Assembly: GCA_964106915.2 (NCBI GenBank)
Contig: OZ066919.1
Length of the DNA: 64,000 bases
From: Podarcis gaigeae
Lineage: Eukaryota
Reading direction: 5' to 3' (one strand)
Below the pieces are notes generated by a model. The model had not been told where the DNA came from. It did not search any database and worked only from the letters and a program-made list of their open reading frames with translations. The stretch's first letter is position 1. The number at the start of each line of letters is the position of its first letter. Made by a program: the position numbers and the translations under genes. Of this stretch, positions 1 to 64,000 are shown piece after piece.

Positions 1-1132
1 CAAAATGCACAGCTTTTTCTAGATAATGAGCCTAACCTTCTCACTGAAAAATGTAATTTGAGGAATAGACTTTTTTTGAAAGGGGAAGGGGAGGACAGGC
101 TAGCTGAATTATAGATTTTGTTCTTCCACACAGGCAACCTGTAGAGGCATTGGACAGCCCCAATCCTAGTCCTCTATCGGTTAGGCATGAGAATTCCAGC
201 TCTTGAAAGCCAATACTTTTCTTTTTGTGACACCTTAAGGTTTCCCCCCAAAGTTTTTTCATTCTTTTCTTCTGCAAACCTCAGGATTTTCCTGAGCCTG
301 CTGATAACCTTCCTCTACTTCATGGATAGTGCCACTTAAATACATAAGGATCAGCATTCAGAAAATGAGTTTGATATTAGTATTGTTGTAAACTGTGGTG
401 ATGGGTTGAAATTCAGCCCAGTTTTGCTTTTTGGTACAGAAAGATGGAAAGATTGGTTTTCAGAATTTAGAATAGAGAGTTTTTAAGGGTGAAAGGTGAA
501 AGTGGTGATGTTTTGAAGCAGAGCTGGTGATAACAAGCATTTGAGTGATTATCTAACAGTATATACCGTGGTGGTAGTTGAAGAAGAGAGAAGACTGCAG
601 TTCATATCAACCCAGCAAGCTTTGAGCCACTGACCTTTGGATGAAAACTTTTCCTAAAACTATGGTCATATGTATTTTCCTTTGTACTGCCTAAAGCATC
701 GCTATGCCAATGCCAATTAGAATATATTTTCCAAGTAAGTTCCATAAAATACTCTGGCATGTTTGCATATAGTAGAGCCTAATGTGGCCTCCTATAGGAG
801 TGTAGGATTCTCTTTTTCATTTCATTAATTCTTGGTGATGGGGCTTTATTGGCAAACCAAGGGCTGAGTGGTGAGAACAGGCTGCATGAATTGGATAATT
901 AATCTATTATCTCTCTCCGGGCCCATCAGCTGATTTAATTATGCCTCTATGGCAAGCAGAAGTGTTTCTCCATGCAGATAATGGAAATATATGTTGCAAT
1001 TCAACTCCTGCCACCCATTCCTAAGGCATGTATTGTCAAAAATTTCTAAACAATATTTGTCCATTCTAATGGCTCTTCCTTTTATTTTCACACAAAGCCT
1101 TCATATATGTATTTCATTTCTTTGTTCCTTAG

Positions 1133-1234
<102 letters not shown>

Positions 1235-1434
1235 TAATATATTCTTAGTTTATTTTGATATATTTTCATTTTCATTAATATGTATTGTGGGAATTTTTGA
1301 AATTTTATTTTCATCCAATTCAGATCATTTGATGCTTTAAAATAAATCCTGTTTCACTAGAGCAATATGGTTATATTTGCCATTTCTTAAACTCTGGAAG
1401 ACCAGACTCTTGACAAAGGGGGTGGGTGTGCAAG

Positions 1435-1437
<3 letters not shown>

Positions 1438-1477
<40 letters not shown>
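1438..1477. repeat. (TA)n microsatellite
   Basis: About 20 AT units, seen directly. Confidence 0.95.
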
Positions 1478-1480
<3 letters not shown>

Positions 1481-2852
1481 GCATTATAATTCTCTTATCC
1501 TTAGACCTCCCGAAGGATGACTGTAAATTTGCTGCGGGAAAATTTTATGTCATTGCTTGAAACAATCGAAATGGGATGAGTGTGTGCCACATTTCAGTGG
1601 TGAGAGGGAAAATAGATTAAGAACTACACAGACTTTATGTAAATATATATTTCAGATAATTTATAGGAAACAATTTTCTGCTGTTCAAAGCTGTATACGA
1701 TATTACACCCTAAACTACAAATATTTAAAAAACACCAAAAATACATAAAGCCGCCAAGGCCCATATTACAAATGTTATCCATACTGTTAGAATTCCAAAA
1801 AACAAAAAGGCTTTTGTTACTGCCCCAGTGACGATAGGCAAGTCATCCTATGAATTACCCATGTTCCACAGGGTCGCTATTTTCAGGTGGGAGTCAATCA
1901 CATACCTGCTGTTGGAGGTTGCCCAATTAAAGATGATTTGATGCTCTTGCAGAACAAATTGACCTCCCCACACACCAGAAAAAATGGAAAGTGCACTGGA
2001 AAGTATGGAATAACCCTTGCTTGTTGCAATGTCGTCTAGCCTTCCTGCAAACTGTGCAAATCAGGATGAATTCTCAATAAGCAGGTTGTCTGAGAGTAAC
2101 CAAGGAAAATCTATTCCATGTCCTAAGTGCAAGGCAGGGCCTCTCCGGCTGCTTTCAGGGAACAAGGAGAAACTTGATTATGAAGGGTATCAGGATTATC
2201 ATTTAAGCCCAAACTGGCATAAACATAACTGAGATGGAAATGTGCAGCTGCCTTAAGATTCCTTTTACATTATTTCTTCTTAAAGGCTTGGAGGGGGGGA
2301 GGCGTGAATCTGGCATTAACAGTCTGAAAAAAATGAATCTCTCAGCCTGCCATAGAACATAAGTTGAGCTCTAAGCTCAATCCTCGAGACATCTGGATGT
2401 AAGCGGGTTATAAGGCTTTACAATCAGTGTTGGAGAGGTCTGAGGGTAATTGGCTTACAAGGTTGTATGCTTGTTTTTTGCAATACCATGTTGCCATCTA
2501 TTGCCCTATATGCACTATTTATGACCTACCTGTTGGGTTAAATGAGATTTGCCAGCCTCTATGACTCACTTGAGGTGTGACATCCTTAACCTCCTATGGC
2601 TCTGATTCTAACTCTCACAGAATCCCTTCTGCTTAATGTTGACGTTATAAAGGTGTCAGGCTGGAGACAAATAGTTGCTGTTTTCTGAAGCGTTGAGGGT
2701 TGTTAGAAGAAGGTATCACTGCTCATGATGTCCATGTTTTGCAGGAATCTATTCATAGGAGATTTGGTTTATAATGCCTTCAGAATTTATCAACTGGAAG
2801 GCATTGGGAACTACAACTCCTGTGTACTCTGGAGGGAAAGAGTGTCCTAGTC

Positions 2853-2973
2853 CAGGGTTTCCGAAACTTGGGTCTCCAGCTGTTTTTAGACTACAATTCC
2901 CATCATCCCTGACCACAAGTCCTGCTAGCTTGGGATGATGGGAGTTGTAGTCCAAAAACAGTTGGAGAACCAA
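2853..2973. mobile_element. Palindromic hAT-type MITE (gactacaactcccatcatccc family), right end truncated
   Basis: Internal inverted repeat gactacaattcccatcatccc...gggatgatgggagttgtagtc; same family as 30931 and 33706. Confidence 0.75.
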
Positions 2974-3316
2974 CTGGCAGAAAATCTATTACAAGCCAAG
3001 CCCGGACTTTGCAGAACATTTGGGCTCAGTTGATAGTCAAACCAGGATTTCTGACATGGGGAAGTTTACTGCTTCAGTTATGAAGCCCTGGTTCAAATGG
3101 CATGCTAAACCAAAGCAAACATTGCTTAGCACAGTGCAGCAGCAAAAAGATCCAGGGAAGATCAAAGGAGCAACGTGCTAACTCCAAGGTATGAATCAAA
3201 CTAGTGATTCACAGCACTTTCTAGTGACAGATGAACTCACAGGAAAAGTACTTGCCCCCCCCCCTTTAAAATTGACATAAGTTTCTATTAGGACATGGGG
3301 TTTTTTTATTATGGTA

Positions 3317-3558
3317 CAGTCGTACCTTGGTTTTTGAACAGTTTCGTTCACAAACAACTTGGAACTCAAACATCGCAAACCCGGAAGTAGCTGTTCCGGT
3401 TTATGAACTTTGCCTTGGAAGTCGAATGTCCAGTGCGACTTCCAATTGGCTGCAGGATGCTCCTGCAGCCAATCGGAAGCCATACCTTAGTTTCTGAATG
3501 TTTCGGACGTCGAACGAACATCCGGAATGCATTCTGTTCAAAAACCAAGGTACAACTT
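3317..3558. mobile_element. Tc1/mariner (Tigger-like) MITE
   Basis: Left TA followed by TIR cagtcgtaccttggtttttgaac; right TIR gttcaaaaaccaaggtacaact; internal palindrome ttccaattggctgcagga..tcctgcagccaatcggaa. The right TA is lost next to a (CA)n run. Confidence 0.8.
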
Positions 3559-5043
3559 CACACACACACACACACACAAACACAATATTTCAGGCATGAG
3601 ATCCCCATTGTGGAAAGAAGAAGACTTGATATAATTGACCCATCACATCTTCAGATCCTGAACCAATCCATATTTGAAAGACTTTAAGACTTCTAAACAT
3701 GGGTTAGCAATTGGATTGTCCCATTCAGTACATAATTATATATGACTCAAGATGATTGAAAGGAGTCAGCTAAATTGGTCTAGGATGGCAGCCTTAGTTG
3801 GTTGACTCTGCACATTAAAGAAGGAAGGATGCTTAATGGTAACTGCTGCTACAGGTGACGTGTCTAGAAAAATACACATGATGCCAGGGTCAGTTATTAT
3901 ATGACCCAAACAAGCCCTGTGAAAACAGCAGGCTTGGTCCATGAAATGAATACCTATTAAGGAATCTGGTTTTTACAGCAGCAAGGACATCCATTAAATG
4001 GGTTCCCATTTGTTCCCCTCTGAGCTATATTTTGCTTTCAAATGCTTTTGAAGTTTACTGTGGAACCTGATATATTGTGAGTCTTGCCAGGCTCCCTGGG
4101 AATGGAGACATTGTTTTCAATGAAGTCTTTCTTGGTTGAAATCAGTGGAGGAAACTAAACAAAGAGGTTTTGAAGGCTGTCGTCCAAATCAAGCATGGAA
4201 GAAATAGTATCTAAGAACATCTGCAGAAAGGTTCAACAGGAAGGAGAAGGGTTTATATGTCCCCATTGTCCAAACTCTTGTATGCAAGTACAAATCTTGC
4301 TTGACCTTGCCCAAAGTACTTCTGTTATGCTTTCGGTTTCATGCTGGCTAGTACTATTTACTAATATCTGGAGATATTAGTATCTGGAGTCACTAAATCA
4401 AAAAAGGAGGAGGAGTTTACTCAGCAATCTTTTCAAAAGTGATCTTGATCCACAGTTTGTATGTCCTTAGTCTAGCAAACCTTAACAATCTGAGATATAA
4501 GATATTGCTCTGAACGTTTGGGGGAGAGGGAGCCAAATACTCTTCAGATGCGTCAGAATATTGTATATGGAGCATGGATATCCAAATTAAAATGCTTTGT
4601 AAAAGGTTGGGAGATAGAGAGTAAAATCAGTAATATGAATGCACATCTTTAAACAGAGGTTTAGTATCGTAACTAAAACCTACTAATCCTGAAAATCAGA
4701 GTCATGAGTAAAGTTTGACTGATCCCTCAATTCAGATTGCAAGTATCAAAGCTGCATTCATGTTAGTGGTTTGCCTCTAACTATATCTGGACACACTATC
4801 ACTATTAGGTTTGCACTTTACCAGTAGTTGGTTTGGTATTAAATTACTGCTGGAATATTCAAGTATCAGGGGAACCAACAGTAAAGGATCAGCATAAACT
4901 ATTCTTAAGCATAGAACAATATGCTTGTCTACCTAGGCAAAAATAGTTGCACTGGTGATCATTTTCAAAGTCAGGATGCTTCATTCTCCCTTGCTCAAAC
5001 AAGAAAATATGAGGCCAAAGCAGCAAATAGAAACAACTATGAC

Positions 5044-5045
<2 letters not shown>

Positions 5046-5081
<36 letters not shown>
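5046..5081. repeat. (CA)n microsatellite
   Basis: Seen directly. Confidence 0.95.
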
Positions 5082-5083
<2 letters not shown>

Positions 5084-5317
5084 GAAGTTGTAGTTTGGAC
5101 AGTGTGAAAGTGATTAAGATATTTGGAGAAGTAGGTGATAATGGACCTGCTCCTTTTACAAAGCAAATTGACCTAATAGCTTTAATTTTATTATCAAAAC
5201 ATTCTCTCATTTCTGCCATATGACTTCTGTGCTATGAATTCTTTCCTTTTAAGGATTATGTATGCATACATTTAAAAAAATCCCAAGTATTCTGGCATAT
5301 TAACTACTAATATATTC

Positions 5318-5430
5318 ATAGTCCAAAAAAGTTTATAAATTTATGCTATAATGAATTGTTTGTCTTTAAGGTGCCACGTCTCTTAGCTGTTTTTGCTGCA
5401 ACAGGCTAAAATATCTACCCCTCTGAAAAT
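5318..5430 (+). mobile_element. Old Penelope-like terminal remnant
   Basis: ttatgctataatgaattgtttgtctttaaggtgccac...gctgcaacaggctaa...cccctctgaaaat resembles both arms of the element at 26541-27257. Confidence 0.6.
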
Positions 5431-6854
5431 TGTTTTATGTTTAAAGTAGAGGTGGGTAGCCTGTGGCGCTGAGAAGATGGCAAGCAGAAAGAAAATGGGA
5501 GGGGGGCACAATGATAAAGTGAAGGGTATGCCCTGTCCTCTTCTGGTCTCACTTCCATCCACCACTCGTCCTGGCCCTTTCCACCACTGGCAGATACCCC
5601 CTGAAAAAATGTGGTACTTGACACACACAAAATAAGGTTCACCCCTCCTGCGCTTGTTTAAAGAGTAGAAATTGTGGTGGAGGATTTTTTTGTTATTATG
5701 AGAACCCAGAGATATGTTGAGATATGGACAGGGACTAAAGCAGCTGGTTGTAAGCTCTTACCTTCACTTTGACCAGGGTTCAGTGCCTACCCAGCCAAAT
5801 AAGCTCCTGGCAGAGATGGCTTCAGTTTCATAGCTCGGTTGCATTTTGCCAGCCCTGAGTACTTTAGTACCCAGAAAAGACATTTACATTTTGTAGTACA
5901 GGGATGGAAAACTCTACTACTAAGCCTCAAAATGTTGATGAACACACCTTACATTCAGGCTGTACTGTTCTGAAAGTCTCCATTGGTCTGAACTACACAT
6001 TCAAGCCATGCAACTCCTCTTCAGGTATTCAGTCTGCATGCACGAGAGCAAAAAGTGTGTTGGAGGCTGGGCAGCCCCACCTCAGGGTCTTAACATGATT
6101 AGAAGACTCCTCACAATTGGGAATCCTGAAAATGTAGGTTTCCAGATCACAGAAAGGCTTCTAAGCACATTCAGCTAAACACACTTACAAGCCCTTTTCC
6201 AATTTTTTGTCTAAAGTTTTTGTCTAAAGTTAGCAGTGAAGGGAATGATACATAACTCTCTGCCCTCTCATGCTCAGACCAGATACCTGAAGATAGCTGA
6301 AGAATACAATCTGGACAAGTCTTTATTTTTTCATTTATTCCAGTTTTCTTCCATCATTGGCATTCATGCTAGTTTAACAAAATCTCATAAAAACTTCCAT
6401 ATAATAAAAACATAAAACATATAAAATCAGAGAGCATGCCATTATGCATAAATGGCAACAATAAAAGGACCAGTTTAATCATTAACAGTTGACAGAGTAA
6501 CCCAAAACACATCCACAAAAAAAGCAGTGTGAGTAAACAGGACAGGCTTTGCTTGATGCATTTATGATTCCTGCAAAAGGGCCAGGCAGGTTTCCTTTGG
6601 AAAGGGGTTGCAAAGTCAGGGCACAACCACAGAAAAGGCCCTGTTTTCAGTAGTCACCCATCTAACATTGGCAGATGAGGGTACCCAGTAAAAGCCTAAG
6701 ATGGCCATTTCACCTGGTGGGCAGATTTGTATCTGGGTCAGTACAAGCATCAGTTCACACCTTCCAGCAATGTGAGCAGGTGTATCTCCTTTGATCTGTC
6801 AGGTGTGGGCTGTCTCCCACTCTCTGCTCATGCTCCCAATCTCTGTCTCCACAG

Positions 6855-7054
6855 TTCACCTGTACAAATGTGCAGCCCAGCGGGAAAGTTGTGGGTTGTG
6901 CCTGAAAGCAGATCAGAAATTTGAGTGTGGCTGGTGCACTGGAGAAGGGAGGTGTACTCTGCGTCAGCACTGCCCCTCTCCTATTGGTGGATGGGGAAGG
7001 TGGCTCGACTGGTCAAGCAGGAATGTCAAATGCTCCAACCCACGAATCACTGAG
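6855..7054 (+). CDS. PLXNA2: Plexin-A2 internal coding exon (PSI domain to start of IPT), 200 bp
   Basis: Acceptor ctccacag|TT and donor GAG|gtaaag. Translates (V)[66 protein letters not shown], matching recalled plexin-A2 sequence. Confidence 0.95.
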
Positions 7055-7204
7055 GTAAAGATATTTAAATCAATTGGATTTTCTTCCTATTCCATTCACT
7101 TCTTTGCTTGTTTACTTGATTTATCTTTCTATTTTTAAGACAACCCCCCTTTTTTGTATATTACAACTACCTTAATATGCATGTTTCAATAATGTATAAT
7201 GATC

Positions 7205-7330
7205 AGGAAGAGGCTTTTTCAGTGGTGACACCCTGGCTCTGAAATGCCCTTTCCAGAGACACTTACCTGATGCCTCGTTTGATATCCTTTCAGCACAGGG
7301 CAAAGACCTTTTAATTCTGTCAGGTCTTTC
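7205..7330 (+). mobile_element. L2 LINE 3' remnant
   Basis: gaggctttttcagtggtgacaccctggctctgaaatgccctt parallels the 3' part of the L2 fragment at about 9.8 kb. Confidence 0.55.
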
Positions 7331-8899
7331 CATCTATTTTATTGCCAGTTTAAACCGGTTTTATCTCTACCATGGAATTTTAGGCTGATGTTACATTTTC
7401 ATGGATTTTTAAAAATCCATTTCCTGTATTTGATGATTACCCATGCGGAGATACTTTTAAAGTAAGGGAAGTAAACACCCAAAATAAGTAAATGAATAAG
7501 CTCTACAGAAAAGAGACCCATTTGTCTGCTTTTTCTCCGCCTGCCTGATCAGTGTGTCTCCTCCTCCCACCACCACTTAGCAAGTGATGATCTGGGGACT
7601 CCACAGAGGGCATATTGATCCCACCCCTCCTCCATCCCCCCAAAAACTTGGCAGAACCACCACTTAATTCCACTGTTTCACTTCCATGCACTTAGGAATT
7701 ACCTGTTCCTGGTTCCACCTGGTTTGTCCCGATATAACATGTTCTCCTTGTTACATAAAAGTGGGAAATAAAGTGGTATGTGATTTCCTATTAAATTAAT
7801 TGTGCAGCATCTGTGCTTCACGGCCAACATGCACTTTTACTGGCCTTGATCACCTACTCTCGGTTGTCAGGCTCAGACATCAGTATGAGGGTGTCCTCCC
7901 TGCCCTTCGGCAGGCACACTAATTAAAACAAGGAAGTAATTAGTCCGTAATTGATTTCTCTGGATTGCAGGCCAGTGCAGGGGGCAATAGTCTTATGAAA
8001 ACTTTGTTCTCTCTGATGCTGTCATTGGTAGAAACTGACAATGTTTAGCAGTAGCTTTCAGTAGTGAAACTACAGACTGAGATAATCACTGGTCCTCTGC
8101 TTATTGATTCCAGACACTGAGCTTCCTTTATTCATTACCTTGATATTTATACCAATGCTACTTCAAAATTTCAGAATTGTGTAACTTACCAGAGAAAGCC
8201 TTAGAGCAGTGCCAGAACTTGTAGCAATAAAAGCATTACCCAGTTAAAGACCATAGTAAAAAAAAAAAAAAAATTAATTAAAATGCCCTGTCAAATAAGT
8301 ATTCTTAATGTTCTAGTTAATTCAAATTTGGTGTATAACAGAGGCAGAACAATCTCTACTTAACTTCTGACCAGAGATTATATAGAATTAGTTCAGCCTT
8401 GTAAACAGAGCCATAAAAATTACTAGCCTGCAAACAACTTTACTAGCCTGTGGGGGGCTGATGAAGCAGGCACCGAGAGCTCTTACCCTCCTCTAGCAGA
8501 TCACTGCATGTTCAGCCTCCTCTTCAAGCCTGCTCACTTGCCTGCATAGAATTACATGTGCTAGCCTGTATTCAGTACCTTGTTTGTGGCTACTAGGCAG
8601 ATGCTTATGTAGAAGGCTGAGTTTGTTACAGGAAAAGATTTTGGCAGGGACTGTCTTACTGTTGATCTTTGTAAGTCACTCTGGGAGCCTTTTTAGCTAA
8701 AGAGCTCTGTAAAAATGCTATAAATAGAGAGCTAGATTCAGTATCAGCCTCATTGCAGAACTGCAGGAGTAGTAACTTGGTTCTTTAGTGTTAATGTTAT
8801 AACGTCCGGAAGTTTGCCATAGAGAATTTTGCCATAGAGAATTTACTTCACCAGGGATTAAGCTCGGCCAAATTTCAGGGAGAAAATATAATGAAGACT

Positions 8900-9093
8900 G
8901 GCTTGTTGGTGGCAGTTTTAGAATTTTGCATTGCACTCTAAGGGTGACGTTAGTCCCCCTCCCCTTTCCAAAACATGCTTTAGATTTTTCTCAGATGGCT
9001 TGTTGGTGGCAGTTTTAGAATTTTGCATTGCACTCTAAGGGTGACGTTAGTCCCCCTCCCCTTTCCAAAACATGCTTTAGATTTTTCTCAGAT
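8900..9093. repeat. Perfect 97-bp tandem duplication (2 copies)
   Basis: 8900-8996 is identical to 8997-9093. Confidence 0.95.
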
Positions 9094-9519
9094 CATAAAA
9101 CATACTTGGGCAGTTTAGATTTTATTAAATATTCATGCATTTTGGAGGAGGTTTGCTTTTCATTAGTTTGGTGAAATCCATTGTGTCTTTTACAGGGTCC
9201 TCATTTTAATCAACAGGAAATTATTTAAGGGCAAGTTACGCATATTGTATAGTGCTTTATGGTGGTTCACCTTGCCACAAATGGCAAATGCATCAGGAAG
9301 GAAGTAGCTTGAAGAAGCAGAGGCAGAAGGCCAAAACAGATGTGATGTGGGAAATCCTTGTTTATAAAATGCTATATGTGTTTTAATTCATATATTGATT
9401 AACTATGATTCTTACTATTAATACCATTTAATACTTATATAGTATTAAGAAAATTAAATATATTAATTGATGTGGAGTGAATCCACCATAAGGAAGGGGG
9501 TTAACTGGTAACCCCTAGG

Positions 9520-9950
9520 TTAGATTTGCTGAAGGCAGTTCAGAAACTTCAGCTGGTTCAGCAGCTAGGTTGCTTATGGGGACAAGATAGTGAGAATATA
9601 ACACCAATCCTGTCCCGACTTCACCGGCTGCCAGTTAGTTTCCAGGCCCAATTCAATTTGCTGGCTTTGACATATAAAGCCTTAAATGGCTCAGGATTGC
9701 AATTCCTCAAGGATTGCCTGTCCCCATGTGAACTGACCCAGACCCTGCAATCATCATCTGAGGTCCTTCTTTGTGTGCCTCCTCCATGAGAAGTCCAGAG
9801 GGCAACACAAGAATAGGCCTTATCTGCAGTGGCCCCATGTGGAATGTTCTCCCCAGAGAGGCATTGCCTGGGGATTACATATCTTTAGGTACCAGGCAAA
9901 CGTATTCCTCTTTTCCCAGGCCTTTGGCTAATTAAACAATCTATGGCCTT
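9520..9950 (+). mobile_element. Degenerate L2 (CR1/L2 group) LINE ORF2 C-terminal fragment
   Basis: Translation KLQLVQ...ITPILSRLHRLPVSFQAQFNLLALTYKALNG resembles the L2 motif HITPxLxxLHWLPV...FKxLxLTYKAL. Confidence 0.85.
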
Positions 9951-10173
9951 TTGATTGCCTGGATGGAGGATATGTGTATAAAAATCTCTGATTTAACACA
10001 ACTGGGTTTAGTCTGCTGCACAAACATATGAGTCACATCCATGGCTCCACACATGTTTTGTCCTTTGTCCCATCTGCCTTGTGACCCCCCAGAGAGTGGT
10101 CCACAAGAGGCCATTCCGGGGGTAAAAAGGTTCCCCATTCCTGACATAGATAATGATGTCTCCTTGTTTCAAG

Positions 10174-10312
10174 CATAGAATCATAGACTTGTAGAGTTGG
10201 AAGAGACCACAAGGCTCATCTAGTCCAATGCCCTGCCATGCAGGAATCTTTTGCCCAATGTGGAGCTCAAACCCACGACCCTGAAATTAAGAATCTACCG
10301 ACTGAGCTATCC
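10174..10312 (-). mobile_element. tRNA-Lys-derived SINE with CR1-type 3' tail
   Basis: Minus strand reads ggatagctcagtcggtag...cagggtcgtgggtttgagc...ttggactagatga...ttccaactctac...tatgattctatg. Confidence 0.75.
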
Positions 10313-11549
10313 CAGCATCTATGTAATTATCTTTGTAATTATTAACATGGTTATTATGGTAGCCCTTCCTTGTGGCAACACAGTGGCCACATAGTGCAGG
10401 AACAGATTAGAAGGCAAGCTCTTTCGTGCCAATCTCTTAAAAGCCAATGAAGTGAAAGAGAGAGACTTCAGAGCTGAGGAACTGAGAGTTTATGCAAACC
10501 AACAAGACTAATTAAGACGGGGGCTTGCAGCACCATTATGTTATAAGAAAGATACTGCTCCCTTTCCTATATGGGGTATCCAAGAGCCCATATAGAGTCC
10601 TTAAGTAGGTTCTCTATCGGTAGGAAAAAATAACAGAGGCCAAACAGAGAATACTGAGAAGCAAAGCAGCTAGTAAGCATGATCTTTATTAAACTGTTGC
10701 AACAAGGTCCCCCACTCCCCCCATGCAGGGTGGAAGGAGAGGAACTCAGAACAATGGTGTGCAAGGTCTTACATAGACTTTTTGAAATTCCCTTCCCTGT
10801 AGCTGAAGACCACCCCCCCCAAAAAAAAACATACATACATACATACATACATACATGGGGGGGGCAGTCTACAGCAGAAAAACCTGTCTGTCAGGATACG
10901 TGATAATGGTCAACCATTGCTCAACCTGGGCAGTCTGGCCATTCTTTTGTGATGGTAAATACTTTAGTTCCCAAATCTCTTACATAAATTGATAGTTTGC
11001 TCAGCTTAACAGATACTTGGCAGACTGTACACTATACTTATGCACATATGTTTGCCTTGTACATTTATGAACATTTGTTTTATATATATATAATGAGATT
11101 CCTGACCTTAGGATTCCTAGAACAATTGCAAAGAACATTTGGCTGTGGAGTGGTCAGTAAGTACTGCAAGATGTTTCCTTTTTGCTCATTCTGCAGAGCA
11201 GTGGCTGAACAAATGGCTGGAATGGCTACTTGAACAGAATATTCTTTTCACCACTTTCCCCACATTCCTCATTAAGCTCCCTTGAATCACTCCTCACCCT
11301 CTTTATGGGTTGTTAGTTAAAAAAAACAACTCCTAGTGCTTCAGTTTATTACTTTTTGACAAGAAATGGTACCTATTTATTCTAAGTAAATGAGTCTCAA
11401 TTAACTTCACTCAATCATCCCCAAATCCCAACTTGAGTGCTCTTGTGAAAGCACATACTGTTTATATGTCACACAGAGACACCAGTCAACACTAAAAAGC
11501 CCCATCAGCTCACTTGTTGAATGAGATCCTGCAACATCTGCAGCAGCCT

Positions 11550-11657
11550 TGTTTTGGACTACAGCTGCCATCACTCTTAGCCAACATGGCCAAAGGTCAG
11601 GGATGATGGGAGTTGTAGTCCAAAACATCTGAAGGGCCCCAGGGTAGGGAAGTTGAT
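11550..11657. mobile_element. Diverged palindromic hAT-type MITE
   Basis: tgttttggactacagctgccatca...gatggg agttgtagtccaaaaca inverted core. Confidence 0.65.
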
Positions 11658-12069
11658 CTATAGTACATCTTTTGCCATTGCTTGAGGTGGAGACTGAAGA
11701 GGAAATGGTTGCAAAAACTCAAATGTGTACATGGAACTGAGACACACATGCCAAGGATACTAAAATGGCAGGAAGAAAAATCTAGGATAATTGAAATAAC
11801 TGATTTTAAATGAAAATGATACTTTGTGGAGAAAATGAGTATTAGATAGACCAAAATGGGTGTTGGGTATAGATCAAATGCATTTCCAGAGAAATACCAC
11901 ACTAAGTCCTGGTATCAATTTTGTTGCTGTTAAGCTTCCTCGGGAGCTCTGGGAGGGGGGGAGTGACAAGTAGCAACTGATGACTTAGGACTTCCTGGCT
12001 CCAAGTGTTTCCTTCAGATGGTTGTTAGTTTCATAAGCAAAGTGGTTCAGTCTTTGTTTCTCTATGTTC

Positions 12070-12123
12070 TTGTTTGTTTGTTTGTTTGTTTGTTTGTTTG
12101 TTTGGTTGGTTGTTTGTTTGTTT
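12070..12123. repeat. (GTTT)n microsatellite
   Basis: Seen directly. Confidence 0.9.
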
Positions 12124-14286
12124 GGCAAATGTATAGCTTTTCAACAGTTGTTCTCAAAGAAGGTTATAATTAAAGAAAAATAAAGTATCAATACAATTAT
12201 AGCAATAATAAATAGAGTATTAACAGAGGCACAGAGTAGGATAGAAATCTTATATATAAATTACAATTATGCAAAAACCCAGGCAATTATGTTAATTTAC
12301 TTTTATGGCTAATACAAGAAGTGTAACCAGTGGGTTTTTTAAATCCATGGCAAAACAAATGGGCAAACATTCACACCATTATGAAGCTCATCCCACTATT
12401 AAAATGAATATTGTGTTTGTAAGTGATTATTGAAAAATAGTACTGCAGATCTTCCCCTCTGCATAATCAGGGACTAAATAAAGCTCCCTGCCCCACCCCC
12501 ATTGTTGCTCTGAAAGAACAACATGCAAGCATGTGTGAAAATGTATTTAGCTAACTTTGGTATCCCACATTCACTAGGTTTTTGGTGCTTTGTTAGCCAT
12601 AGCCTTTCATTTTCAATAGTATTTAAGCAAAGCGCAGACATTATGCTGGCTCTTTGCCCAAGACTGAACTTTTCATCTCCTTTCTACAGCCATTAGAAAC
12701 CAAGCAATGTTCCTCTCTTTCAGCTTGATTCTGTGTGACACTAAGACCCGCCCTTTCTGCCAACCTGATGGGCTTAGTGCATTTTTTTTTCATCCCAAGG
12801 GGTTTAGTTTCCATTTTTTATTTTTAATCAAAACCTTGAGCCCTTCTATAAATAAACAAACTTGCCTTCTCTGCATTTTAAACTTGTTCTTTTCACAAAA
12901 ATCTCTGTGCTGTGTGCAAAGACCTGGGGGGTTGCAAGTCACCAGGAGCAAGAAAAGGGATCGGAGAACAATTTCCCCGTTCCAAATGAAACATTCAGAC
13001 AGATGTAACATTTTCAGAAATCAGAGATTTCACTTCACTTCCTTTCCTCAAGTGAACCAGAAGGCAAAAGCAATACCTTGACTCAACAAAGAAACATCTC
13101 ACAGCAAATGCTGGCCAAGTTGTTTCTCCAATATCATCCTTGAGTTAAATTTCAAAATCTACAATATCTTTATTGGGACTTTAATCAATTCTCTGGAATT
13201 CTTAATCAGACAGGATGTTAATCCAAACAGAGAAAGTGAGGATAGAAAAATCTGGTTTGATGTTGACTATTCTCAGTTTAGTCATGGTCATAAGACAGAA
13301 TGTGCAGGCTAAAAGTGCAGGCTGTATGTGTCTACTGAGAAACATGCTTCATCAACACTTACCTGAGAGTAAGGCCCATAGGATTGCATCCAGCAAAGCC
13401 ATTCCACAAGTCAAACACCTTCTGTACTTACACCAGAACTTCCTCTTCTTCTTCTTCTGCATATCCCTCACACCACAAACCTTCCCTGATAGTTCCCACA
13501 AACCTCCAGACCAGATCTGTTGGGTGGGTGTGCTTGTGTACATGATTGTGGGGTTTACAATGAGTAGAGGTGGGATGCAAAGTTCTGTTGCACATGTGGA
13601 AATTGTTCAGTTCTCACAATAACTTGGTTTCAACCTACTGATAGCAATATAACTTGCTACCAAGCAGACATGTATAAGATTGTTTTGTGAATTGTACTGG
13701 ATTCTACTAGGTGTTACAATGATTTCAGATTGCCTATAGGACTGTTGTGGAAGAGAAAAGCATAATGGTTTAGCCCTTGTTTGGGGGGGGGAGCATAAGA
13801 CCCATTAGTTATAAAAGAATGGTATAATTGGTTTGATTGTCTAGGAGGAAATGAACACAACTCATCTTTGTTAACAGGAATTCAAATTAGAGTTAGGAAA
13901 ATCTTAGGCCACTCCTCTTCATCAACTCTCAATGTCCATGGTAGATAGTAATATGTATCAATGATTTCATGAGTGAAAAACAGTGAGGCTACTTAAGTTT
14001 GAATCAGCCAGTTTATGCAGGCTATCTATGTGCAGGCATAGATACTTGATGAGTTCATACCATTGAACTAAGAACATACTCCTGAGCACCAGTACGCCTG
14101 TAGCATTTCGTTTCTTAACCATAGGATTGCAAAATCTCTCCCCACCCTCTGCATTCTGGAGCACTAATTTGAACTCCTAGTCTAACGTCAGTTAAGCGTT
14201 ACTCCAGCAGTATCATTAGATATGGTTAGAGCTACCCAGGATTCCCATTTAACCCAGGTTCTGAAACCATGCTTTGAAAACTGTTT

Positions 14287-14358
14287 TGCCCAACCTGGGG
14301 CTTGAACCCACAACTCTGAGATGAAGAGTTCCATGCTCTACTGACTGAGCTATCCAGG
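14287..14358 (-). pseudogene. tRNA-Lys-like pseudogene or SINE head
   Basis: Minus strand reads cctggatagctcagtcagtagagcatggaactcttcatctcagagttgtgggttcaagccccaggttgggca. D-loop GG and TTCG are mutated; it matches the head of the SINE at 10174. Confidence 0.7.
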
Positions 14359-14465
14359 AGTGCTGTACCAGCCGACAAAAATGTATAGGACTGCAAGTGA
14401 ACTTTCTGGGAACTAGAGGAAGAGGGTGAAATTTCATCAAAGGAAGATTACTATTATTTCCATGA

Positions 14466-14602
14466 AGTGCTTTTCAAATGTGGGTCTCCAGCGAATGTTG
14501 GACTACAACTCCCATCATCCCTGACCACTGGTGCTGCTAGCCAAGGATGATGGGAATTTTAGTCCAACAACATACTTGGAGGTCCAAGTTTGAGAAACAC
14601 TG
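14466..14602. mobile_element. Palindromic hAT-type MITE
   Basis: Same inverted core as 33706; right end aagtttgagaaacactg. Confidence 0.75.
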
Positions 14603-15747
14603 GAAACAGATCAAGGAGATGTAAGCTTTTTAAAACGGTAATGAGCCAATTGGGAGTGGAGATTAGGGGGATATTTACTTGTTGACATAAAAGAAAAAAT
14701 CAATAATAGTGTACATGTTAGCATAAAATCTTTTCCACCCACACAGTGCATCGTTGGGATCTATCCCATGTCCCCCCTGACAGCATAAATCTTCCCCTGC
14801 TGCCCGCAGCATCAGTGATTAAATAAATAAAAAATCAGCTTCCTTATGAACAAGCAGTGCTCTGATCTCCTATTCATTTATTTGCAGGCCTCATTAATAT
14901 AACATCACTGCAACAAACAGCTAACGGGGGTTGTGCGGGAAGGAGTGTCAGGCTGAATAATGGAGTTGCTCTGCTGAGATAACAATTAGGTTTGGAATGT
15001 ACTATCAGCTAAGACAGAGACAAGGAGTGATCATGCCAGGCTGATGAACTAGCTCTGTGGATGTGCTGAGCCCCTGCTGGGCTCATCTACTGGGATGGAG
15101 CCAGCTACAAATATAACCATGCAACAAAAAGCGTATGTTATTCGTATAGCTTTGAAAGGCCACAACTTTGCTACTCTCCCCTCCCCTCTTTTGTCAGATA
15201 CGGTGCTATTATGTTCAAGATGGCTTTTATTACAGGACTTGATGGGCTCATTTTTCCCCACCTGTGATTAATTGATTTTATTTATCCTCTCTTTCCTCTC
15301 TTGCTTCCTGTTGCGAGACCTTGGAATATATTATAATATGCTCAAAACAAAATTCTAAAAATATCACACACACACACACACAACACCTGTTCTCATCCTT
15401 TTGCAGAGTATGGACTTGTGAATGTCAGTAGGATGGTGTCTGTGTTAATGTGGTACATGCAATGGCAGCTGTGTGTCAGTTATGTTTGTTTTGCTGAAGA
15501 GGTGCTGCTTGTTTATGTGGTCCTGGTACCCACATGTTGAATATTACCCCCTATTGTCTTTGCAGTCTAATTGTGCTGCAGAAATTGAGTTTCTGCTTAG
15601 TTGCTGTTTCTTGTATTGTATCAGTGCAACATCATGACCTGCAAGGCTGTACTGGCCCATTTACCCAGTGCTATCAAGTTGTTTGTTTTGCACAGCAGAC
15701 CACAGGATTGAGCTAAATTAATGATGATGGGAGGTAACTAAGAGGTA

Positions 15748-16087
15748 ACGGTAAAGGGACCCCTGGCCATTAGGTCCAGTCGTGACCGACTCTGGGGTTG
15801 CGGCGCTCATCTCGCTTTATTGGCCAAGGGAGCCTGCGTACAGCTTCTGGGTCATGTGGCCAGCATGACTCTGGTGAACCAGAGCTGCGCACAGAAACGC
15901 TGTTTACCTTCCCACTGGAGCGGTACCTATTTATCTACTTGCACTTGATGTGCTTTTGAACTGCTAGGTGGGCAGGAGCAGGGACCGAGCAATGGGAGGT
16001 CACCCCGTCACGGGGATTCGAACCGCCGACCTTCTGATCGGCAAGTCCTAGGCTCTGTGGTTTAACCCACAGCGCCACCCGCATCCC
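15748..16087 (-). mobile_element. Sauria SINE (subfamily A)
   Basis: tRNA-like head (A box tggcgctgtgg, B box ggttcgaatcc on the minus strand) and ACCTTT-type tail; 12-bp TSD aactaagaggta at 15736-15747 and 16088-16099. Confidence 0.9.
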
Positions 16088-19000
16088 AACTAAGAGGTAC
16101 AGGAGCATAATGGAGTCATGGGCAAAGGCTGCATATAGAAGGTTTCAGGTTCAATCCCTAGAATATCCAGCTAGAGCTGGGGGTGTCTCCTGTCTGAAAC
16201 CCTGAAGAGCTGCTGCCCATTAGAGTGGAGAATGGTCTGACTTATAACACATGTGTGCCTATGTAGTCTTGCTTTTCAGCTCTTCTTCTGCACCTGTCCT
16301 ATAGGAGAAATGTTTTTAAAAGAACTCCTGTTTCAGTTTCTGGGCAGGCAAATAAGGTTGTTCCTATTATCAGCGAAGCCTTGTGATGGGTAATTAATAT
16401 TTTGGAGCTTGGATGACAGGATTTGAGGAGAACCATTGGAGGACGTTTCCTAATATATGTTCGTCCCCATAGATACTGCTCCTGACTGACACCTTCATAA
16501 TGATAATATAATACTTTGCCTTGCGTGGCTTCTTTTATCCAGTGATTGTAAAGGGCTTTAAATATCAGAAGCAGCTGGAGCATTGTGACATGCTGGCAGA
16601 GTTGGGATTAGAACTCACAAGTAGCAAATTCCAGGAGTTGGAGGTTTGTCCTAGAAACACCCTCCTTCCTTTCCTCTTTGTTGCAACGATGAATGCAGTA
16701 AGGATTACTAAGCATCTTGTGTATTAACACACCAGCTAACTAGGGACTATGCATTAATAGAAAAGGGCTCTGCATATATATCCCTATCTGGATAGGGCAT
16801 TGTATATGCAGCAGGGTGTTATTCATGTGATTTCCCAGCTCAATCTAGTATTCATAGCTACTGCACACAATCTTTTTTTCTTTTTCTTTTTTAAGCTAGG
16901 ATCCCAGTGATCTGCTACCTGGGGACTGGATTCAATTCTGTTCTCTCCCCCTTACCCACCAATCATCAGTACAGCTGCAGCTTTTTAAAAGGACTCTGTG
17001 TTTACATCTCTGACTGCTGCGCACATGCTTTGCTGGATCAGAGCTGAAAAGTGAAATATAGATGATAATTACAATGATCTGGCTGTAATTTGGTTGCTGA
17101 TGCTAATAACACCCCTCCCCTCACCCAAAGCAAGCATTTCTATGACATATTTAATTAACATCTTCTGACACCACTGATCTTGTGCCTTTAGCAGCCTGAC
17201 ACACAGAATTTTAGTTTTTTCCATCATTTATCTCTGTTCTAGGAAAAGCGTCGCCTGCTAAATTTCTGTGTGATAGGCTGCTGCTATACCAACTTCTGAT
17301 GTGTGGGAAGAATTCCAGGAGCCAGAGGGAGCCAGTAAAGGCTTCCTCCTCAGAGCCAGTTCCAGCTAGACGTTCCCTTCTCCACCCTCTCAGGCCTGTC
17401 CTGTTGGAAGGATTCCAGGAGGGAGAGGGAAAGAGGCAAAGGTTGTAAAGGGAAGACTATACTCTTCCTCTTCTGTTACGACTGCCAATCTGCGTAAGCC
17501 AGCTGTGAAAGGGGGGGCTTAGGTAGGCCTTCCACCATACTCCCCTTATGTTTGTTCTGAACCCCAAGGGAACAAAGCAAATACTTTTGTGGGGAGGCTA
17601 AGAGAATATCCCATTGTCATGCAGCTCCAAGATCGGTTGGTTTTCTCTGTCAAATCCCACTGATGCACACATGAATCCAAATGGATTAGCCACATGAAGG
17701 GACAGAAAGGTGCTTTAAGAAAATAAAAATGTAGTCTATGAAAGGTATGCCTACACAAATTTAGGTTTCTCCTCAAAAGCAGTGCAGCATTTTGGAGGGC
17801 AAGGGGCAAAGAAATGTTGGCAACATTTAATTCTTAAGGGCTCTTGACTCAAGTTGGGTTCTGATGGATTGGCTGGACAGAGCCACCTGTCAGATGGAAA
17901 TGTGCTGTTCTCGCCTTTTAGAAGTTGGTAGGTGCAACTGTCAGGGTGTTAACTACTGCAGGAGTTGCTCAATTTCCCAGAAAACCAGCTTGTATATTGG
18001 GACTTGGAAGGAGCTACAATGGTCTTTTTGCCTCTAGGGAATGGAAGCTGAGCAAACTGTCAGTTTTTGAAGAGAGAAGCTGTGAGTAGGCCATAACCAT
18101 GTCACAAAGATCACCTCGGAGCCTGCTGCTCTCCCACCCCATTTTACCAGTTGTCCTGTGGGAAGGATTTCAGAGAGAAAGAAGAGGCAAAGACCACCTC
18201 AGAGCCTGCTTCAATTGGACTTTCCCCTTCCCAAACCACAGAGCCATTCTACAACCATCTGCCCAGTGAGAAGGATCCTGATGAATTTTTATATGTCGAT
18301 CTTACTTATTGTGGCTTTTAGAGCTGTAGTTTGGTGTTCCTTGGAAGAATTTGTATCCTGAAAGGTAAAATATAAATAAATGAAATAAATTATTTAATAT
18401 TATAGGTAGAGGATTATAGTAAAAGGATAGCAACTGTGTGGCTGGTTTTATGTCAACATGGTAATGCCAAAAAAAACCTGAAGTTGGCCCCAACTCGTAT
18501 AATTTACCTTGAATCTACATACAAATAGGATCTAAAAGCTACTGTTTTTCTTTATAAAAAAATGCTTCTAGTTTGGATACCAGAGACATGGCAGCTGGCT
18601 GGACTTTGGCCTGGTCTTGTTATGTCTAGAGAGGTCTATATTACTGGACCCTTTAAGTATTTGCTGCCTTCTGTGATTATTACTGAATTTCCCCAGCTGT
18701 AATTAATTGAATGCATCTGTTCTAACCCCGCGGCTGCATTGTGACACAGTTCCTTCAAAACTGTTCAATTAGCGGCCACTAAAATCTAGGTCGAATGGGA
18801 AGTCTGGTTCGGGTATTTTCCAGGTCAAAACATTTGGAAAACAGAAAAGCCACACTGCGTTGTTTGACATTGTAGTAAGGTTTTGTTGACTCAAGTCAGA
18901 TAAGAAACGTTCCCAGTATCTAAATAAGTGTGTGTGTGTGTGTGTAAGCTTTGGATTTTTATGGGAGGGGCAAAGCACCTCAGTTTGTGATGCAAATGCT

Positions 19001-21109
19001 GCAGCAAATGCATTTTTAAAATAACATACGGATGTAAGGGAAATAACTGTCAAGAATCGTGAACCATAGTGTACGGGTGACTTGTAAACATTAGCAGCAG
19101 CAGGCCTTCAACGGTGCTTAGTATAATATAATGCAATTTGATTTTTGTATCGTGTCCTTTGTAGACACATGATGCTTTGCAAAGGAAAATGATACAAGAC
19201 ACACTGCAGAGTGCTTGTTACAGAAAGCGGGAGTGTAACAGACGCTACACAGTGAAGAGATTAAAGCTTTTAGTCCCAGGGCTGAATGCAGAGGAGAGGA
19301 TGGGAACTAAAGCAGAGGTAAGAGAAAGAAAGGAGTGTTTTTTAGAACACAATGCAGCCCTATACATAATGGTACCTACACAGTCAACTATATCTTAGGA
19401 TGTGCTTTGCATTAAAATAATATGATTTTAGACTTGCGGAATAAAGGAGCAGAAGTGAAGTGAGAAAAATTAAGAAACATAAGTGAGAGAGGAAAGAATT
19501 GGGTTTGGCTGTGATTTGATTGAGGGCAAGAAATGAGTGAGGAAGGCTTGCATTCAGAGAAGTCATTGGGAGTGTCTAGATCCCCTCAGAACACTCCTCA
19601 GTTATTCCCAGCACCAATCAGGTGGACAGCAAGAGGGAGAAAGCACATGGTGTGATAGGAACAGCTACTGAGTGTTACTATAGGAGCACCTCTCCACTGC
19701 TTCTAGAGCTAAGCAGTGGGAAGAGGTCCTGCATACCTCACAGAAGTTGGCCAAAGGCTGCATGTAGCCCATGGCACTCATATGTGAGCTAGAAGACCAA
19801 CTTGTAGTGGGAGTGGAGAGTGAGTACACAGTGGTACTCAGGTTATAATTTGAGCACAGGGCACTGAAGTTTAGGCAATGGTGTATTGGAGATGGTTGGT
19901 GGCTGTAGATCAGTGGTGGGCAGAAGGGAGATCAGGATCTACTGGTAAATCTCTGGGTGCTTTGCAGATCAGGGTTCCTGACTCCCAATTGCTTTATCAA
20001 CAGGAACAACAAATTGACTTTCCCCACCTAAATTAGGCGTCTGCAGGCATACTTTTGTGTGAAAGGCTGGGACCTCTGTTCGGTTCTTGAACCAAAAGCA
20101 ATTTCTTCAGCTCAGAATGTGCTTAGAGACAACCTGATGTTTAATTCTGACTATATATCCTTTACATCTGGCTCTGCTGGCTAGATCTTACGGTCCTAGT
20201 GAATCTGACATGGCTGTGGTTCGCCCACCCCTGTTGCAGAGGGTGCCTTTTCCTAGACTAGGAACTGAAGTGCTTGTGGCAGAGGTGTACTATAAATAGA
20301 CAGGTCATGAAGTAAACTCCCCCTTTTAGTATTTCAAAAAGACATTTAAGGAGGTGTGAATGCTTTGCTCCCTAATAAAATGTGGTATTTAACATTCAGT
20401 GCCTGTCCAAAGCGGAGCTTAATGAAGTTCTCCAAAGTAACTGTCAAGCCTTTTAAGGTTAGTAGCTTTTATAAAAGTCTATAAAAAGCCAGTCCTAAAC
20501 CTCCCAGCAGACATTTCTGCCACTAACAACCAGCTGTAGCCTCCCACCAGCTTTCTTGTGTTCTACCATAGTAGGTACGGAGGTTGCCTCCCACGCCTGT
20601 AGGTTGTCAGGGCATGATTCAGAAGTTGAGATGTAGATGCTGGGCTAGGAGTGATTACGGTAAACGACACAGCCTTCTTAGCCGGACAGAATTAGTGGGT
20701 TTGCAGTGTTTAGAGCGCATGTGAAAATTGCAAGAGGAAATGCAACAACAAAGGCTAAAAGGAATGATTGGATTGCTAGTGACACTTTCTAAGGATATGT
20801 TGTGAATATCTCACATTGGTATGAATTTACAGTAACTTTCACATCTGGCCTCCCACAGCTGTGCAAGAAACAGGTGGCAATTGGCACAGCTGTTGAATTA
20901 TTATATTTAAACTTATACTGGAGTTACGGTCCATTGGTGCGGGGTCATATTATATATTACATAGCCATATAAAGTACAACAGAGTAAAATAACACCTTAA
21001 TTCTTAAGTTTCTACCTTCACAGTTGCTGCATGAGATCATATGGAAAGCTCTTGCTTTCTCATTTCCTCCTTTCCTTTCCCCCTTTGTTATCTCCCCTGC
21101 TGTTAAAAT

Positions 21110-21357
21110 TTAGTGTGGTGTAGTGGTTAAGAGTGGTAGTCTCATAATCTGGGGAACCGGGTTCACGTCCCCACTCCTCCGCATGCAGCTGCTAAGTGAC
21201 CTTGGGCCAGTCACACTTCTCTGAAGTCTCTCAGCCCCATTCACCTCACAGAGTGTTTGTTGTGGAGGAGGAAGGGAAAGGAGAATGTTAGCCGCGTTGA
21301 GACTCCTGAAGGGGAGTGAAAGGCGGGATATCAAATCCAAACTCCTCTTCTTCTTCT
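21110..21357 (+). mobile_element. tRNA-derived CORE-like SINE (Squam3-like)
   Basis: A box tggtgtagtgg, B-box-like gggttcacgtcc, core gtgaccttgggccagtcac, L2-like 3' end and (TTC)n tail. Confidence 0.75.
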
Positions 21358-21587
21358 AATCTCCTTAGGGCAGAGATCCTACTACCCATTTTTATTTTTA
21401 TTTTGCCTATGCTGCTCTATACAGCACCATGCAGATAGATGGCATTAGAGAGACAGAGAGAAGTAATAATCTTATATTCACTGGGTCTTCTCTTCCTCAT
21501 ATCACATGTGTGTTTACTGTTTCTTGATTATACAGTTGTGCTGCAGTGGACAAATACATGATGGTCTGGAAGGAATAAAGATTCTCT

Positions 21588-21590
<3 letters not shown>

Positions 21591-21652
<62 letters not shown>
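21591..21652. repeat. Compound (CT)n(CA)n microsatellite
   Basis: Seen directly. Confidence 0.95.
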
Positions 21653-22770
21653 CACTTAACCAGACAGGAACACGAGTGCTGCAGATGTATCCTAAGATGA
21701 TACCAAATACTGTGCTGGAGGGGGTTAGCTATAGTCTGTTTTATGGTCCATTTGTAAAACAAATAAACACCGCACATGCATCCCAGTGAAACACGCTCAA
21801 CTTTTGGGGTGATTTTTCACACCCCTTTGCAAAAGGAAGCACAACTATTTGCAGAAAGTGCCTCAAAATCTGGCCTATTCCTAGTTCATAAGATGACAGC
21901 CACAAAATTTGCCAAGCAGTAGAGGCAATGGGAAATTATAGAAATTTCTGGGAATCTGTTCAGTTCTTCAGTTGTTGTTTTTTTTTAATACTACATGCTG
22001 AAAATGTGAGAATCTCAGTTTTCCCTTCTTAATAAAATAACTTTATCACCTCTACAAATGTGGGAGAAAATTCAAATGTGGAACTATATCGCAAGAATTA
22101 GAGGCACTATAAAAGTATAATATACTAGGAACTAGATGTCAATAAGGGGCTGTAAGATGTTAGTCTTTTGCTTTGTGAGTTAGCATCATATATTTGGAGT
22201 TTGGGAATGACATCTAAATTTTTATTGGTCTTATTATCTCTTATTGGGTGAATATGTTATTATCAGGGAATAATAGTTTAACATACATAGAATTTATTTT
22301 CCATTGATGAACTTACCGGAGATCTACTAACTTTTACAGAAATAAATTGGCCTAAATAATCAGTTTTAGGATCCTACTTTTGACCAATGCAATTCAGGAT
22401 TCTCCAAGATACAAGCAAAGTAGAAAGATTCAAACTGGTCTGTTGCGGGGAGGGGAATCTAATTCTACAATCAGGAAATACCTTTATAGGACCAACAAAA
22501 ATGTCGCATTAACTTTTCAGGGTTCTATACCCCCAAACCACTAGTTAATGCCACCTAATTTGACTTTCATGGACTTTGTATCTAGTACACAAGCTAAAAT
22601 TGTAAGATGAACATTTCCCCCTTTATTTACCTTCACAAGGAATCTGTGTGTTTTGCTTAGAACTGGAGACAAATTTGGATAACTGCTAGATTTTACATTT
22701 TCAAAATGGGGAATCAACCATTATTTGCTTCTTTGACCCAACAGCCCTTAGTAATGCCTGCCTGGATCCT

Positions 22771-23031
22771 TTGTTGTTGTTGTTGTTTAGTCGTTTAGTC
22801 GTGTCCGACTCTTCGTGACCCCATGGACCAGAGAACGCCAGGCACCTCTGTCCTCCACTGCCTCCCGCAGTTTGGTCAAACTCATGCTGGTAACCTCAAA
22901 AACACTATCCAACCATCTCGTCCTCTGCCGTCCCCTTCTCCTTGTGCCCTCCATCTTTCCCAACATCAGGGTCTTCTCCAGGGAGTCTTTTCTTCTCATG
23001 AGGTGGCCAAAGTACTGGAGCCTCAGCTTCA
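22771..23031 (-). mobile_element. 5'-truncated BovB (RTE clade) LINE
   Basis: Intact C-terminus KLRLQYFGHLMRRKDSLEKTLMLGKMEGTRRRGRQRTRWLD...LREAVEDRGAWRSLVHGVTKSRTRLND*, (CAA)n tail, and 11-bp TSD gcctggatcct at 22760-22770 and 23044-23054. Confidence 0.92.
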
Positions 23032-23444
23032 CAATGGATCCTAGCCTGGATCCTAGCAGCATATAATTCAATTAACAGAGCAAGCCTAGCTATAGAAAGC
23101 CAACGTTAAGCTGTTAGGTCATGTGAGGAAGCTGCCAAGGGGTTTCGAAGAGGTGTCTCTCCTTGCCCTATCCCACCCCCACCCCTTTCCTCTTTTGGGG
23201 GAACAACCCTGGCTCAGCCACCTGAACCCCTGCTGAGCTGGGTTGAGGGGCTTACACTAGTTGAGACCCAGTTGGAAGAGCCCAAGATCCACCAAATCCA
23301 AACTCTCTCAATCCCAAGGTTTAGATTGTGCAGTCAGTCTGCAGCGTCCTCTTACAAGCTGCCTTAAGGCTAAATGTAGGCTAGGCTTCATGCTTCAACA
23401 CCAAGCCAGCTCTCCTCCCCATTCCCTCTATTTTGCTTAATGTT

Positions 23445-23526
23445 AGCCCGATGAAGAGCTCTGGGGAACTTGAGTGTTTGCTCACCATTTTGTGGCATTT
23501 ACATTGGTCCTCATAAAAGTATAACT
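23445..23526 (+). mobile_element. Degenerate Penelope-like terminus with decayed hammerhead core
   Basis: ccgatga-a-gagctc-tggg-gaactt-gagt followed by ...cattggtcctcataaaagtata. A related minus-strand remnant lies at about 22477-22527. Confidence 0.5.
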
Positions 23527-24428
23527 CAGCTGTGTATTTAGACTTTTCACAGTCACAGGCCATTAAGTTGTTTCTGCTACTGCAATGTTCACTGAGTATA
23601 TTCAGATGGGCAGATTTCCTCATTACATATACCTGGAAACACTGCAGATGTCTTGAACAACTTACACTTCACTGAATATTCTGTTCCAGTTAATGCTTCA
23701 TTTCCAGGTATCTTTGCTTAGTAACTCATTAAATAGGCACTAATCTCCCTGCAGTGATCCTCCTTTACATTTGGACAAAAGCAGCTCTGTCCAAATCTTA
23801 AAAGGCAATTTCATGCATCTTTATAACAGTGATTTTGCACATATCTATACCAAACAGGGGGTGCATTCTTCTGGGTGGGGGTGACAGGAGGGAGAATTGT
23901 TTTTACCTGCATAATGATACAGTACCTAGTCCATAACCTTTTTCTTCCCCTCACTAAGCTTTCTGGTATACCACACCAAAGTTATTGTGGTGGGGAGATA
24001 ATTTTTGAATATTTAGCATCATTAAAAAAACAAAAACAGATTTCATAATCCTAAGAAGATGGTGGTTTGTGTACCACAAACTAACAACAGTATATTGACA
24101 AGGATAATTAATGACAAATTGATTTCCCCAGCCCCTGCTCTCTGGTTTCATACATTACTTTAGCCACCTTATGCTCCTAAATTGTATGCTCATTTTCTAG
24201 ATGGGTCACTGGGGTCTAGAAGTACTGTAGTGTGCTCGAAGTTGTTGAAACAATATTCACAATAGATGGTGGGGGGTTGATTTTGTTTTCTTTTTTAAAG
24301 CTAGGCTTTCTACACAAACACATGCAGCTCCAATCCCTTTTTGTGTGGCCATACAGCTTTTGGCTTTCTGTGAGATATACTGGTAGTTTGTTTTTATTGT
24401 TGACCCTGTGCTCTGCTTCCCTCACCAG

Positions 24429-24580
24429 ATCCTAACAGTGTCAGGCCCACCAGAGGGAGGAACACGAGTTACAATTCGTGGTGTTAACCTGGGCCTGGAT
24501 TTCTCTGAGATCGCCCACAACGTACAAGTGGCTGGTGTGGAATGTACACCATTGGAAGAGCAGTACATTATTGCTGAACA
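24429..24580 (+). CDS. PLXNA2: Plexin-A2 coding exon (IPT/TIG), 152 bp
   Basis: ctcaccag|ATC ... GAACA|gtgagt. Translates [50 protein letters not shown](Q). Phase 0 in, phase 2 out. Not in the ORF track. Confidence 0.95.
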
Positions 24581-26540
24581 GTGAGTTGACGTGGCGCCAC
24601 CTGAACCTTTATGCGAGCTAAAAATCGTTTACAGCATTTAGCATAAATGCTTTTACCCCTTGCAACAAAGGGGGAAAGTACAACTGAGTATACTTATGCT
24701 AGGAGGAACAACATGGCAGGTGATTATATTTTAAAGTTGGAATCCTAATTGGTTATCTGACGAGGATAAACCTGTAAGCCTGGGTGAGGCATTAGTGGGA
24801 AAAGTGTATAAGCTGTGACATTTGCTGCTTTAGGATTGTAATAAATGTAATAGTAATGTAATGTGCAGGACCCAATGTAACCCTCTTACATGTGTAAAAA
24901 GCACTTTACTTCTCATATATTGGGATCAAATAGACCCCAATTAAATCACAAGTTGTGGGTTGGTGGGGGTTTTTAAAGATGTATTTGGCAATTACTCCAG
25001 TGTAATGTAAAATATGAAATTGTATTAAGGATTATTGTTTATAACACAGGAGAAAGTACCAACCTGCGCTCTTCATAGAAATAGTATCTGGTGTCTTTAA
25101 TGACTTCGCCATTTGAATTCATATGGAGTCTAATTCACCCCAGTAGCACTTGTGTACTTTTCCCTTGTGACCATGTGGGGGCAAGGGGGTGGTGAATGTG
25201 AACATCTCATTATGTTAAGTGCATCACCAATAAGACATGGCTATTGTGAAGTTAAGTGACAGTTTTCACCTGGCTGAAATTATTAGACTCTCTCCACCAC
25301 CACCTCATTCCAAGTCCATCTTCTGTGAACAAAGGGGCAAACATGGCTTCTCCAACTATATAGGACAACATAATTCCTATCAGGAATGTGCTTCCTTTAA
25401 TAAGCTTTCATATTTTATACAAAGTCTCAGTGTGAATATCTTTCAACTAAAGTTGTGCTCCAAGTATAGGTTATCTTAACAAAAGTTAACTTCAGTTTCT
25501 GCATATAAAACTCTGCATGTCAACAGCATGCAGATGAAGGAATCATGGTTGTATTTTAATATTTGGTTGGGAGCCGCCCAGAGTGGCTGAGGAAATTATT
25601 ATTATGGTTAGAAAGGGGTCCTGTTTCAAAACCTTCATGCACGTGCATTTTGAGGTTGTATGGTCCCACGGGCTTTTTCTCAGGGTGCAAATAGATTCTT
25701 CCTAGACATTCTGATGCAAAACCATACTGCTTTTCTTAAGGCCATCATGACCTAAACAGCATATTGTGTGTGGCAGTGAGGAGGGCAACAACTCCAGTTA
25801 ATAGTTTATGCTTAATTAACCCTGCCTCGGCACTGAGATGATTTCTGGGGTCACCTTCCCGCATAACACCTCACACAGTTCTATATTCCTGTCATTTCCT
25901 CCTTTCGCGTTCCACAGCACTGCACAAAGGAAAGCCCCATACCTGTCAGGCGAGATTCTCGGTGAGTATAAATCAGCAGCGCTCCAAAGATCTAGGGCTG
26001 CCTTGCACCAACTAAGAACCGAGAGGCTGGATTTTCTTTCTTTCTATCTTGCGGATTAAACAACCCTTTAAAACTTTTATTAAGCATTTTGGTTCCTTCC
26101 AAGCCTGGGCTCCTGCTTTGCTAAGCAACTTTCCTGATGAGCACCTTGCAGTTTGCACTCAGCTTCCTCCCGGTTCCAATTGGAATGCGTCCTGCCGTGC
26201 TGCCGGATGCAGGCAGCCATTTGTTAAGCGTGTGAGGCAGTGACAGCAGTTTAATCCGAATAGGCCTCTGCTGGAGTCAATTCATTTATTTCACTAAGAA
26301 AAATGTCAGCTGAAAATTAGAAAATAGGCATGTAACAAAGGATGGGCAAACAACCCTTTCCCAGTGACACATGTCCTCGTGTTAGCCGCTTATTTGTTTG
26401 TTTTTGTGGAGTTTCCTTTGGGCGGGGGGGAGTCAGTATACTGAAAGGAGGAGCATGTCAGTAAGTGCTCATTCATGCAGCATAAGGTAAGAAAGAAAAC
26501 ATTAAGCATTGTTTTCACCCACTGACTAGAAACTTTAAGA

Positions 26541-27257
26541 ATTTCCAGAGGGACAGTCTGTGGCAGCAAAGAACAACAAGGAAGAATACTGTGGCACCTT
26601 TTAAATGGACACATTTATTATGGCATAACCTTCATTGACACATCCTGCTTCATCAGATATGTGACGTAATACCCTAAATTACAGAAATATGTACACATGG
26701 TTGGGCATTTGTATGTAAACACTGAGGTCAGAAGGAAACAAAATGCAGAAAAATTCAGATAATGCTAATTGTTTACAGTGGCCATTCACACAAAAACAGT
26801 TGTTGATAACAGGCATTGGCAATCCAATTGACACATGTAGTGTGATTTTAAAAACAACAGCCTACCTTTGTCCCGATTTAGTCCGCAGGTGATAGTATTG
26901 AACATCTTGATGCATTGTAATTTGGCAGTTTCATATGACAAGTCTCCGTTTGATGTTCCACTGTTCAGGAGTGTAACTTTAAGGTCAGTTACAGAAAGCC
27001 CTCTTTGTGTGAATAGCCATTGTTAATAACATAGTTGTCATCATCTGTACTTTCTGCATTTAATTTCGTTCTAATCTCACTGTTTACAATCCCACTCCTG
27101 TCCCTAAACATTTATATTTTCCTGTAACTCAGGATAACATTCCATGTCTCAAGTGGAATGTAGTCCATGAAAGTTTGTTTGTTATTTGTTAGTCTTTGCC
27201 ACTGGCTTTTTGTTGTTTTTTCCTGCAACAGACTAACATGGTTACCCCTATGGAAAT
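26541..27257. mobile_element. Old Penelope-like insertion with inverted arms and decayed hammerhead motifs
   Basis: About 26541-26800 is a diverged reverse complement of about 26997-27257. CTGATGA lies on the minus strand at 26650-26656; tgga-atgtag-tcca-t-GAAA on the plus strand at 27154-27172. Confidence 0.7.
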
Positions 27258-27557
27258 TAATAATAGTAGAGAACTACTAAGCAAGATAACGCTCTTTCTT
27301 GGTAAAGGCATAGACCAAAGCACGGGGTAATATTCTCAGCTTGACTTCTCCTTTGAGTAATCAAGTTCAATGAGGTTTAGGAAGATTCTTCAGACAATCT
27401 TGCTCCCTATAGGTTACTGCTATCAGTGTTCATACTTTGGAATAAACTCCTGTTAAGATTTAACACCTGGCCTATATACAAAGCAGGATGAGGTAGTAGA
27501 GTAGACCACTACTTTCGACTGCAGGTAGGAGATGCCTTTTTATTGTTTCTCCGCATA

Positions 27558-27906
27558 AAGGTAAAGGGGCCCCTGACCATTAGGTCCAGTCATGACCGAC
27601 TCTGGGGTTGCAGCGCTCATCTCACTTTATTGGCCGAGGGAGCTGGTGTACAGTTTCCGGGTCATATGGCCAGCATGACTAAGCCACTTCTGGCGAACCA
27701 GAGCAGCACACAGAAACGCCGTTTACCTTCCCGCCAGAGCGATACCTATTTATCTACTTGCACTTGATGTGCTTTTGAACTGCTAGGTGGGCAGGAACTG
27801 GGACCGAGCAACGGGAGCTCACCCCGTCGTGGGGATTCGAACCGCCAACCTTCTGATCGGCAAGTCCTAGGCTCTGTGGTTTAACCTGCAGTGCCACCCG
27901 CGTCCC
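27558..27906 (-). mobile_element. Sauria SINE (subfamily A)
   Basis: Homologous to the 15748 copy; 11-bp TSD ttctccgcata at 27547-27557 and 27922-27932. Confidence 0.9.
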
Positions 27907-29426
27907 TTATCCTTATCCTTATTCTCCGCATATCCTGCTGCAAATAGAAAAGTAGCATTTCTGGGAGGGAAGTTTAGCTCTCACTCTGCTCTGCAAGATT
28001 TCTGTTTACTGGGAGCTGCTGCCTTTTGAAAAATACATGGAAGCATTTAAATGTAATTTCCCACTGACAAAGCTGCAGCTTAAGAGAAGAAACTTTATGC
28101 TGCAACAATTCTGTATTAAAGTAGATGCTAATGACTGTAGGATATATGAAGGGGGTGGGCAGAGGAGACCTTCTTAGTCTTGTTCTCTGATGGCATGCTC
28201 CCTGAAGATTAAAGTGATGTGGGTGGAAGCAATGGATTTGACAGTGCTAGCAAATGTTGTACAGTGCAGGACAAAAAAAAAATCATTCCTGCTTTGGTGA
28301 AGGCAGTGCATTCAAATGGTTGCACCAGGAGATTCTGCTTCCTAGCTCTAACTCACCTTGGGCAAATCACTAAATTACTAAGTGCCTTAAGTTGCCTCCT
28401 CTCGAAAATCAGCATAGCTATATTTATCTATTGTTCTTGCCTGTGGTGGCGTGGGTGGCCTAGTGCTTGAAAAGTACCTTTAGATCCTGGGATAAAAGAT
28501 TCTATAGAAGAGCAAAGTAACATTATTATTACAGTAATAGCTTGAGGCCGTGTACTAATGCCATCATAAGCTGTAGTAGGAATGGGTTTGCACAGCCATT
28601 CCACGTTATAAACTGTAATATTCTGTTTTATTTTTAGGAGAAGGGATGGGGGATTATTGAAATTATCCTCTTTTGATGGTGGCATGAAACCCTGATTTTA
28701 TAATCGCAATTCTAATTAGAGCTCTCAAGCTTTCAAAGATTGTTAACATCATTAAAACATTTATCCTGGGCAGATAACAGCAAGTGTTGGCTGCCTTTTC
28801 AATAGGAATCCAGATAAAAGGGCGCTCTTAAGGGTTCTGTGGGCAGAATGAATCCTGAGACTGTAATGATTTGCCATGTTCTAGGCATGCTATCTATCAG
28901 CCGGCAATTAGGTTAATATTGGTTAAAGGGCCACTTAACCTAGTAATCGGCTCCCTATAGCTCTTCTAAGAGTGTCGGTTTTTTTAAGATGATACCTGTA
29001 GTTTTGGCCTGAATTAGGATTTCTATTTTGGATTAGGTTGACCATAGCAATTAATATCCCATCTTTAATTTCTTACTTGTCTGTGGGTGTCATAACTGTG
29101 CATTATTATTCAAAGGTATAAATTCTGCCTTTGAAATGGAAGAATGAAAAGGTAGCTTTAACTAAAGGCTGCTAAAAGGAATGGAATCTCAGTCCATGGA
29201 AAACACAAGTTGTGTTTTGTCAGAGACACAAAAGGTTGCAAAATTTACAGCAATGCTTTCTTATGTGGTTTTGAGACCAGTGGAATGTTTGAAATACCTT
29301 TACTTCAGAGTAAATTTGGATAGGGTTTTGAAAAACTGTGAGAAACTACATGGTTTGTATATTTTCATCAAGAGCATTATATAATGCACTTTCCCAGGAA
29401 GTACCTGTCTTGTCTATGGGTACTTA

Positions 29427-29537
29427 GAAATCATAGAATTGTAGAGTTGGAAGGGTCCTTGAGGATCATCTAGCCCAACCCTCTGCAATGCACAAATATG
29501 CAGCTGTCCTATACAGGGATCAAACCTGCATCCTTGG
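29427..29537 (-). mobile_element. SINE fragment with CR1-type tail
   Basis: atcatagaattgtagagttggaagggtccttgaggatcatctagcccaaccc has the same tail as 10174. A tail-only copy lies at about 35236-35283. Confidence 0.65.
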
Positions 29538-30471
29538 ATGGATGTGATGTTTGCATAGGGGTTATGTTTGAAAAATCAAACATGTGTAGGCCCAAACCAC
29601 ATGATGGTTAACCTATATTAAATACAGAAAACAACCATGCAAAATTTGCAAACTAAATCTAGGCAGCTATAAATTTGGAGGAGGGACAGACATACCAGGG
29701 GTGGGTGCAATCCTGCTAAACCATCACAAAGTTTTTGTCAATTCATCTAAATCAGCTCATTTACCGGACGCATGCTCAACTAGATTTCAGAAGCTCTGTA
29801 GCATGTGGCATGGTGAATTTAAGATAGCTTGCAAGATAAGTGGAGGGTAAACAATCACAGAAGTGTCCTTAATATATCTAATTCACAAAAAAATAATGCT
29901 GATAATACAGCTTTAAAACACATCATTATTTATTGAAGTCAAATTAAATCAGCATTCAAATATACTTGAGAAGAAGGGGAATTTGTGGGAGATTCTTTAC
30001 CTCCAGTAGGTTTTTATTCTGTTTATATACTGTGACCAAAATGAATCCCACTGACTTTAGTGCGTAAGCTTGGAGAAGGAAGAAGCTCTATTTTGATCAG
30101 AGTGAAAGAGAGAGGCACGCACATAATCCATGATTAAAATGATGATAGAGAAGACCATACAAAGGATTTAGGAATACAGGACAACTGCTATGATTCTCCA
30201 AGGGCAACAACTCTTTGAAGAGCTTGTGTTGCTGTGATGTGCAGCGATAGCAGATCTCACATTTGGTAGCATTTACGTGTTTAATGTTAAGCCTCTTTCA
30301 AAGATTCTGTCTAAAGTGTTTCTTTGTGGTTTATTTAAGTTTCTTTGTGGAAGGAGATTTGACTAAGGCTGCAGAAAGTGGTAGGATGGTATAGGGTGCT
30401 GTTGTTATTGTGCTTTCACAGAATGAGCTGCCATCAGTACAGCAAGCTGGGGTGTTGCAAGAAATCAAGTG

Positions 30472-30473
<2 letters not shown>

Positions 30474-30525
<52 letters not shown>

Positions 30526-30536
30526 GCACACACACA
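30474..30536. repeat. Compound (CT)n(CA)n microsatellite
   Basis: Seen directly. Confidence 0.95.
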
Positions 30537-30885
30537 AAAAAACCACATTTTTTATATATATGGCACAGTTGCACCATGAAGTACGGACAGTTTGCTAAAG
30601 AGATCTGGACTGTATCTGGTAGTATAATCACCCCCACTTTAGCTGTAGATCCACCCACTCAGTTGTATGGCACAACATGTATTACATTCTTCACTGTGAG
30701 TTACTACCCTTTTTCATTACTTTGAATCCCAACTCACCCTCATTTCCAATACGAGCTCAGATTTTGTCAGCAGCCCTATTTAAAGGAGCGTCTCATCCTG
30801 TTTCAGCCTGATAATGGCAATGAAAATATAAAGGAGACAGAAAGAGACGTACATGTACTAGTTGTCTGTTATGCTCCCCCTCAAT

Positions 30886-31356
30886 CAGGGCCGGATTTAG
30901 GTTTGATTTAGGTATGATGAGGCCCTAAGCCAGGCATAGGCAAACTCAGCCCTCCATATGTTTTGGGACTACAACTCCCATTATCTCTGACCACTGGTCC
31001 TGTTAGCTAGGGATGATGGGAGTTTTAGTCCCAAAACATATGGAGGACTGAGTTTGCCTATGCCTGCCCTAAGCTCCTGAAGGTAATGGGGCGCTTTATA
31101 TGTCCTGCTGTCCTTTGTCAACAACAAATTGTCGCTGTTTTTTGTGTTGAATATATGCTATGTGGTAATTTATGGACCTAATAGGTATCTAAAGCCCATT
31201 TGCACATAACAAAATATGTATTTTATCAAAGTAATGGTTGAACTGAAATACAATTAAGAAGAAATATAGCAATAGTGAATTTTTGGGGGAGGGAGGAGCC
31301 AAGAGAGTGGGGCCTTAAGCTATAGCTTGTTTAGCTTATACATAAATCTGGCACTG
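30886..31356. mobile_element. hAT-type non-autonomous element hosting a nested MITE
   Basis: TIRs cagggccggattta and taaatctggcactg; degenerate 8-bp TSD ccctcaat/ctttcaat. Confidence 0.75.
30931..31066. mobile_element. 136-bp palindromic hAT MITE (nested)
   Basis: TIRs caggcataggcaaactcag and ctgagtttgcctatgcctg; perfect 8-bp TSD ccctaagc. Confidence 0.92.
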
Positions 31357-32071
31357 CTTTCAATGCTTTCAATCCATTTAGTCAGTCATTGTGGCTGGTC
31401 CCACACCACATCCCTGCATATATTCTAGCCCCCATCCCACCCCAATCTCTGTTTTTTTGGAGGGGGGCATAAGAATGGTTCTTGATCACATGTACAGTTG
31501 TGCACAGGGTCCATTTGTGCATAATGCCTGTTGTATGAAAAGTGGGACCAGCAGTCACAGTGATCTCCTTCGTGCATTGATTGAACATGTGGAGAGAGAG
31601 AACAGTAGCTGTTTTATCTGTGAATATTATATCATTGTGCCAATGTTATGTTCCACTTGCCTCATGCTCTCATCACTATCGGAGCATTCTCTTGTGATCA
31701 ACTTGCAGAGTTTATCGTACCCCATTGGTGTATGTGTGCCTGTTGTTCATTAAACTGTGACCTGCAATGAGAGCCATTCCGTTAATGAACTCATCTTTTA
31801 ATTCAAGGACTTCACACTTTCTCTTCTATAGGCTAATATATTTGCCATTTGTGCTTTGCTTAGCACTCAAGTTTACAGCTTGCAATAATTGTAACTAGTT
31901 TTGACTTTCTCCCCTTTGAATTACTGCATGGCAAAAGGAAAAAAGAAATACTCTATCATGAGCTCATTCAGAAGATGAGAGAATCAAGGTTGAAAATGAT
32001 GGGGCTGGGAACGCAGCTAGGTACAACTTCCGTTCTTTTTGTAAGACTCACTATGGATTTTACATTTTCAG

Positions 32072-32189
32072 AATTGTGTGTGAGATGGGACAGGCTGAGC
32101 CTGACATCAGTTCCGGCCCTGCACTTCTCTGCATCGGAGAGTGCAAGTCAGAATTTGTGGCCAAGTCTGCACAGCATTACACATTTGTG
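32072..32189 (+). CDS. PLXNA2: Plexin-A2 coding exon (IPT/TIG), 118 bp
   Basis: ttttcag|A ... GTG|gtaagt. Translates [39 protein letters not shown]; phase fits the previous exon. Confidence 0.95.
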
Positions 32190-32378
32190 GTAAGTACCAG
32201 TGCAGTCAAATTCTTACCAAATAAGAAAAAGAGTCTTTCCACCTCTTACAAATTAATATTTACTGGGGATACAGAATTTTTCCAAAGGTATATAAATGGT
32301 TTATTATCCATGCTTTGATGATGATCCAGCAAATGTTTAGTTGATAAACTGTAATCATGTTTAGCATACCAGCTATCA

Positions 32379-32727
32379 CATACCCTCCAAAATTTCTCCA
32401 ATAAAAACAGGGATGTCCCATTTCATAATTATAATTTTACTGTTTATAGCCCACACATTTTACTGGGTTGCCCCAGCCACTCTAGGCAGCTTCCAACATA
32501 CCGGTATATAAAAACATAATAAAACATTAAACTTTTTTTAAAACTTTCCTATACAGGATTGCCTTCAGGCAGCTCAGGGGTCAGATAACTCCATACACTC
32601 CAAATTTCTCCAATGAAAATAGGGACGCCCTAAGGAAAAGTGGGACATTCCGGGATCAAATCAGAAACCAGGATGGCTTCTCTAAATCAGGGATGTCCCT
32701 GGAAAATAGGGACACTTGGAGGGCCTG
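32379..32727. mobile_element. Non-autonomous DNA element with an internal LINE 3'-end segment
   Basis: TIRs cataccctccaa and ttggagggcctg, flanking direct repeat ctatca, and repeated subterminal agggac/agggatgtccc motifs. Confidence 0.7.
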
Positions 32728-33237
32728 CTATCAGGATATGATCGATCATTTGCTTTTGCATTACTGTCATCTTATTAACTTGGATATGTCTTCCTCGACT
32801 TCTTCTCAGCTTGGTCGCAGTTTAGTAAAGTAGTATTTGAAAGCATATCACAATAAATTAAATGTGGCTCCATTGCAGTGCCAGTGACTGTCCCCAAATT
32901 GCAGCTTCATGTGATATCTTGATCTATGTGATAAGTTGTTAAGAAATGTAAAGTCTGTTGTGTGAGAGGGCTGTGGAGAAGTGTTTTCTAGTGACCAGCA
33001 CATGGAGGGGGGGGGACATCATATTTGAGCTCGCCATTAAGATTTAACGTGTAACAACTCCTTTTGTATTTTGATAGAATAGTTTTATATATTAATTTTG
33101 TTACTTTTCTACTTTTCCCCCTTTATTACTCAGGCACATAATGATACCTGGGCTTTGTTTCTTTAGACAGCCATGTACTCTCCACCTGCTTGAATGATAA
33201 AAAAGAGCAGTCATGAATTTATACATTCCTACTTACT

Positions 33238-33601
33238 GGGACGCAGGTGGCGCTGTGGGTTAAAGCCTCAGCGCCTAGGACTTGCCGATCGAAAGGTCGG
33301 CGGTTCGAATCCCTGCGGCGGGGTGCGCTCCCGCTGCTCGGTTCCAGCGCCTGCCAACCTAGCAGTTCGAAAGCACCTCCGGGTGCAAGTAGATAAATAG
33401 GGACCGCTTACCAGCGGGAAGGTAAACGGCGTTTCCGTGTGCAGCTCTGGCTCGCCAGATGCAGCTTTGTCACGCTGGCCACGTGACCCGGAAGTGTCTC
33501 CGGACAGCGCTGGCCCCTGGCCTCTTAAGTGAGATGGGCGCACAACCCCAGAGTCTGTCAAGACTGGCCCGTACGGGCAGGGGTACCTTTACCTTTACCT
33601 T
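33238..33601 (+). mobile_element. Young full-length Sauria SINE (subfamily B)
   Basis: Head gggacgcaggtggcgctgtgg, B box ggttcgaatcc, (ACCTTT)n tail, CpG-rich; 8-bp TSD tacttact. Confidence 0.93.
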
Positions 33602-33705
33602 TACTTACTACCGAAGGCCTTAAAATTCCCAATGTATTTGTCCATTGTATTATAGGAGAAGCAATTTTCCTCCCACTGGTCATGCAAGGCTTTGCATTTC
33701 TAGAG

Positions 33706-33841
33706 TAGTGTTTCGCAAACTGGGGTCTCCAGCTGTTTTTGGACTACAGTTCCCATCGCCCCAGACCATTGGTCCTGCTATCTAAGGATGATGGGAGTTG
33801 TAGTCCAGCAACAGTTGGAGAGCCAAGTTTGGGAAACTCTG
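33706..33841. mobile_element. 136-bp palindromic hAT MITE
   Basis: Perfect 8-bp TSD ttctagag at 33698-33705 and 33842-33849; inverted core. Confidence 0.9.
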
Positions 33842-35772
33842 TTCTAGAGGTTGTGTAACTCACGGGGAAATGAAGAAGAATTAAACGAAGACTTATTTAG
33901 GGGTGAGAGAAGTAGTGGTTAAAAATAGTAGAAAGAAATATAATTTCCAGCATATAAAAAAGAATCATGGAGCAACTTTCTCCCTTATGACTACACTATT
34001 CTATGCAATAAAAAGACATTAACTAAAATTGGGATTTAGTACTTAAACATTACAGTCCACATTGTATAAAGGAAACTCGGTTCTGATCCAGACTAATAGT
34101 GTGTCCATGAAGCCCTCTGTTAAGCCTGACTTAAGCCTGCTTAAAGTGGTTTACAAATAAAAAGGAAAATTAATAATCCAACCATTAAAACACAAATTAA
34201 CAAACTAAAGGTAATGTGGGGCCCTAACATCAACCATAACTTTGGTTCGATCTAGTGATTAATTTGTGGGGCAAATGTTTTGTCAAACTTAAATCTCCCA
34301 TTGCCCCTAGACTGCTTATTATCAGTTTATGTGTTATGCTTATATTGTTACATACATAACAGTGTATGTATTATGCTTGCACTAGTGCCTTGTAAAATCA
34401 TGTTATATCCTCACCCAAAAGTAAGGCTGACTTTTACCGCTTATAGGTATCTTCTGTGCCAAAGAGTGTCTTTGCAATGTGAGTTTGCAATACTTTTGAT
34501 ATCTCCCTCCCTCTTTGTCATCCTGCCGAGGATGCATAATTCTTTCTCTCCCCACGCCCTACTTTCACAATGGAAAGAATAATGAGAACACTTATTACTC
34601 TGGAATTTAATTAATAGAATTAATCTATGGAGTTGCCTCTTTCTATTATGTTACACATGCATTCAGAACACTATGGAATAGTTTTGTGTAGCTGCTAAAA
34701 ACAAGGTTTTCTTGTACTGCTTATGCTGAAAAGTAAAGATTTCTTTCTCTTCTATCTCTCTCCTCAATCCTCCCCCACTTTCTTTTGCATCTTTGCTTGA
34801 TTTACAGTGGTATTTCTCCATTTAGGTAGCAAATGGATGCTAATTCAATAGAGGTTCCATTTATCTGCTTAATCCAGAGTTCCTCATTGCAGCCTTCCAT
34901 TCCTGAAGCGATCATTGCACTCTTCTGTTATTTAATTATCAACCATTTTGTTCATATGATTGCAAGTCGCACCTGGGGCTTTTCTGCATTCCCTCTTTTG
35001 CCTAAACAAGGCATTTTATCCAGCCTCATTGATTTTGTGTTGACTGCATGCTAGTGCTTACCAATTGTCCACAATTTGTATAGTAATTGATAGATGAGTC
35101 AGTTAGCACCTGCCTTCCCATCACTTTTATGAGCAACATGCTAGAATGGAAACTTAATTTAGTGGTGGCACAATATTACTTTAATGGTGGCACGTGAACA
35201 GCTTGCAGAAGACAAGGAGTCAAGAGATCAGAGTTCACAGAATCACAGAACTGTAGAGTTGGAAGGGACCCTAAGGATCATCTTAGCAGAAAACATTTTA
35301 ATATTTTTATTTACTTATTATATTTTATTTTATTATGCCTTCTAGTTTTATTACTAAAACACCAAGGCAATGGTGGGGTTGCTTTGGTGACATCTTGGTG
35401 CATTTGGTGCTGCATCAAGAAAGCTATATGTAATGTGATGGGGGAGAGCCCTTCATTGAGGAAGCACACAGTCTTCCTTAAGCCTAAAGAAATCCTGCTA
35501 AAGCCTAACGAAATATGCACCCATGGGTGCTAGAGATGAATCAAGCCATAACTTTAAAGGCTGCCTCAGATGCTAAGGACAAAATTGTTTAAAGAGCTTA
35601 AGGCCTGCTTTTGAACATACTTTCAGGCATATTTTTGAACTGAGAGGCCTTGCTTGTTGATAAACATAGAAGTTTTACTCAGAGTAGACCTGTTTAATGG
35701 ACCTAACTTAGTCATGTAACTTAATTTTAATGGGTCTCTTCTTAGTAAGCCTTAGTTGAAAACCATCCATAG

Positions 35773-36028
35773 CAGGGGTCAGCAACCTTTTTCAGTGGGC
35801 TGGTCCACTGTCCCTCAGACCATGTGGTGGGCTGGACTATATTTTTTGGGGGGGGGAGGAGAATATGAATGAATTCCAATGCCCCACAAATAACCCAGAG
35901 ATGCATTTTAAATAAAAGCACACATTCTACTCATGTAAAAACACGCTGATTCCCAGACCGTCCGCGGGCCAGATAGAGAAGGTGATTGGGCTGCATCCGG
36001 CCCCCGGGCCTTAGGTTGCCTATCCCTG
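35773..36028. mobile_element. hAT (Charlie-like) MITE
   Basis: TIRs caggggtcagcaacct and aggttgcctatccctg; perfect 8-bp TSD atccatag. Confidence 0.9.
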
Positions 36029-39000
36029 ATCCATAGTGATAATTTTATCCAGAGTAACCATATAGGGCTTGCATGAAGCTGCTTTTTTTATATAGAGTAA
36101 GTGCTTCCAAACATCCCAAAATGAATCCAGAGCAGTGCCCAAAATGGCCACTGTGCTCTCACAGGAAAAAAACAGGATGTCCCGGTTTTTCTAGGACAGT
36201 TGCAGGGGATGGACTAGTAATCTGATTTTTTAAGCCTATGTAACCTAGGCTACATGCACTCACACACTCCTCTGAATCCTCCAAGTAATCAAAAAGCATT
36301 ATCAGAATTCGTGGACTCATCCCAGTCAAGCAAAAACACTTCAGGTGTGAAGCAGGGTCAGTGAGGAGTGTGGTCTGGGGAGATTTCTGAGGGCCAGATA
36401 GAAAGGCCCAGAGGCCCCTGGCCTGAGGCCTGCCCCCTTCCCACTCTAGGAGAAGCAGGCAATATATGTGAGCAAGAGGAGTGTAGGGTGGCTGTGCTTC
36501 TTGAAAGGAATGAGAAGGAAAAAAGGAAAGGAAAAGGATGTTGTATCATAGCAAATAGTCATAGCTGTCAACTTTTCCCTTTTCTTGCGAGGAATCCTAT
36601 TCAGAATAATGAAATTTCCCTTTAAAAAAGGGAAACGTTGACAGCAATGTAAATAGTGCCTGCAGTGGAGGCAGGTTTCACCTCCAACAATTTATTAGAA
36701 AGGGAGCTGAGACCATTCACAGTTTCCTATGTAAGGTCTCTAAATAGTCTAATAGAAGTAATGATATTCTGTAACATAGTCTGCCGAGTTTGATCTGGCA
36801 AGCCAACCATAGGACTTCCTCGCCCAGCTTAGAACTGCCTTTTGTATTCAAACCCTTCAGCATCAGAAGAAGTCACGCCGCTAGTGCCAGAGGTACAGAG
36901 CATTCATTGTATTGGTCCATGTCAAACTGCTTGTTGTTGAAGAACAATTCTTTTACTGTACAGAAGGCCAGCAGTCTAGGGCCATGTAATGTAATAGCCA
37001 GTGCATGAGTGAAGGCAGTTGTGAAGATGAAGCTCCATGTAACACCTTGCAGCAACTTGTTCAACATATGTTGTAAGTTATCATCCTTTGCATTGCAAGG
37101 CCTTTTTATGAATGGAAGAAGCCTTCTCCTGTTGCCTGGATATATATTTTTTGCTTCTCTGTTGGCACAGGCTTCATAAAGGCAAGTCAGTGGTACTTAA
37201 ATATTGTAATGAGATGGAGAGATGGCAGAAGGTGGGGCTCAGCTTCAACACTCTCTTCCTATATTTGACACTAAACAGATTTTGCTTGTATGTTTTACGG
37301 CCAAACTAGATATGATGGCAGCTGCCCCATTTGCTTGTTCACATGTCTTTCCCATTCATGTATAAAGCAGAGAATGTCTAATTTGAACATTAAAGGCAAT
37401 GTGTAGGTAAGGGGAGCAGAATTACGACCACTGTCTTCTCCTTGCACTGTCTTGATTCCATGTAGTTAGTCCAGCATTTGTGTTCTTTTGTCTAAGTCTT
37501 CCTCATCTCTGGTATTAAATCTGGCAGGAGAAAAAGGAGGTTGATCAAAGGGCCAGAGGAGAAACGGTTTAGCTCTCCACACCAGTGCTCCTTTTTGATA
37601 TGACAGTTAGACACCCTTCCCACTCTATACATGTATGTGTGAGCAGGTTAGACGTGAAGTAGCAAATGTAAAATGGCCACATTTTATTTGGCCATAAGAC
37701 ATCAGTTCTATTGGGTTGACAGTCTTCTGAGTCTGATTCAAGAGGTGAGTAATCAACTGAAGCAAAATAGGAGTCAATCACCCCATGCAAGGTAAATTCT
37801 GTCATCCTCCCCCTTTCATCCTTGGACAAACCGTTACGTAAGCAGCAGCAGGGTTGTGACTCTAGGTGAGATGTTCACAATTCATAGAGGAAAACAGTGA
37901 TTTAAGAGAGTCAGTAAGGGTGTCTGACTGAAACACCCTGAAATTCCTTGTTTATGTAGACAGAGCTTGTTATCCCAGCATAATAATTGGTAAGTGTATC
38001 AGAAAATACATGGGGAATCACAGTGAAAAAATTGGCTGCTAGCCAAAACATGGGGGACTGTTGGCCCAAGGAAAGGCGACTTTGTTTAGCACCAGAGGAT
38101 ACTGCGAGAGTCATAACTAATTTGAATACTTCATTATGCGGGATTAATCTAATTTGCACATTAGCTTCAAGAATGGAGAACTGCAGCATGTTAGGTCTCT
38201 TACATTTAATTTACAGTATTTATATTCTGGGGAGATACCCTCAAAAACCTTGCTCTGTCTTTGAAATCATAACAAGCAAAAATAATTTGAGCTTCTTATT
38301 ACTGTTCCTCATAATTTTGAGCCTTTTCCTTATTTTGGCTTGATATATCATGAGGGCCAGAATCTTCAAAACTGAAACAAAATAGCCTAACAAACTAAGA
38401 AACCTTGGAGACCATGTGAGACCTAAAGTCTGCCAGTTTCTGCAATAGCCATCCTGTCCATTGTTATCTAAAATTGCATAGAATTGTGCATTTTACATTA
38501 CTTAGGAGTTCAGGGCTGTAACCACCCTGTGTTAAGTGCTATTTAATATTAACGATGCTGTGCTTTTCATTGATAGATTTCAGAGCATTTTGCTCTAGAA
38601 GTCAGCATCATTATCTACATTGTATAGAGGAGAGAAATCATGACACAGAAGAGCCATTCAGTAGGCTAGGCAGGAACTGGGATAAGCACTTATTTATACT
38701 GAGTTCAATCACCTACCTAGACTACAATGCTGTCATTAGAGCATCATTATGTAGCATAAAACTCAGGCCCAGATGTAAGTCTCATATCTGGATAAAACCT
38801 ATCCCTCTGATTGTTCCTTATATAGCCTCTTTGAATGCCTTCCAATCCCCCAAAGCTGGGGAAAGCATATCTGAAACATTCAGTGTAGGTCACTTTTCAG
38901 AGCCAGGGCACTGGATTAGTTTGACCACTGAGTTGATTTTATATGGCAGTTTGGATGCTGCCTTCTGGGAAATACCATGATCTGAGAGTCTGTCATACTA

Positions 39001-39966
39001 TATGTAGTATGAAGTGTGTCATATTCACTGTACTGTCTGTTATTGAACAAAGATGGTACTGTTCAGGGAATTCAGAAGGGATGTTGCCCAACAGTGGATA
39101 TGAGTCATTGTGTGGAAAGGACTAGCTAAACAATTTGGTTATATCCATGGACTAAAAACAAGCTGTACCTGATTTATTCAGATTTATTTAGTAAGAATAA
39201 GCAGCAGTCACTAATTATGAACACGTTGATTGACACGTTAATTCTTTTAGTTCTGCACGGGGAGAAATGCAGTCTCTAAAATAGTTTCATTTCAAATCCT
39301 AACAGTTCATAAAACTTCTATGTTTATGTATATTTTTGTGATCTGTGACATTGATGGTTTTATTTTATTGTTACTATGTCTTCCATTGCTTTTGTCCAAG
39401 GAGTCCAAAGCAGTGTTTTTTCCTCATGAAAATCCTGTGACATGGCTAGGCTTCACAATAGTGCCTAGGCCCAAGCTAAGCAACTTTTATTGTTTTATGA
39501 TGTTTTGAGCCTCAGGGTTTATCCACACTTCCTTTTGTCCCACTGCTTTCCCCCAGGGAAAACCCTTCTTTCGCACTCAGTCAGAGCAAACAGCAATTTC
39601 GGTTTTCTCTGGATTGATGTTTGCTCCAATTTAGCACTAAAGAGTGGGGAAAGGATTAGAGCAAAGGGAAAACCACTCAGATCTGTGCTTTTGAGGCACA
39701 GGACAAGCAGAGGTATGGATAGCAGTTTCCCACATCCAAGCACCAAATTGGGGGAGTTATTTACATTAAAGAAACTTGAGGGGAGGGGCAGAAAGAAAGA
39801 AATTCAACTGGATACAAACTCTTCCTGCTAGCTGTATTTGGTCATGTATTTCATGTCTTCAACCAAAGGACCTACCTTCACATAGAAATGCAACTTAGTG
39901 CTGTAGTCTTATATGCAACAGCATCACACCATAGCAGATTATCTTGTTCTTTTCTTTCTTTCCAAG

Positions 39967-40103
39967 AACCCTGCAGTGAGCACCTTGAGTCCTAGCCGTG
40001 GACCAGAGTCAGGAGGGACTATGGTGACCATCGCTGGCCATTTTCTGGGGGCTGGCAGCAGTGTATCGGTGTTGCTGGGTAACCAGACCTGCGAGTTTTA
40101 TGG
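39967..40103 (+). CDS. PLXNA2: Plexin-A2 coding exon (IPT/TIG), 137 bp
   Basis: Long pyrimidine tract then tccaag|AAC ... TATGG|gtaagg. Translates [45 protein letters not shown](G). Confidence 0.95.
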
Positions 40104-42751
40104 GTAAGGGAGCTGGTCCATGGATATCTGTGTGTGTTATTGTAATTGTGCTTCCATGGGCAGCGTTTCAGCTACTCCAGCTATAATATGCCCAATATCT
40201 TCTTAATCACCTTAAGCTACCCTGTCACTGACAATGAACATTGCATAGCAATGAGCCAGTTTAATGTTTATTCATTTTATCCATTGCTTTATTTTCATAT
40301 AGTAAAATCCTGCCCCTTCTGCAGATCCCAAGCATGTTCTGCTGTTGTAAAAATCCCTTTAAAGTATCTCCACCCCCCTCGTCTCATGAGTAAATGCAAT
40401 CCTGAAAGAACTATAGGCATCTCTTTCCACTTTGGTATCCTGATTGTAGATGTAGCAGAAGATTGGCAGTTGCCACAATGGTGGGGAAAGTTCTAATTGA
40501 CAGAGACTAAGGATAAAGTGTTACTCTTTTCTTATTGAAACTTGAGCTGTCACCAACAAATACCTGTTTTTATTTCTGGGATGAATTCCATATTTCACCA
40601 CTTTTACTCTATGGAAAAATGCATACTATATTATTTGTCATTTTAAAAATATACAGTACATTGATAGATACACCCTGATTTATGCACCATTCATATGAGC
40701 TACAGTGATCATCAATAAGCATCTGTTGACATATGCCTTTCTACATTGTAGTACTAGTGTAGCTTTTTATCAACTGTTCCAAAGATTTCATAATATGAAA
40801 AACATTCTTTCCAGGCTTCATGATGAGCTATGGAATTTGGGAGGCTCTTATGCTCAATGGCACTCCATCCCCACCTCAAATGTCCTAGGATGGGGGACAT
40901 GTCATATGTTCACAGTAAAAGTGCTCTCGGGGCCTAGTCTGAAGTCATATGGTGCTGCAGCTCAGTGGAGCAGCATGTGTGTGGCACACAAATGGCCCCA
41001 GATTCAGTCCCTGGTATCTCCAGGCAGGGCTGGCAAAACACTAGACAGGGACTGCCAGTCAGTACTTGTGCACAGCGCCTTGAGTTCCGTGATGGAAGAA
41101 ATGTAGGATATAAATGTAACTGCAGTAAAAGTGATAAAATAGTTGCTCAGAGGAGTAGGAAATGTATGTGCATTGTTCAAGAAGGGATGTGGAAAGCTAG
41201 GTTCCACCTTTTGGTCTATTTTCCCCACTTGTTTGTAAGATAGAAGGAACTCGGTGAGATGAGGAAGTACAATGTCACTTGCCTGTTCTGCTTTCTCCTT
41301 TCACCTGCTATAAAACCAGCTTTTCCCAAGCTGTGCTATGGAGGCATAATATATGGGAATTGCTGCTTTCTGCAGCCTCCTTTCTGCAGCTGAGCACCCA
41401 TTTTATGCCTGGACTGGGAAGCAGTAGATTAGGGACAGCATGTTAATGAGTGAGTAGGATTTAATGGACTTAGTATTTCCTCATCTCATTCAATAAAGGG
41501 TTCATTTATACCTTTGGAACAGATAAAAAGGAAAACAGAATATGCTTAGTTAAACTTTACCACCTATTTCATTTCATATCTGTAGATGAGATTTCTTCTT
41601 CACAGCTTTTGGTTCTCCGATGTCTTTTTAAGTCTTGACTTGCGTAGAAGCTTTCTTGGAAACTAGTGCTGGGACGTAGCCAATGCTTTTTTCCTAGAAA
41701 AATAGGTGCCAGAACTCACCATGAAGTTGTTGCAGTAAGTGCCACACTTTTTAACAACAAAAAAAAGAGGTGCCGGTACCTCATGCCCTTGAGTACTCCT
41801 TGGGGGGCTCCACTTTTGTAACAAGAAGTAGAAGGGATACGTTCTTTTAATTTTCTGGCCATCCAGGGCTCTGGAATTCTAAATGTCCCGTTCGAACAGC
41901 TTAAGGTTTCAAGGGCATAGCTACCAGTAAGCCTTTACAACTCTGCTAGAGGGAATAGTTTTCCTGGTAATCAAAATTATTATTTTATAATGGTCTGTAG
42001 GTAGAATTTTTGTAGAATATTTTATTTCAGTGTGCTGTTCAAGTCTGGCTTCCAAGGCCAGACTTGGTCCAGCATAATAATCCATATAAATAAATGGTTA
42101 TATTTAGGCATTGCTCCTAATTCACTGATCTAATTACTCCATATAACCTGTAAACTAACACTGCTGAGAATCCAGCAGTATGCTGTTTACTCCAGCCTTT
42201 CCATACAAGGTCATAACATGGCCTGTTTCTTCCCACCCCCTTCTCTCTTTTTTATTGCACGGTTTGTAGGTGATGAACTTGGCATGTACTCATGATGTGC
42301 AGGGAGACTGATTAGATGAAGCAGTTTCTAATGAGATTCACTATAATTACAGCTTCCCTCTATTCTCCTGCCTCTGATCGGAGGAGTGGGGAGATTCACC
42401 ATGACGACATGGTAATAGCGCAGAAAGCTAATTAACTGATCACAGGGAGCTTGCAGTAATTCTTTGCCAGCAGTGATGTGTCGCTTTGGATCTCACACAA
42501 GGGCTAAGCAGGCTTCTCTGAAGTCTGGTCTCTAGCATGCTAAAATGCCTGTACTCACATGAGGCCACTGGTGGCAGGGAATAGCTAGGACATGACAGAG
42601 AATAGCTAGGAATCATTCAGCTCTAAGCAGAGTTGACTTTTTCTGAAGCCCAAGATAAATAATTGTAGCTGTTTCTGTAACTCTACTTAGTCTTCCTTTT
42701 TTACTTTGCATCTTCCATTCCTTCTCTCTCTTTTGTTACCCTTTCTTCCTC

Positions 42752-42955
42752 NNNNNNNNNNNNNNNNNNNNNNNNNNNNNNNNNNNNNNNNNNNNNNNNN
42801 NNNNNNNNNNNNNNNNNNNNNNNNNNNNNNNNNNNNNNNNNNNNNNNNNNNNNNNNNNNNNNNNNNNNNNNNNNNNNNNNNNNNNNNNNNNNNNNNNNNN
42901 NNNNNNNNNNNNNNNNNNNNNNNNNNNNNNNNNNNNNNNNNNNNNNNNNNNNNNN
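42752..42955. other. Assembly gap (204 N)
   Basis: Run of N, preceded by pyrimidine-rich low-complexity sequence. Confidence 1.
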
Positions 42956-43454
42956 CCAACACATCACCAGAGGCTCTTAACTGCACATTAGAGATCTTTA
43001 CTCAATAGCAGTAGGATTCAATAATTCAGAAGCCAGGCTAGAAACTTAGAACTGAGCAGAAACAACAAAGATGTCCCAACAAGTCCTCACACCCCTCCTG
43101 TCAAGTTTTTATAGACGAGGTGTGGCAAGGTTACTCATAAGACTCTTTTGCCTTGCAAGAATGCATTCTGTCTGGGCGAGTGAATCTGTTCCCATCAGTT
43201 GAAGTAGTGCACAGTGCTTGGCAAGAGAAATGCACTCATTCTTCTGACTCCTATTCAGTCCCTGCCACCTCTGGCTCAGCCATCCCTAATGGGTTGTTCC
43301 TCATGAGGCTCTACACTCAGCAGAAGAGGTGGAAATGGGAGAACCTGCATCCTCTATACCCGGTCCCCATAATTCCCCCACTTCTGTCGCCTCCTCCTCA
43401 GTCTGAGACTGCCAAGCCATGGCCTGTCCCAACAGGGATGTGGGGCTCATGATA

Positions 43455-43818
43455 AAGGTAAAGGTAAAGGTACCCCTGCCCGTACGGGCCAGTCTTGACA
43501 GACTCTGGGGTTGTGCGCCCATCTCACTCAAGAGGCCAGGGGCCAGCGCTGTCCGGAGACACTTCCGGGTCACGTGGCCAGCGTGACAAAGCTGCATCTG
43601 GCGAGCCAGAGCCGCACACGGAAACGCCGTTTACCTTCCCGCTGGTAAGCGGTCCCTATTTATCTACTTGCACCCGGAGGTGCTTTCGAACTGCTAGGTT
43701 GGCAGGCGCTGGGACCGAGCAGCGGGAGCGCACCCCGCCGCAGGGATTCGAACCACCGACCTTTCGATCGGCAAGTCCTAGGCGCTGAGGCTTTAACCCA
43801 CAGCGCCACCTGCGTCCC
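43455..43818 (-). mobile_element. Young full-length Sauria SINE (subfamily B)
   Basis: Reverse complement of the 33238 copy with about 4 differences; 13-bp TSD ggggctcatgata at 43442-43454 and 43822-43834. Confidence 0.93.
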
Positions 43819-45550
43819 TTCGGGGCTCATGATACACACATATAAATTTGAGTTGTATGATCTTTAAAACAGAATGCTTACTGGCTGTTGGAAGAGGAGG
43901 CATGAGAAAACATTGGACATTTTTGCATTGGAAGGGGAGAGTTTGGCTTACTTAACTTAAAAATGAGGTGGTAATATTTCTTCCTCTTGCTTTTTTTAAG
44001 TCTGAAAAGTCTTATGTAGCTGCTCCTATCTCATTTCCTGGCTTGAGGCTGACCAGAATGCCCCATGGTAGGATAAGGAAGTCCTGTCACATCACACACT
44101 TGCTGCTGTCACCACCTCACTTTTAAGTAAAGTAAGCCAAGCTCCGCCTCATGAGATTTCTCCTATCCATCCCAGTTTTTGAGAGCAGGTTCTTTTCAAC
44201 CTCCCTCTTTCCAAATTGCCCCCCCCCCCCAAGTTGGGCTGAAACTATTGATCCATCTCCAACATGACCTATGTTTTTATCACTGCAGTCTAACTTGAAT
44301 CTCATACCTTGTACTGAATCTTCCTGCTGCTTTTGTGTGCCAACATCACACTTGACCCAAGCAGTATTACTATTAATATATTATGGTTAATCATGTCTAT
44401 TACAGCTTTTCTTAAGAAGGCCAAGAACCTTCAGAATTCTAATTGTATGATTGCACATTTACACATCAGCATTGTATTTCTGGGGCATATACTCACTGTG
44501 GCATGCGATTCTTCTGATTTAACTATCTCTTTTCCTGACATTTGCTAGCTCAGAATCACTCCTCTCTCCTAGCTGCTTTCCCATCCTTAGGGGAAATGTA
44601 TAGGTTCTCCATATCTTTTGCTGGGGCTGATTTTGAGCAGACTAAGAGCAGAAAGTGGTCACTTCTAGACAACCTGTTTAATGAGTTTTTCGCCTGATTT
44701 GTTCATGGAAAGATTAGGCAACATAGGCTATTTAATTCATCTTGATTTGTTTGCAGGCAGATTAGATGATGTGGCATCAAGCAAGTGCTATCCCACACTT
44801 GCCTGTTCATTGTCCCATCACTTTTCTTATCATTAAAAGTTCAATCTTTTTGAGGAAGCAGGTTTGTTTTGCAACAGCTCGAAATCAGCTTTAATTGCAC
44901 AGCCTGGAATTTGTCAGGATGTGATTGACTCCCACCTAAATATAGTGACAATCTGGAAGCGTCCTTAATTAACCCTTCCCTGCCCATTTCTTTTCTCAAA
45001 CCTACACCCATCGAAGGCTGTTTCCGTTGAGAAACAAACTGTCAGGAGTACAGAGGCATGCAAACCTTCCTTCCCCAGCTTCTTTCACACACATAAACAT
45101 TAGTCAGCCTTTTGCCTGACCTCCATGAAAAAAGGTTTTCACACAAACGTGTTTTTAATCCAGCAAGGACCCACATGCAACCTGACGCTGAATAGATAGG
45201 ACTCTACCACATGCTTGGAACACTTGAAACACCACAGCAAATTTAAAACTATGAGCAAGTTCCAGTCTTAATATTACAACGAGTTGTGTCAGTTGAATGC
45301 AAAAAGTTGTAATGCCTTCAGTTGGATAGGCCTTGTACTGTGGCATTATTTGTCTTGTGCCTTCAGGTAGCTACCATATCTGTTAGGTAGGCACTACATC
45401 TCTCTACAAAGGTTGTCACCCATTTGTTTTTGGTAGAGTGAGCCCAATGAATTCATTTTATCTGTGGGTTATCCTGAGTGCTTGTTGTTAGCTGCTCCTT
45501 GATTGCCTTCCTATTTGTTAAAGGTTCCACTTCTCTCTTCTCTTTTACAG

Positions 45551-45718
45551 GAGGTCCATAAACGAAATTGTGTGTGTGTCGGCACCTTCCACTCATGGCC
45601 TTGGCTCTGTCCATGTCTCAGTCAGTGTGGACCGGGCCCAGTTAGAGAGCATGTTGCAGTTTGAGTACATTGATGACCCCAGAGTTCAACGTATTGATCC
45701 AGAGTGGAGCATTGCCAG
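45551..45718 (+). CDS. PLXNA2: Plexin-A2 coding exon (IPT/TIG), 168 bp
   Basis: ttttacag|G ... GCCAG|gtaact. Translates [55 protein letters not shown](S). Not in the ORF track. Confidence 0.95.
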
Positions 45719-45853
45719 GTAACTGGAGTCTTTTAACAGCAGGAGCACCAGGAGAGCAAATGGTTAGAATTAGGACATGGCTAATCCCCCAGCTTCCCAA
45801 CAGTGGTGAAAGTTATCAAAGCTGGTTGTAGTTTTGGAAGGATTGCTTCAAAG

Positions 45854-46159
45854 CAGAGCCGTCTTTCCTATTGGGCTTACTGGCGCATTGCGCCAGGGCG
45901 CTGGCCCCTCAGGGGTGCCCCAGTGAGTGGGGGAGCTGTGCAGCTTTGCTGGCAGCCTCCCCCTTTCCCTGCACACCCGGCAGCTGTGCCCCATGAACCA
46001 TATGGCTGGTGGGCGTGCAGCTTCCTTCCCAAGCCACCGCGGGAGGAGAGCAATCCCTGCAGAGGCTTGGGAAAAGTTCAACAACTCTGGGAAATGGAGG
46101 GGGGAGAGCACCGGAGGGATCTTTGCACCACGGTGCCGGATATGCTTAAGATGGCCCTG
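45854..46159. mobile_element. GC-rich hAT-type non-autonomous element
   Basis: TIRs cagagccgtctt and aagatggccctg; degenerate 8-bp TSD cttcaaag/gtccaaag. Confidence 0.65.
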
Positions 46160-49100
46160 GTCCAAAGCCACAGTTTTTGCAAGGACTGCAATGTTTTGGG
46201 ATTCAGTGGGGCTTCAAGTGAGTCAAAATGTATTGAAATGTCTCCTTTTGGATCATGCTTCAGTTCTATGAGAATTCAACCATTCTGTGAGGAAGGTTCT
46301 CAGTGAGAGAGTTGTCCAACCTCATGTAGCAGTTAAAAAACAGAGATGATTGTGCGGTAAAATGAATCAGATTATGTTTCATGTGACAATACCATTTTGA
46401 TACCTTGCTTTAGGTGTGTAATTGGGACTTGAAATAGGTTGAAATTGCAGATTCACTCTGGTATCCTGGGGTATCATAGTTCAAAGTAGCATACTTGGCT
46501 ACACAGCTGATAACAGGCATAGTATGGGTGATGAGCAGTGATCCTCTCAGTCTTGGTGCTAGCGCTTTCATCAGATTGTGCCTCTGGCTAGGCTATTGCC
46601 TGTTCCAATCCCAAAAAGAACAAATAAAACAAATATTAGGTGTGGAGGAGTGGGAAAGAATTGTCATTATATTGGCTTCTTCTCTAGAGCAGATATAAAA
46701 GGCACACATAATACTTGTCTTCACAAATGTCTTTAATAAAAGGGATAGATATTAGTAATCTTAAAATAATTTTTTTGCAAAACCCATTAAGCATCTTTAG
46801 TATCTGCTGAAAGTGTTTCATCGTTTGAAAACAATTGAAACAGTTGCTCATAATTGCTATACTGAAATAATAATGGGGGGGATGGTTGTTTTGTTTTTAA
46901 TTCATTCCAAGTTCCTCTCTAAATGCCTCTTTCTATAAACTAAGAAGGGGAAAATCTGATTGAATTAGTTTCTTGTTGAAGATACCTCTTTGCAGATGCA
47001 AATTCTATAAATATATTTTATAGACATGACAGTGCAAGAGTCCATTCAACTTGTATTGTGTTTTTTTTAAGTACAGCAAAAGTTTTAAGGAATTATGAAA
47101 GCCTGAACTGTGTGTCACTTTCTGCAGATTCTCCCGCTTCCTATCCCTCTCAGCCCTTGGAAACTTATTAGTAATGACTCTAGAATCAACACTAACTTTA
47201 AAAACACTAATTTAAAAGCACACAGAGCAAAGAAAACATGGTCTATGACTCAGTTCAGCAAAGCCAAATCCCTTATGTGAAGAAAAAGGACTATTATCTA
47301 TAATTCCCTTCCCTTCCATTGCTTTGCTCGCTATTGTCAACACCCAGCTTCTCAGGCTCCTTGGGGATTTATTCCACCTGTGTAAATACTGCAGATTTAT
47401 GGATGAGGTCTGATCTTCCAAGAAGCTTGGGACATCCATTCTTGTGGATTTTCTGGACTCAAATGACCTGGGCATATTGATGAATTAGGCCCCTCAGAGC
47501 AGTGCACTATGATTGCTGGGCCTCTGAACAGTAGTTCTGTATAAATTAGCTTCCTATGTTCCTACGTAGTTGCAGAAGCTCAGAAGTCTCTCTGGTGGTG
47601 GGGGGTGGGGGATCCCACTCCATTCCTGTTCAACATAATGCAAAAGTACAAACTATCTGGAATAGTATGTTTCCCATCCACAGACCTGCATTCATCATTG
47701 CTAGGCAGTTAGAACATCCCTGTTCCCTGAGTTGGAAAATAAGAGTTATTAACTCAATTGTAATTACTGAGGCAATTACAACCATGGCAATCTGTGACGA
47801 GATTCTGGGAGAGCAAATGGAGCCCCGTGATCGCTCCCATCTGCTGGAGAAGTGCACAATTACTCATTAAGGCCTCCTTCTTAAGAGCACCAGAGAGTCA
47901 GGATTTTTTAAAAAAAGCTGATCAAAACATACCAGTTGCCTAAAGATTCACAGCTACACATTCCAGGAGCACTCTAAAGTGCAGGAGCTGATAGACCACT
48001 GTCTAAAATGCTGGGTCAGTTTCTTCACTGCTGTAACTTTTTTTAGCTTTTGTAGAGCTGCACGCAAAGGATGAAATGTTTATACACTAGTTTCACACTG
48101 AAAACAAAACTGGACATCTGGGGAGATGGAAATGTTCCCTACATAAATGAGCAGAAGTGAAATCTTAAGAGGAGATTCTGCCTTGACTCCAGACATCACT
48201 GGGAACATTGTGTACGTCATCCTGGGGGGGGGGGCGGGAATCAGTATGAAAACTTTTTAAAACTTCTAGCACCTTAGGGAAACTAGTTCTGTGCACTCAG
48301 TGGCACAGGGACTGTGCTTGAAGATATGTGGTCTTACTTACACATATACACAGCCTGAGCATTGGATGGAGGGGCTTAGAGCATTTCACCCCATAATATA
48401 TTGCTTCTCTATTAGTCACAGCTTTCAATCCAGCACAGAGCAAGACATGTCTCTATCATCAGCTCTTGTGGCATCTCCCCTCCAGCTTCCAACTCACTCA
48501 ACACAGCAACTTTCCAGCCCAGCCCCATTTTTTTGCCCTTTTGGTTGTTTCTCACCTAGATGCAGCTGTTGCAACCCAGCTCATTGCTTTGAAAAGCTCA
48601 TCAGGGCAGGGTACTAAAGTGGCCAACTGGTCTTCATCTTCAAAGAAACTTGCCTGACCAGTTCCCCAACCTCCTCTAACCTCATAAGAATACTTTAATG
48701 AACCTCCCTAGATCATGTCAAACTTTGGCTTTTTGGATGTAGGGAAGACAAAATAAAGACTTGGCTAGTAGTGGCCAACCTTCTCATCAGCCTAAGGCCA
48801 GAAATAGAGTGAAGGGAGGGAGAAGAATTTGAGTGACTGGCGCTGAGCAGATCTCTGGTACACTATAAATTCATTGCAGGAGAAACTGAAGATAACATTT
48901 ATTGCACAGAAGTGATTCAGTAGACTGCCAAGTCATAGACTCAGACTGGGCTAAGTGTGATTGTGAAGGCACTCATAAGTTGCGTAGGAATTTTGAGGGG
49001 CTGGTTTTCTCAAATACAGCAGGGCTGTTGTCAAAGAAGCTCTGCATAAGGTCAGTGTTTATAGCAGGCTGGATTGGCTGTGGGTCTTTTTTTAACTTCT

Positions 49101-49698
49101 AATGTGGAACAACCATAATTCCCCACTCCTCCCTGACATCTCTGCTACGGCGGAGGTTAAAAAGAAATTTACTGGTTGATTTTCAAATGATCTGAGCTGT
49201 GCTAAGCTGTGCTGAGTGTTTCAGCTGAGGAAATGGTCTCAAGTTCCTTGATGAGCAGCTTTGCTGTCACTTGCTTTGGCCATCATAGTCCTCTTTTCAC
49301 TTATTTGACAACCGTTTCTTCCATGTAAATTCTTGCCCTGTGTGTAATAATTCTGCTGGGAATTACAGAGGAAGGAAGGCTAGCAAAACAGCAACTTGTT
49401 CACTGCAAGAGCTATATAATATGACACTTCTCTTTCTTCGGAGCATGCATCACTGTATAAAGCATTAAGCACTCTAACAAATTCATTGTTGTTATTTACT
49501 TAGTCCTGGATCTTTATATTTTTCCTCCTGCCAACCCTAAGAAATGTTACGGGGAGAGGTGACTGCCCACTAGGGGGACAGATGATACTAGAAAATCCAA
49601 TTAACTTGTAAGACAGCTCTAGCCAGAGTCAGGGTGATGGTATATTAATCCGGTTTGTCACCTAGTTCCTATACAGCCTGGAGAAAACATATTGCTGA

Positions 49699-50007
<309 letters not shown>

Positions 50008-52675
50008 TAGCTGGCTTGCAAAAAGTTTCAAATTTACACTTACAGTCCAAGACATAGAGACATGAATCACAAGCGGTCATGTGCATAGAAGTCCTTTGAA
50101 CAGGAAAACTAACAACCTGATCCTGTAGAGTTCAGTGGCAGTTATTCCCAAGCAACTTGCGCAGGATTTCAGCCTGAGTTGTCTACATTCAGTGGGAGAA
50201 TTTCAAGCATATTTCACTCATATGAACATCACTTCTCTACATGAGAAGAAAAGTATTGTGAAGTGAAATCTAGATGATACACCATCTTAAACTCCCTTTG
50301 GGACATACCTTATTTTAATGTAAGTCATTTGACTATAAGGTAAAATGTAACATAAATACTTAGTCATAATCAGGGAAGCCATTACTAACTTGTCCGTTGA
50401 TTTCAGCAGATCTGATCTGAACATGACTTGATTGGATACAGCCCATAGCTTCTACAGATCTTTTTCCAAACATACATAAGCAAATCTTTTTCCAACATAC
50501 AATCAACAAAACAATTATTTCCCATGAGCGCCAAAGGTACAAGGGAAACCTTCCAATTACTGTCTCATTTTACATTTACCCTGAAACTAACACCACTTTA
50601 AATCTTTAAAGCCATTTAAATAAAAGCATCTCTGTATCAAAAGGTTTCAACTGCCGTTGTTTATCATTCAGATGATTTATTTGTTAAAACTGGATTTTAA
50701 AAATAACACTTCAACACTCAGGTGAAAGTAACACTTCTCAGGTGTAAGTAACAAGATTCCAGACAGTTGATGCATTCACACAGCTTTCTGTTGTAATAAA
50801 AGGAATCAATAGGATAGGCTATTAACTGTGATAACCTTTGACATTTTATTAGGAGATGGATAATCAAATGAAGTCTATTTCATTTGGTGGTTTTTTTTAC
50901 CCATTAGCAACTAGTACTGACTTAACTTGTCCATTGGCCCTTGCAGATTCATGCATCTAAACCCTACAAATTTACAAATTCCATTTGTGAACATTAATGG
51001 TTCAGTCTCACAGCAGTCTGTCATAGTGGCTATAATATTTGATTTCACTACGAGAGAGGGAAATTCAGATTGATACTCAGCTGTTAAATTCCCTGAATAG
51101 TTTTGAGCAAGTCACAATTGCTCAGCTTTCCCTACCTCACAGGGTAGTTGTGAGGTAACTTAAGAGCTCAGTGGGATAGAAATGGGGGAAAAACAACTTT
51201 GTAACGTGGAAGGAAATACTGTAATTCACTATCATGAGATTCATATTTGCATGTGGCTACTTTTACACTGGTTTCGCACAAGAGGTTTTGTATAGACAAC
51301 TACCTGGAAGGCACATGCCTGTGCATAATGACTTTTTCCAGGATAAGATCCACTCACTTGGCCACACAGTGCCTAAGCTAAATGCTGGATTCTCCTTCAT
51401 CTGGAATTGTGAGATCTGTGTGGGCAGTGCAGTGCATCCAGAAAAGAATTGTGTTTGTGCAGAATAGTTCGCTCTACATAGTACCTTTTTATAATATCTG
51501 AAGAGTGTACCCTACATCACCAATGTGGAGTTAAACTGCATGAGTGACTCCCCCTGTGCAGTCATATCTTAGGGGACATCAGGTGAACCTACTTTTTTAG
51601 GGCAGGGAGTCATTATCACAGAGGGCTCATTCCAACTTTGCCCCACAAAGCCCTGTCATTTGGAGAAACTGCATTAAGCAGAGGACAATGGAGACATATG
51701 GGCTGGTGTCATTGGTGAGGCCCCACTATATATCATCCAAGACACACACAAAACCCTCAGCAGAAGGGAGAGGTGCACTAAGTAAACATGCAGAGAGGGT
51801 TTGAAAGAGACACAATGGAAGTGGTGTCTCCACTGAATCCACCACTCCTGAGCACCTGCTTTATGAAAAGAGGCTACCCTGGGGGGCATTGTGAAACTAT
51901 CAGAGCCTCATAAAAACAAGAGATGAAGAGCCTTTTTAAGCACACACATTTGCCCTGCCCCAGGTCAGTGTGAAAGATAGCCCATGGGCCTTGCAAATGT
52001 AGTTCATGTTTGCATTTCCCCATAGTTTCTCCTTGCTCTTAGGATGCCCTCTGTGAGTTCAGTAACTAAGGGTCCACACCTAGAGGTCCGCTTTCAGTCA
52101 CACCTCTAAAATGATAACAATTGTACCACTGCAAGTCCTTGTGAGTTCCTTCCCTTTCATAGCATCCAAAGAAGTTGCCGCCCTAGCTCAGTTCCACCCC
52201 CCCAACAAGGTACTCTTGAGGTGCTTTTGTTCAAAGCAGGTTTAATTTTTAAACATGGTTTGTGTTGCTGTTCCATTGCCAAAAAAATGTGCACCTATGA
52301 GCCAAGACAAAATGCAGTAAATGTTTCTGCAGCTGCTGGTTTCTCTGCATCTTATGAGAAAATTAAGAAATTACATATGCAGCTGTGCATGGTACTTACA
52401 CAAGACAATTGAAGGAAGAAGACCCGCAGAGAAGGAAGGAGTGCAAGAAATTGGTTTATGCACAATGCTGTTGCGAGTACAGCATTCCAACCCAAATGGC
52501 CTTCATGCTTCCCAGATGGTACTCTTGGTTAGTCTTCGTTTCCACATTGAGATTCTGTGCTTGTGCAGAATACGCGGATATACATGTTTGTAGTGGAGGA
52601 GAGGTGCAACTTGCCTCCTGTACCTTACTGACTATGAAACTTTAGGAACTTGAAACCTTAAGTAAATATGACATT

Positions 52676-52726
52676 CTTTCCTTTCCTTTCCTTTCCTTTC
52701 CTTTCCTTTCCTTTCCTTTCCTTTCC
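52676..52726. repeat. (CTTTC)n pentanucleotide repeat
   Basis: Seen directly. Confidence 0.95.
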
Positions 52727-53051
52727 ATCTATCTCTTTTTATTAGCTCTATATGGCCTTTCAAACCATTTGTCCCTCACTTTATAAACCACCATGAATAG
52801 TTAAAGCCAATAAATAGGGTTGTAATCCATTTTATCTTTGGGTATAGAATGTAAATTGTGATCTCCCTTGACTCTGTAATTCAGATATTGCAACAGCTGC
52901 CAGGGTAATCAGAATTCACAGAAGAAAGGGGCAGAGCTCACTCAGTAGCAGACATGCTTGGCATACACACAGCTCCGTTTCAATCCCTGACATCTCCAGG
53001 AGGGGCTGGGAAAAACTCAAGCCAGAAGAGCCAATAACAGTGTGAACTTAC

Positions 53052-53179
53052 GGTAGCCAACATGGTGCCCTTTGGATGTTGGATTACAGTGCCCATCAGC
53101 CCTGACTGTTGGCCGTTCTGGATGGGGCTGATGGGAGTTGGAGTCCCAACAACATCTGAAGAGCCACAGGCTACCCCCT
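53052..53179. mobile_element. Diverged palindromic hAT-type MITE
   Basis: gatgttggattacagtgcccatcagccc...gggctgatgggagttggagtcccaacaacatc inverted core. Confidence 0.65.
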
Positions 53180-54917
53180 GCTTCCCCCTGCCTTGGCATA
53201 GACAATTCTGAAGCAGATGGATCAATGGCCGGAGTTAATATAAGGAACGTTCCTGTGTATTTATGGTCAGGTGACATGTTTCCATATCAGGGAACTTTTA
53301 AATATATATTCTTCCTTTTCTTCAGTTGATAATGAACTTTTCCCTGCCCTGCTTCTGTTCTGTGCCAGTGTCTATAGGCCATGTCACTAATGCATTTTTA
53401 CCATATTTATTTATTTATAAAATTTGTATACCCCCCTTCATCCGAAGATCACAACATAAAAATACAAAATGACAACAAAAGATCACAAGAGATGTGGGTC
53501 ATTATGTTTTCATCTAGATTCACCTTTCTCTTAGACTTACTCTAGTACTCAGAGAGAGAGAAAAGCACTATCAGTGTTGCCTTGAGTACTGATAAACCTA
53601 AACCATTGTTCCCAGCAACCCTACCTGGACTGCAATAGTCTGGCCGCAGTCTGGCCTCAACCATGTTAATTGTTTTTAATCTGGCTTTAAGATTTTGTTC
53701 CCTTTCAATCCTTGTGATTTATGACTGTTTGGATTTTTTATTGAAGACTGGTACAAGTTGGTGTGAAACTTGGAACAGTGAACACACTTGGGTTTAGATG
53801 CACAGCCATTCAATTTTCAGAATTAAATACTTGTTTGGGTCCCTCAGATGTTCCCCTCTCAAGACTAATATTTGATTCCAGTTGTAGAGTTGCAAAGACT
53901 GTGTACAACTGTTCCAGCATTGGCCAGCACCAGAAATTCATTAATGATATGTCAAATGCACACACCTTATACCTCAATGAATTGTGGTGCTGCGGGATGT
54001 TTTATGTTTTTGAATATTGTTGTTTTGCAAGGAGCTTAGAACACCATAAAGAAAGCAAATTTACTGATGCCTTTAAGTGACTTTCAGGAGCTGTTCTTCA
54101 ATAAAACAGCTGAATTTTACTACACGGCAACATGACTTTGTCTGTGTGCATGTTACCGGCAGTACTCAGAGTTCACAGCCGATAAAAAGATCCTCATACA
54201 GGATTGGATATTGACTATGGAGGTCATGAGGAAGTCTAAGCAAGATGTCACATTGATGAAGGGCATGTAGATACGTATTGGTGGTATACTGTGCTGATGA
54301 GCTGTGTGCTTTTATGATGCCTGCCATTTTTCAGGAAGGAAAACCACATAAATCTGTGAAAATGTTGCTTTTGATTACTTACGTTTTAAAACGCACTGCT
54401 GAGGCAGTTCCCCACAAATGTCAAGACTTGAAATGGTAAAACTGATGACTGCAGTTGTGCTTACAGTTATTTGCTCTCAAATCCATTAATATAAATGAAA
54501 TTTAAGTGCACTTAAGTGAGCGCAGTGTTGCTGCTGAGATTCGTACGATTCTAAATGGTAGCTATAGAGCAATACTCTGAAATGGTCTGATGTTTGCTGG
54601 CAGAGCTTTCTTCTTCCTTCTCATTTGTTCTCATTAGGGATGTTTTCAAGGGTCAGAAAAAGTGCTCAATAGGGATACTTCTGAAGCTGAACAGGAAAGT
54701 GGAATGGGCATGTTCCTTGGTCGAACTACCTTTCCTTCTCCCCCTGCCTTTCCCCATTGTTGTATAATTTCAGCAAAATGATATACAAATATTTATTTAA
54801 TTGATTGTTATATATATATATATATATATATATGCTTTCGTAGATTTTCACGGGTACAGGAATGCAGGTTTTGGTGTCCTCGGGTGTCTTCCCGTGTAAA
54901 AGTTGGGGTGTCTAGGC

Positions 54918-54951
54918 GACGTTTCGACGAGGTCTCACTCGTCATCTTCAG
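54918..54951 (-). ncRNA. Minimal hammerhead ribozyme motif, copy 1
   Basis: Reverse complement of CTGAAGA-T-GACGAG-TGAGAC-CTCGTC-GAAA-C-GTC. Confidence 0.75.
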
Positions 54952-55679
54952 GCTGGTGCTTTCGGCTTCTTGTTACTGGAACAGAGCGGGATCTCAATGT
55001 TTGAGTTCCTATAAATACTGTAGAGGGGGTGTGGTGTCTAGCCTCCAATGTTCTGGGCAGAGAGGAAGTTCCCAGGCTAGTGTGCCTTTTCTTCTTTTGT
55101 TCCTTAATTACTTGAGAGATACCTTGAGTGATTTCTTGAGTGATATCCTGAGTACCACTTAGGTGGGTCATACAGAACGCCAACACCAATCAACCACACC
55201 AGACCCAAACCCAGACCCTCTCCACAGATGAATTACTGACACCATCCAGTAGCCAATCCATGGTGGCACCTCCGGATGCTGCACCCCCCTGCAATCCCTA
55301 CACAGATCTGGCTGACACAAGCCACAAAACCACAGCTCGCCCCTATACACGAAGCCAAGCCAAAGCACAACTAAGTGCAATACAGCCATCTTCTCAGGAA
55401 AACTCTTCACAAAGTTCAAGAGGTCAAGACACAAAGACTTTAGCAACTAATCCACACCTATGACCCACCTAAGTGGTACTCAGGATATCACTCAAGAAAT
55501 CACTCAAGGTATCTCTCAAGTAATTAAGGAACAAAAGAAGAAAAGGCACACTAGCCTGGGAACTTCCTCTCTGCCCAGAACATTGGAGGCTAGACACCAC
55601 ACCCCCTCTACAGTATTTATAGGAACTCAAACATTGAGATCCCGCTCTGTTCCAGTAACAAGAAGCCGAAAGCACCAGC

Positions 55680-55713
55680 CTGAAGATGACGAGTGAGACC
55701 TCGTCGAAACGTC
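55680..55713 (+). ncRNA. Minimal hammerhead ribozyme motif, copy 2
   Basis: CUGAAGA core, 6-bp stem II GACGAG/CUCGUC, GAAA, palindromic ACGU stem III and a GUC triplet; predicted cleavage after 55713. Confidence 0.78.
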
Positions 55714-55764
55714 GCCTAGACACCCCAACTTTTACACGGGAAGACACCCGAGGACACCAAAACC

Positions 55765-55803
<39 letters not shown>

Positions 55804-55885
55804 TTTCGTAGATTTTCACGGGTACAGGAATGCAGGTTTTGGTGTCCTCGGGTGTCTTCCCGTGTAAAAGTTGGGGTGTCTAGGC

Positions 55886-55919
55886 GACGTTTCGACGAGG
55901 TCTCACTCGTCATCTTCAG
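55886..55919 (-). ncRNA. Minimal hammerhead ribozyme motif, copy 3
   Basis: Identical to copy 1. Confidence 0.75.
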
Positions 55920-55947
55920 GCTGGTGCTTTCGGCCGAAAGCACCAGC

Positions 55948-55981
55948 CTGAAGATGACGAGTGAGACCTCGTCGAAACGTC
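55948..55981 (+). ncRNA. Minimal hammerhead ribozyme motif, copy 4
   Basis: Identical to copy 2. Confidence 0.78.
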
Positions 55982-56313
55982 GCCTAGACACCCCAACTTT
56001 TACACGGGAAGACACCCGAGGACACCAAAACCTGCATATATATATATATATATATCAGATGGCCTAAACTTCCAGACACTTACCTAGGGTTCAGTTTCTG
56101 TGGAATGAAGAACATTAGAGACTGTGGTGTCTTTATGATATATGGTTTGTTTACACACATATACAACCCAAGCCTATGATGGAGGGGCTTAAAGCACTGA
56201 CACCCCAAGGGGTTTTTGTTTCTCCTATGGCCATAGCCTTGGATTCCAGTAGAAATCAGACATGGTTCTGTCTCCAAGCTGCCTAATCTGCAACCTTGCT
56301 TGTAGCTTCTACC

Positions 56314-56315
<2 letters not shown>

Positions 56316-56349
<34 letters not shown>
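56316..56349. repeat. (CA)n microsatellite
   Basis: Seen directly. Confidence 0.95.
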
Positions 56350-56351
<2 letters not shown>

Positions 56352-56832
56352 AACTCTGGCCTTTGTCTTTCTAACTACCAGTGAGTTGAGGGAGGCCCAT
56401 CCATTTGGTATCTGACACAGAGCTACTTCCTTTGTTACCTTAATGACCCATACTTAGAGGGCCATTACCTCGCCAGGAAGCTAGCCTGGCTATTCAAGGA
56501 ATTGAATCTGTTCTGGATTCAGGAATTGGAAGGGGGCTCAGGTATACAACCTACCCCTACCCTGCAACTCATAACACTAGGTGCTAAGGGGTGACTTGGA
56601 ATACTCTTGTCTTTTCAGCATTCCAGCTGCATACAATACATGCAGGTGGGTTCCAAGTATTACTGCCACACACTTTCTCACTGCTCTGGAGCTCTTCAGG
56701 CAGATTGACATAACAGCTTCAGTGGAAGCCAGCACAGAAAAAGTTTGCATCCCAGACAAAGATGTGGCTGTTATGGATTGCTTATGGCAAAGCTCTCGTT
56801 TGTAGACCTGGCTCTGCCATTACTGTTGGATT

Positions 56833-57481
56833 CTCACTCGCTGGATCATCACCTTGTCGTGGTGAGTGGGTTTGCACATTCCTATGACCCTTAAGAGTGA
56901 AGCCGTCGGAAATCTCGTACTCCCAGCAGGGTCACCCAAGGTGGTAAGGTCAAAGGGAAGGAGCTAGACAAGAATGACCCAAGAAGTCCTCAATGGCAGA
57001 ACAGGCGGATGATAACAAACAGTATGTTACAATGGCTGTGAAGGTGGATGAAGGCTGCAACAGATAGGAATCTACTGGTTCATCGTGACTACTCATGCTA
57101 TCAGAACAGTGCCCTACTGCGAAGACTGTGCATTGGTCAGCGTTCTACACACATAAAGCAAATTCACACACAGGCGTCTTCCAAAAACCCATCCCAAACC
57201 CAAACCCCAAAAGTCCCGTGGCGATCGGCAAATGGTAACAGGGGCAGGATCGTCAAATTTCGAAGCCCCTAGTCAAGAACTGGCACATGGCTGGTGGATA
57301 GGTTCAGTCGTTCTGACTCAAGGAATGACTGAGCAGCCCTTTTTAGGATCCACTCTGCTCACCCTGAAAAGGAGGAGGGAGGGGCTAGAAAAGGTGCCCT
57401 AAACATAGTCTGCCTCCCTTTTCCGCTGTCTGGATTAAAACCATGTTTATGTAAGACAATCTTACTCGGCTACGAGTGATC

Positions 57482-57533
<52 letters not shown>

Positions 57534-57535
57534 AG
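56833..57535 (+). mobile_element. Short non-autonomous RTE-derived retroelement (RTE-like 5' UTR, no RT ORF, (GAAA)n tail)
   Basis: The 5' motif ggatcatcaccttgtcgtggtgagtggg...gggtcacccaag...gacaag resembles recalled RTE/BovB 5' UTRs. Tail at 57482-57535. 11-bp TSD actgttggatt (56822-56832) and actattggatt (57536-57546), 1 mismatch. Confidence 0.75.
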
Positions 57536-59753
57536 ACTATTGGATTAGATGAGTCTACAGGTCTGAGGCACGTGTGCTTTAAAGCACCATTAGTTAAAAA
57601 AAACCAAAGATGTAAGCCTACCTTGAATCATGCTTAGAAGGGTATAAGCACCTTTCAGTTGCTTATAGACTCCAGGAGTAGTAGCCATGCTCTGCTTCCT
57701 AATGAACTCTTCTCCCAGGGGAAGAAGGGAACTGGACTGCCAACTTTTTACCAGTGGGACATAACCTTCATTTTACCTCAAATCCCTTGTGACCCACTGA
57801 TTGTTCTATACAGCTGGCCTGGGGAAATTGCTTAGATTTGTCACCAGAACCAGACATTAATTACAAGTTTAGCTGAAAGGCATATGTGGCAGACAATAGC
57901 ACAGCATGGAAGTAGTGTGTGTATATGGAGCAGGGGGTAGAGGTCTGGTTCAGAACTTACGTTCTGCTACTGTTTTCAGTTTCAAGTGCTGTCTGCTGGC
58001 CTAGTGACTGGCTGAGGACAAAGGGAGAGTACAACATGCAGATCTGAGCTCATGATACATTTGCTACATTCCATGTTAGAGAACCTAAGGAGAAATACCA
58101 TTTGCCTTACATCCACCAGTAGCAGGTCTTTCGGTGTTGTGGCCCCTTTAATGTACAATTCATTACTATTGTGATAAGGCTGCTCCAACAATTGAGGGTA
58201 CAACCCAAACCTCCTTTTCACCAGGTTAGAAGGGGGTATTGGGCAAATGTGCCCATCAGTCCACCTGGTGGCCTCCACCCACACTCCGTTGACACAAACG
58301 TGGTTCAGCTACCAAGATCTAGTGAAAAGACCTGAAATGAGGCAGTCAGAGGGTGGGCTGACTTGCCCCAGGGCCCACTGGATCTCAAGCTGGCCCAATG
58401 GCAGTGGGCCTGATAAGGGCTGGACTGCTGCACCAGCTTCAGGCTGCCTAGCTTCCTTCTGCCCAGGTGGTACATGTGGCAGGGCTCCTGCTTTAAGAAT
58501 GCCTGGTGACAGCCAGGTTTTGGCTTCCACCTTTCCTCTTTTTGATTCTACTCTTTTCTTTTACATGCATACTCAGTACTTTTTTATTTACCCAAGACTA
58601 TACTGAATGAAATTCTTAATGATTTTCCACTGCTCATTTTCTAGTGTTATTTGTTATTTTAACTCTATTACTTTTGCTGCAAGTTTTATACTTACCGGTA
58701 TCTTTAGTTTTCTGTACACCGCTATGATATTATAATGTGAGCAGGTGATGAATAAATAATATTCCAAACAGGTTTGATTCAACGACTCAAGAGTTCTTCA
58801 CATTTCTTTCTGGTATTCTTCTGTAACCATCTGTTAAAATGAACCTGAACCTGAATAGATGCCCAGTTTTGATTAACAAATTGTTAGTTTGGTGCAGCTT
58901 TTATTGTATGTTCAGTACACTTATCAAAGTTCCTTGGTATTGCCCCAGGCTTTTCTGAATTTTTCTTTATGTAAGAATTAGGGAGGGGGACAATGAGTTT
59001 TAGAATCTGGAGTTTTCCCATAAATACCAATAATTTAAAGAATTTTGGTTTATTTTTGTTTTCCTTTTGTCTGTTTCTCTTTCTTGAGGATTAATCAGCA
59101 TGTGAAATAGAAAAGAGTCCCACACTTTTACAAACCTTCACTGCAATCAGTTGACTTTATTACACAAATTTTAATTTTGAAACTGTTGGGGCAGGGGATT
59201 ATAACTTTGTGCAATGAGAACTAAATTGATATAGTGCTATATCGTTAAATCTTTCTGCATAGTAAAATAGGGAAGAGAGAGATGTGAACCAGATATGTGT
59301 TGCGGAAACCACTTTTCTACTCAATGCCTGTGGTTACACATGCTTGTAAAAGTGAAATCTGTAGTCAAATTAGTGTGATGTTAAAACATGGAAGAGAGCT
59401 TGTGAGCTGTTTCTTGTAGTCTGCAAATACAGCAAGAAAACATCTTCATGAGTCCCTGTATTTATTTTAGTACTTAGGTAGCATATCCCATTATTTCCAG
59501 CACACTACAGCTATGCCAAATCTCCCAGTGTCATATATCTCTATTAGTTATCTGTGACTTGCAAGGACATTTTTTAAAATCTCCTGGCGAACAAATGCAG
59601 AAGAGAAAATGCTTCTCTTTCATGTACAGAGTCAGACACACACCAAATTGAGTCTTGTCTGTAGACTCAAGTTGCACATGTTGGTGCAAGTAGCACATGG
59701 ATTGGAACAAGTTCTGATGTTTTGTTTGTGTCCAACTCCAGTGACATCAATAG

Positions 59754-60080
<327 letters not shown>

Positions 60081-60720
60081 TGATGAACATATCCCTGATA
60101 AGAGCACAAACCCAAACTCATTGGAACACCACATTTCAAATCTTGCCCTCATTTGACAAATCTCCCTATGTATTTATTGCATTAGGACCACTTAACACTT
60201 TACATTTTTAGGTGCACACATTGGATTTGTTAATTGTGCATCTAAAATTGTAATGTCCAACAGAGGTCTCCACTAACGGAAGAGGAAAGCAGACAGCATT
60301 TGATGATTCCCCCTGCACCACCCAACAACACTTTGATGTTGGCCTCCACTAGATCAAAGACTTCGGCAAGCAGAAGAACTATTTAGTTTGCACAAGAATG
60401 CTGTTGGATGCCATCCTGAATTTTGGGAGGTGGAGGAAGGTTCAAGCTTAAATGCAGCAGACACACACTTTCATCATGTACCTTTCCATGCTAGGAGTTA
60501 GCTCTCATTAAACTGTGCAGTTGATTATCGAAACATATACCGTTATCACTAATAGCTATTGGAAAATAATTATACACGAAATTTGTTACAGCATATCCTT
60601 AAAAGTACACAGCACACACAATATGTCATAATTGTTGATTTTGTGCTGAAAAGCTGATCAAGAAGAAGCCAGGCATTTACTAGGATCTTCATAGAACCCT
60701 CTCTCACTTATTTCCCACAG

Positions 60721-60864
60721 GGTAAAAATCTGTGTCCCCCTGCCACTGGTGGAGCAAAGCTGAATTACACTGTTCTGATTGGAGAGACTCCTTGTGCTGT
60801 CACCGTCTCTGAGACCCAGCTGCTGTGTGAACCACCAAATCTCACAGGGCAACACAAAGTTATG
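60721..60864 (+). CDS. PLXNA2: Plexin-A2 coding exon (last IPT), 144 bp
   Basis: ttcccacag|GGT ... ATG|gtgagg. Translates [48 protein letters not shown]. Confidence 0.95.
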
Positions 60865-61289
60865 GTGAGGTCCAAGAAGAATACTTTTGTCTACCCATCT
60901 TCTGATTTTGATTTCCCCCTCTTAGTGATGATTTGGAAGTAGTATCCCTTTCTGCTTCATCTACTGTTCTGGCTTTTGACATGGAGCTGAGATAGGGCGC
61001 AATCCTTTGATGTGAATGTCCCAGATTTTTCAGAGATACAGGAAATCCAGATGCATGTCTTTGAATACTCCTATGAATTTTATTGAAGGATGACATGGAT
61101 ATTTTTCTAAATAAATGAATGAATTTGATAACACACTGCAATAAAACATTTTAACTTTTACATGTAAATATATAACACCTTGTAGAAGTTATTGCTGCAG
61201 GGACTAGACTGTGGAGGAAAGGGATATCAATGACTAATCACCATGATGGCTGTGTTGTATTGCACTGCTGGGGACAGTGTGACTGCATA

Positions 61290-61422
61290 CTGGGAATGAC
61301 CAGTGGGAAGAGTCCTGTTGCGCTCTGGTCCTGCCATTATAGCCTTCTGGTTGGCCATTGTGGGAATAGGATGCTGGACTAGATGGATCTGTTGATTGAT
61401 CCAGTAGGGTTCTTCCTATGTA
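61290..61422 (+). mobile_element. Old CR1-type 3' end remnant
   Basis: ggatgctggactagatggatctgttgattgatccagtagggttcttcctatgt resembles a CR1-like terminal stem-loop and tail. Confidence 0.55.
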
Positions 61423-63643
61423 GACAGGAGGTTCTGTATTTGTAGAACCTTTTTTTTTTTTTTTAGCCACACACACATTACACAAGCACACTCTGGATCA
61501 GTGTGAATTTTGCATGGTAATATATAGCAGCAATGGATAAATCAGATTTAGCTCTGACCTTCTACCTGATAAGTCTGAAACCCCATAGCTGTTGAAAAAT
61601 AAAAAGTGCCATTACACTTTTGAGCCTAGCTAGCTTTATGCTGCAAGAGGTTTTGCAGACAGCAAAACATGTAAGTGGGTGTGTTGGGCTCCCAACACAG
61701 TGGGAAGCAAACCCCTCATCTCAGCTCATGCTAGCATAAGCTATAGCTGAAGACAGGATTAGCTTGTCTGTCAGGTTTATTGATGAAAACCATTTATTCA
61801 GCTTTATGCTCTAAGGGCACGTCTGCGCCAGATACATCCCATAATAAATAAGACACAATGATGACAGACAAATAACCATTTTAAAAATGGTACAAGGACA
61901 ATAGGGTGGACACAAACTAATTGTTGTTTGTAATTTGCTCCACTCAGATGAAAAAGTGATGCATAATTCTATGAGAATTTTTACACACTTGTTTTAGTAA
62001 CTGGTTTCTTGAAATAAGGTGATAGGATTAGAAGTAGATGTTTTTCTTCCAGCTAGTCTCAACTTTAATAGATATGGTAGCAAAGTGCTAGTGTGTTACC
62101 TCATTTTTAAGCTACGGTAATCTTTTCACCTAAAATGAATGAGCCAGGGAGCACAAGGGAAATTACAGTTGTATGATAATGCCCCATTCAAAATACTGCC
62201 ACTGGTGTATAATATAATACAGTTAATGATCAAACAGGCAACCTCTGAAGAGTTTTGGCAGTGCTTGCATGATGCTTTGGTTCCAGATAATTTTCTCAGG
62301 TTTACCCACTGAAAAGGATTGAACTGAAATGCAGGGGAAAGGTGTGTTTATTGAATAAGGCAAGCTTCTCTTGGGACTCTTATTTATCGTATTTGGAGGA
62401 CAAACCAGTGAAGCTGGTATGCTTACATTTCAAATCCCCAAAAGAAGTTGGTCCTTTAATCAAACCTGCCTAACGATCTTCCAAGTTTATTTTGCTGGGA
62501 TCTAGTAAAACCTTATCTGCTTTGTGTCTTATACTCTCTGGTGCCAAGTCCTAACAGCTCCCTGTTGAAATAGCACTGTAACATAGCCCATTCCCATTAG
62601 TATCTGCAGTTATCAGAGGCCATGGCATGTTCTGCAAAACTTAGTCCATCCTTAACTGTCTATCTGTTTATTCTGCCACAATCCCATGGTTTACCCTAGG
62701 CTCCCGCCAATCCATCTCTTTTGTTTTTCCTCTCTTCTTTCCTACTTCCTCTTTAAACTTCTTGGTCAATGAAATTGTCATTCTGTCTCTAATGTCCATG
62801 GTTTACAAAAGGAAGCTGAAAGCTTGTGAAATGAAAGTCAAATGGAGCCATCAGATAATCAGAACAAAGCCAGAGATAGTGCCGGGATGACGCATTTATC
62901 ACAACTTGAAGCCTTTTCTGTGTTTCAAGTAGGCTGTGCCCTTTCTCTGTGTAGATAGACAAGACCATGCAAGCGGTGTCTGTGATTTGGCCGACCAAAC
63001 TCTAGACTGTGTGCCCTCTGAAGGCATAGTTGGCTCTTTGGGAATTATTCCCAGAGCAGGTCTGACATGAGCAGGGGACCACTGTCAGGTACTAGTCCTT
63101 GATGACACACATTTCTAAAGAAAAATCCTGCAAAGCTGACTACTGGAGCAAAAATAGAAGTTTCTTTCCGTAGATCAGCTCCTATGCAGATAAGCAGAGA
63201 GACACATTTAGAGCCTGTAATAGAAATTCTCTGGGTCTTTCTGGGGGTGGCCCACCCTGTTTTGATGCCCAAGGTGAAATGGGAGGTGCCGTCCTGCCAC
63301 TGCTGCTGCTGCCTGAACCACCAGCAGAGAAGTTGTGCTGGCATCACCACTGATTTCAAGTAAGATGTTGCATGGTCCACAAGTTCCTATGTGATTTTGG
63401 TGAGCTCTCTCCTGAAATTGGCACCAGTGCAGGCACTGCTTCTCTGCCAGGAGTGGAGGTGGTGGGACAGGCAAGGTCAGCCCTGAGGTCTTCCTCAGAA
63501 GCAAGTTGTTGAAGCTGTTTGATGCTTTGCACAACAGTTGGCATGGCCTCCTTCCTAAGTAGGTATCTTCACCCTAGACCACTCTACTTGAGAGCACTGC
63601 AATAAAGTTTGATGACTATGTCCAATGTATTTTGCTTGACTAG

Positions 63644-63883
<240 letters not shown>

Positions 63884-64000
63884 TAGTACTACCCCAGGTA
63901 TTCTCCTCCACTAATCTGGTAATGTCTAATGACACATGAGAAAAGGTCTACTTAAGCAAGGGGTTGTGCATGTGTCTTTCACAAAAAGTATATTCGCAGC

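Follow-up and report, generated by a model that had tools for sequence, protein, structure and literature searches.

Minimal hammerhead motifs in probable head-to-head insertions of a Poseidon-type Penelope-like element within a PLXNA2 intron of Podarcis gaigeae

The window analysed here, 64,000 nucleotides of Podarcis gaigeae DNA (contig OZ066919.1), contains a cassette at 54834-56037 that very probably represents two adjacent head-to-head insertions of a 5'-truncated Poseidon-type Penelope-like element (PLE) into the (TA)n of a PLXNA2 intron, with its hammerheads carried passively. Judged by their sequence, the four motifs that it harbors are the known minimal type-I hammerhead found at the UTR/ORF junction of Poseidon-type PLEs. 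The limits originally given for the cassette are correct, and (TA)n both flanks and splits it. Its placement in PLXNA2 also holds. Exon-like ORFs on either side of it (6776-7135 and 59754-60080) correspond to residues 767-835 and 1054-1134 of mouse Plexin-A2, both are closer to Plexin-A2 than to A4 or A1, and the host gene lies on the + strand. The cassette is therefore intronic, and its + hammerheads are sense to the pre-mRNA. No further copies of the cassette were found in the window, the TA repeat excepted.

The hammerhead motif

The 34-nt motif occurs exactly four times, without a mismatch, where the original prediction had located it, and the predicted spacings of 268 nt for the + pair and 968 nt for the - pair are right:

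55680-55713, + strand: hammerhead core, first sense copy, CUGAAGA-U-[GACGAG UGAGAC CUCGUC]-GAAA-CG-U-C; predicted cut after 55713
55948-55981, + strand: hammerhead core, second sense copy, exact match, within the unit 2 sense arm
54918-54951, - strand: hammerhead core, first - copy, exact match, within the unit 1 inverted arm
55886-55919, - strand: hammerhead core, second - copy, exact match, within the unit 2 inverted arm

The number of 34-nt matches expected by chance is 0 (100 dinucleotide shuffles), and a degenerate hammerhead pattern returned the same four sites, with 0.02 expected. All four copies have the catalytic boxes C3U4G5A6N7G8A9 and G12A13A14, as well as A15.1/U16.1 and H17 at the cut site, so the claim that every core residue is present (CUGAAGA ... 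GAAA-CG-U-C) stands. An unpaired U follows A9, after which G10.1-C11.1 closes helix II, as it does in five of five relatives. The start codon of the PLE ORF is A9-U-G10.1 of the hammerhead, and the predicted cut site lies 25 nt past this ATG.

Helix II has the six base pairs attributed to it (-7.1 kcal/mol, z -2.9), and the assignment to the minimal type agrees with the palindromic ACGU that stands where helix III belongs. This palindrome (15.2-16.2) would permit a dimer, with a nested double-hammerhead pairing predicted at -18.1 kcal/mol. The earlier caveat about a weak stem I was justified: helix I is only 2 bp here (GC/GC), and 3 bp, with covarying sequences, in the relatives. The five relatives keep the AUG, G10.1-C11.1 and GAAACGUC; their helix II and helix I sequences differ and still pair. 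All five of the different helix II sequences fold, with both sides changed at most positions (MAFFT set a 1-nt length difference in the helix II 3' strand, and pairs were taken from the individual folds). The stem II covariation looked for in genomic copies is present between families, in these five relatives, and absent within the Podarcis family, where no variant reaches 10%.

The Rfam hammerhead models did not recognise the motif: cmscan of 3 kb and of a 91-nt slice gave no hammerhead model match at E<=10. These models expect a helix III hairpin, and the miss is to be expected because the motif is without helix III. Matches to MIR7723, MIR6288 and similar Rfam models were rejected as perfect-palindrome artefacts, all of them below gathering scores. 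The identification of the hammerheads is based on manual parsing and homology.

Relatives and architecture of the cassette

The Penelope-like character proposed for the cassette is supported by its relatives, in which the motif sits at the UTR/ORF junction of a PLE encoding RT and GIY-YIG domains. A search with a 37-aa peptide of the cassette matched protein P0002; the N-terminal peptide (MTSETSSKRR...) is 68% identical to the P0002 N-terminus, and P0002 runs into the RT/GIY-YIG ORF in L001, a public contig (SRR4426308). The identical 34-mer lies at nt 113-146 of L001, and the ORF after it gives an RVT_1 match (E 2e-17) and a GIY-YIG match that is weak (19.2 bits, against a Pfam cut-off of 22.6). 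Identity to L001 is 100% over 44 nt around the motif and drops to 59% and 79% in the flanks. In tblastn searches, residues 612-707 of P0003, the nearest Podarcis protein (Podarcis muralis LOC144326219), matched 55173..55463 with 85% identity (E 3e-40), and residues 641-704 of L001 ORF2 matched the same piece with 48%. A second relative, L002 from Podarcis muralis, is a head-to-head PLE pair flanked by (AT)n and carrying exact hammerheads. It is 96% identical to the window copy and has one tailed and one tail-less end; its ORFs match P0003, and it shows an open frame through the cassette centre. P0001, a representative search match, was rejected as a relative since it is a spurious repeat protein.

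The Poseidon-type PLE family of wall lizards is very abundant and recently active. Summed word depth reaches 2e5-9e5 across the element, against 67-81 on the single-copy flank. The sequencing runs (Logan contigs) contain many other inverted joints with differing breakpoints, and 21 contigs of run X1 have pure (AT)n adjoining other family ends. The cassette had been called young, and we agree, as its arms are 100% identical and equal to the family majority sequence in the best-matching run. There was no sign of specific expression in run X18 (labelled 'RNA?'), where the relative depth of the element equals that of an unrelated neighbouring repeat. A contig of organism G lacks 54783-56120, including 26 and 65 nt of non-repeat flank; because of this flanking loss it does not represent a clean empty site, and a deletion may account for it.

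Comparison with these relatives divides the cassette and its target as follows:

54809..54833, no strand: (TA)n microsatellite, left part of the target (sequence)
54834..54861, - strand: 28-nt tail of the unit 1 inverted copy, PLE ORF nt +85 to +112 (L001 nt 203-230)
54862..55172, - strand: unit 1 inverted 5'-truncated PLE copy (UTR, hammerhead, first 84 nt of the ORF), 100% complementary to 55459-55769
55173..55463, + strand: last 96 codons of the PLE ORF and TGA stop (tblastn with P0003)
55464..55685, + strand: 222-nt UTR from ORF stop to next ORF start, the 'pseudo-LTR' (alignment to L001 and L002)
55686..55769, + strand: first 84 nt of the PLE ORF, with ATG = A9-U-G10.1, ending at the tail-less RT start site
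55770..55801, no strand: (TA)16 separating the two units (sequence)
55802..55829, - strand: unit 2 28-nt tail, identical to 54834-54861
55830..55933, - strand: unit 2 inverted arm (104-nt arms, 100% complementary, 0-nt spacer)
55934..56037, + strand: unit 2 sense arm (exact motif match and repeat comparison)
56038..56055, no strand: (TA)9, right part of the target (sequence)

In unit 1, a 5'-truncated copy and a shorter inverted one meet head-to-head, and unit 2 is unit 1 minus a perfectly symmetric 698-nt centre. The coding piece at 55173..55463 is the C-terminal tail beyond the GIY-YIG domain, and C3-G8 of the hammerhead are the final 6 nt of the 222-nt UTR. Both + arms end at +84 of the ORF and both - arms at +112; the 28-nt tail is found on the - copies alone, and the L001 ORF continues through the corresponding nt 203-230. 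The direct repeat between the units extends over only 123 nt, and the interval of 268 nt consists of microsatellite and fold-back. No RT or EN sequence was found within 54834-56037, where the PLE copy is without an intact RT-EN ORF, and no Pfam domains were detected in the two small cassette ORFs (96-codon piece included). The cassette copy is a truncated, non-autonomous remnant.

Origin of the fold-back insertions and fate of the transcript

We favor an origin by ordinary PLE insertion, for in this clade reverse transcription starts within the 5' part of the next ORF on a tandem transcript, so that each inserted copy ends with the UTR, the hammerhead, and 84 or 112 nt of ORF. Each arm of the cassette would then be the 3' end of a PLE cDNA, and the four arms would carry the normal minimal type-I hammerheads of the family passively. 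The head-to-head layout may be due to priming on both target strands or to snap-back copying of the first cDNA. Unit 2 could have arisen in this way a second time, or by duplication of unit 1 with a symmetric loss of the centre.

Whether the insertions affect the host is a separate matter. It is possible, if only tentatively so, that their main effect is a long perfect dsRNA in the PLXNA2 intron, formed by hairpins of 311 bp and 104 bp that would serve as an A-to-I editing or small-RNA substrate and would constitute an unstable palindrome at the DNA level. All arms are paired in the minimum-energy fold of the + transcript (-945 kcal/mol), and the miRNA-precursor models in Rfam score the palindromes only as perfect hairpins. 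However, all miRNA matches are far under the gathering scores, and the sequence is explicable without any host effect.

With the cassette still taken as two PLE insertions, the genomic copies of the Podarcis family might in addition record hammerhead cleavage in vivo, some cDNAs having run off hammerhead-cleaved templates, together with a fixed two-site snap-back mode of PLE integration. Among the 15 inverted joints with the best support, two break precisely where the hammerhead is predicted to cut (54917|54918 and 55713|55714). A tailed end (+112) combined with a tail-less one (+84) recurs in each of the three fold-backs that were examined, namely units 1 and 2 and L002, and the centres of two of them are symmetric with a near-zero spacer. 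We regard this extension as unlikely. If either the cleavage record or the two-site snap-back were true, it would be the first in vivo footprint of steps seen only in vitro.

An assembly error at unit 2 (55802-56037), which would do away with the 268-nt sense pair as well, is distinctly unlikely. It might, for instance, have set a shorter allele or a collapsed hairpin read in tandem beside a genuine unit 1 across the (TA)n. Such an error would fit the relation of unit 2 to unit 1, from which it differs by the symmetric 698-nt centre, with both direct repeats continuing into identical (TA)n. Zero-spacer perfect palindromes and TA microsatellites also assemble poorly, neither a listed contig nor a read spans the whole of the cassette, and reads break at the three TA tracts. 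On the other hand, a symmetric near-zero-spacer PLE palindrome is real in the independent record L002, and PLEs tend to insert beside existing copies (PMC6765202).

The original prediction went further and proposed a cis dimer, formed via ACGU by the sense hammerheads with their spacing of 268 nt; cleavage of the PLXNA2 pre-mRNA at 55713 and 55981 would then free a retrozyme-like, perhaps circular RNA of 268 nt. The + copies are indeed sense to PLXNA2, the double-hammerhead pairing requires no pseudoknot, and PLE hammerheads are considered to work as dimers (PMC4209133; PMC6765202). Nevertheless, cleavage by this route appears highly improbable. The minimum-energy fold pairs every nucleotide of both sense motifs with an exact upstream antisense copy, in a competing duplex of -109 kcal/mol per 51 nt versus about -18 for the double hammerhead, and the zero-spacer 104-bp hairpin of unit 2 reaches -219 kcal/mol. 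According to these folding models, long perfect hairpins sequester the sense hammerheads, which are unlikely to cut the PLXNA2 pre-mRNA. Helix I, moreover, is just 2 bp, and PLE min-hammerheads cut poorly in vitro, dimers included (PMC4209133). Poseidon_Ac (PAc), the Anolis carolinensis Penelope-like element studied in vitro by Frangieh et al. 2024 (PMC11167929), has a hammerhead that does not cleave unless the PAc protein is present, and its cut site coincides with neither the start nor the end of any RNA-seq read. The release of a 268-nt unit is likewise not supported, as the interval is no monomer of a tandem family but the microsatellite and fold-back described above. Finally, that the cassette is itself a non-LTR retrozyme, a non-autonomous tandem hammerhead repeat spreading via circular RNA, is barely credible: vertebrate retrozymes derive from PLE pseudo-LTRs and are found in reptiles (bioRxiv 10.64898/2026.07.22.740005), and two sense motifs are spaced 268 nt apart, but the copies hold PLE C-terminal and N-terminal coding sequence and end at PLE RT start sites, the arms are inverted rather than head-to-tail with a microsatellite and an antisense copy in the interval, and the cut site does not form the inner end of any of the four arms.

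Head-to-head insertion of truncated PLE copies is the reading that we retain. From this perspective, the cassette is an ordinary member of its retrotransposon class, young and truncated. Hammerheads, inverted pseudo-LTRs, AT-rich targets and 'tails' have all been described for that class before. The cassette also shows that wall lizards hold a very large, recently active PLE family.

Comparison with known hammerhead systems

The dimeric hammerheads of newt satellite 2 and viroid-like RNAs (Forster et al. 1988), as they are cited in PMC4209133 and PMC6765202, share with the Podarcis motif a helix III too short on its own and a palindrome at 15.2-16.2 through which a double hammerhead can form. 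In those accounts they act in direct tandem transcripts without antisense copies, unlike the Podarcis cassette. Non-LTR retrozymes of animals (Cervera & de la Pena 2020, PMC7229834; Li, Clavereau & Pollet 2026 preprint) have in common with it type-I hammerheads, a weak helix III, an origin from PLE pseudo-LTRs and an occurrence in reptiles. However, retrozymes are head-to-tail tandem monomers that are bounded by cut sites and expressed as circles, whereas the Podarcis cassette is inverted, contains ORF fragments and has no monomer structure.

The comparison extends to the minimal hammerheads of metazoan PLEs. Helix I length aside, all the descriptor features, and the four emergent ones, given for them in PMC4209133 and in Lunse, Weinberg & Breaker as relayed by PMC6765202 are present here. 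In the criteria of Cervera & de la Pena 2014 (PMC4209133), helix II has 6-8 bp kept by compensatory changes and helix I about 4-5 bp; the Podarcis helix I is at the short extreme, comparable to the 2 bp of Drosophila virilis Penelope (PMC4209133). The same study describes motif pairs 100-700 bp apart on opposite strands, an arrangement also seen in the Podarcis cassette, and its named examples include turtle and snakes but no lizards.

PAc, the closest relative to have been studied, resembles the Podarcis cassette in many respects and belongs to a different family, as L001 ORF2 is only 45% identical to the Anolis protein P0047. The Podarcis motif is absent from the supplements of PMC11167929 because PAc is another family. 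Its helix II sequence differs from that of the Podarcis motif in four of six pairs, and the Podarcis loop has one nucleotide fewer, so that GAAACGUC is read in another frame. The layout around the UTR is alike in the two, but its length is 222 nt in the Podarcis family versus 126 nt in PAc, helix I has 2 bp versus 3 bp, and the Podarcis cassette copies are truncated and non-autonomous, unlike PAc.

The likeness begins with the hammerhead, which in both lies at the UTR/ORF junction, with AUG as A9-U-G10.1 and the ATG at the start of helix II; GAAACGUC is kept and helix III is absent. The cut site is 26 nt past the ATG in PAc versus 25 nt in the Podarcis cassette. PAc and P0002 also have a common N-terminal protein motif, LYGE...EKL...LLC...FL..CRD (aligned by eye). 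In PAc, RT starts at ORF +111-118, with an optional 30-40-nt tail between its two RT start sites (PMC11167929). Similarly, inserted copies have two alternative end points, at about nt 84 and nt 112 of the ORF and separated by ~28-40 nt. PAc has an AT-rich target, and the target of the Podarcis cassette is (TA)n. Both DNA strands are cleaved and extended by PAc (PMC11167929), which fits the head-to-head copies of the Podarcis cassette. The value of the cassette is modest: it is a clean natural example that matches the Anolis in vitro rules base for base, namely, a start codon within the ribozyme, two RT start sites, and priming on both strands.

The cassette and its hammerhead motifs

The 34-nt motif CTGAAGATGACGAGTGAGACCTCGTCGAAACGTC occurs four times with 0 mismatches, where 0 copies are expected by chance, and a degenerate hammerhead pattern found the same four sites in the 64-kb window and none besides. 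The sequence description in the original prediction is real, and exact search and repeat analysis showed its motif coordinates, its spacings of 268 and 968 nt and its (TA)n flanks to be correct. Exon-like ORFs at 6776-7135 and 59754-60080 show a distinctly better match to residues 767-835 and 1054-1134 of mouse Plexin-A2 than to Plexin-A4 or A1, which makes PLXNA2 the host gene, with its coding sequence on the plus strand. It follows that the cassette lies in an intron, as had been proposed, and that its plus copies are sense. Repeat analysis resolved it into two units, and a search of the window found no further family copies.

Features of the cassette
54834-55769, unit 1: 28-nt piece, arm, 286-nt centre, arm
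54834-54861, 28-nt piece of unit 1
54862-55172, left arm of unit 1, 100% complementary to the right arm
55459-55769, right arm of unit 1, 100% complementary to the left arm
55461-55463, TGA stop of the Penelope-like element (PLE) ORF, followed by a 222-nt UTR
55802-56037, unit 2: same 28-nt piece, then two 104-nt arms that form a perfect palindrome with zero spacer
55680 and 55948, plus strand, 34-nt motif, exact match
54918 and 55886, minus strand, 34-nt motif, exact match
54917/54918 and 55713/55714, joint breakpoints at the predicted cut site

Unit 2 is unit 1 less a symmetric 698-nt centre, and (TA)n, the target of the cassette, flanks it on both sides and separates the units. By tblastn, the 'centre' of unit 1 (55173-55460) corresponds to the last 96 codons of a PLE ORF (85% to the Podarcis muralis protein P0003, E 3e-40). 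With this C-terminus, followed by the TGA and the UTR, unit 1 is a 597-nt 5'-truncated plus copy joined head-to-head to a 339-nt minus copy. Plus arms stop 84 nt and minus arms 112 nt into the ORF; the tail is this difference of 28 nt.

This tail is present on one end only in all three of the fold-backs examined, namely units 1 and 2 and L002, the locus of P0003 (2394-7048). The arms of unit 2 and L002 are symmetric and separated by 0-5 nt, a layout suggestive of snap-back copying and not of two independent priming events. Among the 15 listed family joints, two (54917 to 55172 and 55083 to 55714) break exactly at the predicted cut site, with about 0.3 expected by chance; they could be a trace left by cDNAs that were copied from cleaved RNA templates. 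The former joint has the 55172 breakpoint in common with the window locus and may derive from a related duplicate.

Relationship to autonomous Penelope-like elements

Every feature of minimal PLE hammerheads listed by Cervera and de la Pena (PMC4209133) was found in the window motif, and opposite-strand motif pairs 100-700 bp apart have been reported for PLEs (PMC4209133). Rfam hammerhead models gave no match to the motif, as expected because it lacks helix III. The 37-aa peptide from the window ATG matched the N-terminus (residues 1-37) of the PLE protein P0002 at 68% identity in a representative library. L001, the contig of P0002, carries the identical 34-mer and the ATG, followed by an ORF in which RVT_1 was recognised (E 2e-17) and GIY-YIG matched weakly. 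Aligned with L001, the window copy is 100% identical over 44 nt around the motif, 59% in the UTR and 79% at the ORF start, which makes the 44-nt block a conservation island. The best relative of the L001 protein is P0003 (85%). L002 contains a head-to-head PLE pair within (AT)n, with an exact hammerhead at each outer end, one end tailed and the other tail-less, and an almost spacer-free centre; the window plus copy is 96% identical to it. Together with the ORF C-terminus in unit 1, these matches bear out the Penelope-like identity first proposed.

P0004, from Vipera latastei, shares 83% identity with the PLE protein of L001, close to the 85% of the Podarcis muralis protein. This is high for a lizard-snake pair and may hint that this PLE family was transferred horizontally.

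Within the Podarcis family, no motif variant reaches 10% in any of four runs, so that a within-family covariation test is uninformative. Four more PLE relatives with RT ORFs (L003-L006, where L006 is genomic PAc of Anolis carolinensis) all keep the AUG as A9-U-G10.1, G10.1-C11.1 and GAAACGUC; their helix II sequences differ yet pair, and their 3-bp helix I sequences differ too. Covariation between families is thus clear. The 'extra' conserved nucleotide after A9 is, in this PLE clade, the U of the ORF AUG. Two of the four have the already known U3/A8 core variant (UUGAAAA and UUGACAA across these PLEs; L003 117-150 and 3028-3061, L005 174-208). These variant relatives, which come from metagenome and Logan contigs, retain the start codon A9-U-G10.1.

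Abundance, age and flanks

In three organisms, the element reached a summed word depth, which does not equal copy number, of 2e5 to 9e5, while the single-copy left flank stood at 67-81. Many contigs have inverted joints at other breakpoints, and fold-backs are therefore a family habit. The majority sequence of the best-matching run (X1) has no base differing from the window copy, the sole variant listed being a 1-nt insertion at 55459, in agreement with the young age claimed for the cassette. About ten diagnostic positions (55230-55604) set organisms B and G apart from the family of organism A, where the B/G letters make up <0.3% of the depth. The flanks of organism B are those of organism A (0 differences in 324 nt), whereas organism G differs at 10 of 308. 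Family subtype thus disagrees with flank similarity; very recent bursts within single lineages, or introgression, may be the reason.

One organism G contig at single-copy depth (record 9 of run X13) joins 54782 directly to 56121; the cassette and its TA tracts are missing from it, together with 26 + 65 nt of flank that is not repeat. This form may have arisen by deletion or may be an empty site, though not a clean one, as flank has been lost too. An organism B contig of near-equal length (1470 nt, 129 letters beyond 54782) probably has the same form.

The right flank (56082-56250) is another very high-copy repeat (summed depth ~2e5), and many family copies diverge at 56101 and 56117/56118. Two ORF-like stretches, 33271-33588 (minus) and 43468-43785 (plus), ~10 kb apart in opposite orientation on either side of the N run 42752-42955, have near-identical translations and are probably two copies of a further repeat.

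Effect on the PLXNA2 transcript and comparison with PAc

The original prediction held that the two sense hammerheads could dimerise in cis, cut the PLXNA2 pre-mRNA and free a ~268-nt retrozyme-like RNA. However, the minimum-energy fold of the plus transcript leaves no nucleotide of either sense motif unpaired, the partner in each case being the antisense copy transcribed immediately ahead of it, and the double hammerhead (-18.1 kcal/mol) is predicted to compete with a 51-nt duplex of -109.3 kcal/mol, the unit 2 hairpin reaching -218.9. Low or protein-dependent activity has been reported for PLE hammerheads (PMC4209133, PMC11167929), and helix I of the window motif has only 2 bp. Because of this pairing, these energies, the short helix I and the reported activity, cutting of the PLXNA2 pre-mRNA is unlikely; nor is the 268-nt interval a retrozyme monomer. 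If there is any consequence, long intronic double-stranded RNA is more likely. The cassette belongs to a known retrotransposon class, as an ordinary member, recent and truncated, that carries the usual ribozyme.

Among studied elements, PAc, a Poseidon PLE of Anolis carolinensis (PMC11167929), comes closest. Its hammerhead is inactive without protein, and no RNA-seq read starts or ends at its cut site (PMC11167929). The PAc ORF begins where helix II begins, with the cut site 26 nt past the start codon (PMC11167929); in the window element, the ATG is A9-U-G10.1 at 55686 and the predicted cut site lies 25 nt past it. Reverse transcription of PAc has two adjacent start sites within the ORF, 111-118 nt in, which account for the optional 30-40-nt 'tail' of its genomic copies (PMC11167929), compared with 28 nt here. 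The PAc protein cleaves AT-rich DNA, of which it extends both strands (PMC11167929); the target of the window element is (TA)n.
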